A stretch of DNA of 64,000 nucleotides from Trueperaceae bacterium (lineage in GTDB: Bacteria; Deinococcota; Deinococci; Deinococcales; Trueperaceae): positions 2,464,001 to 2,528,000 of the forward strand of contig OZ243913.1 of assembly GCA_965213705.1 (NCBI GenBank), in the 5' to 3' direction. This document shows, piece after piece, positions 1 to 64,000 of the stretch. Under the pieces are notes generated by a model. That model saw nothing but the letters and a program-made list of their open reading frames with translations, made no database searches and was not told the origin of the DNA. The translations under genes and the position numbers were made by a program. The stretch's first letter is position 1; the number at the start of each line of letters is the position of its first letter.

Positions 1-1194
1 CCCGCCCGCCTTGACCGCGCGGGTTTGGTGGCGGCCGAGGCGGAAGCCGTCCAACTTGCCGAACGGGTGCGCGCCTTGCGCGCCGCCGCCACGCAACGCG
101 CCACCACGTTTCAAGAGGCGCGCCAAACTTTACTGCTCGGCGAGCAGCGCTGGCAACAGTACGCCGAAGCGCAGCGACGGTTCGAAGCGGCCGAGCAGCA
201 GCGCGCCCGGCTGGCCGAACGGCTCGGCGACTTGCTCACCCTGCAAGGTGACGTTGAACGCGACCTGCAGGCGGCGCACCGGGCGTTTACAACGGCTCAG
301 GCCGCTCAGCCCAGCGACCTTGAAACCAAAAAAGCCGCCTGGCAAACAACCAAGGCCGAGGCCGACCGTCTCGAGGCCGCCCTGTCGCCCCTGAGCGAGA
401 GCCAGGCCGGTTACGCCGAAGACTTGGAGCGCGTCAAGGTGTCTTTAGCCCGGCGCGAGGCCGCCCTGGAGCTGGCCCAAGAGGACTTGGCCGGGTTTCC
501 ACCCGGTTTGGAGCGGTTGGACAGGAGCGCCCGAGCCTGCCGCGAACAACTCACCGAAGTCGAAACCGAGCTGACAGCGCTGGGACCCGTCAACCACCGC
601 GCCACTCAAGACGTGCAAGACAGCCGCGCACGTCTCGCCGAACTGCAAGCACAACTTGCCGAAGCCCGGCAAGCCGTCGCCGAGTTAAGAGAAGCCTTGG
701 CGACCCTCGACGCGGAGACGAGTTCGCGCTTGGCGGTGGCGACCGGCGCGTTGCGCCGCAACTTCAAACACTACGTTGGCGAGTTGTTCGGGGCCGAGGC
801 CGAAGCGGATGTAGAGACGCTCTACGAAGAGCAGCGCCCGGTGGGCATCCGCATCGCGCTGCAGCCGCCGGGTAAGCAAACGACGGCCCTGAACTTGCTC
901 TCGGTCGGTGAACGGACGATGGGCGCGCTGGCGTTTTTGTTCTCGCTCATGCAGGGCGACCCCGCGCAACGCCTGCCCCTCGCTGTTTTAGACGAAGTCG
1001 ACGCGCCCCTCGACGAGGCGAACATTCGCCGCTTCTGCGCGTTCTTAGAGCAGCTCGCCAAGCAAGGCACGCAGTTTGTCCTCATCACCCACCAAAAAGC
1101 AACCTTTGAGATTGCCGACGTCCTGTGGGGCGTGACCTCCGACCGGGGGGTCAGCCGGCTGTTTAGCATTCGCCGTGAAGACCCCGTAGCTTAG
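1..1194 (+). CDS. smc: Chromosome segregation protein SMC, C-terminal part (5' end outside window)
   Basis: Long coiled coil, LGPVN motif, signature LLSVGER, Walker B/D-loop VLDEVDAPLD and QFVLITH; frame open from base 1. Confidence 0.92.
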   Translation, partial: PARLDRAGLVAAEAEAVQLAERVRALRAAATQRATTFQEARQTLLLGEQRWQQYAEAQRRFEAAEQQRARLAERLGDLLTLQGDVERDLQAAHRAFTTAQAAQPSDLETKKAAWQTTKAEADRLEAALSPLSESQAGYAEDLERVKVSLARREAALELAQEDLAGFPPGLERLDRSARACREQLTEVETELTALGPVNHRATQDVQDSRARLAELQAQLAEARQAVAELREALATLDAETSSRLAVATGALRRNFKHYVGELFGAEAEADVETLYEEQRPVGIRIALQPPGKQTTALNLLSVGERTMGALAFLFSLMQGDPAQRLPLAVLDEVDAPLDEANIRRFCAFLEQLAKQGTQFVLITHQKATFEIADVLWGVTSDRGVSRLFSIRREDPVA

Positions 1195-1212
1195 GTGATT
1201 TCAACCAGTTAA

Positions 1213-1260
1213 GCAACAAAAAACGCACAAGCTTAACTGTTGTGAAATAAAACACTTGAT
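1213..1260 (-). repeat. ~48-bp AT-rich dispersed repeat, copy A (minus orientation)
   Basis: Reverse complement atcaagtgttttatttcacaacagttaagcttgtgcgttttttgttgc aligns with copies at 2991, 6947 and 16986. Confidence 0.7.
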
Positions 1261-1296
1261 TATCTTAGCTTAGTGTTACTCGCAACAGACGTTGAA

Positions 1297-1359
1297 GCCT
1301 CTTCCCTACCGAAACCCTCGAGCCTTACGAAGGCTTGAGGGTTTCGGTAGGGAAGAGGC
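1297..1359. terminator. 30-bp-stem hairpin between convergent smc and recombinase genes
   Basis: gcctcttccctaccgaaaccctcgagcctt-acg-aaggcttgagggtttcggtagggaagaggc, one mismatch; ends 2 nt from the recombinase stop. Confidence 0.75.
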
Positions 1360-1361
1360 CG

Positions 1362-2414
1362 CTACCAGTCGTCGATGTCCTCGCCGATTTCTTCGGTGCT
1401 GAGTTTGGCGTAGCGGCGGGTGGTCTGGATGCTCGAGTGCCGTAAGTGTGCTGCTACCCGCCCGAGGTCGCGCACCTGCCGGTAGTAGCGCGTGCCGGCG
1501 TAGTGGCGCAGGCCATGAACCGCCGAAGCGGCGTAGTCGTCGCTCATGCCCTGCAATTGGCAGAACGCTTCGAACTTGAGTCGCGCGTGGTTGGTCGTCC
1601 AAGGGAGGACGTAGTCTTTTGTCCGCCGGTTTTTGTAGCGGAGGTCGTCGCCGTAAACCTGGCGGTAACTCTCGAGAATGCCCAGGGTGCGCCCGGTCAA
1701 CCGTACGGCTTTTCGGGTGCCGCCTTTGCCGTGAACCGTCATACGCCGCCGCGCCCAGTCGACGTGCTGCCAGCACAGCGCGGTCATCTCGCCGATGCGC
1801 AGCCCGGCGTGCGCGCCGAGGACGACCATCACGGCGACGGCCCCGGCACCGTCGCGCTCGGCGGCGCTGAGCAACGCTTCTACGGCTTCGTCGCTCCAGG
1901 GTGGGGTTTTGTCCTGAACTTCTTCCTTGTCGGGGGGCGCGTGAACGTCGGTGAAGGGTTTGGCGGTCGTGGCCCCGGCCCACTCGAGCGCGTCGTACAA
2001 CAGTCTGGCCGCCGCCAACTTTACCCCGATGGTACTGGGGCTCAGCGGCTTCGTCTCGTCGTAATCCTGCTCAAAACGTTGGCGACCCTTGCGGATGAGC
2101 ACGTGAGTACGCATGAGTTGGTTGCGGTAGGTCGTCCCAGCGTCGCTGCTCGGGTGCAGCAGGTTCTCGTGGCCGAAGGCTTCCAACACGTCTTGAACCC
2201 CGCGCCGGTAGAGGCGCACCGTACCCTGCGAAACGTTCACGCCCGACTTGGAGCGTTTGTAGAGGTAGGCCTCGCACAAACCCAAGACCTCGTCCTCGTC
2301 GCGCTCGTTCACCGCCTTGAGAATGCGGACGCGCCGTTTCTCGGGCGTGAGCTTGGCCCAGTCCTCGTAGATGTCCAGGGGTGCTAGGCCGGTGTAACGC
2401 TCGAGGTCAGCCAT
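1362..2414 (-). CDS. Tyrosine recombinase/integrase (Xer-like, 350 aa)
   Basis: Catalytic motifs HAGLRIGE (R), GKG (K), HGLRH (HxxR), HLRHSSIQTTRRY (H...Y). Confidence 0.93.
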   Translation of the reverse strand: MADLERYTGLAPLDIYEDWAKLTPEKRRVRILKAVNERDEDEVLGLCEAYLYKRSKSGVNVSQGTVRLYRRGVQDVLEAFGHENLLHPSSDAGTTYRNQLMRTHVLIRKGRQRFEQDYDETKPLSPSTIGVKLAAARLLYDALEWAGATTAKPFTDVHAPPDKEEVQDKTPPWSDEAVEALLSAAERDGAGAVAVMVVLGAHAGLRIGEMTALCWQHVDWARRRMTVHGKGGTRKAVRLTGRTLGILESYRQVYGDDLRYKNRRTKDYVLPWTTNHARLKFEAFCQLQGMSDDYAASAVHGLRHYAGTRYYRQVRDLGRVAAHLRHSSIQTTRRYAKLSTEEIGEDIDDW

Positions 2415-2477
2415 TGGGTTGTAAGTCCTGACAGGTGGAAAGAGGTATCATCATAGCCCATTTTAATCTCTTTTCAA

Positions 2478-2505
2478 ATCGGTGAAAAGAAACATTTTCA
2501 CTTGT
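2478..2505. other. Candidate dif-like recombination site (11-6-11)
   Basis: ATCGGTGAAAA-GAAACA-TTTTCACTTGT; perfect 7-bp inner inverted repeat around a 6-bp spacer, about 64 bp upstream of the recombinase. Confidence 0.55.
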
Positions 2506-2559
2506 TTATACATTTTGAGTTGGTGTGCGGGCTACAGTTCCTAGTTTAAAGTATAAAGT

Positions 2560-2964
2560 GTGATGCAAATCAACCCCTTTCGTGTTTGTCCCAACGGTCA
2601 CTACCCATTGGGGCTACGAATCTCTCATCTATGTTTGAGGCTAGCAGTTGTATTGACCATATCGTCTATTCTGCTTTTACCTTTGACTGAGTATCTCTGC
2701 ATAGGTGTACGGCTTTTTTGTGGGTCGGGGGGCACCGTGTTTAAGCTTTATACATGGTGGCTCTGGCTATCTGGGCCTGTTCTACTTGCTCATGCGATTA
2801 TTGAATCTCGGGTAATTACATCTAGGCTTAAGGAAAATCTAGAACTTGAAACGGGTCAGTGTCTGTGCAGTAACAAACAAAAGGATGGGCTTTTCACAGC
2901 GGCGTATCTGTTGTTTTGGATTTTGTCGCCAATTATTATCTTGCTCTTAAATAGTTTAGTTTAG
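2560..2964 (+). CDS. Hypothetical membrane protein (about 3 TM), AT-rich
   Basis: 134-aa ORF with hydrophobic segments; composition much lower in GC than the flanks. Confidence 0.55.
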   Translation: MMQINPFRVCPNGHYPLGLRISHLCLRLAVVLTISSILLLPLTEYLCIGVRLFCGSGGTVFKLYTWWLWLSGPVLLAHAIIESRVITSRLKENLELETGQCLCSNKQKDGLFTAAYLLFWILSPIIILLLNSLV

Positions 2965-2990
2965 TATCTTAGCTCAGTTTTTTCTCTTCA

Positions 2991-3039
2991 TTCAAGTTAA
3001 AAGATTCACAATAATTACAGGTCGTGAAATTTTTGTTTC
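2991..3039 (+). repeat. ~48-bp dispersed repeat, copy B
   Basis: ttcaagttaaaagattcacaataattacaggtcgtgaaatttttgtttc (1-nt insertion relative to C and D). Confidence 0.65.
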
Positions 3040-3095
3040 TTTTATAAGCTTAGTCGGGGGCTCGAGCCCCCGACCATTCGGGGTACACTGAGAGC

Positions 3096-6836
<3,741 letters not shown>

Positions 6837-6946
6837 ACCCCGGTTCGATTGGGGTTTACAACGGGTCGGTAAACGTTCCTGCCGAAATGGCCCAAGCAAT
6901 TCGAGTTTTCTTGCAGACGCGCCCATACACACTCCTGCACAGAATC

Positions 6947-6994
6947 TGTAGGTGATATATTTCACAATAGCTTAGCGCGTGAACTTTTTCTTTC
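6947..6994 (+). repeat. ~48-bp dispersed repeat, copy C (between convergent genes)
   Basis: tgtaggtgatatatttcacaatagcttagcgcgtgaactttttctttc. Confidence 0.75.
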
Positions 6995-7042
6995 GAGTTC
7001 AAAGTTTTTTGGTCTAATCCGAGTGCAGGCCGACGAGCTATG

Positions 7043-7540
7043 TCAGGGCGTGGGGGACGTTCCGAACTCTGCCAAGAGAGCTTGCACGACCTCGACTATA
7101 AACCTGTCCGCAAGTTTGAGGTCGGCGCTGTTGCCGGCCGTGGTCGAATAAGCCAACGACGCGGCGTTCGTCCCTGCCGGACGAACCACGACGGAAAGCA
7201 GCGTCGGCTCGTCCCGTACTGTTCCCGGGCTCGAGAACCCGAAGCTCAGCGAGCCGTTTCTAAAGTTGAGGCCGAGCCGGTCCGCTCCTACCGCGCCGAC
7301 AACGCGCCCCCGCCCCAGGCGCAGGGCGGTGATAAGCCCCGTGTCACGGTCGGCCGTGTCGAGGGCGAAACCGACCCGTGTGGAAAAGGTCGCGACCCGG
7401 GTCGACGCGACGGCTTGGAGAGTCGCGTCGAACAGCGTGTCGTAGTCGGTGTTGAAAACGTAAGGCTGCAACGGCGGCTGCACCGCCGGGGCACAAGCGC
7501 CCAGCAGAATGAGCAAACTGAGTAGCGCGGTTCGTAACAC
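7043..7540 (-). CDS. Hypothetical lipoprotein
   Basis: GGAGG then GTG at 7540; lipobox LLGAC after a hydrophobic stretch. Confidence 0.75.
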   Translation of the reverse strand: MLRTALLSLLILLGACAPAVQPPLQPYVFNTDYDTLFDATLQAVASTRVATFSTRVGFALDTADRDTGLITALRLGRGRVVGAVGADRLGLNFRNGSLSFGFSSPGTVRDEPTLLSVVVRPAGTNAASLAYSTTAGNSADLKLADRFIVEVVQALLAEFGTSPTP

Positions 7541-7824
7541 GGTAGCCTCCTCGAAACCCACAAAACTGCTCGTGCGGGACGTCGTTAGGCTATTGTACTA
7601 AACGAGAGCGAAAGAGACCTTAAATTAAAAGTTAAAGGGACTCCGGGTTAGAGAGGTTTTCGGGTAAAGAGACCCCGGGGTCGGTCTGGATGCAAACTGT
7701 GCCCAAGCGGTTTTGGGACGGGGTGACTCTTCCGGTCGCCTGGGTCCAGCCGTTTTCAGCTCGAGCGGCCGCTCAGCAACGTGGGGCAACGAACGACGAA
7801 CTTGCCGGGTCAGGGTTTGCCGGG

Positions 7825-8940
7825 TCAGCCGAAGACCGTCAGTCCCGTCGAAGGCGTGTTGCGGTTGCGCATTAGGTCTATTTGGGTCGCCGCCATTTTG
7901 AACGCCTGCATACTCGTCGCCGAGGTGAGGCCGATTTCGTAGTCGATGACGTCGTCGGCGTAGAGCTGGGCGATGTTGTCGTCGAAGGTCTGCATACCGT
8001 CGAGCTTGGAGTCTTTGAGCGCGTCGTAGAGTTCGTGGCTGCGGTCCTCGTCTTTGATAAGGTCCTTGATGCGCATGGTGCCTTTCATGACCTCTTGCGC
8101 GGCGACCCGGCCTTTGCCGCCTTTGCGGGGCAGCAGCCGCTGCGAAACCACCCCGACGAGCGACTCGGCGAACAGCACGCGCGCCGTTTCGCGCTCGTGC
8201 GGCGGGAACAGCTCGATGACGCGGTTCACGGTGCGCACCGTGTCGATGGTGTGCAGGGTGCTGAACACGAGGTGACCCGTTTGCGCCGCCGAGATAGCCG
8301 CCGCGGCGGTGGCGTAGTCGCGAATTTCGCCGATGAGGATGACCTCGGGGTCTTGGCGCATAGCGGCGCGGAGCGCTTCGGAAAATGACGGCGCGTCCGG
8401 CCCGATTTCGCGCTGCACGATAATGGAGCGCTTCGGTTTGTGCAAAAACTCGATGGGGTCTTCGACGGTGATGATCATTTTGGCGTGAACGGCGTTGATT
8501 TCGTCGATGATGCGGGCCAAGGTCGTCGACTTACCCGAACCCGTAGGTCCGGTGACGAGAACGAGGCCTTTTTCTTGGTCGCGGAAGTAGTCGAGCGTTT
8601 CCAAGGGTAAGTTGACCACCTGAAGCTGCGACGAATCCGAGTTGATGACGCGCAAAACCGCGCTGACGCTGCCGCGCTGCCGAAACAAGTTCAAGCGAAA
8701 GCGCGCGACGCCCGCCACGCTGTAGGCCAAGTCGACCTGGTTGTCTTCACGAAACACTTGCTTTTGCTTGTCGTTGCACACGATGTCGACGATGGCGTCG
8801 GTAAATTTGGCGGTAAGGTTGTTCTCGCTCACGGGCACGAGTTTGCCGTTTACGCGAATCATAGGTTGGAGGCCGGCGTGCAGGTGAATGTCGGACGCGC
8901 CGCGTTTGACAAAACCGCCCAGGAGTTCGTCGAAGGTCAT
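7825..8940 (-). CDS. pilT: Type IV pilus retraction ATPase, PilT/PilU family
   Basis: ASDIHL, GPTGSGKSTT, TVEDPIE, RQDPEVILIGEIRD, TGHLVFSTLHT, GMQT; AIRNLIRE motif is divergent (RIKDLIKD), so it could be a PilU-type paralogue. Confidence 0.88.
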   Translation of the reverse strand: MTFDELLGGFVKRGASDIHLHAGLQPMIRVNGKLVPVSENNLTAKFTDAIVDIVCNDKQKQVFREDNQVDLAYSVAGVARFRLNLFRQRGSVSAVLRVINSDSSQLQVVNLPLETLDYFRDQEKGLVLVTGPTGSGKSTTLARIIDEINAVHAKMIITVEDPIEFLHKPKRSIIVQREIGPDAPSFSEALRAAMRQDPEVILIGEIRDYATAAAAISAAQTGHLVFSTLHTIDTVRTVNRVIELFPPHERETARVLFAESLVGVVSQRLLPRKGGKGRVAAQEVMKGTMRIKDLIKDEDRSHELYDALKDSKLDGMQTFDDNIAQLYADDVIDYEIGLTSATSMQAFKMAATQIDLMRNRNTPSTGLTVFG

Positions 8941-9173
8941 AACGCTAAGCTAGCAGGCAAACCTTTACAAAATTCTTACGCGGACTCCGGCACAAGGGCA
9001 AGACCGCGGCGTCCGCCGGGCGCTTGGCTTAGGGGCGGCTCGAGCGGTCCCGACGGTTGGTCATTCGAATAGGTGCAGCGGCCCGCACCGTCACCCAGTC
9101 TAGTCCGCGCCGCCGGCCTCCAAACCGCAACCGTCACACCGGGCGCGGGTTTTCGGCTTGTGTCGTGAAAGGG

Positions 9174-10307
9174 TCAGCGCGAACCGAACGGTCCCCCCAA
9201 CGGTTTCAACGGCGTCGTGGCGTCGGTTTGGCCGTAAGGATAGAGGTCGTAGTTGGTCAGCTCGACGTAGCCCAAGCCAGACGGCGCGCCGCTGGCCGTG
9301 ACCGCACCCTCCCAGTAAACGATGCCGGTGCTGGCCCGCGTGTCCATCTCTTGCCCTAAAAGTCGCGGCGTGATGACGGTTTCAATGCCCAAGCGGGGCA
9401 CGCGCAAACGCCAACCGAGCGGGTAGACAGCGCCCGTTTCGGGGCTTTCCCAGGTCACGCCGGTGGGTTCCAAAACAAAATCTCGAGCTTCTAAGTTGAC
9501 GCTGCGGCCGCTCCGCGTCACGAACGTACCCGCCGCCGTGCTGTACTCGCCACTCGGCTGACGAATGAGGTAGAGCATGAGTTCGGTGTTATCGTCAAAC
9601 TGCAGGCTGAACCAGTCCCAACCGGCGTAACTCGACAAGTCGAAGTCACCCCACTGGTGGTCGTGCCACGCCTGTCCCTGAACCTGGTGGACGGTGCAAA
9701 AGGGGTCGCAGTCGGTGTAGAGTTTACCCTCGGCCTTCATGCGGGTGTAAGAGAGGTAGTAACTCACGCCGCCCGGCCCCATCGACTGAATGCCCGGCGG
9801 GCTGCCGTGCAGGACGACCGGTTTGGTGGGCGTGACGGTGAGTTCCAAGCGCTTGTTGCCGACCGAGGCCGCGACAGCCACGCTGCCGTCCTCGGCGGCT
9901 ACCGCGTACCAGTCGGCAACTTTGACGTAGAGCTTGTCAGCCGAGGTAGTCGCTTTGTAACCCCAGAAGTCTGCGCGTTCGGCTTTCTCGAACGTCTCAG
10001 CGTCGACGTCGGTGATGGCAAAATGCGCGACGTGGCCCTTGTCGATGAGCAGGTCGGCCGGTAAAAAGCCGAACAGCTTGATGCCCGGCGGCGTGTAGGC
10101 CTTGAAAAAAGTCAGTTCGAAGCCGTACTCGTGTCCGGTTTCGTCGCTGAGATGGCCCGTGTAGTACCACCATTCGATGGGCGCGCGGTGGGCGGCCTCG
10201 TCGCGCGGCAACGTTACGGCCTTGACCGGATAAGGCGTCGAATAGATAGAGGGCGCGCAGGCGGCCAACAGCAAACACAGGATGGCGAGGCTTATCCAAC
10301 GGTTCAT
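9174..10307 (-). CDS. Lipocalin-like AttH/CrtC-related lipoprotein
   Basis: Lipobox LAAC; IEWWYYTG, SYYLSYTR, WHDHQW, GWDWFSLQ, YWEG and GYVELT motifs. Confidence 0.85.
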   Translation of the reverse strand: MNRWISLAILCLLLAACAPSIYSTPYPVKAVTLPRDEAAHRAPIEWWYYTGHLSDETGHEYGFELTFFKAYTPPGIKLFGFLPADLLIDKGHVAHFAITDVDAETFEKAERADFWGYKATTSADKLYVKVADWYAVAAEDGSVAVAASVGNKRLELTVTPTKPVVLHGSPPGIQSMGPGGVSYYLSYTRMKAEGKLYTDCDPFCTVHQVQGQAWHDHQWGDFDLSSYAGWDWFSLQFDDNTELMLYLIRQPSGEYSTAAGTFVTRSGRSVNLEARDFVLEPTGVTWESPETGAVYPLGWRLRVPRLGIETVITPRLLGQEMDTRASTGIVYWEGAVTASGAPSGLGYVELTNYDLYPYGQTDATTPLKPLGGPFGSR

Positions 10308-10369
10308 CTATAAACCATAAACCACTGCCCCCGCCCCAGACTGAGAGGGTGCTCGCGTTTGGGACCTTT

Positions 10370-10405
10370 GCCGAACAGACTGCCAACCAGACTGCCGAAC
10401 AGACT
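10370..10405 (+). repeat. 12-bp tandem repeat x3 in a divergent intergenic region
   Basis: gccgaacagact gccaaccagact gccgaacagact, bracketed by gagagggt/accctctc inverted repeat. Confidence 0.8.
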
Positions 10406-10479
10406 ACCGACCCTCTCGGCGACGGCGGGTAGACTGGGACGCGTGCCGGCCCCAACGAGGCGGCGCTTTAGGAGAAAGT

Positions 10480-11373
10480 ATGAACCGAATCCTACCTGTC
10501 GTTCTGGTCGTGAGCTTGTTGCTCGTGAGCGGGTTGTGGCTGTCGCGGCGCGCCGTTGCCGAGGCGGCGACAGAACAAGCTACCGAGCCGGTCGAAACGG
10601 TCTTAGGTGCCGAACTGCCCGAAGGCTTTACCCTTACGCCTTTTTTGAGCGAGGAACCGGTGCGCAGCTTCGAGGCGGCGGACGAGGTTTTGGAGCCCGG
10701 CGTCGACTACCAGGCCATCATCGTCACCAACGACGGACCCCTGCGTATTGACCTGTACGAGGACGAGGCCCCGACGACGGTCAACAACTTTGTGTTTTTG
10801 ACGCGCAACCATTACTACGACGGTGTCGTCTTTCACCGGGTGCTGGAAGACTTTATGGCTCAAACCGGCGACCCGACCGGCACCGGCACCGGCGGGCCGG
10901 GTTATCAGTTCGCCAACGAAACCTCACCCGACTTAAACCATGACCAGCGCGGCGTCGTGTCGATGGCGAACGCCGGGCCGGACACGAACGGCTCACAGTT
11001 TTTTATCACCTTCGGCCCCACCCCCCAACTCGACGGCGGTTACAACGTTTTCGGGCAAGTCGTCGAAGGCGACGCGGTGCTTGACGACATTACCCGCATC
11101 GACCCGCAAACCCCGAGCGCCGTCGTCGCGCCGGGTGACACACTCGAAACGCTTTCGGAGCAGGGCATCACGCTCGCCGGCGACGCTTCGCAAACCGTGG
11201 AGGCTTACCTCGCCGACAAACTCGGCGCAGAGACGACCCTCGGCCAAACCTTCGACATCGACGGGTACAAGGCGGTGGCGGGCCGGCGCGGCAACGACGA
11301 CGCTTACGGCTTTTTTCCGCAACCCGACGTCATGGAGCACGTCTACATCATTCAAAAACCGAAAAGCGAGTAG
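10480..11373 (+). CDS. Cyclophilin-type peptidyl-prolyl isomerase, exported
   Basis: Signal/TM N-terminus; [32 protein letters not shown]. Confidence 0.93.
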
Positions 11374-11382
11374 GAGAGACTA

Positions 11383-11943
11383 ATGGCTTATACACCCGAC
11401 GGTTACACCCAAACCGAACCCCTGTCCGACGAGCGCAAGACAAAGTTTTCCAAAGCGGAGGACGTTTTAGAGCAGGGCAAGGATTACCAGGCCGTCATCG
11501 AAACGAGCAAGGGCCGCGTGGTCGTCGACCTGTTTCAGGACGAGGCCCCGATGACGGTCAACAACTTTGTGTTTTTGGCGCGCAACCGTTACTACGACAG
11601 CGTCGTCTTTCACCGCGTTTTGGACGGCTTTATGGCTCAGGGCGGCGACCCGACCGGGTCCGGGCGCGGTGGGCCGGGTTACACCTTCGGCGACGAGACG
11701 AGCAACGGCAAACGCCACGACTCCAAAGGCGTGTTGTCGATGGCGAACGCCGGGCCGGGGACGAACGGCTCGCAGTTTTTCATCACTTTTACAGCGACAC
11801 CGCACTTGAACGGCAAACACACCGTCTTCGGCAAGGTCGTCGAGGGCGAAGAGGTCTTGGACAAACTCACCCGCATCGACCCGTCACGGCCCGGTGGGGC
11901 GACGCCGGACAAGATGGAGCAGGTTTATATCGTCGAGAAGTAG
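11383..11943 (+). CDS. Cyclophilin-type peptidyl-prolyl isomerase, cytoplasmic
   Basis: [40 protein letters not shown]. Confidence 0.95.
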
Positions 11944-12029
11944 GGGCGAGTGAGGGAGTGGGAGGTGGGGAGTAAAGGCAAAAGCTTTTACTCCTTTTCT
12001 CTCTGCTCCCTTACTTCTGTCACTACGTC

Positions 12030-12701
12030 TCAAACAGCAACGACGACTTGAAAAGAAGGGTCGTGCTCGAGGTCGGGCGTCCCAGACACGACGAAATTCG
12101 CCCGTTCCCACGGCCGCTGCTCGGCTAAAAAAGGCAATTCTGCGGCCATCCACTCGTCCCAGAACACAACGGCCCCCGCGTCACCACCATCGCGAGCAAT
12201 GCCTCTAATTCTGGCTTGCTCTAGGTCCGCCTGCACCCACACCACTGTATCAACTATGTGCATCAGTTCGTGGCGGGCCGCGCCGACGCCTTCTAAAACC
12301 AGCAGCGAACAGTTTGGGGGTACTTTAATCGCGCCTTTCCGGTCTCGCTCTAGCCACGCCGGAGGTCGGTACTGCACGGCCTGACCGCGGCGGGCGGGCT
12401 CGAGCACTTCCTCGAGCAGCAACTCCGTCCAGTCGAAAAAGGAGTGATGCCAGGCAACGTCGTCGGTGTGGACCACGGCAGAGCCGGGAACGGCGCGGTG
12501 AAGCGTTCTAGCAAGGGTCGTCTTCCCGCTCGCGCTGCGCCCGTCGACGGCGACGACTTGTGTTTTATCCGGCGCGTGGGGAAGCTCTCGAAGTGATTGA
12601 ACGAACGTTTCTAGGGGCTCGACTTTCCACGGCCCGAAGTAAGGCTCTTCAGGAGGGAGAGAAAAAGCTCTCGACTCTCCCCTACTCCCTCTCTCCCCCA
12701 C
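12030..12701 (-). CDS. P-loop nucleoside/uridine kinase-like protein (start uncertain)
   Basis: VAVDGRSASGKTT, VHTDD, LVLEGVG; the N-terminal codons lie in a purine-rich repeat. Confidence 0.75.
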   Translation of the reverse strand: MGERGSRGESRAFSLPPEEPYFGPWKVEPLETFVQSLRELPHAPDKTQVVAVDGRSASGKTTLARTLHRAVPGSAVVHTDDVAWHHSFFDWTELLLEEVLEPARRGQAVQYRPPAWLERDRKGAIKVPPNCSLLVLEGVGAARHELMHIVDTVVWVQADLEQARIRGIARDGGDAGAVVFWDEWMAAELPFLAEQRPWERANFVVSGTPDLEHDPSFQVVVAV

Positions 12702-12705
12702 GCCC

Positions 12706-14709
12706 CTACTCTCCCGAATTTTCCACCGCCACAGGCTCGACTTTTAAACGGCGCTCTTTCGCGTTCATACGCAAGTGCTCGACGAACGCCTGGGCCGGCA
12801 CCCCGTTCTGGTTCGGCTCCTGGCGACTCCGGAACGAGACCGAGCCCGCCTCGGCTTCCTGGTCGCCGACGATGGCGGTGTAGGGGATTTTGTAAATCTC
12901 GGCGTCGCGGACTTTGGCGTTCATGCGCTCGCTGCGCGCGTCGACCGTGGCGCGTAGTCCGGCGTGCTCGAGGCTTTCTTTAAGGCTGTCCGCATAAGAA
13001 ACGTGCCGGTCGGCGATGGGTACGATGCGCACCTGCTCGGGCGCGAGCCACAGCGGAAAGTCCCCGGCGAAGTGCTCAATCATCACGCCCATAAAGCGCT
13101 CGGTCGAGCCGGTCACGGCGCGGTGAATCACCACCGGCGTGTGCCGCTCGCCGTCCTCGCCGACGTACTCGCAGCCCAAGCGCTCGGGTTGGATGAAGTC
13201 GACCTGGAGGGTCGAGAGTTGCCACTCGCGCCCGAGCACGTCCTGGGCCATAAAGTCGGCCTTGGGACCGTAAAAGGCGGCCTCGCCGTAGGCTTCGGTG
13301 TAGGGCACACCCTCGGCTTGAAGCGCGTCGCGCAGCGCTTGGGTGGCCTTGGTCCACTTCGCGTCGTCGTCGACGTACTTGCCCGCCTCGCCGCGCAAAC
13401 TGAGTTGGACCGAGTAGGCGTTGAAGGCGTAGGTATCGAGCACCTCGCGGATGAGTTTGAGGGCGAGGGCGAACTCCGCTTGAATTTGTTCTTCGGTGCA
13501 GAAGATGTGGCAGTCGTCCTGGGTGAGCGAGCGCACCCGCGTCAAGCCGTTCAACTCGCCCGACTTTTCGTAGCGGTAGAGCGTCGCGAATTCCGCGTAG
13601 CGCAGCGGCAACTCGCGGTACGAGTGGAGCCGGGTGTTGTAGAGCGTCATGTGACTGGGGCAGTTCATCGGTTTGAGGCGCAGCCGCACGCCGTCGTCAT
13701 CCATCGGGGGAAACATCGACTCGGCGTAGTTGTCCAGGTGGCCTGACTTTTCATACAAACTTTCTTTGACGAGGTGGCCGGTCCAGACGTGTTCGTAGCC
13801 GTAGCGGGTCTGCACCTCGCGGACGAAGCGTTCCATCTCAAAGCGGACGCGCTCGCCGCGCGGCAAAAACAGCGGGATGCCCGAGCCTACGTCGTCCGAA
13901 AAAGCGAACAGGTCGAGTTCGCGGCCGAGTTTGCGGTGGTCGCGTTTTTTGGCTTCCTCGAGCTGCCACAGGTAGTGCTCTAAGTCTTCCTTGCTGCGAA
14001 AAGCCACGCCGTAGATGCGTTGGAGCTGCGGCCGCGTCTCGTCGCCGCGCCAGTACGCGCCGGCCACGCTCATGAGTTTGAAGTGCGGCGGGATGTCACC
14101 GGTATTCGGCAGGTGCGGGCCGCGGCAGAGGTCGGTAAACCCCTCTCCCCCACCCTGTTCATAACCACCCTGTTCATAAAAGGTGATGGCCTCGCCTTCC
14201 GGCAAACCCTCGATGAGTTCGACCTTGTAGGGGTCGCCCTGTTTTTGGTAGCGCTCCAGGGCCTCAGCACGCGGTAACTCGAACTTGCGCAGCGGCAGCT
14301 TCGCCTTGAGGATGGCGCGCATCGTTTCTTCCAGGGCCGCCAGGTCCTCGGGCGTGAGGCTTTCGGGCAGGTCGAAGTCGTAGTAGAAGCCGTTTTCGAT
14401 GACCGGGCCGACGCCCATCTTCACGTCGCCGCGTTTGAAACCCTTGGCGACGAAGTGCTCCACGACCGCCTGGGCCATGACGTGGGCCAGGGTGTGCCGC
14501 GCGAGCTGCAGGCTCGCCTCGTCGCGCCCGGTGAGAATCGACACCTCCGCGCCCTCGGGCAGCTCGGTGAACAGGTCGGTGAGCCGGCCGTTCACCGTCG
14601 CGCCAAGGGCGGCCTTGGCAAGACCCGGTCCGACGGCGGCGGCCACGTCTTTGGGGGTAGCGGGTTCGTTCAGGGTCAGCTGTTTGCCGTCAGGAAGCGT
14701 GACGAGCAT
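12706..14709 (-). CDS. thrS: Threonine--tRNA ligase
   Basis: TGS domain, RHTLAHV, DLCRGPH, DHRKLG, KPMNCP, GLTRVR, AFYGPK, IHRA, anticodon-binding domain. Confidence 0.98.
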   Translation of the reverse strand: MLVTLPDGKQLTLNEPATPKDVAAAVGPGLAKAALGATVNGRLTDLFTELPEGAEVSILTGRDEASLQLARHTLAHVMAQAVVEHFVAKGFKRGDVKMGVGPVIENGFYYDFDLPESLTPEDLAALEETMRAILKAKLPLRKFELPRAEALERYQKQGDPYKVELIEGLPEGEAITFYEQGGYEQGGGEGFTDLCRGPHLPNTGDIPPHFKLMSVAGAYWRGDETRPQLQRIYGVAFRSKEDLEHYLWQLEEAKKRDHRKLGRELDLFAFSDDVGSGIPLFLPRGERVRFEMERFVREVQTRYGYEHVWTGHLVKESLYEKSGHLDNYAESMFPPMDDDGVRLRLKPMNCPSHMTLYNTRLHSYRELPLRYAEFATLYRYEKSGELNGLTRVRSLTQDDCHIFCTEEQIQAEFALALKLIREVLDTYAFNAYSVQLSLRGEAGKYVDDDAKWTKATQALRDALQAEGVPYTEAYGEAAFYGPKADFMAQDVLGREWQLSTLQVDFIQPERLGCEYVGEDGERHTPVVIHRAVTGSTERFMGVMIEHFAGDFPLWLAPEQVRIVPIADRHVSYADSLKESLEHAGLRATVDARSERMNAKVRDAEIYKIPYTAIVGDQEAEAGSVSFRSRQEPNQNGVPAQAFVEHLRMNAKERRLKVEPVAVENSGE

Positions 14710-15078
14710 AGAAACACCTCGGTTCTTTGGTAAATACAGACTGTAAACACGAATTGTTGAGTGCGGATTGCTTGCAATTTTGGCGTTAAAACGCTTGTGT
14801 CGGTCGGCCTCGGCTCAGCACGTTCGCGTCGACCAAAGGTCCAGGTAAGCGTGTAGAGGCGCGCGGCCGTTTACAAGTAAGCCGTCCATAAGTAACCAAA
14901 GTGTAGCACGGGCGTCGGGGGCTGTATATCTCTCACACGGCTCACTGACCGGGTATCTCACAGTCCCTATCCACGCGCTCTGTTACGATTGGGCCATAAA
15001 CCGGTTCGGCCCGTAAAACGGTACAGCAACCTACCGGCTGCACACTCGCCGAAAAGCCGAGACCCGAAGGAGTACGAC

Positions 15079-15516
15079 GTGAGCGGGGGAAACATCTTGC
15101 TGGTAGAGGACAACCAAGACGACGTCGACCTGACCCTGCGCGCGCTCGCCAAGGCGGCCATCGACATCGACGTGGTGCGCGACGGCGGCGAGGCGCTGGA
15201 CTACCTGTTGCGCCGGGCGGCTTTTGAAGACGTCGACAAACCGCTGCCCAACCTCGTGCTGCTCGACATCAACTTGCCCAAGTTGAGCGGGCTGGAGGTG
15301 TTGAGAGAGTTGCGCCGCAACGAGCCGACGCGGCTTTTGCCGGTGGTGATGTTGACTACGTCCAAGCAAGAGCAAGACATCTTGGAGAGCTATGCGGGCG
15401 GGGCCAACAGCTACGTCCGCAAACCCGTGAGCTACCCGGAGTTCGTGGCGGCGGTCAACCAGCTCGGGGTTTACTGGTTGGGTTTGAACCAAGCACCGTG
15501 GAAGACCGCGTCGTAA
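15079..15516 (+). CDS. Stand-alone response regulator receiver (Rcp1/CheY-like)
   Basis: AAGGAG then GTG; ILLVEDN, LLDINLP, MLTTS, GANSYVRKP. Confidence 0.9.
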   Translation: MSGGNILLVEDNQDDVDLTLRALAKAAIDIDVVRDGGEALDYLLRRAAFEDVDKPLPNLVLLDINLPKLSGLEVLRELRRNEPTRLLPVVMLTTSKQEQDILESYAGGANSYVRKPVSYPEFVAAVNQLGVYWLGLNQAPWKTAS

Positions 15517-16688
15517 ACCGAACCTTAAAACTCTTGTTGGTGGAGGACTCCGCCGACGACGCCGAACTCGTCCAGTTGGCGCTGGTTCGCAGCGGCTACC
15601 GGCTCGAGACCTGTCAATTCAGCGATTTGGGCGCTGTGAGGAGGGCTTTGCGCGACCAGGTCTGGGACGTCGTCGTGACCGACCACGCCATGCCGGGCCT
15701 GAGTTCCGGCGACGTTATCGACCTTGTGCCCGCCGGCACGCCTTGTATCGTCGTATCGGGAGCCGTCGGCGAGGAGACGGCGGTGAGCTTGCTCCAGCGC
15801 GGGGCGGTCGACTACGTCAACAAAAACAACCTGCGCAGGCTTGGCGGCGCGGTCAGCCGGGCGCTGAGCGAAACCCAAAACTTGCAAGCCCGCCGCCGCG
15901 CCGAGGCCGAACTGCGCACCGCGCACGCGGACTTAGAAAAGCGTGTGCAGTTGCGCACGGCCGAGTTGCAGCTCGCCAACGCCCGGTTGCGCGAAGAGAT
16001 GGACGAGCGGCGCAAGGCCGAAACAGAACTCAGCAACGCGCGCCTTTTTTTGGTGCGGCTACGCGAACAAGAACGCTTAAACTTGTCCAGAGAAATACAC
16101 GACGGCGTCGTCCAGGACTTGATAGGTGTCGGCTACGCGGTGGCCGACACCGAGCGCAAAGTCGTCGCGGGCCAAACCCTGAGCGACACCGTCACCCTTT
16201 TGCGGCGGCACCGCGCCGACATTTTAGCGTCGGTCCGCCGCTTGCGCACCCTCGTCAAAGGTTTGCGCCCACCCGGCCTACACGAGTTCGGTTTGGAACA
16301 CGCCTTGCAGGTGTTTGTGGGTTCCCTGGACACGTCCGGACGACCCGCTTGTCACCTCACCGTGACCGAAGACGCGGTCGACTTGTCCGAAGCGGTGAGT
16401 CAAGCGTTTTTTCGAGTAGCCCAAGAAGCGGTTCGAAACGCCTTGCGCCACGCCCGAGCGACCACCGTCGACATCGCAGTGTCGGTTCGCGACGACGGGG
16501 CGTACCTGGTAGTCAGCGACGACGGCTCAGGTTTCAGGGTGCCGGAACGGCTCGGTAGCCTGGCTGCGGACGAACATTTCGGTTTGGTCGGCATGGACGA
16601 ACACGCTCAACTCGTCGGCGGGCAACTGTACCTGGAGTCCGCGCCCGGCCACGGCACGCGCGTGACGGTGGTCGTCCCGCTGGACTGA
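15498..16688 (+). CDS. Hybrid receiver + HisKA_3 (NarX-type) sensor kinase
   Basis: N-terminal REC (LLVEDS, TDHAMP); REIHDGVVQ, QEAVRNALRHA, DDGSGF, FGLVGM. Confidence 0.9.
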   Translation: MEDRVVNRTLKLLLVEDSADDAELVQLALVRSGYRLETCQFSDLGAVRRALRDQVWDVVVTDHAMPGLSSGDVIDLVPAGTPCIVVSGAVGEETAVSLLQRGAVDYVNKNNLRRLGGAVSRALSETQNLQARRRAEAELRTAHADLEKRVQLRTAELQLANARLREEMDERRKAETELSNARLFLVRLREQERLNLSREIHDGVVQDLIGVGYAVADTERKVVAGQTLSDTVTLLRRHRADILASVRRLRTLVKGLRPPGLHEFGLEHALQVFVGSLDTSGRPACHLTVTEDAVDLSEAVSQAFFRVAQEAVRNALRHARATTVDIAVSVRDDGAYLVVSDDGSGFRVPERLGSLAADEHFGLVGMDEHAQLVGGQLYLESAPGHGTRVTVVVPLD

Positions 16689-16985
16689 CGCGCCCGAGCA
16701 CTTGACGCCGGCAAAAGAGTTTGCGCGTCCCCAACATTCCTGCAGATGCGGCCGAAACTGGCAAGGTTTACACAAGACGCTAAACCTCGTCACGAGTTTT
16801 CGGTCTTTTTCGCTCGAGCTGTAAGGGTTACAGGGTGCTGCTTGAGCCGGGGACGTACCGGCTCGTTGCACACCTCGACCGTGGTTTAAGCCTGACACGA
16901 GTGGGGCAAAGAACAGGCGACCGGGTCAAGATTACGCGGCCGCCGCCGTTGGTCTCTCCTCGTTGGCAGTCAAATTGATAGATTT

Positions 16986-17033
16986 CTCAAGTGAGTGTTT
17001 TCACAATAACTATGCGCGTGAAATGTTTGTTCC
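16986..17033 (+). repeat. ~48-bp dispersed repeat, copy D
   Basis: ctcaagtgagtgttttcacaataactatgcgcgtgaaatgtttgttcc. Confidence 0.75.
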
Positions 17034-17073
17034 GTTTGTAGCTCTTCGGCCGGTTGCAGGGTTAGGATAAAGC

Positions 17074-17877
17074 ATGTCTCTCGTCGCGCTGCTTTGTCAC
17101 GACTTGCAAGGGGTAACCGCGTTGACCCAGGTCAAGCACCCGTCTTTTGTTTTTCAGCCCCTGAGCGCTCGTTACCCGGTTGCCACTGTGCTGGACGCCT
17201 TGAGCGTTTTGGAGTTTGCGGGCGCTTTTGTCCTGGACGAGCCCCTGCAACGGCAAGTCGCGGCGGCGGTGCACCGCTCGAGCTTGGCTGCTCGCACCTT
17301 CGGCGTCGCCGACACGGTGACGGTCACGTCTGCCGGTTTGGTCGGCGATTACAACCTGGGCCGCGCCCTGGTCGCCGCGGTGCAAGCCGAGCGGTGGGAC
17401 GTCGGGGGTGCGCGGGTGGTGGTGCTGGGCGCGGGACCGGCGGCCTCGGTCAGCGCGCGCGAACTCGCCGGTCTGGGTGCCGGCAGGGTCACGCTTTTTG
17501 CGGCCGACCGGCCCAGCGCCGAACGCGCGCTCGGCTCGCTGGCCGTCACGGCGACAGCCGAGGCGCTCGCCTTGGGCGGCCCCCTGGCTAGAGCCTACTT
17601 TGAAAGGGCGGATATTTTGGTGCGCACCGACGACCGCTTGAAGCTGGACGAACGCTTGCTCGGCCCCCACCTCAACGTGGTTGACTTGGCCCCGGAACCG
17701 CTGAGCGCGCTGCGGCGCAACGCCTTGCAGCGCGGCGCGAAATCGCTCGGTCTGCGCGACGTTCAGGCGTACCAAACGGCGCTCGCCTTGGGAACTGTTT
17801 TGGGCGGGACGGTAGAGGCGGCACCCTTTTTGGAGGCCCTGCACAACTCGCCGACAAACAACGTGCGGAGCAGTTGA
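17074..17877 (+). CDS. Shikimate dehydrogenase-like fold protein, degenerate
   Basis: VVLGAGPAA Rossmann motif and overall AroE-like layout; catalytic motifs not recognisable. Confidence 0.65.
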   Translation: MSLVALLCHDLQGVTALTQVKHPSFVFQPLSARYPVATVLDALSVLEFAGAFVLDEPLQRQVAAAVHRSSLAARTFGVADTVTVTSAGLVGDYNLGRALVAAVQAERWDVGGARVVVLGAGPAASVSARELAGLGAGRVTLFAADRPSAERALGSLAVTATAEALALGGPLARAYFERADILVRTDDRLKLDERLLGPHLNVVDLAPEPLSALRRNALQRGAKSLGLRDVQAYQTALALGTVLGGTVEAAPFLEALHNSPTNNVRSS

Positions 17878-18199
17878 CGAAGCCGCAGCCCGCTCGAGCC
17901 CAACCCGGCGCATCCTGCCGGACGTGCTACACGCATCGCCCCGGAGGCGGCAACGGCTGGGGCGACGCACTTTCACCCTCCACCCTGTCAGCAAGGACGG
18001 TTCGACGAAGAACGGGACCCGCTACGGCAAGTGGCGTTGCCGTGAAGTGTTGAAGCCTCGGTATCTTAGAAAAACGGACGCGGGAAACGGACGCGGCAAG
18101 AGGTCACCCCGCTCGGTCGTCTCGACACCGGGTGGAAACACCGAAGGTAAGGTTTGTCTCATGTGGAACCCGGCACGGCCTTTTAGACTGATGGTATCT

Positions 18200-19768
18200 A
18201 TGACGTCAACTATGACCGGGACCTGTGTAAGTAGTACGAAAAAAAGGGCGCGAATCGCTGTGCGCGTGTGGTTGGTGTTGATAAGCCTGTGGGCCACCGG
18301 TTTCGCGCAAGAAGCGCTCTACAAACTGCCTGACGGGTTGGTCAGCCGCAGCGGGGGCGCCGTCACCGTGCGGGGTCCGACCGGCGACCTGAGTTACGTC
18401 GAGGGCTTGGGTTGGAGTTCAGGGCTGACGCTCGACCCGCTCGTCGTCGTTGGTGACGAAGTGTACGGCAGCGACGCGCTTTTGCAGTTTTTAGGTATAG
18501 CGTCGCCGCGCTTGGCCGGGGTGCGTTTCGGCGGCAGCGGCACGGTGCGCGTGGTGTTCGACCTGCAAGGGTTGAGCGCCCCGCTCGAGCTTGTCGGTCA
18601 AGGGCGGTTGCAGGCGGGCGCGACCCTTCGCCTCACCCTACCCGAATTGCTGCTTCCTTTGGAGCTACCCGACCCGTACCGGGGCGTCGCGGTCGAGGTC
18701 ACAGGCGGCCCGACCACGACGGTCGAGGTCACGGGTCCCGAGGCGTTTTACAGCGTGTTCAGCCTGGAAACCCCTAGTCGGCTCGTCTTAGACATCACGC
18801 CGGTCGCGCAGAGCGATGTGCGGGACGAAACGAGGGTGTTGCGGCCCGGCGTGACCTGGCGCACTTTCAGCGCGCCGACGGCCGTGGGCTCGAGCGCGGT
18901 CCAGCTGCTGGAAATAGCGCCGACGGCGGGCGAATTCCGCGTGGTCGGCAGCGCCGAGACGCCCAGCACCGTGTCAAACCTCGCGGACGGCGCCTTCGCC
19001 GCCATCAACGCGGGCTACTTCGACACCCGCACCTTCGATGCGATAGGTCTGCTCAAGGTGGACTACGGCTTGTTGTCGCTGCCGTCGCGCAGCCGCGCCA
19101 GCGTCGGGTTTGGACTCGGCGGCACGGTCATCGACCGGGTAGATGCAAAAGTCAACGTGAGACTCAACGGTCGCCGCGTCGTCGGGGTGTCGTCCGCCGC
19201 GTCGGAAGTGTCGGTCCATACCGCTGCAGGTACTCACGTGGGATTGCCGACCGACGGCGTCGTGACGGTTTCCGGCGGGCGCGTCGTCGCCAACCGGACG
19301 GGTCCGCAGACCGTGCCGCCTCAAGGCTTCGCCCTCGTCTACGAGCCGGGTCTGCGCGAACTCGCGCTCGCCGACGCAGGCGACACGGCGAGCTACGAAA
19401 TCGACTTTTCACCGCAGAGTTTTGGCGCGGTCAGGTACGCGGTCGAGGCGGGACCGCTTCTGGTGGCGGCGGGCCGCCCCGCCTTCGACCCTGAAGCCGA
19501 GGCTTTCGAGCGCGGCGAGCGAATTTTGGACGTTTACACGCAGCAAGCCGCCATCGGCGTGCGCGCCGACGGCACGGTTCTTTTGGTCGCAGCCGACAAC
19601 ATGGTTGCCGAGGAACTGGTGCCCTTGTTTTTGGCGCTCGGCGCCACCGCCGCGATGCGCTTAGACAGCGGCAGTTCGACCACGCTCGTGGTCGAGGGCC
19701 GCGTGCTCAACCGCGCCTCGGAGCGCAAGGTGGTGAGCGCTATCGTGTTCGTGCCCTACGCGAACTGA
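18200..19768 (+). CDS. Exported phosphodiester glycosidase (NAGPA/DUF2233) family protein with AMIN-like segments (start uncertain)
   Basis: Signal peptide; RVVFDL, PSRLVLD, AINAGYF, AGPLLV, AMRLDSGSST. Confidence 0.82.
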   Translation: MTSTMTGTCVSSTKKRARIAVRVWLVLISLWATGFAQEALYKLPDGLVSRSGGAVTVRGPTGDLSYVEGLGWSSGLTLDPLVVVGDEVYGSDALLQFLGIASPRLAGVRFGGSGTVRVVFDLQGLSAPLELVGQGRLQAGATLRLTLPELLLPLELPDPYRGVAVEVTGGPTTTVEVTGPEAFYSVFSLETPSRLVLDITPVAQSDVRDETRVLRPGVTWRTFSAPTAVGSSAVQLLEIAPTAGEFRVVGSAETPSTVSNLADGAFAAINAGYFDTRTFDAIGLLKVDYGLLSLPSRSRASVGFGLGGTVIDRVDAKVNVRLNGRRVVGVSSAASEVSVHTAAGTHVGLPTDGVVTVSGGRVVANRTGPQTVPPQGFALVYEPGLRELALADAGDTASYEIDFSPQSFGAVRYAVEAGPLLVAAGRPAFDPEAEAFERGERILDVYTQQAAIGVRADGTVLLVAADNMVAEELVPLFLALGATAAMRLDSGSSTTLVVEGRVLNRASERKVVSAIVFVPYAN

Positions 19769-19793
19769 CGCCGACCGGCGGTATACTCGGGAC

Positions 19794-21284
19794 ATGAAAA
19801 GTTTGTGGAGGGTCGGGCGGCGGCTGTTGGGTCTCGGCCTGGTGACGAGTCTGCTGGGCGCAGCGCTGGGCGCACAGGGGGTTCCGGCCGGTCGGGCTGC
19901 TCAAGTCACGCTCGAGCTGGGTTTCGGCGGCGAAATCGTGGCGGGACGCTGGAACCCGCTCCGGTTAACGGTCCGTGACACGCCCCCCGCCGAACTCGTC
20001 GTCAGCTTCGACCAAAGCAGCTTTACCGAGCCCGAAACCCTGGGGCTTTACCGGCTGCAGATACCTGGCAGCGGTGGCGTCGCCGTTTTTGAAGATGACG
20101 TGTTCGTGCCCGAGTGGCGCCAGCTCGTGTGGCGGCTTGTGAGCGACGACACCGTGTTGGCGAGCGGCAGCTTGGGGAGGGCGTTGCGGGACGCCCGGCC
20201 GCTCACGCTGCTGCTCTCGGCTCGCCCGGCTCGGTGGCAAAACGTTCTTGACGACGCGCGCGTCGTGGTTCTACCCGCCGGCTTGTTACCCGAACGCCTG
20301 GCCGCCTTCGACGGCGTGAGCACCCTGCTTATAGACGGCAGCGCACCCGCGCCGCACTTAGCGGCTGTTGCCGCAGCCACGAGCGCGGGCGTACAGACCC
20401 TGCTCGTCGAGGCGTTGCCGCGCAGCCACGAGGAGTTGCGCGCCCTCAGCGCCGAACAGCCCCTACGCCTCGGCGCGGGTTGGCTGGCGCGTTTGAGCGA
20501 CCCGGAGGCAAGCCTGCCGACCCTGGACCGGGTCGACTTTAGCAGCGTAACCACCGCCTTGCTGAACAGCGACATGCACCCGCCACCGCCGGCGCCGGCG
20601 CAGCTGCCCCTTGCCCTGGTAGCGGGTGGCTACGCGGTGCTGGTACTGCTGCTACTGCGCTTTGCCGGTACGCCGGGGCTGGTGACGGGCTTGGCGGTGG
20701 CCGCCCTGAGCGGTGTCAGCGCGTGGCTTTACTTGCGGCCGGCGACAGAGCAGACGGTGTTGAGCCGCAGCGTCGTCACGAGTGGGGGCGCGCTGGCCCG
20801 CCGCGACGAGGTGCGCAGCGTGTTTTCGCTGCCCCGCACCACAGCGCAGGTAGCGGGCGCGGCGCGTCCCACGGGTGCGCTGCCCTACACGCAGACCCGC
20901 AGCGCGAGAGCCGAGTTTCGCCCCAGCGCTCCGGGCGAACAGTTCGAGGTCGCCTTGGCGCGCTGGGGCGCGGCCGACCTCGCCTTGCGGCCGCAACTGG
21001 TAGAAGCCGCGCTGCGCTGGCAAGAGGGGACGTTGCACAACTCGAGCGGCGTTTTGTTGGGCGACTTGTTCGTCGTGGGTCTGGGAGCGCAGCCGGACTT
21101 GGCTGCGGGCGCGAGTTGGACGCCGCGAGCGGCCGAAGAGCGCAGCTTGCCGAGCGTTTACCATGCCCTCGCGGACGCGCTGCCCACGGGCACGGCGCTG
21201 GCCCGCTCCGGGGGTACTTTGTACCTCGCGCCGCCCCCTTACGCGCACCTTGCCGGAGGTTCCGATGCTCGAGCCGGTCGCTGA
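19794..21284 (+). CDS. Hypothetical exported/membrane protein with a GATase-like central segment
   Basis: Signal peptide, LGFGG..GRWNPL, LPERLAAFDGV, two TM helices; TATACT 6 nt before ATG. Confidence 0.7.
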   Translation: MKSLWRVGRRLLGLGLVTSLLGAALGAQGVPAGRAAQVTLELGFGGEIVAGRWNPLRLTVRDTPPAELVVSFDQSSFTEPETLGLYRLQIPGSGGVAVFEDDVFVPEWRQLVWRLVSDDTVLASGSLGRALRDARPLTLLLSARPARWQNVLDDARVVVLPAGLLPERLAAFDGVSTLLIDGSAPAPHLAAVAAATSAGVQTLLVEALPRSHEELRALSAEQPLRLGAGWLARLSDPEASLPTLDRVDFSSVTTALLNSDMHPPPPAPAQLPLALVAGGYAVLVLLLLRFAGTPGLVTGLAVAALSGVSAWLYLRPATEQTVLSRSVVTSGGALARRDEVRSVFSLPRTTAQVAGAARPTGALPYTQTRSARAEFRPSAPGEQFEVALARWGAADLALRPQLVEAALRWQEGTLHNSSGVLLGDLFVVGLGAQPDLAAGASWTPRAAEERSLPSVYHALADALPTGTALARSGGTLYLAPPPYAHLAGGSDARAGR

Positions 21285-21873
21285 GCGTTTTCGGGACGCC
21301 GACCTGTCGCAACTCGGCACCTTGTTTTTTACAGCGGTGCTGTTCAGTTTTTTTGTGGCTTGGCCCACGCGCCAGGAGGCAAACAACAGCTACTTCGCCG
21401 TGAGCCAGGTGCGCGTGGTGGGTTTAGCGCTGCTGGCGCTCGGCTACGGAGCGCACAGCGTAAAGCGTGAGCGCACTTGGCAGCGCGGCACGCTGGGCGC
21501 GCTCGTCAGTTTAGCGCTACTATCGAGTCCGCTGGAAATCGCCAGCTACGCGCTGAGCTTTCCGGGCGTACCGCTCACTTACAGCCTGAGCCTCGCCCTT
21601 ATCGACACGGTCGCCCTCTTTGGGTTGGGGCTTAGCCTCGCCGCCGCCCTACATTTTTTGCGGCTCAACGCGCTGCTACCGCTCGCCGTGCCCGCGCTGT
21701 TGGTCGGTTTTGTGTTTGTCGACATCACTTTGGGTTTCAGCGTCGCCAGCCCGCTCGGAGCTTTGAGCAGCGTCGCGCCCTGGCACTTGGGTTTGATGAG
21801 CGCTCTGGCGCTGGCGACGGCGGCTTGGCTCAGTCGCCCCGGACGGACTGAGACGAAAGTGGAGGCATCATGA
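21265..21873 (+). CDS. Hypothetical multi-pass membrane protein (permease-like)
   Basis: GGAGG + ATG overlapping the previous gene; about 6 hydrophobic helices. Confidence 0.72.
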   Translation: MLEPVAERFRDADLSQLGTLFFTAVLFSFFVAWPTRQEANNSYFAVSQVRVVGLALLALGYGAHSVKRERTWQRGTLGALVSLALLSSPLEIASYALSFPGVPLTYSLSLALIDTVALFGLGLSLAAALHFLRLNALLPLAVPALLVGFVFVDITLGFSVASPLGALSSVAPWHLGLMSALALATAAWLSRPGRTETKVEAS

Positions 21874-23312
21874 TCAAAAGGAGTCGGCGGCGCAACCCGG
21901 CGCCGAGTGCGGAGCAGACCTTGAGCGTTCACTTAGGCATGGCGCGGGCGCGGCAGTGGCAGCGCCGGCTGTGGCTGAGCAGTGCCGGCGCTTGCGCCGT
22001 TTCTGCGCTGCTGTGGCTGGTGGGCGCGGGCCTGTTCACTCACCTGTTGGTGACGGCGGCGGCTTTCGGGCTGGGTTTGGCGCTGCCGGTGCGCTCGGCG
22101 GGAGACTGGGCACTGGCGTGGGTCAGCGGGCACGGCCTGAGTTACGCGACCGCGCTGGAACTTGCCCAAAGTCCGGACGACCCTTACGGCTTTCACGGGG
22201 CCGTGACAAAGCGTGCGAGCGCGCAAGCCGCGCGGCTCGAGCCGCCCAAACAACAGCCCTGGTGGCTGCCCTTTCTCGTCACCGCAGTCGTGCTGGCCGC
22301 CCTGCCGGTCGGTCCTTTCGGGGGCCGGGGCGCTCCGTTTGCCGTTACGCGGCCGAACGCTACCGCCGCCGGGGCGGAAAACGTCGGCACCGACCCCGCA
22401 CCCGCCGGGGCAGCCGAAGACCCGCAGGACTCGCCCGACCCCTTCACGGCGGAACCGGCCGACGTCTCTACGACCGCGCCGTCACTCGACGACCTGAGTG
22501 CGGCCGGCGCGACCGAAGCGGGGGCCGAAGGGGGCGGCGCCAGCGACGCAGCGGCGCTGGACCGGTTTTTGGACACGCTGCGCGACCAGCCCCCACCGGA
22601 CGAGCCCAACCCGTTCAGTAGCGCCGCGCCGTCGCAACGCTCCGGTACGCCGGGCGAGCGAGAAGCGAGTGACACCCAAAACGGCCGCAGCGGTGAGGGA
22701 CGGGACGACTCGAGCCGCGCGGAGCCCTCGAGCGCGGACGAACAGGGTGAACAGGGCCGGGGTGAGCAGGGCCAGGGTGAGCAAGGTCGGGGTGAGCAGG
22801 GTCAGAGCGAGCAAGGGCAAGAGCAGGGACAAGGAGAAGGCGAAGAAGGCCAACAGCAGGCTGACGCCGGGCAAGCCGAGGGTCAGAACGACCAGGGTCA
22901 GCCGACCGACCAGGAAGGCGCAGGGGAAAGCGACGCGCAAAATGCCCAGGAAAACGCGCAACCGGGCGACGCCACAAGCAGCAGCCCGCAACAGGGCGCG
23001 CCGGGCGACGAGCCCGGGACCCCCGAAGCCGGCGAGTCGGGCGAGGGTGCAGGAGACACACCCGGAGGCCCAACGGTGCGCGAAAACAGTCGCTTGGACA
23101 CGCCCTCACAGGACCCGGAACAACTGCAGGGCCGCTTGAACGGCGGGCCGAGCAACGTTGCCGGGACGGTTCGCTTGCAAGGCACGCCGCCGACGTCGCA
23201 ACTGCCGGAGGGCGGCGCACCGGGCGGGTTCAGCCGCGCCGAAGAGCGGGCCATCACCGAAGGCCGTATTCCGGTCGAGTACCAAGACATCATCCGGAAC
23301 TATTTTCGCTGA
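21870..23312 (+). CDS. Membrane protein with long low-complexity G/Q/E region
   Basis: ATGA coupling; TM helices, EQGQG repeats, C-terminal IPVEYQDIIRNYF. Confidence 0.75.
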   Translation: MIKRSRRRNPAPSAEQTLSVHLGMARARQWQRRLWLSSAGACAVSALLWLVGAGLFTHLLVTAAAFGLGLALPVRSAGDWALAWVSGHGLSYATALELAQSPDDPYGFHGAVTKRASAQAARLEPPKQQPWWLPFLVTAVVLAALPVGPFGGRGAPFAVTRPNATAAGAENVGTDPAPAGAAEDPQDSPDPFTAEPADVSTTAPSLDDLSAAGATEAGAEGGGASDAAALDRFLDTLRDQPPPDEPNPFSSAAPSQRSGTPGEREASDTQNGRSGEGRDDSSRAEPSSADEQGEQGRGEQGQGEQGRGEQGQSEQGQEQGQGEGEEGQQQADAGQAEGQNDQGQPTDQEGAGESDAQNAQENAQPGDATSSSPQQGAPGDEPGTPEAGESGEGAGDTPGGPTVRENSRLDTPSQDPEQLQGRLNGGPSNVAGTVRLQGTPPTSQLPEGGAPGGFSRAEERAITEGRIPVEYQDIIRNYFR

Positions 23313-23697
23313 CGTCCGTTGTGGCCGTGAAAACCCAGTCTTCGGTGTTTTGTTGTGAGTGTCAACGGTGGTTGAAAAGCTTGCCTTTTGCGGTTGTTAC
23401 GGTCGAGACGGAAACGAGCTGCTAATGCTCGGGAACCCGCGGACTACGTCCTCCCGGCTCTTCACTTTTGGGCTCAGTGCCAATCCTCTGTTAGCCTGAC
23501 TACTCGCGTGACCGTCAGTGTCAGTTTTGTCGGAGGTGGACACGCCTGAACGTGCTTTCAAGCGGTCCTCAGTGGCAAGATGCCGCCGCAAGAGGAACCC
23601 TGGCTTTGCAGACCAACCACCCACAGCCAAAAGGCCGGAGTCGCGTAACCAGGTGCTATGCTGTGGCTTTGTAAAAGAGGCTCACGAAAGGAGCACT

Positions 23698-24654
23698 ATG
23701 CAGCGATTCAACACGAGGTGGTCGGTCATGTTCGCCTTTTTACTCGCCGTGGCTTGGGCACAGGACTCGGCCGACCCGGTAGTTTTGTCGGTCGGCGCGA
23801 CGAACTACACGTTGAGCGAGTTCGGTGACCGCTTCGACTTTTACGCAGCCAACCTCGCGTCTCAACAAGGCGTACCCTTCAACGAGGAAACGCGCCCTCT
23901 GTTCGCCGAACTTCGCCCCGCTTACTTAGACCGACTCGCCCGTGAGACAGTGGTTTTACAACTTGGCCGCAGCCAGGGTCTGAGGTCGGACGCGGCGGCC
24001 GTCGACGAGCGCGTCGCCGCGATTCGGGCCAACTTCGAGAGCGACGACGCGTTCCTAGCGGCCCTGGCCCAAGCGGGCGTCGGCAGTGAAGAGCTGTTGC
24101 GCACCCTCATCGGCGAGGCCGAACTGAGCAACCGGACGATTGCCTCACTGGAACAAGACGTTGAACTGCCGGACTACTACGTCCAGCTCTTTTACGACGC
24201 CAACCGCGGCGCGTTGGAGCGCCCCACCGAGACGTGCGCGCGGCACATCTTGGTTGAAACCGAAGCCGAGGCCTTGGACTTAGCGGCTGAACTCGGGGCG
24301 GGCGCGGAGTTCGAAACTTTAGCTGCCGAGAACAGCTTTGACACCGGCAGCGGCGCTCAGGGCGGCGACCTCGGTTGTTTCGGTCCGGGCCGGATGGTAC
24401 CCGAGTTCGAAGAGGCGGCTTTCAGCACGTCTGTCGGCACCGTCAGCGCGCCGGTGCAAAGCCAATTCGGCTACCACCTCATTTTGCCCTATGACCGCAC
24501 CGAAGCGACGACGGTGCCCCTGCAAGAGGTCGAAACCGAGATACGCGCCGAACTGGCCCGCCAAGTGGTGCGCAAAGTCATCGAAAGTTACGTCGAAAAC
24601 GCCGCTATCGAAAAGTTCGAAGACCGACTCGCTGTTCCCGCGTCCGGAGGTTAA
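23698..24654 (+). CDS. Parvulin-type peptidyl-prolyl isomerase (PrsA/SurA-like)
   Basis: AAGGAG + ATG, signal peptide; ARHILV, GGDLG, MVPEFE, QFGYHLI. Confidence 0.92.
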   Translation: MQRFNTRWSVMFAFLLAVAWAQDSADPVVLSVGATNYTLSEFGDRFDFYAANLASQQGVPFNEETRPLFAELRPAYLDRLARETVVLQLGRSQGLRSDAAAVDERVAAIRANFESDDAFLAALAQAGVGSEELLRTLIGEAELSNRTIASLEQDVELPDYYVQLFYDANRGALERPTETCARHILVETEAEALDLAAELGAGAEFETLAAENSFDTGSGAQGGDLGCFGPGRMVPEFEEAAFSTSVGTVSAPVQSQFGYHLILPYDRTEATTVPLQEVETEIRAELARQVVRKVIESYVENAAIEKFEDRLAVPASGG

Positions 24655-24660
24655 AGGCCG

Positions 24661-24996
24661 ATGTTCAAAAAACGTTTGTTCTTGCTGTGCTTGCTCGTGC
24701 TGGCGATTGCGCTCGGCGGTTGCCGCAACGAAACGCAGAACCGCATCCGCCGCTCGATTCAGGACTTTACCGCCGACAAAATGTACATCACGATTTACAG
24801 CTGGGAGGGCCAGGAGATTTTCAACGGCGTGGTCGACGGCAAGGTCACCCGCGCGTCGAACAAGTTGAGCAACACCAACGAGACGGCCGAAGGCAGCTAT
24901 GTTTACTGGTTCGACGACCGGGGGCGGTACCACCAAACGGACCTGCCCTACCTGGTGACGAGTTACGACCGGGACGAGGCGGTGCGCGCTCCTTAG
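24661..24996 (+). CDS. Small hypothetical lipoprotein
   Basis: Lipobox LGGC; 111 aa. Confidence 0.75.
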   Translation: MFKKRLFLLCLLVLAIALGGCRNETQNRIRRSIQDFTADKMYITIYSWEGQEIFNGVVDGKVTRASNKLSNTNETAEGSYVYWFDDRGRYHQTDLPYLVTSYDRDEAVRAP

Positions 24997-25436
24997 AACG
25001 CCCGCAGGCCGAAAGCTGGGAAAACTTCGAGAGGCGCTGCGGTTGCGCCTCTTTTTCGGTCGGCGTTTCATGCCGTGGAAGTTCAACGGATTCCGATACT
25101 ACAGCTAATAAACCTTGGAAGAGTTTTTCGCTTCCTTATCGAAATCCGTGTTTTTTCTCGCCCTGCTCGCATTCAGTTTCGAGAAAGTTAAACGGGAAAG
25201 GTATCAGTTAACAGTTTCGACAGTGACTGAGACAGCGTCGTCGTGTCTCGTTCAAACTACGCACGGCTTCAAAGATCATGCTTTTTACCGAGGGGCCAAA
25301 AGTGATTGTGTCTCAAGTAGGGCGAACTGAGTAGGTACAGGGCCGCTCGAGCGTCGGCTCTGGCCCCCTCCGAAACTCGTTGGTGTTCGTTGCGCAGCCA
25401 CCTTCTCGTTTTTCTGACGGGTCTGACCCCGAAACG

Positions 25437-27710
25437 TCAGTCCAGATACGCGCCGATGTCGCGTGGGTCGACGTCGACGCGCAGGCGGGCGCGGCCCGCG
25501 TAGGACAGGGCCGGCTCGAGCACCCTTTTCAGGCGCTCCTCGCGCGAACTGCGCACGAACAGTTGATAGGTGTGCATCCCGCGCATCCTCGCGACCGGAG
25601 CCGGCGTCGGACCCAGCACTTCGTCACCCTCCTGGACGCGCAGGGACAGCGTTTTCGCCAGCAGACCCGCCTCGTGTTCGGCCGTTTCTTTGTTTTTCGA
25701 ACTCAGCTGAACTTTGGCGAGCGCGACGAAAGGGGGATAGCGGTAGTGGCGGCGGCGCTCTAAAAGCCCGGCCAGGTAAGCCTCGACGGCCCCGTCCTCT
25801 TGGTTTTGGTAAGCGCGCACGAGCGCGTGCTCGGCTTGAAAGGTCTGGAGCAGCGTCAGAGGGCGTTTGAAAGGCTGCAGCTCGCCGAGGCCGAGGAGAA
25901 ACCGCAGCGTCTCCTCCTCGGCACGAAAGTCGCTCGCCGCCAACAGCGTGTCGAGCAGCGTCACCGCGACGAGGGACACGTTGGGCAGCGGCGCGTGGCG
26001 CAAGACGGCGGTCGTCGCGACGACGACGCCCGCCTCACCCGCCATGAGGGGACTCAGGTCGTCACGGTGGTCTGCGTCGTAGCGGTAGACGGGCAGGTCC
26101 GGACCGACGTGCTTGCGCACCTCGGCCGTGACCCACTCGGTTCCCGCGCCGCGCAGCGGACCCAAGGTCGCAGCTTGGCACTCGGGACATAGGTCGGGGG
26201 GGCGGGTATGGTAGGCACACTGGTGGCACTTCAAAAAGCGCTGACGCTGGTGGTAACGCAGCGGTAGGTCGCAGTTGGGACACATCGTGATAAAGCCGCA
26301 GACAACGCAGCCGAGCGCCGCCGAGAAACCCCGGCGCGGGGCTATCAACACGGCTTGACGCCCGCGCGCGGCGACCTGTTTAAGCACGCGCACTAAGTCG
26401 GCCCCGAGCGGCCAGTTGCGCTCGCCCGACAGGTCGGCGACGTGAACGCGTGAGGGGCGCCTCGGCAGGGTGACCCGGCCTGCAGCGGGGACGAAGTGAA
26501 GGGTCTCAGGCGTCGGCAGGGCGTCGCTGAACACGACCGGCACGCCCAAACGTTCGGCCAGCCGCCGCGCCGCGCTCGGCACGAACAGCCGGGGACCGGC
26601 GGGCAGCTTATAACTGCTGCTGCCCTCTTCCAACACGACGATGCAACCCAGGTTTTTCAGCGGGGCCAACAACGCCAAGTAACTGCCCACCAACACGACG
26701 GGCGCGCCCTCGCCCAGCTCGCGCCACACGCGGGCGCGTTGCGCGTCGCTCAAATCGCCGCTCAAAACTTGGCAGGGCAACACGTCGGCGAGGTAAGCAG
26801 CCGTCTCCGCCAGCAAAACCCCCTCGGGAACGAGGACGAGCGTGCTGCGGCCGGCTTTCAACTCCGCCTTGAACAAAGGGACGACGGCGGCGAGGCGGTC
26901 GGCGCGGCTGCCTGCGGAGACCGACACGCAAGCCGTCTCGAGCAGGTGTCCGGGGCAGCCTTGCGCCAAAACGCTCGGTGTAGGGCTCGGCAAAACGCGG
27001 GGCGCGTAGGTCGGCAAGGGGGGCGGCGGCGCGGGTAGCTCGGCGTACTCGGCGTAGCCCTTTTTGACGAGCGTGCGAACCGTGCTTTCGGACAAGCCTT
27101 CGTCACGGGCAAACTCGGCGGCGCTGGCGACATGCTCAAACCGCAGCAACGCCTCGAGCGCTTCTCGTTGCGCAGCCCTGGCGCGCCCGTTAAGCGCTTT
27201 GTCGGGCGGCCGCACGGCCCGCAAGACCCGCGCGGTCGGCTCAACGGGTCGGACGCGCTCGAGCAGCAGCCCCTGCCGCCTGAACAGGTCGAGTCGGGCG
27301 GCTTTTACGGTGGCGGCGTCGGTCCAGCGCCCGAGCGCTTCGCCCCCGTCCACGACCGCCCCTTCGACCAGCCGCACCTCGTGGTGGACGGGCCCTGACA
27401 ACCCCACCGGCAACAAGCTCGCCAACAAGCGGCCCGGCGGCGAGCAGGTATGTTCGGCCAGGTCGGCGATAAAGCCGAGCCGGTCGGGCAGGACGAAGGG
27501 GACGGTCTCGAGCGCGCCGACGATGTCCCGCAACTCAAGCGCCCTACTCGCCGACACCTCGCTCCGCGAAGTCACCAGGCCGAGCCGCACGCCCCCTTGC
27601 CACGGCACCGCCACCCGACAGCCGAGCGCGGGCGCGGTCGTGCCGAAGGGCACTAAGTAGTCAAAAGGCGGCAGGGGCAAAGGCAGCAACACTTGGACGG
27701 CGGCGGGCAC
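25437..27710 (-). CDS. priA: Primosomal protein N' (PriA), helicase motifs degenerate
   Basis: PFDY, RVAVPW, LVLVPE, RRGF, four CxxC pairs, GAGTE, YPPF, LGPTPAP, VDVDP. Confidence 0.93.
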   Translation of the reverse strand: MPAAVQVLLPLPLPPFDYLVPFGTTAPALGCRVAVPWQGGVRLGLVTSRSEVSASRALELRDIVGALETVPFVLPDRLGFIADLAEHTCSPPGRLLASLLPVGLSGPVHHEVRLVEGAVVDGGEALGRWTDAATVKAARLDLFRRQGLLLERVRPVEPTARVLRAVRPPDKALNGRARAAQREALEALLRFEHVASAAEFARDEGLSESTVRTLVKKGYAEYAELPAPPPPLPTYAPRVLPSPTPSVLAQGCPGHLLETACVSVSAGSRADRLAAVVPLFKAELKAGRSTLVLVPEGVLLAETAAYLADVLPCQVLSGDLSDAQRARVWRELGEGAPVVLVGSYLALLAPLKNLGCIVVLEEGSSSYKLPAGPRLFVPSAARRLAERLGVPVVFSDALPTPETLHFVPAAGRVTLPRRPSRVHVADLSGERNWPLGADLVRVLKQVAARGRQAVLIAPRRGFSAALGCVVCGFITMCPNCDLPLRYHQRQRFLKCHQCAYHTRPPDLCPECQAATLGPLRGAGTEWVTAEVRKHVGPDLPVYRYDADHRDDLSPLMAGEAGVVVATTAVLRHAPLPNVSLVAVTLLDTLLAASDFRAEEETLRFLLGLGELQPFKRPLTLLQTFQAEHALVRAYQNQEDGAVEAYLAGLLERRRHYRYPPFVALAKVQLSSKNKETAEHEAGLLAKTLSLRVQEGDEVLGPTPAPVARMRGMHTYQLFVRSSREERLKRVLEPALSYAGRARLRVDVDPRDIGAYLD

Positions 27711-27919
27711 AGACTATGGTACCGCGCTTTTGAAGGTCGAGCGGCATCGTGAAGCGCGAGCGGCGACACGCAAAGGTTACACACAAAGGGCGACGCATAA
27801 AGGACGACGCATAAAGGGCAGAGTGCCGAGACGACCTTGCGAGCAACCCCGAAGCCGTGTACGTTCCGAGCGGTCCCGGGCCCTTCCCGGCGTGTGCCCG
27901 GCATGCGCTAGAATGCCCC

Positions 27920-28945
27920 ATGTCGAAAAGTCGCAACACCGCCTACGACCGCGCCGGGGTGAGCTTGGAGGCCGGAGAAAAAACCTTGAACCTTATCGCC
28001 GAGGCCGTCTCGAGCACGTACGACGAGCGGGTACTGGCCGGGCTGGGCGCGTTCGGGGGGCTGTTCGACGCGTCCTTTTTGAAAGCCTACCGCGCGCCCG
28101 TCCTGGTCGCCTCGACGGACGGCGTCGGCACCAAGACGAAGGTCGCCGCGGCGCTGAGTCGCTGGAGCACCATCGGGACGGACTTGGTACACCACTGCAT
28201 CAACGATATTTTGGTCCAGGGGGCCGAGCCGCTGTTTTTTCTGGACTACGTCGCGAGCGCTCGACTCGAGCCCGAGGTTACCGCCCGTCTCGTCACGGGT
28301 GTGGCGGCCGCCTGCCGGGCGACGGGGACGGTCCTGCTCGGGGGCGAAACCGCCGAAATGCCCGGGGTTTACGTCCCGGGCGAATTCGACCTCGTCGGCA
28401 CCGTCGTCGGGGTGGTGGAACGAGACAACTTAGTAACCGGCGCGGCGATAAGGGCGGGCGACCAGGTGTTCGCGTTGGCGTCGGGCGGCTTGCAGACGAA
28501 CGGTTTCAGCCTGGCGCGCGCCGTGCTGGCGGACGCCTACGCCGAAACGTTTGAGGGCGCGACCGTCGGGGACGCGCTACTCACGCCGCACCGGCACTAT
28601 TTGGAGCCGGTGCGAGCCGTCCGCGACAAAGTCACACTCAAGGGCATGGCCCACATCACGGGCGGCGGGTTGCCGGGCAACCTGCCGCGCGTCTTGCCGC
28701 CGGGTTTGGGCGTGCGGCTCAGCGAGGGCAGTTGGCCCGTGCCGCCGATTTTTACCCTCATTCAAGAACGTGGCGGTGTGCCCCGCGACGAGATGTTCCG
28801 CGCCTTCAACATGGGCGCGGGCTTCGTCCTCGTGGTGAGCGAAGACGAAGCGGGGGCGCTCGCGGAGGCCTGCCCCGAGCCCGTTTACAGGCTCGGCGTG
28901 GTCACCGAAGGTGCGGGCGTCACCTTTACCACGTCACTTTCCTGA
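27920..28945 (+). CDS. purM: Phosphoribosylformylglycinamidine cyclo-ligase (AIR synthetase)
   Basis: YDRAGV, TDGVGTK, PLFFLDY, GGETAEMP, NGFSL, HITGGG, FNMG; TAGAAT before ATG. Confidence 0.97.
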   Translation: MSKSRNTAYDRAGVSLEAGEKTLNLIAEAVSSTYDERVLAGLGAFGGLFDASFLKAYRAPVLVASTDGVGTKTKVAAALSRWSTIGTDLVHHCINDILVQGAEPLFFLDYVASARLEPEVTARLVTGVAAACRATGTVLLGGETAEMPGVYVPGEFDLVGTVVGVVERDNLVTGAAIRAGDQVFALASGGLQTNGFSLARAVLADAYAETFEGATVGDALLTPHRHYLEPVRAVRDKVTLKGMAHITGGGLPGNLPRVLPPGLGVRLSEGSWPVPPIFTLIQERGGVPRDEMFRAFNMGAGFVLVVSEDEAGALAEACPEPVYRLGVVTEGAGVTFTTSLS

Positions 28946-28948
28946 CGC

Positions 28949-29911
28949 TCAGGGTGTTGCCGGTAAGGGCGCGGTTTGAGCCTGCGCCGGGTTCATCAAG
29001 CCGCGCACGTCGAGCAGAAAGTTACCGTCCGAAGGCAGCATGATGGTTTGCAGGGACGGCGCGAGTTTTTGGGCGACTTCTAGCTGGATGATCTCCGGAT
29101 TGTTGCGAATCGCCTCGCCCCGCAAGGTCAGGGCTTGCGCTTCACCCTGGGCTTCGGCAATGGCGGCGTCGCGCTGGCCTTCGGCCTCGATGACCGCGCG
29201 CTCGGCGGCGATGCGCGACTGCTCGCGCCGGTTCGCCTCGACCTGCACTTGCTGCTCGGCAGCTTGTTTTTCCTCGATGGCGCGGGTGATGAGTTCGGGA
29301 ATGCGGATGTCGCGCAGCAGGGCGTTTTCCAGAATGATGTTGTTCTCGGCCAAGTTGCTCTCGAGTTCATTGACGATTTGCTGCTGCACCTCGGTCCGCT
29401 GCGTGCTGATGAGTTCGGCCGCGTTGTAGCTCGCCACCGCGTCGCGGATGACCGAGCGCACGATCGGGCGAATCAGCGTGCCTTCGTAGTCGACGCCGAG
29501 CGTTTCGTAAATCAGCGGCGCTTCGCCGGGCGCGATTTTAAAACGAATCGTCGCGTCGGTGACGATTTGCAAACCCTCTTGCGAGAGCGCGTTGATGGCG
29601 TCGGCGTCGCCGAAGTTGATGGCCTGCTCGCGCGTGTTGAGCAGCGTGACCTGTTGGACGAACGGCACCACGAAGTGAACGCCCGGCCGGAGGGCGCGCT
29701 GCTGAACGCCTCCGAACACGTTGAACACGACGCCCACGTTGCCCGCGGGCACCACCACGAACGCTGATGACAGCACCGCCACGGCGACCCCGACGACTAT
29801 GGCCGTGCCGCCCAAACTGCGCAAGCGGCCCTGCTGGCCTTGCACACCCTGAACCAGCAGCACGGCGCCCAACACGACGATGCCCAAACCTAGTAAAACG
29901 AGTAGTGTCAT
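28949..29911 (-). CDS. SPFH/prohibitin (band 7) membrane protein
   Basis: Two TM helices, VPAGNVGV, PGVHFVVPF, AIEEKQAAEQ, EAEG repeats. Confidence 0.92.
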   Translation of the reverse strand: MTLLVLLGLGIVVLGAVLLVQGVQGQQGRLRSLGGTAIVVGVAVAVLSSAFVVVPAGNVGVVFNVFGGVQQRALRPGVHFVVPFVQQVTLLNTREQAINFGDADAINALSQEGLQIVTDATIRFKIAPGEAPLIYETLGVDYEGTLIRPIVRSVIRDAVASYNAAELISTQRTEVQQQIVNELESNLAENNIILENALLRDIRIPELITRAIEEKQAAEQQVQVEANRREQSRIAAERAVIEAEGQRDAAIAEAQGEAQALTLRGEAIRNNPEIIQLEVAQKLAPSLQTIMLPSDGNFLLDVRGLMNPAQAQTAPLPATP

Positions 29912-30136
29912 AAACTGACCTCCTGTTCAAACAGTGTACCCGACGCCGCGCGGCGGTTCGTCCCACTTTAGTTTCAGGTGGGTTCGGCCGGGTCGCTTTA
30001 GGTGTGATGGTCGGGGTCAACATCCGCCTCTTCGACCACGGGCGCGGACCTCGTTCTGCAACCCCCGGCCGGCGAAAGCGCGCACGCCGGGGGTTTGAGG
30101 ACCGAGCAGCGTGAAGAGAGCTTGTAGACTGAGGTC

Positions 30137-31111
30137 ATGACCGTCGACTTCAGCCTTCCCGAGTGGGCAACGCACGTCGTCTCCGACCTGACCGACATGG
30201 AGCGTAATCCCTACCGGGTCAACCCCACGAAAGTCAGCGCTTTCAGCCTGGACTTGCCCGACGACGTGTACTTCGAATACGCGTTTTTAGACGCGGCGGA
30301 CGCGATGCGCCCCGACCCCGAAAACGCCGTCAAAGCGGACAACCCCTGGTACCCCGACATCAGCGCGGTTCTCGGCCCGACCTACGCGCCGAGTCCCTAC
30401 GCCCGTCCGAGCGTCAAAGCGCAGGGGCGCGTGCTGCGCCAAAGGGTCGAGTCGGCGGCGCTCGAGCAAGTCCGGCGCGTCACCCTGTACACGCCGTCCG
30501 GACACGAGTCCGAAGCCCTGCCGACCGTTTATGTTCAAGACGGCACGGCTTACTACCGCATCGCGCACTTGGCGGACGTGCTCGAGACGTTGGTGCAGGA
30601 GGGCCGCGCGCGCCCCGCCCACCTCGCGTTTGTCGAACCCGTCGAGCGCACTTTGGAGTACCGGTTCAACCCGGCCTACCGCAAGTTCGTCTGCCAGGAA
30701 CTCGTCCCCTTCGTCGACCTGGAGGTGGCGACGACCGCCGAGCGGATTGCTATGGGCGCGAGCCTCGGCGGGCTTGTCAGCGCGACGTTGGCCTTGGAAC
30801 GCCCCGACCTGTTCCGCACCGTCGTCGCGCAGTCGGGCGCGTTTCTGGGCAGTCCCGACGAGCCGGACTTTTACCGGGGCAAGACTTCTTGGGTGTTGGC
30901 CCAGCTCGAGACACGACCCAAACTCGACCTCCGTTGGTACACCGACGTGGGCACTATAGAGTGGCTGACCGACGTCAACCGCCGCGTCCACGACACGCTG
31001 CTCGAGCGGGGTTACGAACACGCGTTCGAAACGCGCCATGCGGGCCACAACTGGACGAATTGGCGCAACGGTTTGGGCACCGCCCTCAGCTTTGCGCTCG
31101 ATGTACAATAA
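30137..31111 (+). CDS. Esterase, enterochelin esterase-like alpha/beta hydrolase
   Basis: YTPSG, VYVQDG, GASLGG nucleophile, AQSG, GHNWTNW. Confidence 0.88.
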   Translation: MTVDFSLPEWATHVVSDLTDMERNPYRVNPTKVSAFSLDLPDDVYFEYAFLDAADAMRPDPENAVKADNPWYPDISAVLGPTYAPSPYARPSVKAQGRVLRQRVESAALEQVRRVTLYTPSGHESEALPTVYVQDGTAYYRIAHLADVLETLVQEGRARPAHLAFVEPVERTLEYRFNPAYRKFVCQELVPFVDLEVATTAERIAMGASLGGLVSATLALERPDLFRTVVAQSGAFLGSPDEPDFYRGKTSWVLAQLETRPKLDLRWYTDVGTIEWLTDVNRRVHDTLLERGYEHAFETRHAGHNWTNWRNGLGTALSFALDVQ

Positions 31112-31172
31112 GCCCAAAAAACCTGTGACAGACGTACATCCAACAGGTACCAGCCAGGTGTAGACTGGGTGT

Positions 31173-31469
31173 ATGAACGCTTTTGCGCTGTTTCAAACCA
31201 TCGCCGCAACTCGTAAAGAGAAAGCTTTCAAGCGGGCGGTCGCTCCGCTTCTCGCGGGCCGGCAGCGATTGGTCGCCAGCGCGGCCTTACACGCCGCGCT
31301 CACCGAAGCCACCAACACCCTCGAGGCCTCCTACACGCCCGCCGTTCAAGGCGTCCTCGACTACTACGACCGCGAAATCGAACGAATCAGGTTGAAGCAC
31401 TACGGAGAACGGCCCGGTTGGGGACTCAACTCCTTGATTTCCAAACCGGGCCTGACACATCAGCTTTGA
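31173..31469 (+). CDS. Hypothetical protein
   Basis: 98-aa ORF with TAGACT 6 nt before ATG. Confidence 0.6.
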   Translation: MNAFALFQTIAATRKEKAFKRAVAPLLAGRQRLVASAALHAALTEATNTLEASYTPAVQGVLDYYDREIERIRLKHYGERPGWGLNSLISKPGLTHQL

Positions 31470-31700
31470 AAAACCGAACTGCAAACCGCACCCAAAGATA
31501 GGCGCGGTAAAGCACCACGTGGCAAGCGTATAGTCAAGTCTCGTGCAGCACAAACAACCTTCATCCAAGGCTTAGAGCCGTCTTCTAAGTTTTCAAAACA
31601 CCCGCCGAGAGCCGTCAAAACAACGTCACCTTCGCTGTATTTTGCATCCCAAACAGCGCTCCGACCCTCGCGTAAACTTAAGCGTGAGGAGCTGCGAATC

Positions 31701-32216
31701 ATGAGTGAGCAAAAAACCGCGATCATAGCAGGAGGTTGTTTTTGGGGCTTGGAAGACCTAGTCCGCAAACAGCCGGGGGTGACGGACACAGAAGTCGGCT
31801 ATACAGGCGGGCAAAACGACCACCCCACGTACCAGCGCCACCCCGGTCACGCCGAAGTCCTAAAGGTCACCTACGACCCCGCCGTGACCAGTTACCGGCA
31901 CGTGCTGGACTTCTTTTTCCAAATCCACAACCCTACGACCCTCAACCAGCAGGGCAACGACCGGGGCACGTCCTACCGCTCCGCCATCTTTTACAAAGAC
32001 GAACAGGAAAAACAAACCGCCCAAGAGATGATTGACATTGTCAATCACTCGGGGCGCTGGCCCAACCCCGTCGTGACGACGTTGGAGCCTTTTACCCAGT
32101 TTTGGCCCGCGGAGGACTATCACCAGGACTACCTCGTTAAGAATGTCGGGGGCTACACCTGTCATAGAATTTACTTCGACAGTTACCTCCACCCTGAAGG
32201 GCGTTTGGGGAAATAG
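31701..32216 (+). CDS. msrA: Peptide methionine sulfoxide reductase A
   Basis: [33 protein letters not shown]. Confidence 0.97.
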
Positions 32217-32613
32217 CGGCGTCGAAAACGAACCTTCAAGAGCGAGCACGAGGTTGAGCACCTCGTGCTTGCCGTGACGACGTGTCGGGACGTGTGACAA
32301 AAGCCTGGCCCTGCTCCGGCCACGGCGTTTCTCCATCTTTCGAGGGCCGCCTTCCCGACAGCTTTTACAGCGGATTTGTAAGTCGTGAAAGATTTTGACG
32401 CCTTAGCGAAGCGGACTCGAGAAGCCGACCCGCTCGGTCGTCTCAACGTGAAAACGCCGTGACGACCGCCGACAAAGCGTTCACAGCTGCGCGGTCCCTG
32501 CCGAACGCCTCGCAAAGAAAAGTTTTTTGCCAAGCAACTTTTCCTAAGAAGGCCCACAGTTCCTACCCCCGGGCGGACCTATACTGACCGGGTTAGCTCG
32601 AGAGGGGACAGTT

Positions 32614-33741
32614 ATGCAGCAAAAACCAGTTCGTGAACAAGTTATCGTCATCACCGGGGCCAGCAGCGGCGTCGGCCGCGCAACCGCCGAGATGGCTGCA
32701 CGGCAGGGCGCGCGCGTGGTGCTCGCAGCGCGCAGCGAGGACGCGTTGCGCGACATCGCTGACGGCATCACCGCGGCGGGCGGCGTCGCGAGTTACGTCG
32801 TCACGGACGTTTCAAACGAAGAAGAGGTCAAGCGGTTGTCTCGAGAGGCCATCGCCACCTACGGCAGCTACGACACCTGGGTCAACAACGCGGGCGTGTC
32901 GATTTACGGCCGTTTGGAAGAGGTCACCACCGCCGACAGCCGCCAACTGTTCGAGACCAACTTTTGGGGCACCGTCTACGGCTCGCTCGCGGCGGCCGAA
33001 CACCTCAAAACCTACGGCGGCACCATCGTCAACGTCGGGAGTACCTTGTCCGAACGGGCGATTTTGATGCAGGGGATGTACTCGGCCTCCAAACACGCCG
33101 TCAAGGGCTTTACCGAGGCGTTGCGGATGGAGTTGGAACTCGAGGACGCGCCCGTCTGGGTCGCGCTCGTCAAACCCGCCGCCCTCGACACGCCCTACCC
33201 TCAGCACGCCAAAAACTACATGGACAAAGAAGCCAACCTGCCCGCGCCCGTCTACCACCCGGACTTAGCCGCCGAGACCATCCTCCACTGCGCCACGCAC
33301 CGGCAGCGCGAGATGTTCGTGGGCGGCGCGGGCGGTGCTGGTATCGCCGCGATGGGCAACGCCGCGCCGCGACTCACCGACAAGTACATGGAAGCCAACA
33401 TGGTTGAGGCGCAACAGGGCGACATGCCTCCTTCCGACGAGGACGGCCTTTACACCGCGAGCGGCGGCGGCGGCGTGCGCGGATACAACCGCCCCGGCGT
33501 GCGCAAGACGAGCCTGTACACCCAGGCCCAAACGCGGCCCGCCGTAGCGGGGTCGGTCGCGGGGGCACTCGTCGCGGTCGGCGCAGGCCTACTCGCCTGG
33601 CGAATGCTCAGCGGTGAAAACAAGACCGACGCCAACGCGCGCCGCTTCGACCCCGCCCTGCCCGCGCCACGCACCGCGACCAGGGGCATGGACTACCGCA
33701 GCGCTCCGGGCGGCGAGTTCCATACACGCGAAACAGAATGA
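32614..33741 (+). CDS. SDR family oxidoreductase
   Basis: TGASSGVG, NNAG, YSASK. Confidence 0.93.
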   Translation: MQQKPVREQVIVITGASSGVGRATAEMAARQGARVVLAARSEDALRDIADGITAAGGVASYVVTDVSNEEEVKRLSREAIATYGSYDTWVNNAGVSIYGRLEEVTTADSRQLFETNFWGTVYGSLAAAEHLKTYGGTIVNVGSTLSERAILMQGMYSASKHAVKGFTEALRMELELEDAPVWVALVKPAALDTPYPQHAKNYMDKEANLPAPVYHPDLAAETILHCATHRQREMFVGGAGGAGIAAMGNAAPRLTDKYMEANMVEAQQGDMPPSDEDGLYTASGGGGVRGYNRPGVRKTSLYTQAQTRPAVAGSVAGALVAVGAGLLAWRMLSGENKTDANARRFDPALPAPRTATRGMDYRSAPGGEFHTRETE

Positions 33742-33922
33742 GGGTCGCCGCCAGCCGAGCTATAGCGCCAAAAACAAGCCGACGCCGAGCAGGACCAGTC
33801 CCGCCGTGAGCGAGGCGAAGCCGAGGTAAGCGAGGTTGATGAATGCGTTTGGCTTAGCGGCGGGTACGGCCACCGAGAAGAACGTATTCGGCACGAGAAC
33901 GGTCGCGCCGACGGTCAGGTCA

Positions 33923-34363
33923 TCAGGACGTTAAAACCAGTGAGGCACCTCGAGCCCCCACCCACGCCCGCAGCCCAAGATAAGCCAAAAACCCGACCGG
34001 GCCGAGCAGCAGCACCAAGAACAGCAGCGGCGACACGGCCCACGGCGACAACCCGCGCTTTTGAGCGTCCAGGTACACCCAACGCCCGACGAACAGGTCG
34101 AAGGCCAAAAAGTGGACCCAAGCGACGGTGACGGCGGCGGGTGCGGAGAACAGCGTCATCACTTTGGGCAAGTCGGGGCTGAGGACGATTTCCAGGACGG
34201 GCTCGAGTTGCGGCAGTACGAGCGCGAGGTAAAGAGCAGCGGCGGGCGCGGCAATCCAGGGCGAGCCGATAATGCGTTGGGTGACGCGCCAACCCGGCGC
34301 GAGCGTCATCAAGAACCAAAACGGCGCGACGAGGAGAAAGCTGAGCGAGAACACCTGCGTCAT
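33923..34363 (-). CDS. ABA4-like (DUF4281) membrane protein
   Basis: PFWFLM..P.W, WVHFLAFDLFVGRW, GPVG..Y. Confidence 0.88.
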   Translation of the reverse strand: MTQVFSLSFLLVAPFWFLMTLAPGWRVTQRIIGSPWIAAPAAALYLALVLPQLEPVLEIVLSPDLPKVMTLFSAPAAVTVAWVHFLAFDLFVGRWVYLDAQKRGLSPWAVSPLLFLVLLLGPVGFLAYLGLRAWVGARGASLVLTS

Positions 34364-34457
34364 GATGCGACCTGCGGAACGAGCGTTTGCCGGAAAAACA
34401 GGGCCGTTCCGGCGGGGTTGCCGCTGCGCAAGCGGCAACGAGTTATCGACGGGCAGG

Positions 34458-35468
34458 TCATGACACGCTCGCCCGAGGTGCGGGACGGGCTCGAGTCACC
34501 CACCAGGCGCTGATCGAGACAGCAGCCAGCAAAACGGCGAACACGCTCAAAGTCAGCGCGTCCGGCGCGACGAGCGGTTGCGCGCGCAGGGCTTGCCAGG
34601 TGACGAGCAGCACCAGCCCCAAGTAACCCGCCGCCGCCGTGACGACGAGCCCTGTCTTTTGTCCCGCGCTCCACCTGCGGCGGCGCGCGACGAGCAAGCC
34701 GAAAAACGGCAGCACCTGCAGCGCGTGCATCCCCACGAAATGCCCGACGCGCAGGTCACCCCCGCGCGTGCTCCAACCGACGACCGGCAAGCCGGGTCCG
34801 CCGTCTACCAAATCACCGCCCGCTGGCCCGACCGTGTGCGCCCCGGCGACGGTGACGGCTGCGCCCGCTTGCCAGCCCGCGAGCTGTTGCGCGGTCGGCA
34901 GCGTCATCAAAAAGCCCAAACCCATGCCGATGATGGTGATGACGAGCCCAAGGCGCAACGACCACGCAAAAGCGCGGTTCTCAAAACGCTGCAACAGCAG
35001 CAGCGCCGCCACCACGAAGTTCGTTCCCCAGAGAACCATGATAGCCGTGCCCATCAGCGACCACAGCGCCATGTCGAACGGGGTCGCCACGTTGAAGTGG
35101 CTCGTCGTGCCGCGCATCACCTGGAGCGTAATCGGCACCATCTCGGCAACGAAGGTGCCCGCGATGGTCCAGCCCGCCACCCCCACGAGCCGCCGTTTCC
35201 AAACGCGGTCGGTCGCCACAAAACCGAGCAGCCACACCATCGTGAGGGAGTAAAGCGTGATGGACACGCCGAACTTTGCCGGTTTGAGCCAAGCGGGCGC
35301 GCCCGTAATGGTGCGCGGGTCGGCGAAAATGCCGACGACAAAAAAGAGGGTAAGGAAAAGCGTCAGACCGCCGAAAAGAGTCAGGCCTGAATGCGTACGC
35401 CATAACTTTTGCAGGACCCCGACGGGGTCGCGAGCGGGTGAGTTCGGCCTCGAGCTGAGTAGCGCCAT
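34458..35468 (-). CDS. Conserved multi-pass membrane protein
   Basis: W.KP.KF, RGTTSHFN, GDLRVGHFVGMHALQ, WQALR; AGGAG ribosome-binding site. Confidence 0.82.
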   Translation of the reverse strand: MALLSSRPNSPARDPVGVLQKLWRTHSGLTLFGGLTLFLTLFFVVGIFADPRTITGAPAWLKPAKFGVSITLYSLTMVWLLGFVATDRVWKRRLVGVAGWTIAGTFVAEMVPITLQVMRGTTSHFNVATPFDMALWSLMGTAIMVLWGTNFVVAALLLLQRFENRAFAWSLRLGLVITIIGMGLGFLMTLPTAQQLAGWQAGAAVTVAGAHTVGPAGGDLVDGGPGLPVVGWSTRGGDLRVGHFVGMHALQVLPFFGLLVARRRRWSAGQKTGLVVTAAAGYLGLVLLVTWQALRAQPLVAPDALTLSVFAVLLAAVSISAWWVTRARPAPRASVS

Positions 35469-35543
35469 GATGTTCTCCTTCGTCTTGGTGGTTCTGAGAG
35501 GGCTTGGGGTTGAGTCGCGGTCCGCTGTAAGTTTTATACATAC

Positions 35544-35562
35544 TTTTACTTAACACTGTTAA
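35544..35562. promoter_or_regulatory. Putative TetR operator 1
   Basis: TTTTACTTAACACTGTTAA; palindrome TTAACA-N-TGTTAA upstream of the membrane-protein operon. Confidence 0.75.
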
Positions 35563-35593
35563 TTTTTCGAGAAAAATACAGACGTTCACCTCC

Positions 35594-36235
35594 TTAAACC
35601 TTCATGCCTTCGGTGATGCTCGTCTGGTACAGCTCGAGAATCGCGTATGCCGCTGCCTCGTCTATGTAAGGCGTGCTGATGGCGAGAGCGACGACGCCGT
35701 GGACGTTCGCCCAGGCCATGTTCGCGTAGGTTCGCAGGTCGCCGGGTTTGATAACGCCTGCGTCCAGACAGTCCTGCAAAACCCGCGTGAGCACACCGAA
35801 CGAGTCGATAACGGACTCGTACCCCGGCGGTGCGTCCCGCTCCAAAAACTCGCCGCGCTGCATAAACATCAGGCGGTAGTTGACCGGGTTCTCGAGACCG
35901 AACTCGACGTACGCCCGGCCTATCGCGCCGAAGCGCTCTAGCGGCGTCTCGGCACCGTCGTAAGCCGCCTGCAACATCTCCCCGAACTTGACAAAGCCTT
36001 CCATCACCGTGTGGAACAGCAGGTCGTCTTTGTCGTCGAAGTAGAGGTAAATCGTCGTCGGCGAGTAGCCAATCGCCTCGGCGACTTGCCGCAGCGAGAA
36101 GTTCTCGAAGCCGTGCTCCTGAAACAAAGCCACCGCTGCGTCCAGGATGGCGCGGCGCGTTTCGGCTTTGCCCTGTTCGCGGCGTTTGGCGCTGCCTTGT
36201 TTGAGGCGCTGGGCTCGAGTAGACTCTGTTTTCAT
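35594..36235 (-). CDS. TetR/AcrR family regulator (WHG-type C-terminus)
   Basis: ILDAA..LF..HG, SLRQVA..IGYSPTTIYLYF.DK HTH; WANVHG. Confidence 0.95.
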   Translation of the reverse strand: MKTESTRAQRLKQGSAKRREQGKAETRRAILDAAVALFQEHGFENFSLRQVAEAIGYSPTTIYLYFDDKDDLLFHTVMEGFVKFGEMLQAAYDGAETPLERFGAIGRAYVEFGLENPVNYRLMFMQRGEFLERDAPPGYESVIDSFGVLTRVLQDCLDAGVIKPGDLRTYANMAWANVHGVVALAISTPYIDEAAAYAILELYQTSITEGMKV

Positions 36236-36245
36236 TACGGACTTA

Positions 36246-36265
36246 TTTTACTTAACAGTGTTAAG
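36246..36265. promoter_or_regulatory. Putative TetR operator 2 (autoregulation)
   Basis: TTTTACTTAACAGTGTTAAG, near-identical to 35544-35562 and abutting a TAAAAT -10 of tetR. Confidence 0.78.
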
Positions 36266-36595
36266 TTTGTCAAGGTCTTGTGGGGACGCCGCCTCAGAGC
36301 CTCGCGGTAAGGGCTCGACTCAGGACTACCGCGAAACTACCCAGCATACAAACATACAAAGCAGTTCGTCGTTGCGAGCGCAGCGTGGCAACCTCGAGCG
36401 GCGAGGTTTGCCTAACGGTGCTTTTAAGTGAGATTACCTTGCTGCTTCCGCCCTTTCGTAAGGAACACCTAGTTGACAGCAGCCCTTCAGCCCGGCTCGA
36501 GCCCAAAAAGACTCGGCGGCTGCGTGTGGTAAAGTAAACCGCTTCACAGAGCGGGTGAGTTTCGAAGATTTACAGTTCAGAAAGGACGTAACAGT

Positions 36596-37333
36596 ATGTG
36601 GCCGTTTGGCAAATCGACCGAAAAACGTCTCGAGGACGCCCTCAAAGACCAGGAAAAGACCGCCTCGCTCGGCTTGAACGTCGACGTCAAAAAGAAGACG
36701 GCGGTCGTCTCGGGGCAAGTTCCCAACGAGCACTACAGAAACCTCATCGAAGTCATTGCCGAGGGCATCAACGGAATCGAACAGGTGGACCTGAGCGGCG
36801 TCACCGTCGACGCGAGCAGGTCGCCGACGAGCAGCGCGCAAGACCTGCCCAAGACGACCCCGGCCATGACGGCGGAGGACCCCGCCCCGCTGGAGGACTC
36901 GAGCGCCAAGGCGAAAGCTGCGCTTGAAAAAATCAAGGCTGAGAGCAGCCTCGCCAACAACCCGCTCGACGTGTTGCAAAAGGGCTCAACCGTCGTGCTT
37001 CGCGGCGCGGTCGACTCGCAAGCCGAGTTCGACAAGGCCAAGGCGCTTGCTGGCAGCGTCGAAGGCGTCACGAGCGTCGACACGAGCGGCTTGCAAATCA
37101 TCCAACACGCTTCACAGCTCAACACCACCGACGACGACGGCGACATCATCTACACGGTCGAGTCGGGCGACACCCTGTCGCACGTTGCGCTGCACTACTA
37201 CGGCGACGCGGGCAAGGGTTCCTACATGAAAATTGCCGAGGCGAACGGGCTCGCCGACCCGAACAAGATTCAGGTCGGGCAGCAGCTCAAGATTCCGGGG
37301 ACGACGAAGGGTCCCGAGACGCACCTGGCGTAA
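36596..37333 (+). CDS. BON + LysM domain protein (Kbp/YgaU-like)
   Basis: Two BON-like segments; YTVESGDTLS..YYG..IAEAN..PNKIQVGQQLKIP. Confidence 0.9.
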   Translation: MWPFGKSTEKRLEDALKDQEKTASLGLNVDVKKKTAVVSGQVPNEHYRNLIEVIAEGINGIEQVDLSGVTVDASRSPTSSAQDLPKTTPAMTAEDPAPLEDSSAKAKAALEKIKAESSLANNPLDVLQKGSTVVLRGAVDSQAEFDKAKALAGSVEGVTSVDTSGLQIIQHASQLNTTDDDGDIIYTVESGDTLSHVALHYYGDAGKGSYMKIAEANGLADPNKIQVGQQLKIPGTTKGPETHLA

Positions 37334-37351
37334 AAAACCGTGACGGCAAAC

Positions 37352-37380
37352 GTAGGGGCGGGTTTTAAACCCGCCCCTAC
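37352..37380. repeat. GTAG-type REP-like perfect palindrome, possible bidirectional terminator
   Basis: GTAGGGGCGGGTTT-T-AAACCCGCCCCTAC between convergent genes. Confidence 0.75.
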
Positions 37381-37392
37381 CCTATTCCAGGT

Positions 37393-38787
37393 TCAGTGCT
37401 GTTTGGCGGCTTCTTTGATGGCGTGCGCCGAAAACCCAAACTGCGGCAGGTGCGTCTCCCCTACCCCGCTCAGAATCGTCTCGACGAGTTCGGCGAGGTT
37501 CGTGCCGCCAACCCCGACGGCCATGCCGAGGTCGCGCCGCAGGTCGTCGAGCGTGCGGTCGTCGAGCAGCGTTTCGGTGCCGTACTTCAGGACGTTGGGC
37601 GACACCAGCAACAGGTCGGCCTCGCCGGGTTCGATTTGGGTGAGGAAATCGCGGCCCGCCAGCAGCCCTGCCACCGTCGTCACCTCGCCGAAGGTGCGGT
37701 TTTGCAGGGCGCGCACTTCCAGCTCGAGCCCCGCAACCCTCCTCAGGGGTGCGACCGCTTTTTCCAACACCGGCGCGAACAGCTTGCCGGTCGCCAGCAG
37801 GACTTTTTTCGGTTTGGGCAGGCGTTGCGGCAACTGCGGCACGCCTTCGCTTAAAAAGTCTCGCACCATGCCGACACCGTTCTCGAGCATCGGATAGCCC
37901 TCGTAGTAGGCGTCGTCGGGGAAGGGTTTGCCTGCGAGGATGTAAAACTCATCGGACAAGAACACAAACCGCGTGCCCTTTTCGTCAAGCATCCGTTCCT
38001 GAAACGCGTGAACCCGCCGGATGACGTCTCTCGCTTGCTCGGGTGTAAACGGTTTCAGGTCGGGCAGGTTGACGCGGTGCTCGGTCAGGCCGACCGGGAC
38101 GCAGGCCACGGCGAGCACGTTCGGGTAGTCGGCGAGCGCCTCTAAAGACTCGCTCAGGGTGTCGCCGTCGTTGCGGCCGGGCAGCACGACCATTTGGGTG
38201 TAGAGGTCGATGGGCTCGAGCCGCCGCAGCATGGTTTCAACCTGCGTCGCGGCCTCGCTTTTAACCTTGAGCCGCCACCACTTCATCATGTCTTGCCTCA
38301 GCGCCTGGTCCGTGGTGTGGACCGAGACGTAGAGCGGGCTTAAATTCTCGTCCAAGATGCGCGCCACGTCCCCTTCGGTGAGGTTGGTCAGCGTGACGAA
38401 CGAGCCGTACAAAAACGAGGTGCGAAAGTCGTCGTCCATCGTGTAGAGGCTTTTGCGGAAGCCCTTGGGCATCTGGTGGACGTAGCAAAACTCGCATTTG
38501 TTGGCGCACAGGCGTATGCCGTCGAAGATGACCTCGTCGAAGTCCAGACCGGGGTCGTCCCAGCGCACCGTAAAGCGCACTTCGTCGCCGAGCAAGGGGT
38601 CCCGCGCGACAAGCTCAGCAACCCCAACCGCCAGCTCACGGCGGTACGCGAGGATGTCCGGAACCTGCACGCCGTTGACGGTGACGAGTTCCCAACCCGC
38701 GCGCACGCCCGCCACGTGGGCAGGCGAGTCCGCGCGCACGCTCGAGACAGGGACGGTGTAGGGTTTGGCGGCGACCGGCATAAACAC
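37393..38787 (-). CDS. PDZ + radical SAM (DUF512) Fe-S protein
   Basis: SPA..AG PDZ-like N-terminus, CANKCEFC, DDDFRTSFLYG, VPVGLT, ENGVG, TTVAGLL. Confidence 0.9.
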   Translation of the reverse strand: MFMPVAAKPYTVPVSSVRADSPAHVAGVRAGWELVTVNGVQVPDILAYRRELAVGVAELVARDPLLGDEVRFTVRWDDPGLDFDEVIFDGIRLCANKCEFCYVHQMPKGFRKSLYTMDDDFRTSFLYGSFVTLTNLTEGDVARILDENLSPLYVSVHTTDQALRQDMMKWWRLKVKSEAATQVETMLRRLEPIDLYTQMVVLPGRNDGDTLSESLEALADYPNVLAVACVPVGLTEHRVNLPDLKPFTPEQARDVIRRVHAFQERMLDEKGTRFVFLSDEFYILAGKPFPDDAYYEGYPMLENGVGMVRDFLSEGVPQLPQRLPKPKKVLLATGKLFAPVLEKAVAPLRRVAGLELEVRALQNRTFGEVTTVAGLLAGRDFLTQIEPGEADLLLVSPNVLKYGTETLLDDRTLDDLRRDLGMAVGVGGTNLAELVETILSGVGETHLPQFGFSAHAIKEAAKQH

Positions 38788-38938
38788 GAGAGTGTAGCAG
38801 ACGTGCCGCCACGCGAGCGGGGTCTCGGGAACATAGGAGTACCGAGGACCGAGTGAAAAGTACCGAGTAAAAGTTTTTTGGTACTTTCTCCCGTCGCTTG
38901 TCCCGTCGCTTGACCATGAAGCGTAACCTTGGGCGACT

Positions 38939-39406
38939 TCAAAGACTGTCCCCGTCCGTTTCGCGGCGTTGCAAACCGCGTTTGGTAGGGGGCACGAAAA
39001 AGCCGTGGACCGGGGCCAGGGACTCGAAACTCACCCAGTCGCCGGGGGCGATTTCTTCGGGCACTTCGAACAGGGTGACGACCATCGGCACGCCCGCGTC
39101 TATGATGACCGCTTGGGGTTCGCGCTCCAACACCCGCCCCGTCGCGCGCAAGCGGCCGAGCCCGGCCGTCGCCAAACTTTTTTGGGTTTCGTCGGCTTGC
39201 GTCAAGCTGTCGGTCGTCGGGTTGAGGATGAGTTGCGCCGTGCCGGGCTGCGCGGCGTAGGGGTTGGTGCGTTCCAGCACCTGCAGCACGGTCTCACCCA
39301 CGACGCACTCGAGCAGCGGACTTCCCTCGGGGCGGGCCAACACCTCGACGGTTGCGGCGTAGGTTTTAAAGCGCATGACGAAACTCTCGACCGACTCTTC
39401 CAACAT
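38939..39406 (-). CDS. Conserved hypothetical protein
   Basis: TAGACT 7 nt before ATG; native codon usage. Confidence 0.7.
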   Translation of the reverse strand: MLEESVESFVMRFKTYAATVEVLARPEGSPLLECVVGETVLQVLERTNPYAAQPGTAQLILNPTTDSLTQADETQKSLATAGLGRLRATGRVLEREPQAVIIDAGVPMVVTLFEVPEEIAPGDWVSFESLAPVHGFFVPPTKRGLQRRETDGDSL

Positions 39407-39632
39407 GGTGTCCAGTCTACCGCGCGCTTTGCCCGCACGCCTAACCTTGCCGCCCAACCTCGCACCCAACGCCGTGCGGGCGGAGGCCTGTGCTAGACTT
39501 TGGAGTGTGTCGCGGCTTCACCCCAAGCGTGTGCTGCAAACGTAAGAGGTTCGCGTCGTCGACAAGGGCGCGCCGGACCTCTGCGCTGGGTTACCGGCGC
39601 TGAGCTGTCGGCGCCGAGTCAACGGAGGATAG

Positions 39633-40346
39633 ATGCTCGAAAAACTTTCCAGTGTGCAAGACAAAGACTTAGAACTCGACGCGCTTCAAGCCGAGAAAAG
39701 CCAAACTCCCCAAGAACTGCTCGACACCGAAGTCAAGCGTGAAAGTTTAGAGCGTAAACTTGCCGACAAACGCGCCGCGCTCGCCGAGGTGCGCAAAGAG
39801 ATTCGCGCCAACGAAATGGAACTGAGCAGTTTGCAAGCGCGCCGCAAGTCGGCGACCGAGTCGGCGCTGATGGCGACGAGCACCAAAGAAGCTTCCCAGT
39901 ATCAGAACCAGGAACTGCAGTTCGCCACCCGCGTCGAGGAACTGGAAAGCGACACGCTGCCCGTGATGGAACGCGCTGAGACCTTACAAACCGAGGTCGA
40001 GGCCCTCGAGGCTGAACTCGGCGAGGTCGAGCCGCTGTTGCAGAGCCTCAACGACCAAGAAATCATGCGCGTCAGCGCGATTGACGACGCAGTGAGTGCG
40101 CTGGCGGGCGAACGCGACGCACTGACCGAGGGCATCGACAAAACGCTCCTCAAACAGTACGAACACGTGCGCCGCTCGAAGCGCGGCATCGGCTTGGCGG
40201 CCATCGTCGACGGCGCGCGCTGCAGCGGCTGCAACGTGCGCTTGCCGCTCCACGTCGTCCAGAAAGTCAAGGCGGGCAAGGGTGTGACGCGCTGCCCGAG
40301 TTGCGGACGAATCCTGTGGTTTGCGAGCGAGCCGACACCTTCTTGA
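39633..40346 (+). CDS. Coiled-coil protein with C4 zinc ribbon (DUF164-like)
   Basis: Long coiled coil; CSGC...CPSCGRIL. Confidence 0.92.
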   Translation: MLEKLSSVQDKDLELDALQAEKSQTPQELLDTEVKRESLERKLADKRAALAEVRKEIRANEMELSSLQARRKSATESALMATSTKEASQYQNQELQFATRVEELESDTLPVMERAETLQTEVEALEAELGEVEPLLQSLNDQEIMRVSAIDDAVSALAGERDALTEGIDKTLLKQYEHVRRSKRGIGLAAIVDGARCSGCNVRLPLHVVQKVKAGKGVTRCPSCGRILWFASEPTPS

Positions 40347-40379
40347 AAGCCGGCTCGGAACTCGCGTACGAATTCAGTT

Positions 40380-40664
40380 TTGAAAAAGGTCGGCCTGGAG
40401 GCTTTCGGTGAAGCCGGCGGCGTTGTCGTCATCGTCCAGGACCACGGCGACGGTTTCGACGCTGCAGGGGCACTGAACTCGCAAGGCAAATGTTTGAACT
40501 CGCAAGGCAAAGGTTTCGGGCTCGCCACCTTGCGCCAACGTCTGCAGCTTCTGGGCGGTAGCTTGGACCTCATTTCCGTTCCGGGCGACGGCACCCGCGT
40601 CACGGTCACGCTGCCCAGCGAAACCTTACAAGAACCGGATAAGGTCCCAGCGAAGTTCAGGTAA
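40380..40664 (+). pseudogene. Histidine kinase HATPase C-terminal fragment
   Basis: VQDHGDGFD, GFGL, LGG.L, PGDGTRV only; no HisKA or N-box; internal 21-bp duplication. Confidence 0.7.
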
Positions 40665-40678
40665 CGAAAGGGGGGCTC

Positions 40679-41116
40679 ATCATCGAACACACACTCTTCA
40701 TTGTCGAGGACCACGCGGTGCTGCGCTCGGCGCTGCTCGAGCTGTTCTCCGGCCCAAAGTGGCGCGTGCTCGGCGTGGCGGCGTCGGCGGAAGACGCGCT
40801 GCAAACCCTACCCGCTGTCGACCCCGACCTCGTTTTGGTCGACGTGTCGCTGCCCGGCATGAGCGGGTTGAAATTTGTTGAGCGTCTGTGCGTGCAGCGT
40901 CCGGGTGTAAAAACCTTGATGGTCTCGGGGCACAGCGAAACGCTTTACGCGCGCGCCGCACTTGCCGGGGGCGCGCGCGGGTTCGTCACCAAGGACGACC
41001 CCGACCAACTGCTCCACGCGGCGCAAACCGTCCTGAACGGCAAAACTTTCTTGAGCGAACGTTTGCAAGCGGCCCTGGACGGACCCGACAGACTGGAACC
41101 TGTCAACCAACCCTGA
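40679..41116 (+). CDS. NarL-type receiver domain without HTH; canonical start missing
   Basis: LFIVEDH, LVDVSLPG, GFVTK; after the G-rich RBS the frame begins ATC, not ATG. Confidence 0.7.
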   Translation: MIEHTLFIVEDHAVLRSALLELFSGPKWRVLGVAASAEDALQTLPAVDPDLVLVDVSLPGMSGLKFVERLCVQRPGVKTLMVSGHSETLYARAALAGGARGFVTKDDPDQLLHAAQTVLNGKTFLSERLQAALDGPDRLEPVNQP

Positions 41117-41125
41117 GACAGGGGT

Positions 41126-42115
41126 TTACGGCAAATAGCTCAGCGGGTCGACGGTTTGACCCTGGTCGTGAACCTCGAAGTGCAGGTGCGGTCCGGTAGA
41201 CAAACCCGTAGAGCCGACCAACCCGAGCGCGTCGCCCTGCTCGACCCGCTGCCCGACCGCCACCCCGATTTTGCTGAAGTGCGCGTACCAGGTTTCCGCG
41301 CCGCCCGCGTGGCGCAGCTTGACCAAGTTCCCGTACCCCTGGCTGGACCAGCCCGCGTAGACTACCACGCCGCTGCGCGCCGCCGTAATCGGCGTGCCGA
41401 AGGGCGCGGCAATGTCGATGGCGCGGTGAAAACTCGCCGTGCCCAGCCCCAAGTTACGCCGTCCAAAGTACGAGGTGATGCGGCCGTGGAGCGGCCACAG
41501 GTAGGTGTTTTCCTCCTCGCGCACCTGCGCCAAACGTTCCAGCGCGGCCTCGGGTTTGACGCCCGGCAAAAAGAGCAGCGTGCCCGGCGTCAGGTCGCCG
41601 GGCGAGGTGAGTTTGTTTACCTTGACAACGCTCAAGGGACTCACGTCGTAAGCGGCCAGCGTGGCGAGCAAGTCTTCTCCTTCTTGCAGGGTGACGACCA
41701 ACCCTGCGCTCGGCGGGATGAGCAGTTCGATACCCGCGGGCAAACGGTCAAGCGAGGACAGGTCGGGGTTGGCCCCGATGAGGGCCTCGAGCGACAAACC
41801 GTAGCGGCTCGCCAAAGTGGACAACGACTCACCCTCTCGAAGCGTGTGCGTCGTGAACCCCGGCGGCGGCTTCGGCGCGACCTCGGCCACCCCGCCCGTC
41901 GCCTCGCCGTAAGGAATTTTCAAGACGTCGCCCGGTTGCAGCAGTTCGCTCGTCAGGCCGTTGTAACTCAGCAGGGCGTCGACCGGCAGGTGGTAAAGCT
42001 GGGCAATCGCGCCCAAAGAATCGCCCGGTTGCACCACGCGCAACGCGTAACCGCCCGCCCAGGCGAACCCCGCCGACAAACCGACAACCAGCACCAGAAC
42101 GACCTTGACACGCAC
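41126..42115 (-). CDS. M23 family peptidase with LysM domains
   Basis: Signal peptide, LysM repeats, HRAID, YAH, GPHLHFEV. Confidence 0.92.
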   Translation of the reverse strand: MRVKVVLVLVVGLSAGFAWAGGYALRVVQPGDSLGAIAQLYHLPVDALLSYNGLTSELLQPGDVLKIPYGEATGGVAEVAPKPPPGFTTHTLREGESLSTLASRYGLSLEALIGANPDLSSLDRLPAGIELLIPPSAGLVVTLQEGEDLLATLAAYDVSPLSVVKVNKLTSPGDLTPGTLLFLPGVKPEAALERLAQVREEENTYLWPLHGRITSYFGRRNLGLGTASFHRAIDIAAPFGTPITAARSGVVVYAGWSSQGYGNLVKLRHAGGAETWYAHFSKIGVAVGQRVEQGDALGLVGSTGLSTGPHLHFEVHDQGQTVDPLSYLP

Positions 42116-42318
42116 GTCGACCCCAAACGAGTGTGAAATTTGCCCCACGCTATTAGAACAAGGCCGTCTGAGATAAAAGTGAGGGGCGAGCTTGCTCACG
42201 GACGCCGGTCTCGAGCCCGCGCCAAAATCCCCAGCCCAAAAAGGCCGCCCCCGAAAAGGGGGCAGGGTCAAAAACCGTTCAGTTCAGTGTGTTTGGCAAA
42301 ATGCTTGTGGGCTTTTCC

Positions 42319-42720
42319 TCAAACCACGCGCACGGTTTCTTTGAGGTACTGCACCACGTCCTGGGTGTTCGCGCCCGGCGTGAAGATGGTGCCGACGCCC
42401 ATCTCTTTGAGCTTGGGCAAGTCCTGGTCGGGGACGATGCCGCCGCCGAACAGCAGGATGTCTTCGGCCCCGCGCGCTTTCAGCCCGTCGGTGACTTCGC
42501 GGAAGTAGTGCATGTGTGCGCCGGACAAAATCGACAGGCCGACGGCGTCGACGTCTTCTTGCACGGCGGCGTTGACAATCATTTCGGCGGTCTGGCGCAG
42601 GCCGGTGTAGATGACTTCGATGCCGGCGTCGCGCAGGGCTCGAGCAATGACCTTGGCCCCGCGGTCGTGGCCGTCGAGCCCTGGTTTGGCGATGAGTACA
42701 CGAATCTTACGCTGTTCCAT
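42319..42720 (-). CDS. Methylmalonyl-CoA mutase-type cobalamin-binding small subunit
   Basis: [36 protein letters not shown] 6 nt before ATG. Confidence 0.96.
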
Positions 42721-42900
42721 AACGCCATCATAGCGCAAGTACGCACTAAAGCGGTTACCATGCTTCGTTCAGCGGCGCGATAACGAAACAAGTTCAGGGG
42801 CGCTGAATGTGGGGTTACATTTGATATGTTTCAAGTCCCTTTTAGACTTTGAACAAGACTATTCAGCGTCCCTTTCAGCGCCTGGTCAAACTGCCCAACA

Positions 42901-43164
42901 CTACTTGTACTGCCGAATAATCTTGTCATAACCATCGTGAGCTCCGATGTAGAACCAAATATAAGCGTCTTCGCGCTTAACTGCTAGAACCCTACAGTCA
43001 TCGTTGACCCTTGCTGACCAGAGTTTGCCAACAGGCTTGAAGCGTAAGGAGGGATGCTGAGGATTTTGTCGGAGTAATCGGTACTGCTTACGTACTAGAC
43101 GCTGAAGGTCGGGAGAAAGCCCTTTATACAGCTTCCAAAACGTCCTGGTTACACGATGCTTCAA
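42901..43164 (-). CDS. RelE/HigB-like toxin
   Basis: FWKLY..L, NPQHPSLRFK, WSARV, WFYIGAHDGYD. Confidence 0.85.
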   Translation of the reverse strand: MKHRVTRTFWKLYKGLSPDLQRLVRKQYRLLRQNPQHPSLRFKPVGKLWSARVNDDCRVLAVKREDAYIWFYIGAHDGYDKIIRQYK

Positions 43165-43366
43165 GTTCTATCGTCTCTCCCGCGTCGTCTTCCGCGATAA
43201 CAGCGGCGATGAGTTTGTCGAACTTGCCAGCTTTTACATCTGCACGTAGCTGTTTTTCAAAGTCGTCATCATCTTGCTCGAGCCACCCCAGCAGCGCCTC
43301 GAGCTTTTCTCGGGGCTGCTGATGGAGCAAGTCGCTAATCGTTTCCAGTGTCTCCTGGCGTGTCAT
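43124..43366 (-). CDS. Putative antitoxin
   Basis: Small acidic ORF overlapping the toxin start; QLRADVKAGKFDKL; own TAAAAT 6 nt before ATG. Confidence 0.8.
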   Translation of the reverse strand: MTRQETLETISDLLHQQPREKLEALLGWLEQDDDDFEKQLRADVKAGKFDKLIAAVIAEDDAGETIELEASCNQDVLEAV

Positions 43367-43397
43367 AGCTGAATTTTAGCACGCGAAGACGGTAGTC

Positions 43398-43455
43398 ACA
43401 TAACGGCCAAATTCAGCCGCCGCTGAAAGCGGTTGGCTGGAATAAATTGTTAGGT
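43398..43455 (-). other. Integron attC recombination site
   Basis: Minus strand ACCTAAC-aattt-ATTCCAGC-caaccgctttcagcggcg-GCTGAAT-ttggcc-GTTATGT: R'', L'' with one extra base, L', R'; R'' overlaps a stop codon. Confidence 0.8.
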
Positions 43456-43524
43456 CGCAACACGACGCGCGGCCTCAACAGCAACAAGGAACTGCTCTTT
43501 GTCGCGTGGAGAGATCATGAGCGA

Positions 43525-43584
43525 GCGGTCGTGGCCGTCCAAGCCCGGTTTGGCGATGAGTACGCGGATTTTGCGCTGTTTTAT
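43525..43584 (-). pseudogene. Remnant of the mutase small-subunit 5' end ([20 protein letters not shown])
   Basis: 18 codons match 42661-42714 at amino-acid level with 7 synonymous codon changes; ATG replaced by ATA. Confidence 0.85.
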
Positions 43585-43886
43585 AGCGTTACTATACCGC
43601 AGGCGCACGCTCTAACGGTTGCCCAATCCCGTTCGGCGTCGCACAAGTGATTTAGCGGCTGTAACTCAGCGGCGCTAAAGGTGTGTAGGTTGGTTTGTAT
43701 GATACCAACTCCTATCCTAGAAATTTGTTCGTAAAACAGTAGCTAAGACTTTTCAGCAAAACCAAGGATGACTCTTTTTTCTATACTCCAATGTTCAAAT
43801 ACTTCCTCTTGCAAATAATGCCAAGTCCAACCCTGACCCAACAGTTCTTTTGGGTAGTGGTTTAGCAAAGACTGATAAGCTAAGGA

Positions 43887-44165
43887 ATGGTCACCAAAGT
43901 TGTACGTTGCTGCCACTGCGAGAGCGAAGAGCTTGTCAAGAACGGTCATGCACCAAACGGCAAGCAAAAGTACCTGTGTCGAGCGTGCGGCAAGTCCAGT
44001 CGCGAGAACGCGAGCACTAAAGGGTACAGCGAAGCGAAGAAAGATGAGATACTGAAGTCGTATCAGGAGCGCTCTAGTATGCGTGGGCTGACCAGAACAT
44101 TCGGCGTGTCCCGCACCACAATAGCGAAATGGCTCAAAAAAAGCCGCGACGACACCGCCGCTTAG
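43887..44165 (+). CDS. insA: IS1 InsA (zinc finger + HTH)
   Basis: CCHC..KNG..GKQKYLCRAC; HTH; A7 slippery run at 44136-44142. Confidence 0.9.
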   Translation: MVTKVVRCCHCESEELVKNGHAPNGKQKYLCRACGKSSRENASTKGYSEAKKDEILKSYQERSSMRGLTRTFGVSRTTIAKWLKKSRDDTAA

Positions 44166-44199
44166 CGCCACACTAGTTACGCCCGAGAACCCTGAAGCG

Positions 44200-44616
44200 G
44201 TGCAACTCGAACTCGACGAGATGTGGTCATTTGTTCGATGTAGACGTAACAAACGGTGGGCCTGGATAGCGCTTTGTAAGCAGACACGCCAGGTGGTCGC
44301 TTGTGTTGTAGGTGGACGTGGCATTGCTACTTGTCAAAAACTTTGGCGTAACATCCCAGATGCTTATAAACAAGGCACGGTGTTTAGTGACTTCTGGGAA
44401 GCTTATCAGGCCGTCGTTCCCGATGAACAGCATCAAGCTGTTGGTAAAGACTCAGGGCTTACAGCACACGTCGAGCGCTTTAACAATACTATCCGCCAAC
44501 GCCTAGCGCGCTTTGTCAGAAAGACCTTATCCTTCTCCAAGTCCGAACACATGCACCTCATTTGCTTGCATCTGTTCTTGGTCCGCTACAATCTTGAGCG
44601 TGCTGCTGTCAGTTGA
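44200..44616 (+). CDS. insB: IS1 InsB (DDE), expected to be expressed by -1 frameshift
   Basis: LDEMWSFV, SDFW.AY, VERFNNTIRQRLAR..RKTLSFSK. Confidence 0.92.
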   Translation: MQLELDEMWSFVRCRRNKRWAWIALCKQTRQVVACVVGGRGIATCQKLWRNIPDAYKQGTVFSDFWEAYQAVVPDEQHQAVGKDSGLTAHVERFNNTIRQRLARFVRKTLSFSKSEHMHLICLHLFLVRYNLERAAVS

Positions 44617-45307
44617 TGGTGGGCCACTACCTTCTTTTGCAAGTTTAGTAGTGTAGAACAAAAAAGTGCGGTTCATATCATTTGGCAAATTCCAAAAGTT
44701 AGGTTCAATCTCTACTGCATCTGTATAGTCATATTGCAAGCCTAATTCTCGGTGTGTATCACTATTGACTAAAAACAATAACTGACCCTCGGGTTTTAAC
44801 ACCCGCCTGATTTCACAAAACATTTTGCTTGCATGTTCAGTATTTAGGTAATGCAGTGCAAAGCGAGAAAGCACCAAAGCAAAAGTTTCATCATCAAATG
44901 GAAGAGGTTCACCAAAGTCATGCTGTTTAGTTTCAAACCCATATGTCTCGTTAACAAAATCGACAGCCTTTTGCTCTAAATCAAGACCATAAGGTGTAAA
45001 GCCGAGTTCTGAGCAACGCAGCATATCAGCTCCCATGCCACAACCTAAGTCCAGCATGTTGCCCTGTTCTTTTTGGAAGGTTGGAATGAAGCGATTCATC
45101 CACATTGTACCTTCAAGCTGTTTTGCAATGTCTACACCGTTGTTTTCCAAACTTTGATAAATGTTTTGCCACTTTCCCATAAATAATATCCTTTCCGGTC
45201 AACTCCTGAAAGAACTGACCCAAGCGAGCAGTCCTGAACCGCAAGCGCGACCATAATTCCCCTTTCATAAACGATGTCCGGCGCGGGGTGCAGAGCCCGC
45301 TGGACAT

Positions 45308-46954
45308 TCAAATCAGCACCGGCTCCTCGTAGACTCCGTAAACCTCGCGCAGCACGTCCATCTGTTCGCCGAGCGTCGCGTAGGCGTGGGCGCAGGCCAT
45401 GAATGCGGGCATGGTGTTGGCGTCGTTTCTGGCGGCGGTTTTCAGGGCTTCCAAAGCGCTCGCCACCGCCGCGTCGTCCCGCTCGGCGCGCACCTTCGCC
45501 AACCTCTCGGCCTGCACCCGCTCGACCGCCGGGTCGATGGGTTCGATGGGCACTTCGGCCGATTCGCCCGCAAAGGCGTTCACCCCAACGACGAGGCGTT
45601 CTTTCGAGTCGATTTCGCGCTGCTGCTGGTACGAGGCGTCGCCGATTTCCTGGGCAAAAAAGCCCGCGTCGATGGCCTTTTCCACGCCGCCGAGCGCGTC
45701 GATTTGGTCGAAGTAGGCGAGGCACTGCCGCTCCATCTCATCGGTGAGGGATTCTAAGAAATACGAGCCCGCCAGCGGGTCGACCGTGTTGGCGACGCCC
45801 GTCTCGTAAGCGACGACCTGCTGCGTGCGCAGCGCAATCGTCGCCGCTTCTTCGCTGGGCAGCGCTAAAGCTTCGTCGTAAGCGTCGGTGTGGAGGCTGT
45901 TCGTCCCGGCCAGTACCCCAGCGAGGGCTTGGATGGCGACTCGAGCGATGTTGACCAAGGGCTGCTGCGCCGTGAGGGCTACCCCGGCCGTTTGCGCGTG
46001 GGTTCGCAGCATCCACGACTTCGGGTTTTTTGCGCCGTAAACATAGCGCATCTGGTGCGCCCAAATGCGCCGCGCCGCCCGGAACTTGGCGATTTCCTCG
46101 AAAAAGTCGTTGTGAACGTTGAAGAAAAAGCTGATGCGCGGCGCGAACTCGTCGATGTCGAGGCCACGCTCCAAAGCCTTGCGCACATAGTGAATTCCGT
46201 CAGCCAGCGTAAAGGCGAGTTCCTGCACCGCCGTCGAGCCCGCCTCGCGGATGTGGTAGCCCGACACGCTGATGAAGTTCCACCTCGGCACGTGCTTCGG
46301 CCCCCACTCGAAGGTGTCGATGACGAGCTTCACGCTCGGCGCGGGTGGGTAGATGTACTCTTTTTGGGCGATGAACTCTTTCAGAATATCGTTCTGAATC
46401 GTCCCGCCGACTTTTTTGAGGTCCGCGCCCTTTTTCTCGGCCATCGCCAAGTACATCGCCCAAACGGCGTTCGCGGGGCTGTTAATTGTCATCGAGGTGG
46501 TGACTTTTTCGGGGTCGATGCCGTCGAACAGGGTTTCCATGTCCGCCAAGGACGTGACCGCCACCCCGCACTTGCCGACCTCGCCTTTGGAAAACGGGTG
46601 GTCGGAGTCGTAGCCCATGAGGGTGGGCAAGTCAAAGGCGGTCGAAAGGCCGTCCTGACCGGCTTCCAGCAACTTCTTAAAGCGAGTGTTCGTCTGCTCG
46701 GCGCTGCCCATCCCGGCGAACTGCCGCATCGTCCAGAGTTTGCCGCGGTACATGCTCGCCTGCACGCCGCGCGTGTACGGGTACTCACCGGGATAACCAA
46801 GCTTTTCTTTTGCGTCGAAGTCTTTGACATCATTCTGCGTGTAAACCGGGGCGACTTCGATGTCGGAAAGCGTGCGAAACGGGTAGTCGCGCTCGCCGAA
46901 GCGTTCGGTCGCTTTTGGGTAGTCCTGCTCGAGCCAAGCCTGTTTGTCTTTCAT
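45308..46954 (-). CDS. Methylmalonyl-CoA mutase-type large (catalytic) subunit
   Basis: [54 protein letters not shown] 6 nt before ATG. Confidence 0.96.
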
Positions 46955-47075
46955 AACGCTATTATAGAGGTTCGGGGTAAGAGTTTGGGGCTTTGTACCC
47001 CGTTGAGGCTTGATTCGGAGCGTAACTTAACTTACCTCGACATGCTATAACTAAACCACTCAGGAGTTCTGTTCA

Positions 47076-47273
47076 GTGGGCGAAAACAAGCGGTTGCGCA
47101 AACAAATCGACAGCCTCACGAAGCAAGTTGACAAGCATCACCTAAAAATTGCCGACGAACTTCGTAAAGCTCAACCCAACCGAGCTTACATCGGAGGATG
47201 GAAAAAGGAAATTCAAGAATGGCAAACGCAGATAGACAAAAAGCAGGAGCGGCTGGCGCGCAAGCGGCGCTGA
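47076..47273 (+). CDS. Small basic hypothetical protein
   Basis: TATAAC, AGGAG, GTG start; 65 aa, K/R-rich, helical. Confidence 0.7.
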   Translation: MGENKRLRKQIDSLTKQVDKHHLKIADELRKAQPNRAYIGGWKKEIQEWQTQIDKKQERLARKRR

Positions 47274-47515
47274 GCTATCCGGTGCTGACGCTGCCCGGCG
47301 CAGTAGGCAATCTGTTTTGGCGAGAGTTGGCCGAAGAAGCTAATGTCTACGCTGAACTGTTGCAGCGGCTCGAGCACACCCCGCCGGACGCCCCGGAACG
47401 AGAAGCCCTGGAAGACGAAATCGTCGCCTCTTTAGCCCACTTGGCAACTCACAGCGCCGTGCTCTACAAATCTGTCGATAAAGCTATCGAGGCCGAAGAC
47501 GACGCGAGTTCATAA
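47270..47515 (+). CDS. Small acidic hypothetical protein (start uncertain)
   Basis: Frame overlaps the previous stop (CTGA); E/D-rich helical sequence. Confidence 0.55.
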   Translation: MSYPVLTLPGAVGNLFWRELAEEANVYAELLQRLEHTPPDAPEREALEDEIVASLAHLATHSAVLYKSVDKAIEAEDDASS

Positions 47516-47929
47516 GCGCTCGAGCCCTTTGGGCAAAACCCCCTCCGAACCCTCGGGCGTCCACAAGCCGCTACTTATGAGTTCAGCAGACTCCAACCGC
47601 ACACGGTTCAAAAACAGGTAAACCCATACCGCCACATCTCCCGGCTGGCTAATCGCCTGGACCCGCTCGTACTCGGGTGGGAGAAGGTGGAGGCCCTCGA
47701 GCCGGTCGAGCGTTTTCAGCGCCGCCCCGATGTCGTCGTAAGTGTAGCGCCAGCCGTGTACGCAGCCCGCGCCCCTGACCAGCGCCGGATAGTTTTCGGG
47801 GCTCAGGTGGTAGAGGGCAAAACTCTCGAGACATGCCTCTTCTTCGGCAAAAGCGCCCGCCTGCTCGGCCAGGTAGCGGTAACGCAAGCCAGGTTTCAGG
47901 GTGCCGTAGACGAAGACGGAAGTGGTCAT
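47510..47929 (-). CDS. Gamma-glutamylcyclotransferase family protein
   Basis: VFVYGTLK, YPAL, LDRLEG, YER, WVY. Confidence 0.9.
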   Translation of the reverse strand: MTTSVFVYGTLKPGLRYRYLAEQAGAFAEEEACLESFALYHLSPENYPALVRGAGCVHGWRYTYDDIGAALKTLDRLEGLHLLPPEYERVQAISQPGDVAVWVYLFLNRVRLESAELISSGLWTPEGSEGVLPKGLERL

Positions 47930-47938
47930 GGCAAGAAG

Positions 47939-48121
47939 TCAACTCTCATCAGTAAGCATTTTGATGATGTGTTTGGCAAGACGCTCGTTGACTTCGCGGT
48001 GTCTTGGTACAGGCTGAGACACCTTAGTCCGAGGATTTTGATACCAGTCGTGATTACCGCCGTGACGGACGAACTCACAGCCCATATCTTGCAAACGTTT
48101 GATGAGGTCGCGCTGCTTCAC
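47939..48121 (-). CDS. hicA: HicA toxin
   Basis: GCEFVRHGGNHDWY, VPRHRE. Confidence 0.92.
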   Translation of the reverse strand: MKQRDLIKRLQDMGCEFVRHGGNHDWYQNPRTKVSQPVPRHREVNERLAKHIIKMLTDES

Positions 48122-48306
48122 GCAACGTCGAGTTCGGCTATGCGCCGCACGTAAGGGACAGCACCACTACTCAAATCTTTGAAAATGTCGATAAGGTTGG
48201 TGCGCAATTCCTGCTCACTTTCTCCCTGCGTCCAATAATCCGGGTACTCTTCCAAGTAACCCAACCACATACCGCCGTCTTGCCAGTAGACGTATTTTTG
48301 CTTCAT
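48118..48306 (-). CDS. hicB: Short HicB antitoxin
   Basis: WLGYLEEYPDYWTQGES..EL..NL; overlaps hicA start; TAGAAT 6 nt before ATG. Confidence 0.88.
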   Translation of the reverse strand: MKQKYVYWQDGGMWLGYLEEYPDYWTQGESEQELRTNLIDIFKDLSSGAVPYVRRIAELDVA

Positions 48307-48348
48307 AAACACATTCTAGCCGAACCAGCGCACCCTCGAGTTCGGTTT

Positions 48349-49083
48349 TTACGTTCCCAAAGTCACCAAGCAGAGCGGAAACTCCCTCATGCCGTCAATC
48401 TGCAACAGCCGCGCCAACTCGTCGTCGTAAAACTCGGCGCGGAAGGACGCGACCAAGTCGAGGGCGACCGCCGCCATGACCGCGCACTGCGCCGAGCCGC
48501 CCGCCTCTAAGTAGAGATAGCGGTAAGCGCGGCTTTTGACGCCGTCTTCCAGTCGGTTCGGCGCGCCCGTGTAGGCGATGATGGCGGCGCAGGCGTCGAT
48601 GTCGGTGCCGAGGAGGGCGTCCTGGAGGTTCACGCTCGGGTCGCCGCGCTCTAAAAACTCCAGGCTGTGGTCGCGCGGGTTGTAGTGGTACAACCCCGGA
48701 AACATGTCCTGCACTTGCCGCACGACGAGGTAAGTTTCCAAACCCGAAACCGGCCCGGTGTTGACGTAGGTACGCTGGCCGCCGTAGGTAAAGCCGCCCG
48801 TGCTCCAGAGAATTTGGGATAATTCTTTCTGCCGAATCTGGCCGCCCTCGGGAATTTGCGGGCGTTTTTGCGACAGCGCGGCCCACACGCCCTTGCCGCC
48901 TTGCAGGTCGGGGACGGGCAGGGCGGCGACCTCGAGCGGGTTGGCATAGACCTTTAAGACCGGCGCGAGCCGACCTGTGGTGCTCGGCAGTTGGCCGCGG
49001 CGGTACTTGGTCTGGGTTTGGAACTGCCCGCCGATGCTTTTGTCTTCCTTGGGCACGGGTCCTCCGGGACTAAAGTCTATCAT
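48349..49083 (-). CDS. SagB/ThcOx-like nitroreductase family protein
   Basis: LSQILW, LETY, GLYHY, YRYLYLEAG, FYDD. Confidence 0.82.
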   Translation of the reverse strand: MIDFSPGGPVPKEDKSIGGQFQTQTKYRRGQLPSTTGRLAPVLKVYANPLEVAALPVPDLQGGKGVWAALSQKRPQIPEGGQIRQKELSQILWSTGGFTYGGQRTYVNTGPVSGLETYLVVRQVQDMFPGLYHYNPRDHSLEFLERGDPSVNLQDALLGTDIDACAAIIAYTGAPNRLEDGVKSRAYRYLYLEAGGSAQCAVMAAVALDLVASFRAEFYDDELARLLQIDGMREFPLCLVTLGT

Positions 49084-49180
49084 CCCCCAGTGGGTGCGAG
49101 GGAAGAGGAAGGAGTCGAAAACGTGCAAGATGTCGTGACCAGAGCCTTTTATAAAAACTCGAGCTGCTAGCCTACCTCCC

Positions 49181-50143
49181 GTGACGCCCCGTTTGCTCGA
49201 GTGGTTCGCCCGCGTCAAACGCGACCTTCCCTGGCGGCGTGAGCGCAGCCCCTACCGCGTTTGGGTTTCCGAAATTATGCTGCAACAAACGCAAGTTGCG
49301 ACGGTCGTCCCGTACTTCGAGCGGTGGCTGGCGCGCTTTCCCGACGTGCGAAGCCTCGCCGCCGCGCCGGTAGACGACGTGCTCAAACTGTGGGAGGGCC
49401 TGGGCTACTACCGCCGCGCCCGCAACCTGCACAGGGCCGCGCAAATTGTCGCTTTCGAACGTGAGGGCGTTTTTCCGACAACGTACGAGGCCTGGCTCGG
49501 TCTGCCCGGCGTCGGGCCGTACACGGCGGCGGCGGTCGCCTCCATTGTCGACGGTGAGGGCATCGTCGCGGTCGACGGCAACGTGAAGCGCGTGGCGGCG
49601 CGGGTGTTCGGACTCGTCGGCGTGGTCAATGAGAAAGAGGTACGGCGGCTGTTCACGCCGTACCTCCCGGAAAACCCCGGCGACTTCAACGAAGCGCTGA
49701 TGGAACTCGGCGCGACCGTCTGCACTCCCCGAAACCCGGCCTGCGAAGCGTGTCCCCTGACGAACACCTGCACCGCCTTTCAGGAAAACCGCGTCGCCGA
49801 ACTGCCGACGCCCAAACCAAAACGCGCCCAACCCCACCGCGAACGCTACGCCGTGGTCGACGTTAAAAACGGGTCAGTGTGGCTACGCCAACGCACGCCC
49901 GAAGAAATGCTGCCCGGTTTGTGGGGTTTCGTGTTGACGGAGGAAGAACCCAGCGGTGAGACCTTGCCCGCCGCCGAGCACGTTTACACCCACTTCAGCA
50001 CTCGAGTCACCCCCGTTTTGACGCCACACGGCAAGCACGAGGGGGGTTACGTGAAAAGCGGTGAACTCGAGACGCTCGCCCTGTCGACGCTCGACCACAA
50101 AATTTTGAACATTTTGCGCGCGGCGCAACTTCTGCCGGAGTAG
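49181..50143 (+). CDS. mutY: A/G-specific adenine glycosylase
   Basis: LPWR, WVSEIMLQQT, WEGLGYY, LPGVGPYTA, VDGNV, 4Fe-4S cysteines. Confidence 0.96.
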   Translation: MTPRLLEWFARVKRDLPWRRERSPYRVWVSEIMLQQTQVATVVPYFERWLARFPDVRSLAAAPVDDVLKLWEGLGYYRRARNLHRAAQIVAFEREGVFPTTYEAWLGLPGVGPYTAAAVASIVDGEGIVAVDGNVKRVAARVFGLVGVVNEKEVRRLFTPYLPENPGDFNEALMELGATVCTPRNPACEACPLTNTCTAFQENRVAELPTPKPKRAQPHRERYAVVDVKNGSVWLRQRTPEEMLPGLWGFVLTEEEPSGETLPAAEHVYTHFSTRVTPVLTPHGKHEGGYVKSGELETLALSTLDHKILNILRAAQLLPE

Positions 50144-50285
50144 TCGGTTGCCCGAGTAGTTAGTTACAGAAGTAACTGACTGCCCGAGTAGCTGGGCGCG
50201 GCACCGTACGACCCCACGCAGCCTTATATTTGCACACAACCCTTACAGAACCCGTTGAATTTCGCGGTTTCGGCCCCGGTTTGGC

Positions 50286-51032
50286 TTACTCCGCGGGTTC
50301 TATGTCGGATATTGTGGGTGAGGGTGCGGCCGGAGCCTCCTCGCCTCCGTGGTCGACCGCCCACTTCGCTTGCCGCCACAACCCGTGCAGCGCCGCGACC
50401 TCGCGCCCTGTCAGGCGGGCGCGGTCGAAGATGCGCCGGTACATGTGGTCGGTTTTGTGAGCGGTTTCGTCGTTCGTGTAGCCGATATAGCGCGCCACCT
50501 CCAAAAAGTGTCGGTGGAGGCGCTCGAGCGCCTCGCGCGGGGCGACCTCGGGCAGGTGTCGCTCCGCCTCCTCGGCGTGGCTCACAAAAAACTCGTACGC
50601 GACCAAGTTGACGGCTTGCGCCAAGTTCAAGGAGGCAAAGTCTCCGGTCGGGATGCGAATGTAGGCGTGGCACAGGTCCAAGTCTTCGTTGCTGAGGCCG
50701 GCGCGCTCGGGGCCGAACATCAGCGCGGCACCCTCCCGCGCAAACGTTTTTGCGGCGGCCCTGGGCGTGTAAACGTCGAAGCCTTCGGAGGTCCGCGCCC
50801 TCGCCGTGGTGCCCAGAACGAGGCGGCGGTCGGCGACGGCCTCCAGCGTGCTCGAGACGGTGACCGCGTCGTCCAGCACGTCGGCGGCGTGCGTGGCGAG
50901 GGCGTAAGCGTCTCTGGTCAGCTCGCACTGCGGGTCGACCAGGTAAAGTTCGCTCAAACCGAAGTTTTTCATGACCCGGGCGGCGCTGCCGACGTTGCCG
51001 GGCTCCTGGGGTTGGACGAGGATGACGCGCAC
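50286..51032 (-). CDS. trmJ: SPOUT tRNA methyltransferase, TrmJ family
   Basis: GNVGSAARVMKNFG, GTTAR, FGPERAGL, SLNLAQAV; TATACT 7 nt before GTG. Confidence 0.9.
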   Translation of the reverse strand: MRVILVQPQEPGNVGSAARVMKNFGLSELYLVDPQCELTRDAYALATHAADVLDDAVTVSSTLEAVADRRLVLGTTARARTSEGFDVYTPRAAAKTFAREGAALMFGPERAGLSNEDLDLCHAYIRIPTGDFASLNLAQAVNLVAYEFFVSHAEEAERHLPEVAPREALERLHRHFLEVARYIGYTNDETAHKTDHMYRRIFDRARLTGREVAALHGLWRQAKWAVDHGGEEAPAAPSPTISDIEPAE

Positions 51033-51238
51033 GCTGAACAGTATAAGCGGCGTTGTGCGCCGAACAGGGCGCGTCGGGCTTGTACGTGAACCAGAGGTGT
51101 TTAGATGCTTCAAAATTGTCATGACGTTCCGGCGCTCGAGCAAAGCCTCCGTATGCGCGCTCAACCGGGCGAACGCCGAGGTGGCAAATTTCGGGTAAGC
51201 CGACTTTTCGGGGAGGGCCGACGTGGTAGCTTTTAGCC

Positions 51239-51823
51239 ATGATAGGCAAATTTTTTAAGAAAGACCCCGACAACCCCAGGGTTCCACCGGGCCAGAGCGT
51301 CACCGAGGGTTTTCCCGTCCTCACCTACGGCCCGACGCCGCGTGTCGAGCCCCAAGACGTCGAGGTGCGAGCGTTCGGGCTCGTCGAGGAAAAGACGTTT
51401 TCGTGGCAAGACCTGCTGGCGTTGCCGCAGACGACGCTGACCAGGGACTTTCACTGCGTCACCCACTGGTCCAAGCTGGACGTTACCTGGACCGGCGTGC
51501 TCACGACCGACCTCATGGCGCAGCTGAAGGGTTTTGAGAACGCGACCCACGTCATGTTTCACTGTTACGGCGGCTACACGACGAACCTCGCCCTGGAAGA
51601 CTTCTTGGCCGAAGGCTGCATGGTTGTTCACACTTTGGAGGGCGAGCCCATCCCGGTTGAGCACGGCGGCCCGTTGCGCACGCTCATCCCGCACCTGTAC
51701 GCCTGGAAGAGCGCGAAGTGGCTGTCCGGAATTGAATTTATGCACGGCGACAAACCCGGCTTTTGGGAGCGCAACGGTTACCACATGCGCGGCGAGCCGT
51801 TCGCCGAGGAGCGTTACAGCTGA
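51239..51823 (+). CDS. Sulfite oxidase-like molybdopterin oxidoreductase (YuiH-like)
   Basis: PPGQ, DFHCVTHWS, YTTNL, EHGGPLR, WKSAKW, GFWE. Confidence 0.92.
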   Translation: MIGKFFKKDPDNPRVPPGQSVTEGFPVLTYGPTPRVEPQDVEVRAFGLVEEKTFSWQDLLALPQTTLTRDFHCVTHWSKLDVTWTGVLTTDLMAQLKGFENATHVMFHCYGGYTTNLALEDFLAEGCMVVHTLEGEPIPVEHGGPLRTLIPHLYAWKSAKWLSGIEFMHGDKPGFWERNGYHMRGEPFAEERYS

Positions 51824-51935
51824 GCAAATCATCGTAAGGGTGGCGCAGCGCGAACTGAAACTGACCGTGAAGCAAGTAGGTTAGAACGTGACAGGCGACA
51901 AGCTTGAATTTTTTACTCAAACCAAGGGGGACACC

Positions 51936-52283
51936 GTGGCGGATGACAAATTAGAGACGCGCAAAGAGTTCGAAGAACTCGTCAACATGCAGCCCAAAGA
52001 GCTGACCGAGTGGCTCGAGACCGACGAGTCCAAGTCCGTCGGCCAGGATTCAGGCGACGGCGAGGCCATCGGTCATAAAAGTGGCGAGCGTATCGTCGCC
52101 ATCAAACGCAAACACGTCGACGACTACAGCGACGACGACTACGAGCACATGGAGCGGGTCATTTCCTACATCAAACGCCACAGCGCGCAGGGACCCGAGG
52201 ACGACGTCAAGGAAAGCCGTTGGCGCTACTCACTCATGAACTGGGGACACGACCCCTGTAAGGAAGAGGGCGCGGACTGCTGA
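51936..52283 (+). CDS. DUF3140 domain protein
   Basis: VNM...L..WL, GHKSG, HM..V.SYIKRH, WRYSLMNWGHDP. Confidence 0.88.
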   Translation: MADDKLETRKEFEELVNMQPKELTEWLETDESKSVGQDSGDGEAIGHKSGERIVAIKRKHVDDYSDDDYEHMERVISYIKRHSAQGPEDDVKESRWRYSLMNWGHDPCKEEGADC

Positions 52284-52287
52284 GAAT

Positions 52288-52323
52288 AAAAGAGCAACGC
52301 GCTTCGAAGCGCGTTGCTCTTTT
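52288..52323. terminator. Bidirectional intrinsic terminator
   Basis: aaaagagcaacgcgc-ttcgaa-gcgcgttgctctttt between convergent genes. Confidence 0.85.
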
Positions 52324-52376
52324 GGTCCATGTTATGACTCTGGTACTTCAAGCCCCGGGGTACTTTAATGGGGTGC

Positions 52377-52649
52377 TCAAGCTCCGGCCTGCAATTTGTT
52401 GACACGCTTAGCGAGGCGCGACTTTTTGCGGGCGGCAGTGTTTTTGTGTAAGGTTGAGCCTTTCGCGGCCCGGTCGATAAGGCTGCTGGCAACTTTGAGG
52501 TACTTGGCGGCAGCGGCTTCGTCGCCGGTTTGGGCGGCGGCGACGGCTTTTTTGGTAAAGGTGCGGATCATGCTTTTGCGGGAACGGTTGACGAGCCGCG
52601 TCTCTTCGGACTGGCGGTGATACTTCATTGCGGAACGGTTTCTTGCCAT
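52377..52649 (-). CDS. rpsT: 30S ribosomal protein S20
   Basis: [32 protein letters not shown]. Confidence 0.96.
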
Positions 52650-52804
52650 CATTCTCCTTCTAGCGCGCCCCTGAGAGCGTCGGCAACCTGAAAAGCTTAG
52701 CACACGCGGGCGGAACTGCGCAACGTGACTAAGCTCGAGCTTAGGCCCCAACGTTCGTCGCGTTTTAAGCGTTATCTCATAAGCGAGCGGGTAGACTTTT
52801 AGGA

Positions 52805-55681
52805 ATGTGGCTGCTTCCGAACGTGAGACTTTCGACGGCGCGGCGTTTGAGACGACTTGCGCCGGCTGTTCTGCTGACCCTGGGGCTGTTGGGCGCTTGC
52901 TCGTCGGGGGACGAACCCACGCCCAACCGACCGCCCGTGGCGGCGGTAAGCGCGGCGCCGACGACCGGGTCGGCGCCTTTGGCAGTTGCTTTCGACGCTT
53001 CTGACTCGAGCGACCCGGACGGCAACTTAGTCGTCTTCGCGTGGGATTTTGGCGACGGCGAAACCGCGACGGACGTCCGCGCCGAGCACGTCTACGCGGC
53101 GGGCACGTTCACCGCCACCGTGACGGTCACCGATGACCGGGGCGCAACGGCGACGTCAAAGACCGTCATCACCGTGACCGAGGCCGCACCCGGCCCCACC
53201 GCTTCGTTCAAGGCGACACCGACGAGCGGGGCGGCACCTTTGGAGGTCGCGTTCGACGCGTCAGGCTCGGGTGACGCGTCCGGAACCCTGACGTCTTTCG
53301 TTTGGGATTTCGGTGACGGGAGCAGCGGCAAGGGGGCGCGCACGAAGCACACCTACAGTCCGGGCACGTTCACCGCCACCCTTACTGTCACCAACAACGA
53401 GGGCGTAACGGCGTCGGCTAAAACCGACGTCACCGCGACCGAGAAACCTTCCGGGGGTGAACTTTCAGGCACCATCACCCTGAGCAACCCCTTGAGTGAC
53501 GAGGAAAGCGTGCAACGCCCGCCGGAGTTGGGGTTCGACCTCGCGCCCAAAGCAAGGGCTGCGCCGAGCGGAGACAGCTTCGTACCGGGTGAAGTCATCG
53601 TTCAGTTTCGCCCCGGGCGCAACCAGGGTGTAGAAACCCTGTCCGTAACAGAACTCGCGACAGAACAGGCGGCCGGGACGTCGGCAGGGCGACAGCGTCT
53701 GGTGCTCGTGCGCCCGTTGCCGGTTGCCGACACCTACTTGTACCGGATTGCCGAGGCGTCGGCCGGTGCGCCGGTTGACAGCTCTCGGGCGCAGACCGGT
53801 AGCTTACAAAAGGCCGCGTTACAAGCAAAGACGCTTCAAATCATAGCAGCCCTCGCCAGCCGCGCCGACGTGCAGACGGTCATTCCGAACCGCGTCTACC
53901 GGGTTCTCAAAACCCCCGACGACGAGTTTTACGACCTGCAGTGGCACTACCCCGCCATCAACCTGCCGCAGGCTTGGAACGTCACCACGGGCTCGGCGGA
54001 AACCACCGTGGCCGTGGTCGACACCGGTATCCTGGGCACGCCAAAAAACGCCAAGACGACCCATCCGGACTTCAGGGGCCGTTTGTTGCCGGGCTACGAC
54101 TTCGTCACCGACCCCGACGCGGCAGGTGACGGCGACGGCCGCGACGACGAGCCTTACGACCTGGGCACTTTCCAGTCGAACGGTACCCACGGCTCCCACG
54201 TTGCGGGCATCATCGCCGCCAACAGCGACGACGGTCTCGGGACGGCGGGCGTCGATTGGGCGGCAAAAATCGTGCCGGTGCGGGTGCTGGGGACCGAAGG
54301 CAAGGGACCTTTCAGCGACGTTTTAGACGGTGTCGCCTGGGCGGCGGGGCTCAAAGTTGCGGGCGTACCCGTCAACCCCAACCCGGCTGACGTCATCAAC
54401 TTGAGTTTGGGCGGGAACGGCCCCTGCGACGCGGTAGAAAAACAGCTTTTCGACTTGGTTATAGCTCGAGGCACCCTCGTGGTGGTCGCGGCCGGCAACG
54501 GCAACGAAAACGTGAACGGCGCGTCGCCGGGCAACTGTGACGCCGTCATCACCGTCGGCGCTGTGGACTTTACGGGGCGACGCGCCCCCTACTCGAACTT
54601 CGGCACCAAGCTCGACGTCGTGGCCCCCGGGGGCGACGTCGGCGCGGACGCCAACGGCGACTACTACCCAGACGGGGTGCTGAGTACCGTTTACAACGGC
54701 AACAAAGGCGGTTTTTACTGGGGCTTTTTGCAAGGTACCTCGATGGCCGCGCCGCACGTAACCGGGGTGGTAGCGCTCCTCAAAGCCGTCGACCCGACGC
54801 TCAGCCAGGGCCAAGTCGAGACCCTTCTCAAAACTACCGCCAGACCGCGCACCGCGAAAACGTGCAGCGGCGAAAACCGCACCGGCCTCAAAGCCGCCGA
54901 CTGCGGCGCGGGTCTCGTCGACGCCTTTGCCGCCGTGACGGCGGCCTCGGGGGCGGCACCTTCCCCGCCGACCAGCAGCGAGCTTGGGTTCACCCCCAGC
55001 CGCCTGGACTTCGGCACCACCCAAAGCAAACTTACTTTGCAGCTCAGCAACCCGGGCAGCAGCCGTCTGGACTGGCGTTTCGACACCTTTTTTCCAGACC
55101 CCAACAATCCGGGCGAGGTAGCGGGGAGTGGCCTCAAGCTGTCCGCCACGACGGGCACTATCCCCGCGGGCGGCAGCAAAACCCTCAACCTGACCCTGGA
55201 CCGCAGCAAGGCGAGTGTGCCAGGCAACTACCACCTGGACCTCGGTTTCGAAACCGGGGACGCGGCGCAGCTCTTACCTGTCTTTTTCAGCAAGGGCGAC
55301 GCGGCGTCACCGCCCGAGGGCAACTTGTCCGGCACCCTGGTCATCGCTTGTTTTGCGGTTGGCGACGGCTGTGACGAAGACAAGTCCCGCGTCGGGAACA
55401 TTGCGAACAGGGCCGACAGCGCGCCGTATTCTTTTACCGGTTTGGGTGCGGGCCGCTACCGGCTCGTCGCCTGGAAAGACGTCGACGACAGCGACGCGGT
55501 CGACGACGGCGACTTGTTCGGCTTTTACTCGCAAGACGGTCTCGGCACGTCTGAGGTCGAACCCCCGGCCCAGGGCCTCGACTACTCGGTGTCCCCCGTT
55601 TTGAGCAACGACACGTCGGACGCGGTTCCCCAAGCCCTGGCAGACTTTTTGACCGAGGTCAAACGCAAGTCCGAACCTTAG
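52805..55681 (+). CDS. S8 subtilisin-like lipoprotein protease with two PKD domains
   Basis: Lipobox LGAC; WDFGDG x2; triad VDTG, HGSHVAG, GTSMAAP. Confidence 0.93.
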
Positions 55682-56604
55682 GGTGGGTGCGGCGGCAAAC
55701 CGGACTGTGCCAGCCGTTCTGCCAACGCGGACAGGGTGTCTCCCAAAGGCGCTTCTACCTTGAGCGCGGCGTCTTTGTCACCGCGGGTTTCTCCTTGGTT
55801 GACGATGACGACGGGCTTGGCGGCCGCCACGGCGGCGGCGGCGAAGCGGTAACCCGAAAACACCGTCAGCGACGAACCCGCTACGAGCAAAACCTCGGCG
55901 TGAGCCAACATGCGCCAGGCCCGCTCGACCCTGGGTTTGGGCACGTTTTCCCCGAAAAACACCACGTCCGGTTTCAACACGCCCTTACAAGCGAGGCACA
56001 CCGGCACGCGAAACGTCTCCACGAGCGCTTCGGGAATCTCAGCGTCGCCGTCGGGGGCGACGTTGAGGGCAACGTTGTGGTCGGTACCGGCGGCGTAGGC
56101 CTCGAGTTCCGGATTGAGGTGGACCAAGCGGCGTTGTAAACGCTGCCGCGGCTCTTCGCGACCACAAGCCAGACACCTCACCTGCGCCAAGCTGCCGTGC
56201 AGCTCGAGCACGTTCAAGCTGCCGGCCGCGCCGTGCAACCCGTCTACGTTTTGAGTGATGACCCCTGTCACCACGCCCCCGGCCTCGAGCCGCGCCACCG
56301 CAAGGTGACCCCGGTTGGGCCGCGCCCGCTCTACATTCGACCAACCCCGAAAACTTCGCGCCCAATAGCGTTGCCGCGCCGCCGCGCTGCCGACAAACTG
56401 CTGATAGCGCATGGGGTTGCGGGGTTGCAGCCGCGTCACGGGGCCGCGGTAGTCGGGGATGCCCGACTCGGTCGACAGCCCGGCCCCGCTCAGCACCAGG
56501 ACGCGGCGGCCGGCCAACATGTTCGCGAGGTGGCGCAGGTCGGCGTCAGGAAAGGCGGTGTTACGGGGGTCTGTTTGAAGGATCGGTGCAGGCTCGAGCG
56601 TCAC
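55678..56604 (-). CDS. cobB: NAD-dependent deacylase (class II sirtuin)
   Basis: GAGLSTESGIPDYR, YWARS, TQNVDGLH, ELHG, PDGDA, KPDVVFFG, GSSL; TACCAT 6 nt before GTG. Confidence 0.92.
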   Translation of the reverse strand: MTLEPAPILQTDPRNTAFPDADLRHLANMLAGRRVLVLSGAGLSTESGIPDYRGPVTRLQPRNPMRYQQFVGSAAARQRYWARSFRGWSNVERARPNRGHLAVARLEAGGVVTGVITQNVDGLHGAAGSLNVLELHGSLAQVRCLACGREEPRQRLQRRLVHLNPELEAYAAGTDHNVALNVAPDGDAEIPEALVETFRVPVCLACKGVLKPDVVFFGENVPKPRVERAWRMLAHAEVLLVAGSSLTVFSGYRFAAAAVAAAKPVVIVNQGETRGDKDAALKVEAPLGDTLSALAERLAQSGLPPHPP

Positions 56605-56690
56605 TCCGTCATGGTAGAGCGTCCCGGCAGACGGCGGCAAGACTTCAGAACACGTTTGCGCATTTTGCCGGTGCTGGACTTGCCTCAGGG

Positions 56691-57065
56691 TTACAAGACT
56701 GTGGCGTCTACCGTTTCTGCCATCGTCTCGGCTGCCATCGTCTCGGCCACCGCCGCCTCGCTCTCGGGCGGGGCGGTGAGGACGGTGTTGGCGTAGTACT
56801 TGCTCAGCAGTTCCAAGCCCTCGGGCCAGGTGAAGTAGTCGAAGCTGCCCCGCTCGTAGGCGACGATTTCCACCGTCTTGACGCGCTTGTCCTGGTAACA
56901 CTGCTCGAGCATCACCGCGCTGCGCTTCAACTCCTCTTCCAAGTCGAGTCCGCCTACCAGCCGGCTCGCGCACAGGTTGCGAAAGCCGTCGAAGCTGAAC
57001 CTCAGGATGAACATGTCGCGCGTTTGGAAGTGATAAACGTTTAAGCCGGGCAGTTCTTTGAGCAT
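56691..57065 (-). CDS. Conserved hypothetical protein
   Basis: TATAGT 7 nt before ATG; native codon usage. Confidence 0.7.
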   Translation of the reverse strand: MLKELPGLNVYHFQTRDMFILRFSFDGFRNLCASRLVGGLDLEEELKRSAVMLEQCYQDKRVKTVEIVAYERGSFDYFTWPEGLELLSKYYANTVLTAPPESEAAVAETMAAETMAETVDATVL

Positions 57066-57232
57066 AGTTCGCACTATACCCCGCGGGGTTCCGGACGCCT
57101 AACCGGAGACGAGGATGTAGCTGGAACCAGGGATGAGGTCGGGTTGACGGGCTCGAGTCTGCCGACCCGACCCTGCGACCTGTCTGCACGGGTACGGTGC
57201 AGGAGCCCTCTTCAACGTAAGATAGATCTACC

Positions 57233-59104
57233 ATGAACAAGTTCTCTGTGTTTTGTGTTTTTTTGCTGGTGGCGGGAGCGGCGTGGGCGCACGACGAGCC
57301 CACCTTTGCCGACGGCGGCACGGCCGTCAGGGCGGAAGCGGCGCGCGTCGGTGCGGGCGAGGTCGACTTCGGGGTGGTGAGCGACGGTGCGGCCGACGGT
57401 GCGTCTTTGAGCCTGGTCGGACGCGGCGAGCGGCGTCTGCCGGGTGGGACGACGGACGTGTGGGTGCAAGGCGGTTACGCGTATTTGGGCACGTTTGCAA
57501 ATCCTTGCGGAAACGGCGAAGTGGGCGACGCGGGCGTTCACGTCTACGACGTGCGCGACCCTGCAAACATCACCGAGGTCGGTGCCCTGCCGAGCCAGAA
57601 GGGCAGCCGGGTCAACGACGTGAAGGTGGCGCGCCTCGCCGGCGGCACCCGGCTCGTCCACTCGAACGAAACCTGCGGCGCGGGCGGAAGGGGCGGTTTC
57701 GAACTGTACGACGTCGACGACCCGCTGCGCCCGGTTCACTTGGCGCACGTGCAGACCGACACCGTCAACGAACACCTGCGGCAAAACCCGCGCAACCGCA
57801 ACTTGGGCGTCCACAACCTGTTTCTGTTTAGCAACGGCGGCCGCGACTACGTGGCCGCTCAGGTCTACACGACCGTCGGCACCTTTCAAATTTTCGACAT
57901 CACCGACCCCGACGCCGTAACGCGGGTGAGCTATTTCGGCCCCGAAGCGGTGAAGTGGCCGAACATCGACTGGGCGGCCACCACCGACGAAGCCTTGCTG
58001 AGCGCCGCCGAAACCTACCTGCGCAGCGGCTACGGGGCGTCCACAAACCGCTTTTTACACGACATGTACGTGACGCCCGACGGGCGGACGGCTTATCTCG
58101 CCAACTGGGACGCAGGCCTGATTCGGCTGGACTTGACTAACGTCGCGCAGCCGAAGCTCGTGTCGGTGGCCCTGGACCCCACAAGCGAAGACGGCGAGGT
58201 CAACAGCCACTCGGTCTGGGCGAGCGAGGACGGCCGCATAGTGCTCGAGGGCGAGGAAGACTTCAACCCGTACCGCAGCGAGTTCTTTATTACGAGCGGT
58301 GAGAAAGCTGGAAGTTACGCAAGCACCGAGGGCACCCTCACCAAGCCACTCGCCATGCTGCCTGGAAAAACGCTGTCCGGCCCTACGGTTTATGTGGGCG
58401 ACGCCTGCGGCGAACTACCCACGCCGACGGAGACCGGGCAGATCGCGCTCGTACAGCGTGGGCAATGCACTTTCAACTTCAAAGCCGTAGCCGTGCGCCA
58501 GGCGGGCTACGCGGGCCTGGTCGTCTTCAACGACGTAGCGAGCGGCGACGAACTGCTCAGCATGGGCGGCGGCAAGGTAAACGTTCCGGGTTTGTTCGTC
58601 GGGCACAGCACCGGCCTTGCGCTGGCGGGGGCAAACGGTAGCGCCGCCCTCAAAGTCGGCACGCCTGGTGAAACCCTGCGCGCCACCATCACGCCCGACG
58701 GCTGGAGCGGGTTGCGCGTCTGGGACTACAGCGACCCCGCGCGGCCGGTCCTCGCCGCGACCTTCAACACGCTCTGCAGCGCCCACCCGGACGATGAAAG
58801 TTGCAGCCCGGACGGCATCTATTCCTCACACAACTTGATTGTCGAAGACGGCAAAGCTTACGTTTCCTGGTACGCCGACGGCGTGCTCGTCCTCGACCTC
58901 AGCGACCCCTACCGGCCGGTCGAAGTCGCGCGCTATCACGAAGCGGGTCTGGCTTTCGAGGCGAGCAACGGCGGCCCGCAGGACGTCTGGGGCATCTACA
59001 AAGTGCCGGGCGAATCCCTACTCTACGCTTCGGACCGCAACGGCGGCTTGTACGTTTTGGACACGCGGATTGCGCCGGAAAGTGAGGCTGGGGATGGCGG
59101 ATAA
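57233..59104 (+). CDS. Secreted LVIVD-repeat beta-propeller protein with inserted PA domain
   Basis: Signal peptide; YDVRDP, FDITDP, LDLSDP repeats; ALVQRGQCTF PA motif. Confidence 0.85.
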   Translation: MNKFSVFCVFLLVAGAAWAHDEPTFADGGTAVRAEAARVGAGEVDFGVVSDGAADGASLSLVGRGERRLPGGTTDVWVQGGYAYLGTFANPCGNGEVGDAGVHVYDVRDPANITEVGALPSQKGSRVNDVKVARLAGGTRLVHSNETCGAGGRGGFELYDVDDPLRPVHLAHVQTDTVNEHLRQNPRNRNLGVHNLFLFSNGGRDYVAAQVYTTVGTFQIFDITDPDAVTRVSYFGPEAVKWPNIDWAATTDEALLSAAETYLRSGYGASTNRFLHDMYVTPDGRTAYLANWDAGLIRLDLTNVAQPKLVSVALDPTSEDGEVNSHSVWASEDGRIVLEGEEDFNPYRSEFFITSGEKAGSYASTEGTLTKPLAMLPGKTLSGPTVYVGDACGELPTPTETGQIALVQRGQCTFNFKAVAVRQAGYAGLVVFNDVASGDELLSMGGGKVNVPGLFVGHSTGLALAGANGSAALKVGTPGETLRATITPDGWSGLRVWDYSDPARPVLAATFNTLCSAHPDDESCSPDGIYSSHNLIVEDGKAYVSWYADGVLVLDLSDPYRPVEVARYHEAGLAFEASNGGPQDVWGIYKVPGESLLYASDRNGGLYVLDTRIAPESEAGDGG

Positions 59105-59391
59105 ACTGACCGACTCGGTCGACAAAACGTCAGGTTTGAACGTTGAACACCACCCCGAGCGCAACCGCTTCGAGATAAAAGTGGCCGGACAGACGGCCGT
59201 CCTGGAGTACATGAAGGTCGGCGACAGCCTCATTTTTACCCACACCGAAGTGCCCGAAAACCTGGAGGGGCAAGGGGTCGGCGGGGCTCTCGCCAAGGCG
59301 GGGCTCGAGTACGTGCGCGACCACAAGCATGACCGCCGCGCCGCTGTGCCCGTTCGTCAAGGCGTACATCAAACGGCATCCTGAATACTAG
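59094..59391 (+). pseudogene. GNAT acetyltransferase (YjdJ-like), frameshifted
   Basis: FTHTEVP...GQGVG in one frame; PLCPFVKAYIKRHPEY in the +1 frame from about 59328. Confidence 0.8.
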
Positions 59392-59411
59392 CCGCTCGTC
59401 CGAATGGGCGG

Positions 59412-60125
59412 CTAAAGGTACGTTTCGAACCAGTCAACCGTCCGCCGCTGAATTTCAACCGCCTCCGCCGCACTCGGGTGGTGACCCATGCCCGGATACT
59501 CGACAAACACCAGCCGCTCGGGCTGTTCGGCGTAGTGGGGCTCGAGCGCTTTGTGAAATGCCCGCGCCCCCGCGGGCGGCACGACCGGGTCGACTGCCCC
59601 TACTTGGGACAACAGCGCTGTTGGATAAAACGCCTCCGGGTGCAGGTGTGGGCTGTCGGGCAGGGGCGGCCGCCACTGGGGTGACCCCACGATCGTCACC
59701 GCCGCCTTGAACCGCTTTTCCTCCAGCAGCGCCCGGTAGGTGATGTAGCCGCCCATCGACCAACCCGCGACGCCGAGGCGGTCCGCGCGCCCCAAACTCT
59801 TTTCCAACAGCGCGTCGACAACCCTGGGAATCTCGAGGGCTGTTTCACGCACGAGGTTCAAAAACTCCGTGGGGGCCTTCGGGTTGGCCGGGTGAAAACG
59901 CGCCGCGAAGTCACTCAGCCGCCGCGCGCCGTGGCCCGCGTTGTCGAGGGCGACGACCAAAAACCCGGCGTCGGTCAGCACCCGGTACTCGCTCAAGTTG
60001 CTTTCCTTTTGCGCGGTGAGGCCGTGATAGAAGAGAATCGTACCGCGCTCGGCGGCAGTTTCGACGCTGCTTTGTGCGAGGAGCAAGGCGGGCGCGTCGG
60101 CCAGGGTCGTGGGTGTTTGGGTCAT
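59412..60125 (-). CDS. Alpha/beta hydrolase (YjfP-like esterase)
   Basis: YHG, GHGAR, GWSMGG, D.VVP, GH. Confidence 0.88.
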   Translation of the reverse strand: MTQTPTTLADAPALLLAQSSVETAAERGTILFYHGLTAQKESNLSEYRVLTDAGFLVVALDNAGHGARRLSDFAARFHPANPKAPTEFLNLVRETALEIPRVVDALLEKSLGRADRLGVAGWSMGGYITYRALLEEKRFKAAVTIVGSPQWRPPLPDSPHLHPEAFYPTALLSQVGAVDPVVPPAGARAFHKALEPHYAEQPERLVFVEYPGMGHHPSAAEAVEIQRRTVDWFETYL

Positions 60126-60239
60126 AGGGTTAAAGCCTAACCGAAACTGTTTTCCCGACCCTAGCTGAAACATCTTTTCAAATGTTTGTCATGCTGAGGA
60201 CGACCCATCTCACGGCAGCGGAGTACAACGGACGAACCC

Positions 60240-60845
60240 ATGACCCCTCTCAACATCGCCGTCATCGCTGCCGACGGACTCGTCCGGGCGGGCTTGGTGA
60301 GTGTGTTGCAGGGTCGGCCGGGTTTGCACGTGGTCGCCAGTTTCACGCCGGACGACTCTTTGCGCGGGCTCGAGCCGGAAGCGGACGTGGTGGTGTGGGA
60401 CGCAGACTTGGAATTGGACGTGCAGGGTCTCGAGCTTGACACTCCCGTCCTCGCGCTCGTCCCGGAAGACGCGAACCTCGCCGACTTTACAAACGTGAAC
60501 GGCGTGGTGTACCGAACGGCGTCGGTAGACAAGCTCGTCGCCGCGTTGCAAGCCCTAGCACAGGGTTTGAGCGTGCTCGAGCCCGAGCTGGCCCAACTCC
60601 TGTTCCCACCGCGGACCGACGTTCAAAACCTCACCGAAGACCTCACCGAAGACCTCACGCCGCGCGAACAGGACGTGTTGCAACACCTCGCCGTGGGCCT
60701 CAGCAACAAGGCGATTGCCAAAACCCTGGACATCAGCGAAAACACCGTGAAGTTTCACGTCGCCGCGCTGCTGGATAAGTTCGGGGTGAACTCGCGCACC
60801 GAGGTTGTGGTGCGGGCGATTCAGCTCGGCTTTGTCGTCGTGTAA
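60240..60845 (+). CDS. NarL/LuxR-family response regulator
   Basis: Atypical REC; LTPRE, GLSNKAIA, TVKFH. Confidence 0.92.
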   Translation: MTPLNIAVIAADGLVRAGLVSVLQGRPGLHVVASFTPDDSLRGLEPEADVVVWDADLELDVQGLELDTPVLALVPEDANLADFTNVNGVVYRTASVDKLVAALQALAQGLSVLEPELAQLLFPPRTDVQNLTEDLTEDLTPREQDVLQHLAVGLSNKAIAKTLDISENTVKFHVAALLDKFGVNSRTEVVVRAIQLGFVVV

Positions 60846-60847
60846 GC

Positions 60848-62929
60848 TCAGCCGACCACCCGGTTGCGGCCGCCGCGCTTCGCTGCGTAGAGCTTTTCGT
60901 CGGCCGAAGACAAGAGCTTTTCGAAGTTGGCGAGCGTGAGGTCGGCGGCCAGCCCCAAACTCACCGTGACGTGAAGGTCGGGGTGGAGCCCGGCCCAAGG
61001 GTAAGACTCGACCGCCCCGCGCACTCGCTCGCAGACGGCTTCACCCTGGTCCAAAGCGATGCCAGGCAGCACCAGGACGAACTCCTCGCCGCCGTAGCGC
61101 GCCGCGGTGTCGACGGTGCGGAGGGTGCGGGTGAAAATTTCCGCTACCGTTTTCAGAACCTCGTCGCCCAGGGCGTGCGAGAAGCGGTCGTTGATGCTTT
61201 TGAAACAGTCGACGTCGACCATCGCGACGCACAGCGCCTGGCGGTAGCGCTGCGCGCGTTTGAACTCGCGCACCAAATAAGCTTCGAGGTAACGGCGGTT
61301 GTAAAGGCCGGTCAAACTGTCTTCCTCGGTCTGCCGCTGCAAGCGCTGGGTCTGCTCGCGGAGTTTCTCGAGCAGTCGGTCGTTTTGGGCGTTGACTTTT
61401 TCAAGCGCCTCGTTCGCCGCGGCGAGTTCGACGTTGCGCAGCCGCTGGATTTGAGTTTCTTGCCGAGCTTTTTCAAGCTCGAAGCCTATCATGAGGCGCT
61501 GCGTCTTGCGCCGGGAAGCCTCGTCCGACAGCTCGGCGTCGGCCGCGTGACAGGCTTCGAACCAGGCGAGCGCCTCGCCCGGCTCGCCCTTTTCTTTGTG
61601 CAACTCGTACAGGGCTCGGCAGCTGTCGCGAACGAGGCGGGGATGGCCGAGACCGCGAGCTATCGCCAGGGCTTCTCGAAAAAACGGCGACGCCTCCCTG
61701 TTCCGGCGACGGTGCGCTGTGCCGAGCGCCAACAGCGCCTCCGCCTCGGTGAGTCGGTGGTTCACCTCGCGGGCCAAGCGCAAGCTCTCGAGGTAGTAAG
61801 CGAGCGCTTCGTCGGTCCGCCCGAGGTGCAGGTACATCTCGCCCAACCTGTGTAAAGAGGTGGCTTGACCCTTTCTGTCGCCGATGGCCTGCCGCAGCTC
61901 GAGCGCCCGCTCGTGGTGCCGCAGCGCCGCCTCGGCGTTCCCGAGCTTGCCGTAGGCCACGCCGAGGCAGTCGAGGGAAATCCCGAGCGCCTGCTTGTTG
62001 CTCGCAGCTTCAGCGAGTTTAACGCTTTGCCACAGGTAAGAAAGCGCCTCGTCGAACTTTCCCAGGCCACCGTAAAGTTCGCCGAGGTTGCCGAGCAGGG
62101 CCGAGCGGCTGCGCGGGTCGCCGACTTTTTCGCTCAGCGCCAAACCCTGTAAGTAATAGTCGAGCGCCTGCGCGCTGTCGTCGGGGTCGTGGTAGATGAG
62201 GCCGAGGCTGTTGAGCGTGAAAGCCTCGCCCAAGGCGTCCCCGACGGCGCGTTTAAGCTCGAGGGCTTGTAGAGCGCAGGAAAGCGCCTGTTTGTAGTTG
62301 CCCAACAGGCGGTAGGTCATGCTCATGGCGAGCAGGGCTTCGGACCTGAGCAGGGTACAACCTTCGGCGCACAAGTCGAAGGCGCGCTGCAGACAGTCCA
62401 GGGACAGCTCAAAGCTGCCGCGGTAGCGGTAAGCTTCCCCCGCATAGGTGAGCGCTTGCGCCTCTCCCGCGGGTTCCTCGAGCTGTTGATAGCTCGCGAG
62501 CGCCCGGAAGAGTTTGGCGAGCGCCTCTTCATAGCGGTTGGCGCGGAGGTCGACGAGCCCGGTCAGGAGTTCGACCCCGGCCTGCCCTAGGGCGTCGGCG
62601 AGCGCCGCGAAACGTTCCCTCGCCTCGGCGAGGTGTTCGGCGGCCACGTCGTAGCGGCACGCGTCGATGGCGCAAAAGGCGGCGGTGAGCAGGCTGTGGG
62701 CACCGTCCGCCGAGTCGTCCCCCGCCTGTCGGTAAACCTGAGCCGCCAAGCTCAGGGCGCGCTGCGGCTCGGCGCGGCGCAACGACCAGGCCAGGGCGTT
62801 GAGGTCGGCGGCTTTGTCGAGCTGAGGCTGACGGCTGACGGGAACAGGGGTTCCTAGTTGTAATTCAAAACCAGCGGTTTGCACAGTTCCCACCTTTCGA
62901 CGGCGTTGCAGATGTTGAGGTGAGAGCAC
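60848..62929 (-). CDS. TPR-repeat diguanylate cyclase (start uncertain)
   Basis: Many TPR repeats; DSLTGLYNRR, FKSINDRFSH..GD, RYGGEEF. Confidence 0.93.
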   Translation of the reverse strand: MLSPQHLQRRRKVGTVQTAGFELQLGTPVPVSRQPQLDKAADLNALAWSLRRAEPQRALSLAAQVYRQAGDDSADGAHSLLTAAFCAIDACRYDVAAEHLAEARERFAALADALGQAGVELLTGLVDLRANRYEEALAKLFRALASYQQLEEPAGEAQALTYAGEAYRYRGSFELSLDCLQRAFDLCAEGCTLLRSEALLAMSMTYRLLGNYKQALSCALQALELKRAVGDALGEAFTLNSLGLIYHDPDDSAQALDYYLQGLALSEKVGDPRSRSALLGNLGELYGGLGKFDEALSYLWQSVKLAEAASNKQALGISLDCLGVAYGKLGNAEAALRHHERALELRQAIGDRKGQATSLHRLGEMYLHLGRTDEALAYYLESLRLAREVNHRLTEAEALLALGTAHRRRNREASPFFREALAIARGLGHPRLVRDSCRALYELHKEKGEPGEALAWFEACHAADAELSDEASRRKTQRLMIGFELEKARQETQIQRLRNVELAAANEALEKVNAQNDRLLEKLREQTQRLQRQTEEDSLTGLYNRRYLEAYLVREFKRAQRYRQALCVAMVDVDCFKSINDRFSHALGDEVLKTVAEIFTRTLRTVDTAARYGGEEFVLVLPGIALDQGEAVCERVRGAVESYPWAGLHPDLHVTVSLGLAADLTLANFEKLLSSADEKLYAAKRGGRNRVVG

Positions 62930-63145
62930 GCCTCTTCCCTACTCGTCGCGCGCCACTCGGTTTAAACGTCCGCCGTGCCGGACGCTTTTGTCAGGCTCAG
63001 CCGAGGCTGGTCCGACTTTACCGGTCCTTCTCTTACAAAACCCTTACGGCGTTCCGAACCCACCCCAACGGATAGGCCTCCCCCACCCGGACGGAGGGCG
63101 CGCTCGGCGGGGCCGCCGCCTTAGGCTTGGACGCAGGAGGTTTTT

Positions 63146-64000
63146 ATGCCGGACGCGGTAGAAATGCTGGAGACGGTAAGCCGCAACGTCGTAACGGTGG
63201 ACGGGCGGCGCGGTTACGCGCTGAGCGGTGTGGTTTACCGCGTCGACCTGGTCGTGACGACCAGTCGCGCGGTCGAAGAGGAGGCGGTGCAGGTCGGGAC
63301 GGCGGACGGCCGCACGCTGAGCGCGACCCTGGTCGGGCACGACCCGGCGACGGACTTGGCACTGCTCAGGCTTGACGGAACGGAGGTGGAAGGGGCAGGG
63401 CTCGAGCCCGCTACCTGGGCCGAAACGGACGCCCTCAAAGTCGGCCAGACCGTCTACCGCGTGGGCCGCTCCGGCGACACGCTCCGGGCTACGAAAGGGA
63501 TTCTCGGCGGCTTGGGCGGCGTTTGGCACACGGCCTGGGGCGGGCGCTTGGACGCGCGAATCTACACCGACGCCGCCACCTTTCGCGGCTTTTCGGGCGG
63601 ACCGCTGGTTACCCTGAACGGTGAGGTTCTCGGGCTGAACACGGCGGCGCTGAACCGCGTGGGCGACGCGGTCGTTCCGAGCGCGACGGTAAAACGTGTG
63701 GTAGGGGCGCTGCTCGAGCACGGCCGGGTGCGCCGGGGCTACCTTGGCTTGGGGGGCCAAAGTGTGCGGTTGCCCGCCGAGACGCGCGAGCGCTTGGGCC
63801 AGCGCGCGGGATTGCTGGTCGTTTCGGTCGAACCTGGCAGCCCAGCTGAGAACGCAGGCCTCGTCCTGGGCGACACTTTGTTGAAGTTCGGCGGCGCGGC
63901 GGTGTACCGGTCGGAACACCTACTGGCGGGGTTGGACGAAACCCGGGTCGGCAAAGCTGTGGAAGTCGAGCTTCTGCGCGGCGGTGAGCTTCAGTCGTTG
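63146..64000 (+). CDS. S1C/HtrA-like trypsin domain + PDZ (runs off window)
   Basis: AGGAGG + ATG; DPATDLAL, GFSGGPL, RGYLG, GSPA..AG; missed by the ORF track because no stop lies inside the window. Confidence 0.88.
   Translation, partial: MPDAVEMLETVSRNVVTVDGRRGYALSGVVYRVDLVVTTSRAVEEEAVQVGTADGRTLSATLVGHDPATDLALLRLDGTEVEGAGLEPATWAETDALKVGQTVYRVGRSGDTLRATKGILGGLGGVWHTAWGGRLDARIYTDAATFRGFSGGPLVTLNGEVLGLNTAALNRVGDAVVPSATVKRVVGALLEHGRVRRGYLGLGGQSVRLPAETRERLGQRAGLLVVSVEPGSPAENAGLVLGDTLLKFGGAAVYRSEHLLAGLDETRVGKAVEVELLRGGELQSL

Follow-up and report, generated by a model that had tools for sequence, protein, structure and literature searches.

An element of about 51 bp that occurs in nine copies in this Trueperaceae genome, four on the minus strand to the left and five on the plus strand to the right of a dif-like site, is almost certainly a polar protein-binding site of the chromosome terminus. 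The preferred reading, to which a probability of about 0.4 is assigned, is that these nested, strictly polar copies form a one-way fork trap that is likely bound by two Rex dimers. Taken by parts, fork arrest appears slightly favoured as the job of the element, and Rex is probably its reader, being the best-supported candidate and one that was absent from the options of an earlier note on this DNA. On the best reading of the sequences this would be a third, independent fork trap beside the Tus and RTP types, and it is likely an apparently undescribed fork trap of the Deinococcota. The wider proposal that Rex was redeployed order-wide as a replication terminator, with two dimers per polar site forming a third independently evolved, NADH/NAD+-dependent trap, is tentative and rather doubtful.

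The window is the whole stretch of 64,000 nucleotides that was analysed; G000 denotes the present genome and other G numbers denote comparison genomes. The relevant features are listed below, with the scores of copies in the window taken from a matrix trained on other genomes.

1..1194, plus strand: smc, 3' part (TIGR02168, E 6e-70), neighbouring gene
1210..1260, minus strand: copy A of the polar terminus element, the innermost one on the left, between the smc and xer ends; score 35.0
1362..2414, minus strand: Xer-like tyrosine recombinase of 350 aa (PF00589, E 1.8e-20; below the cut-offs of the XerC, XerD and XerS models)
2478..2505, no strand: putative dif-like site with 11-bp arms and a 6-bp spacer, where the element switches strand
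2991..3042, plus strand: copy B of the polar terminus element, the innermost one on the right, with a spacing of 28 bp and dnaE 55 bases downstream; score 59.0
3096..6836, plus strand: dnaE, DNA polymerase III alpha, neighbouring gene bracketed by copies B and C
6947..6997, plus strand: copy C of the polar terminus element, in the gap where dnaE and a lipoprotein-like ORF converge; score 37.9
16986..17036, plus strand: copy D of the polar terminus element; score 45.1
G000:C1 2,434,558, 2,447,091 and 2,461,731, all minus strand: left-side copies beyond the window
G000:C1 2,603,278 and 2,822,828, both plus strand: right-side copies beyond the window

The positions and strands of copies A to D are those given in the earlier note, and its consensus was roughly correct, with deviations in individual copies: A ends in GTGCG, B begins with AAGTTA and C begins with GTAGGTGA. 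A degenerate pattern had three matches in the window and none in 100 shuffles; copy B was missed by this fixed pattern because its spacer is one base longer. Matrix scans revealed no fifth copy in the window, in agreement with the note. A matrix built from the four copies, as the note had suggested, found five more in the whole genome, each of them close to the terminus and on the strand predicted, so the even spread and random orientation that would have spoken against a terminus element are not observed. A matrix from 119 sites of other genomes only recovered the same nine copies, with scores of 33-59 against a background of at most 21. Copies A and C do lie between convergent genes (smc/xer and dnaE/lipoprotein-like ORF), and the whole smc gene is bracketed by copy A and the copy at 2,461,731.

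The switch of orientation across the palindromic site at 2478-2505 was confirmed, with all nine copies in the genome on the expected strand. The switch point lies beside the xer gene, 172 degrees from dnaA. The tyrosine recombinase gene begins 64 bases downstream of this 11-6-11 palindrome, and in relatives an 11-6-11 site likewise occupies this place ahead of the recombinase gene. Residues R206, K230, H300, R303 and Y335 are invariant and H326 is nearly invariant in 11 relatives, and the xer relatives are positioned opposite dnaA. This is the layout of a single-recombinase Xer/dif locus, with an 11-6-11 site upstream of one catalytically complete xer gene opposite oriC. The Xer-like recombinase and the upstream site are thus likely to represent a single-enzyme dimer-resolution system.

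The element recurs across the order, including Deinococcus, Meiothermus and relatives, with 3-9 copies per genome; D. radiodurans R1 is absent from the 130 named loci listed by a strict scan. All 118 tabulated copies from 22 genomes face away from dif, 110 of them less than 50 kb from it and the farthest at 356 kb. In the 16 chromosomes with the repeat for which both positions and the length were available, the strand switch lies 170.7-192.0 degrees from dnaA, and all minus copies are left of all plus copies in the 19 named contigs (19/19) that carry both strands. A possible exception to the polarity is G122, where a diverged copy on the plus strand lies left of xer. A plus-strand matrix match left of dif in G148, with a score of 28.8, was set aside as background because the core is missing and the match falls within an AT-rich island. 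Plasmids yielded no copy in a single BLAST query, which is a weak test, and viral contigs yielded none in an exact pattern search. The note's main inference, an asymmetric and multipartite protein-binding terminus site that is polar about dif, thus appears to hold both genome-wide and order-wide. A literature search found no description of the element; four copies appear as promoter sites in a paper on Thermus.

Strand bias at four-fold sites was examined around the inner copy pair in three genomes, G030, G148 and G000, and flips at this pair and not at the anti-dnaA point 70-113 kb off. In G030, GC skew flips (0.119 left, 0.114 between, -0.068 right) and TA skew flips too, while in G148 and G000 TA flips at the inner pair and GC is noisy, with no flip there. 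In the present genome, the inversion at this locus is seen for TA and not for GC, the skew to which the note referred; its whole-genome four-fold skew gives differing best change points, 2.13 Mb for GC and 2.47 Mb for AT. Many bacteria in which no trap is known also show a skew flip at dif.

Within the element, two sub-sites can be distinguished. Site I is a strong palindrome, AAGTGAA-W4-TTCACGAT, with the core GTGAA-W4-TTCAC around an AT-rich spacer, and is always on the dif-facing side; its first half is more degenerate in this genome, and lineage-specific variants occur in G059, G141, G122, G026 and G034. Site II, 27-28 bp beyond site I, combines a good half, TCGTGAA, with a conserved non-matching half, TT-R-T-Y. 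Since the spacing is fixed inside each site, with one base of slack between the sites, we infer two dimers. When site I alone is searched, the nine terminus copies rank 1-7, 9 and 12 in this genome, and therefore no scattered regulon of the palindrome is apparent.

In the proposed mechanism, forks on their way to dif would encounter the weak site II before site I and pass, and a fork that has run past dif would meet the strong site I first and stall. Forks would thereby fuse within a zone of 1.5-45 kb at dif, the place of action of Xer and FtsK. With Rex as the reader, the trap would open at high NADH, because Rex would then leave the DNA. RTP stops forks that reach its strong B site first (PMC10331603, PMC13220808), and the orientation of the element would correspond to this blocking geometry if consensus match stands for affinity. 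Agreement of the strong/weak orientation with RTP has a chance of one in two. The tus and rtp genes adjoin a Ter site and are autoregulated (PMC10331603, PMC13220808). Here, rex is at G000:7,539, far from the terminus, and no palindrome was found in the 260 bases upstream of rex in 23 genomes, where the promoter may be further up. The known terminus proteins RTP (PF02334), Tus (PF05472) and MatP (PF06303) were each found in 0/5 genomes, with positive controls in B. subtilis for RTP and in E. coli for Tus and MatP.

The case for Rex is based on its operator and on its evolution. The known operator is TTGTGAA-W4-TTCACAA with an AT-rich spacer and tolerant outer bases (PMC2883068), and its core matches that of site I. 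The rex gene was found in 83/83 genomes searched, and the Rex of this genome is close to that of T. aquaticus (E 1.3e-78). All 8 repeat-negative genomes, which represent about four independent lineages, have 3-14 changes in the Rex DNA-binding domain, compared to 0-1 in 38/40 positives, on which the DNA-binding positions were defined. In the held-out family f1, the mean number of changes in this domain is 4.8 in 18 negatives, 11 of which belong to one clade, and 1.2 in 12 positives, and the NAD domain differs little (4.1 versus 3.4). No comparable acceleration was seen in neighbouring genes, DdrI, other CRP paralogs, DnaA or ScpB. Exceptions exist among the negatives (one Rex change in G092, G066, G110, G171 and G143; a short branch in G004) and among the positives (5 DNA-binding-domain changes in G013 and 3 in G132), and in G059 site I is changed with an unchanged Rex domain. 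Furthermore, the NAD domain is accelerated too in Deinococcus-like negatives (0.39 versus 0.13), and the upstream TPR gene, compared with one reference, falls from 78.5 to 69.5% in two negatives.

A fork trap with a reader other than Rex, either the CRP-family protein SdrP/DdrI or a dedicated protein, is considered distinctly unlikely. The CRP spacing GTGA-N6-TCAC is also found in the element, the SdrP/DdrI clade is present in every sampled family, and DdrI needs 26 bp of DNA and has been linked to segregation and plasmid maintenance (PMC11253593). In T. thermophilus HB8, 4 of 14 listed SdrP matches bear the site I signature, two on the minus strand at 899 kb and two on the plus strand at 931-932 kb. 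In vitro, one Thermus copy, the TTHA0953 site, is protected by SdrP, and protection of the TTHA0954 site is slight (PMC8465061). However, the T before GTGA that the SdrP consensus has in both halves (AWTGTRA) is not the rule in the copies: the element has C or A at the base where SdrP prefers T, and a change there costs 25-fold in Kd (PMC8465061). At this position, A occurs in 83-94% of left halves, and the opposite base in the right half is G in 74-97% or A in 3-23%. A T precedes TCAC in 95-99% of copies, and the selected SdrP consensus does not require it (PMC8465061). In a quick tree of CRP homologs (67 rows, 69 loci, of 97 matches), no clade separated positives from negatives, and no paralog had a presence pattern matching the repeat. 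The DdrI recognition helix is identical in G122 despite the altered site I. For a dedicated partner, the lineage-specific site I variants would fit, but two rounds of ORF clustering, with home-made gene calls from which small genes may escape, found no conserved DNA-binding gene in the terminus regions. A MarR-type gene beside the HB8 sites was rejected as reader, as the sites persist in G085, where the frame of the gene's apparent counterpart is not intact. A global regulator is not expected to relax on the loss of these sites alone, a point in favour of this reading. The decay of Rex is left unexplained by it. As for the CRP/FNR-type operator considered in the note, it is unlikely to be the purpose of copies that are placed by dif and form no scattered regulon.

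The sites may also stop or unload a translocase other than the replisome, either SMC-ScpAB arriving from the origin or FtsK, and so organise the terminus domain, possibly with Rex as reader; this is regarded as rather improbable. Place and polarity are equally expected for such a role, smc lies within the terminus region in 9 genomes, here with a copy on either side, and at the B. subtilis terminus SMC is unloaded by XerD (PMC12322038, PMC13220808). A 2026 study identified neither dif nor polar KOPS in D. radiodurans (PMC13342612), which leaves room for another orienting signal. Against this, on the way to dif SMC and FtsK would reach the element from its weak end, and KOPS-type signals are short 8-bp polar motifs along both replichores, whereas the element is 51 bp long and clustered at the terminus in few copies. 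ScpB was rejected as a co-occurring partner, since it was found in 36/37 genomes, repeat-bearing and repeat-less alike, and MatP was absent from all five genomes searched. It is very improbable that the copies simply serve genes that chance to adjoin the terminus, as ordinary operators for Rex or CRP or as intrinsic terminators. Several copies precede a gene by 30-120 bases (smc, dnaE, smpB), and 11/130 strict matches among those listed are outside the group, seven of them in Bacillales, and resemble tandem operators. A gene end lies on the dif-proximal side in 39/57 copies compared to 174/338 gaps. Nevertheless, 57 of 59 copies are intergenic, all four gene arrangements are represented and 24/57 copies are in convergent gaps (76/338 gaps), which is not the promoter placement of a Rex operator; copy strand tracks dif and not the adjacent gene, and the neighbours vary between lineages. 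An RNA hairpin was rejected, as pairing at each of the 10 stem positions is as frequent as independence predicts (65 and 119 sites), without covariation, folding energies are mostly as in shuffles and Rfam gave no match at the gathering score. The operator and terminator readings are largely refuted by the polarity. Extra Xer binding sites, XDS-like or accessory as the note had proposed for the recombinase, are scarcely credible. The dif arm (TTTTCAC...) resembles a repeat half-site in G000 and G001 only, and copies bracket xer, but dif arms differ in at least 8 lineages while the repeat core remains constant, and at the switch genus g27 carries another enzyme, one of XerC/D-like type. Xer was therefore rejected as reader. 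Moreover, G012 carries xer and dif without the repeat, and secondary replicons with their own xer have no copy among the matches listed or in 30 xer loci.

With a Rex-bound fork trap as the preferred reading, the finding provides a whole order, which includes the genetically tractable Thermus and natural gain/loss pairs for comparison, with candidate dif sites and a conserved, polar element of the terminus. In reviews (PMC10331603, PMC13220808), fork traps are known only from gammaproteobacteria that carry Tus and from a few species of Bacillus, and the majority of bacteria are suggested to be trap-less. The reasons for the repeated evolution of traps, and the question of whether a metabolic regulator can also serve as a chromosome-architecture protein, become testable. 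If true, the end of chromosome replication would be tied to respiration through the NADH/NAD+ ratio, and the best-studied Rex structures, those from Thermus, would be of a terminator protein with overlooked natural sites.

Among known systems, XerS/difSL and XerH/difH have in common with this locus a single xer gene that is immediately preceded by an 11-6-11 site and lies opposite the origin; here, the recombinase belongs to another family, below the XerS cut-off, and the arms vary between lineages. This comparison concerns the centre of the array and not the repeat. XerD/XDS of B. subtilis and MatP/matS of E. coli are likewise sequence-specific sites limited to the terminus region. The element differs from XDS in not being made of dif arms, and from MatP/matS in that MatP was not found in the five genomes; matS is a non-polar palindrome. 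In Tus-Ter, opposed groups of polar sites also flank dif, but Tus binds a single site as a monomer, whereas the element is bipartite with palindromic halves. RTP-Ter has a few nested polar sites bracketing dif (nine in B. subtilis, 3-9 here), a strong and a weak sub-site with the strong one towards the overshooting fork (here by sequence match), and a winged-helix dimer as reader, which the proposed Rex also is. Differences are the length, about 51 bp with 27-28 bp between sub-sites compared to 32 bp in all for the RTP site, the candidate reader gene outside the terminus region, and arrest that is predicted from sequence here. The Rex operator differs in its outer bases (AAGTGAA and TTCACGAT here) and has no second fixed sub-site following it, and the copies are placed by dif, often in convergent gaps, and not at promoters of respiratory genes. 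Its likeness to the element lies in the shared core GTGAA-W4-TTCAC and in a Rex conservation that tracks the element.

The terminus element, of about 51 bp, follows the consensus YAAGTGAAW-nn-WTTCACGAT-WWWnCnnGnT-CGTGAAW-TTTT-TRTY and consists of four half-sites. Half-sites one and two together make a palindrome whose spacing is constant (site I); half-site three is good, and half-site four is conserved yet does not match, as position 41 is never T and position 42 is T in 86 % of copies. Length variation of one base is confined to the junction between site I and the weaker site II. Since no covariation was found at pairing positions, folding of the copies was mostly shuffle-like, and a search of Rfam returned no family, the element is read as a DNA site for protein binding, likely occupied by two dimers. 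The asymmetric, multipartite terminus site proposed in the earlier note is supported genome-wide and across the order. Based on home-made gene calls, 57 of the 59 copies with gene context are intergenic, all four gene arrangements are represented, and positions between convergent genes are enriched (24 of 57 copies vs 76 of 338 gaps).

Re-inspection of the window bore out the positions and strands of its four copies (A on the minus strand; B, C and D on the plus strand) as well as the palindrome at 2478-2505. The proposed scan with a four-copy matrix was run on both strands of the whole genome (G000), the contig being a single one of 4,246,949 bases in which the window spans 2,464,001-2,528,000. 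Above a clear score gap, it returned five further copies, all on the strand predicted for their side:

2,434,558, minus strand, element copy outside the window
2,447,091, minus strand, element copy outside the window
2,461,731, minus strand, element copy outside the window
2,603,278, plus strand, element copy outside the window
2,822,828, plus strand, element copy outside the window

A matrix from 119 sites of other genomes picks the identical nine (scores 33-59, top background 21). The polarity claimed about the palindrome holds genome-wide, with all minus copies to the left and all plus copies to the right. The inner pair, the copies nearest dif on either side, is 1.8 kb apart, and because dnaA lies at 441,831, the strand switch is 171.6 degrees from it. 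In the suggested GC-skew check, the cumulative skew peaks at 2,544,697, but the peak is weak. Further xer-like genes or remnants were seen at 1,276,276, 1,242,873 and 3,382,451; next to one of the remnants, at 1,242,655, is a sequence weakly resembling the repeat (score 20).

The element recurs with the same polarity in relatives, a check that had also been proposed. A strict pattern found at least 130 loci in GTDB contigs (58 of 64 parts scanned), of which 116 of 130 belong to Deinococcus, Deinococcaceae/Deinococcales, Meiothermus or Calidithermus, 3 are typical copies in further bacterial records, and 11 are others; wherever a contig has copies on both strands (19 of 19), every minus copy comes before the plus copies. 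With two mismatches allowed, the 28-bp form was found in 40/40 genomes of family f4, 33/41 of f2 (one a chance match) and 2/8 of f3, where reversed-pattern controls were near zero, and at control level in f1; copy positions were taken from the matches listed, with 181 further matches. Family f1 uses a 27-bp form (22/80 genomes, 21/79 once the unpublished genome G167 is removed, including a few single chance-like matches). Relative to dif or xer, located in 22 genomes, 118 of 118 copies are oriented alike, leaving out reverse matches that overlap with genuine copies, as well as a match with two mismatches at G078:818,612; no p-value is claimed because kin are not independent. Most of these copies are close to the centre (80 at no more than 20 kb and 110 at no more than 50 kb), the gaps between inner copies span 1.5-45 kb, and in 16 chromosomes the strand switch lies 170.7-192.0 degrees from dnaA. 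The tightest inner pair consists of two near-identical copies flanking xer and dif, 1.5 kb apart (G021:C1:1,343,763 and 1,345,299).

Lineage-specific variants of site I provide natural pairs useful for locating the specificity residues of the reader:

G059:C1:1,566,902 and 1,582,150
G141:C78:33,626 and 49,584
G122:C1:1,393,134 and 1,411,921
G026:C1:1,130,442-1,184,323

Polarity is retained in the diverged variants of G141 and G026, and in G059 and G034 on the one side detected; in G122, one diverged copy on the plus strand lies to the left of xer. A loose-pattern scan found no copy in G090, G108, G139 and G037, nor did pattern scans in G012, G004, G128 and G144; G128, G144 and G037 are fragmented assemblies, and in three negatives 24,000 bases were withheld. 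A lone site-I-like palindrome adjoins dnaA in G090 (C1:1,742). Secondary replicons of closed genomes showed no copy among the matches listed, though they have their own xer. Thermus thermophilus HB8 appears to carry the element, judged by four SdrP matches that bear the signature of site I: on the minus strand at 898,965 and 899,588, and on the plus strand at 931,166 and 932,531 (PMC8465061, Table 2). The main text of that paper treats these four as promoter sites, and the words 'terminus' and 'replication' are absent from it.

At the centre of the array, ORF 1362-2414 encodes a tyrosine recombinase (PF00589) with conserved catalytic residues that falls under the cut-offs of the XerC, XerD and XerS models; genus g27 has a XerC/D-like enzyme in place of the usual Xer. 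An 11-6-11 site with differing arms precedes xer in nearly every lineage examined, and these sites are read as candidate dif sites. No clear site was found upstream of xer in G037, and G136 has a candidate without an xer match.

Dif-like sites by genome or group
G000: TTTTCACCGAT
G021: TTGTCTGGGTA
G024: TTAGGTGGGTA
G019: TTATCGTAGGG
four f2 genomes (sequence start): TTATCATCG
G030: TTAACGGGAAT
G035: TTATGCGAAAT
genus g27: TTTCGCGCAT

A dif arm resembles the half-site of the repeat in G000 and G001 only, and the reader might also touch dif in G000. A single symmetric GTGAA-N4-TTCAC palindrome lies within the reading frame of the xer gene at the terminus, at G030:C1:1,204,207, G026:C1:1,150,286 and G085:C1:1,138,689, in two different Xer families. 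In G085, its core is identical to the best SdrP match in HB8, at 917,761 (PMC8465061, in part). This palindrome is possibly a non-polar centre site. Secondary replicons of Deinococcus-like genomes often have their own Xer-family gene (loci L309-L330 and other xer rows), perhaps one dimer-resolution module for each replicon. In the repeat-negative G090, G108 and G139, matches to this Xer family are confined to secondary replicons, with none on the main chromosome at E 1e-40. In the window, a long hairpin rich in GC stands between copy A and xer (1297-1359) and likely terminates transcription of the convergent genes smc and xer. A low-GC ORF of 134 amino acids between dif and copy B (2560-2964) had no match in Pfam or NCBIfam, and the DNA upstream of dif in G001 is unlike that of G000; the ORF was possibly acquired at dif, or is not a gene.

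Xer itself is unlikely to read the repeat, and so is the earlier suggestion of accessory sites for the recombinase: xer and dif occur in G012 in the absence of the repeat, and dif arms vary by lineage. The terminus regions searched contained no conserved DNA-binding gene near the copies. The CRP/FNR-family (DdrI-type) match held for the spacing, which agrees with SdrP/DdrI, and SdrP protects one HB8 copy. However, a second HB8 copy showed little protection and the preferred base is T where copies carry C or A (PMC8465061, in part), and a changed site I is not accompanied by any change in the SdrP/DdrI helix. Rex fits better, and is probably the reader. The Rex operator, TTGTGAA-W4-TTCACAA, tolerates other bases at its outer positions (PMC2883068, in part). 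In seven Bacillales records, the strict-pattern matches are tandem sites resembling operators, which we infer to be Rex sites; such operator-like tandem sites with the same 28-bp spacing were seen at Bacillota loci L035, L062, L063, L092, L118, L135, L157 and L147.

The rex gene was present in 83/83 genomes searched. Distances from consensus in f2 were 0.07 in 32 positives vs 0.31 in 6 negatives for the DNA-binding domain and 0.13 vs 0.39 for the NAD domain. Of the near-invariant positions, 3-14 were changed in 8/8 negatives and 0-1 in 38/40 positives, and the six longest branches of the Rex tree are negatives and variants. In a held-out f1 set, negatives had 4.8 changes vs 1.2 in the DNA-binding domain and 4.1 vs 3.4 in the NAD domain. 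Rex was 80 % identical to a reference in positives and 59 % in negatives. The SPOR gene next to rex remained steady (61 and 60 %, with differing alignment lengths), and the TPR gene went from 78.5 to 69.5 % or from 70 to 69 %, depending on the reference. Against Rex speak the small number of independent losses, an intact DNA-binding domain in five held-out negatives, its divergence in two positives, and G059, where the site changed and Rex did not; several positive or negative labels rest on a single match or a draft assembly. Rex T63 (gene at G000:C1:7,539), changed in 14/26 negatives vs 3/52 positives, is a candidate terminus-specific contact. With site I alone as query in G000, the terminus copies rank 1-7, 9 and 12, and in seven canonical f2 genomes they make up 3-7 of 5-9 exact core matches; there is thus no sign of a large Rex regulon scattered over the genome. 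Since positives retain the NAD-binding motif, R16 and D188, release by NADH would be expected from family knowledge (PMC8063818, in part).

Site I faces dif in every case. In B. subtilis, forks are blocked on reaching the strong B site first and pass on reaching A (PMC10331603 and PMC13220808, in part). Provided that the match to the sequence reflects affinity, the copies are thus oriented as in a trap. Skew at four-fold sites was compared in three chromosomes (G030, G148 and G000) whose dif is displaced by 70-113 kb from the position facing dnaA. The TA bias flips at the inner pair in all three (1,197, 1,714 and 2,471 kb), and the GC bias in G030 (1,216 kb), not in G148 or G000. This pattern is compatible with forks meeting at dif and is not trap-specific. 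The main rival is that the copies control SMC or FtsK instead of forks; on the SMC side, ScpB is present in 36/37 genomes and has no link to the repeat. Fork arrest is the function we would favour slightly from these sequence patterns, at a probability of roughly 0.55.

As the earlier note had supposed for Deinococcota, the main texts of openly available papers that were searched described neither a polar terminus element nor a fork trap for this group. Some copies may reportedly be listed as Rex operators by Ravcheev 2012 or RegPrecise. In D. radiodurans, dif and polar KOPS could not be identified (PMC13342612, in part), and the supplements of that paper and of PMC8465061 may list further sites. 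The element is conserved, bipartite, strictly polar and order-wide, and its centre is a dif-like site that varies between lineages. Searches of five genomes for Tus, RTP and MatP found none of the three proteins, and control genomes gave the expected matches. The element belongs to none of the Tus-Ter, matS, KOPS and Xer-site families. By analogy, it would work like RTP-Ter, yet it is not a member of that system, and a Rex-gated trap, if true, would be categorically new.
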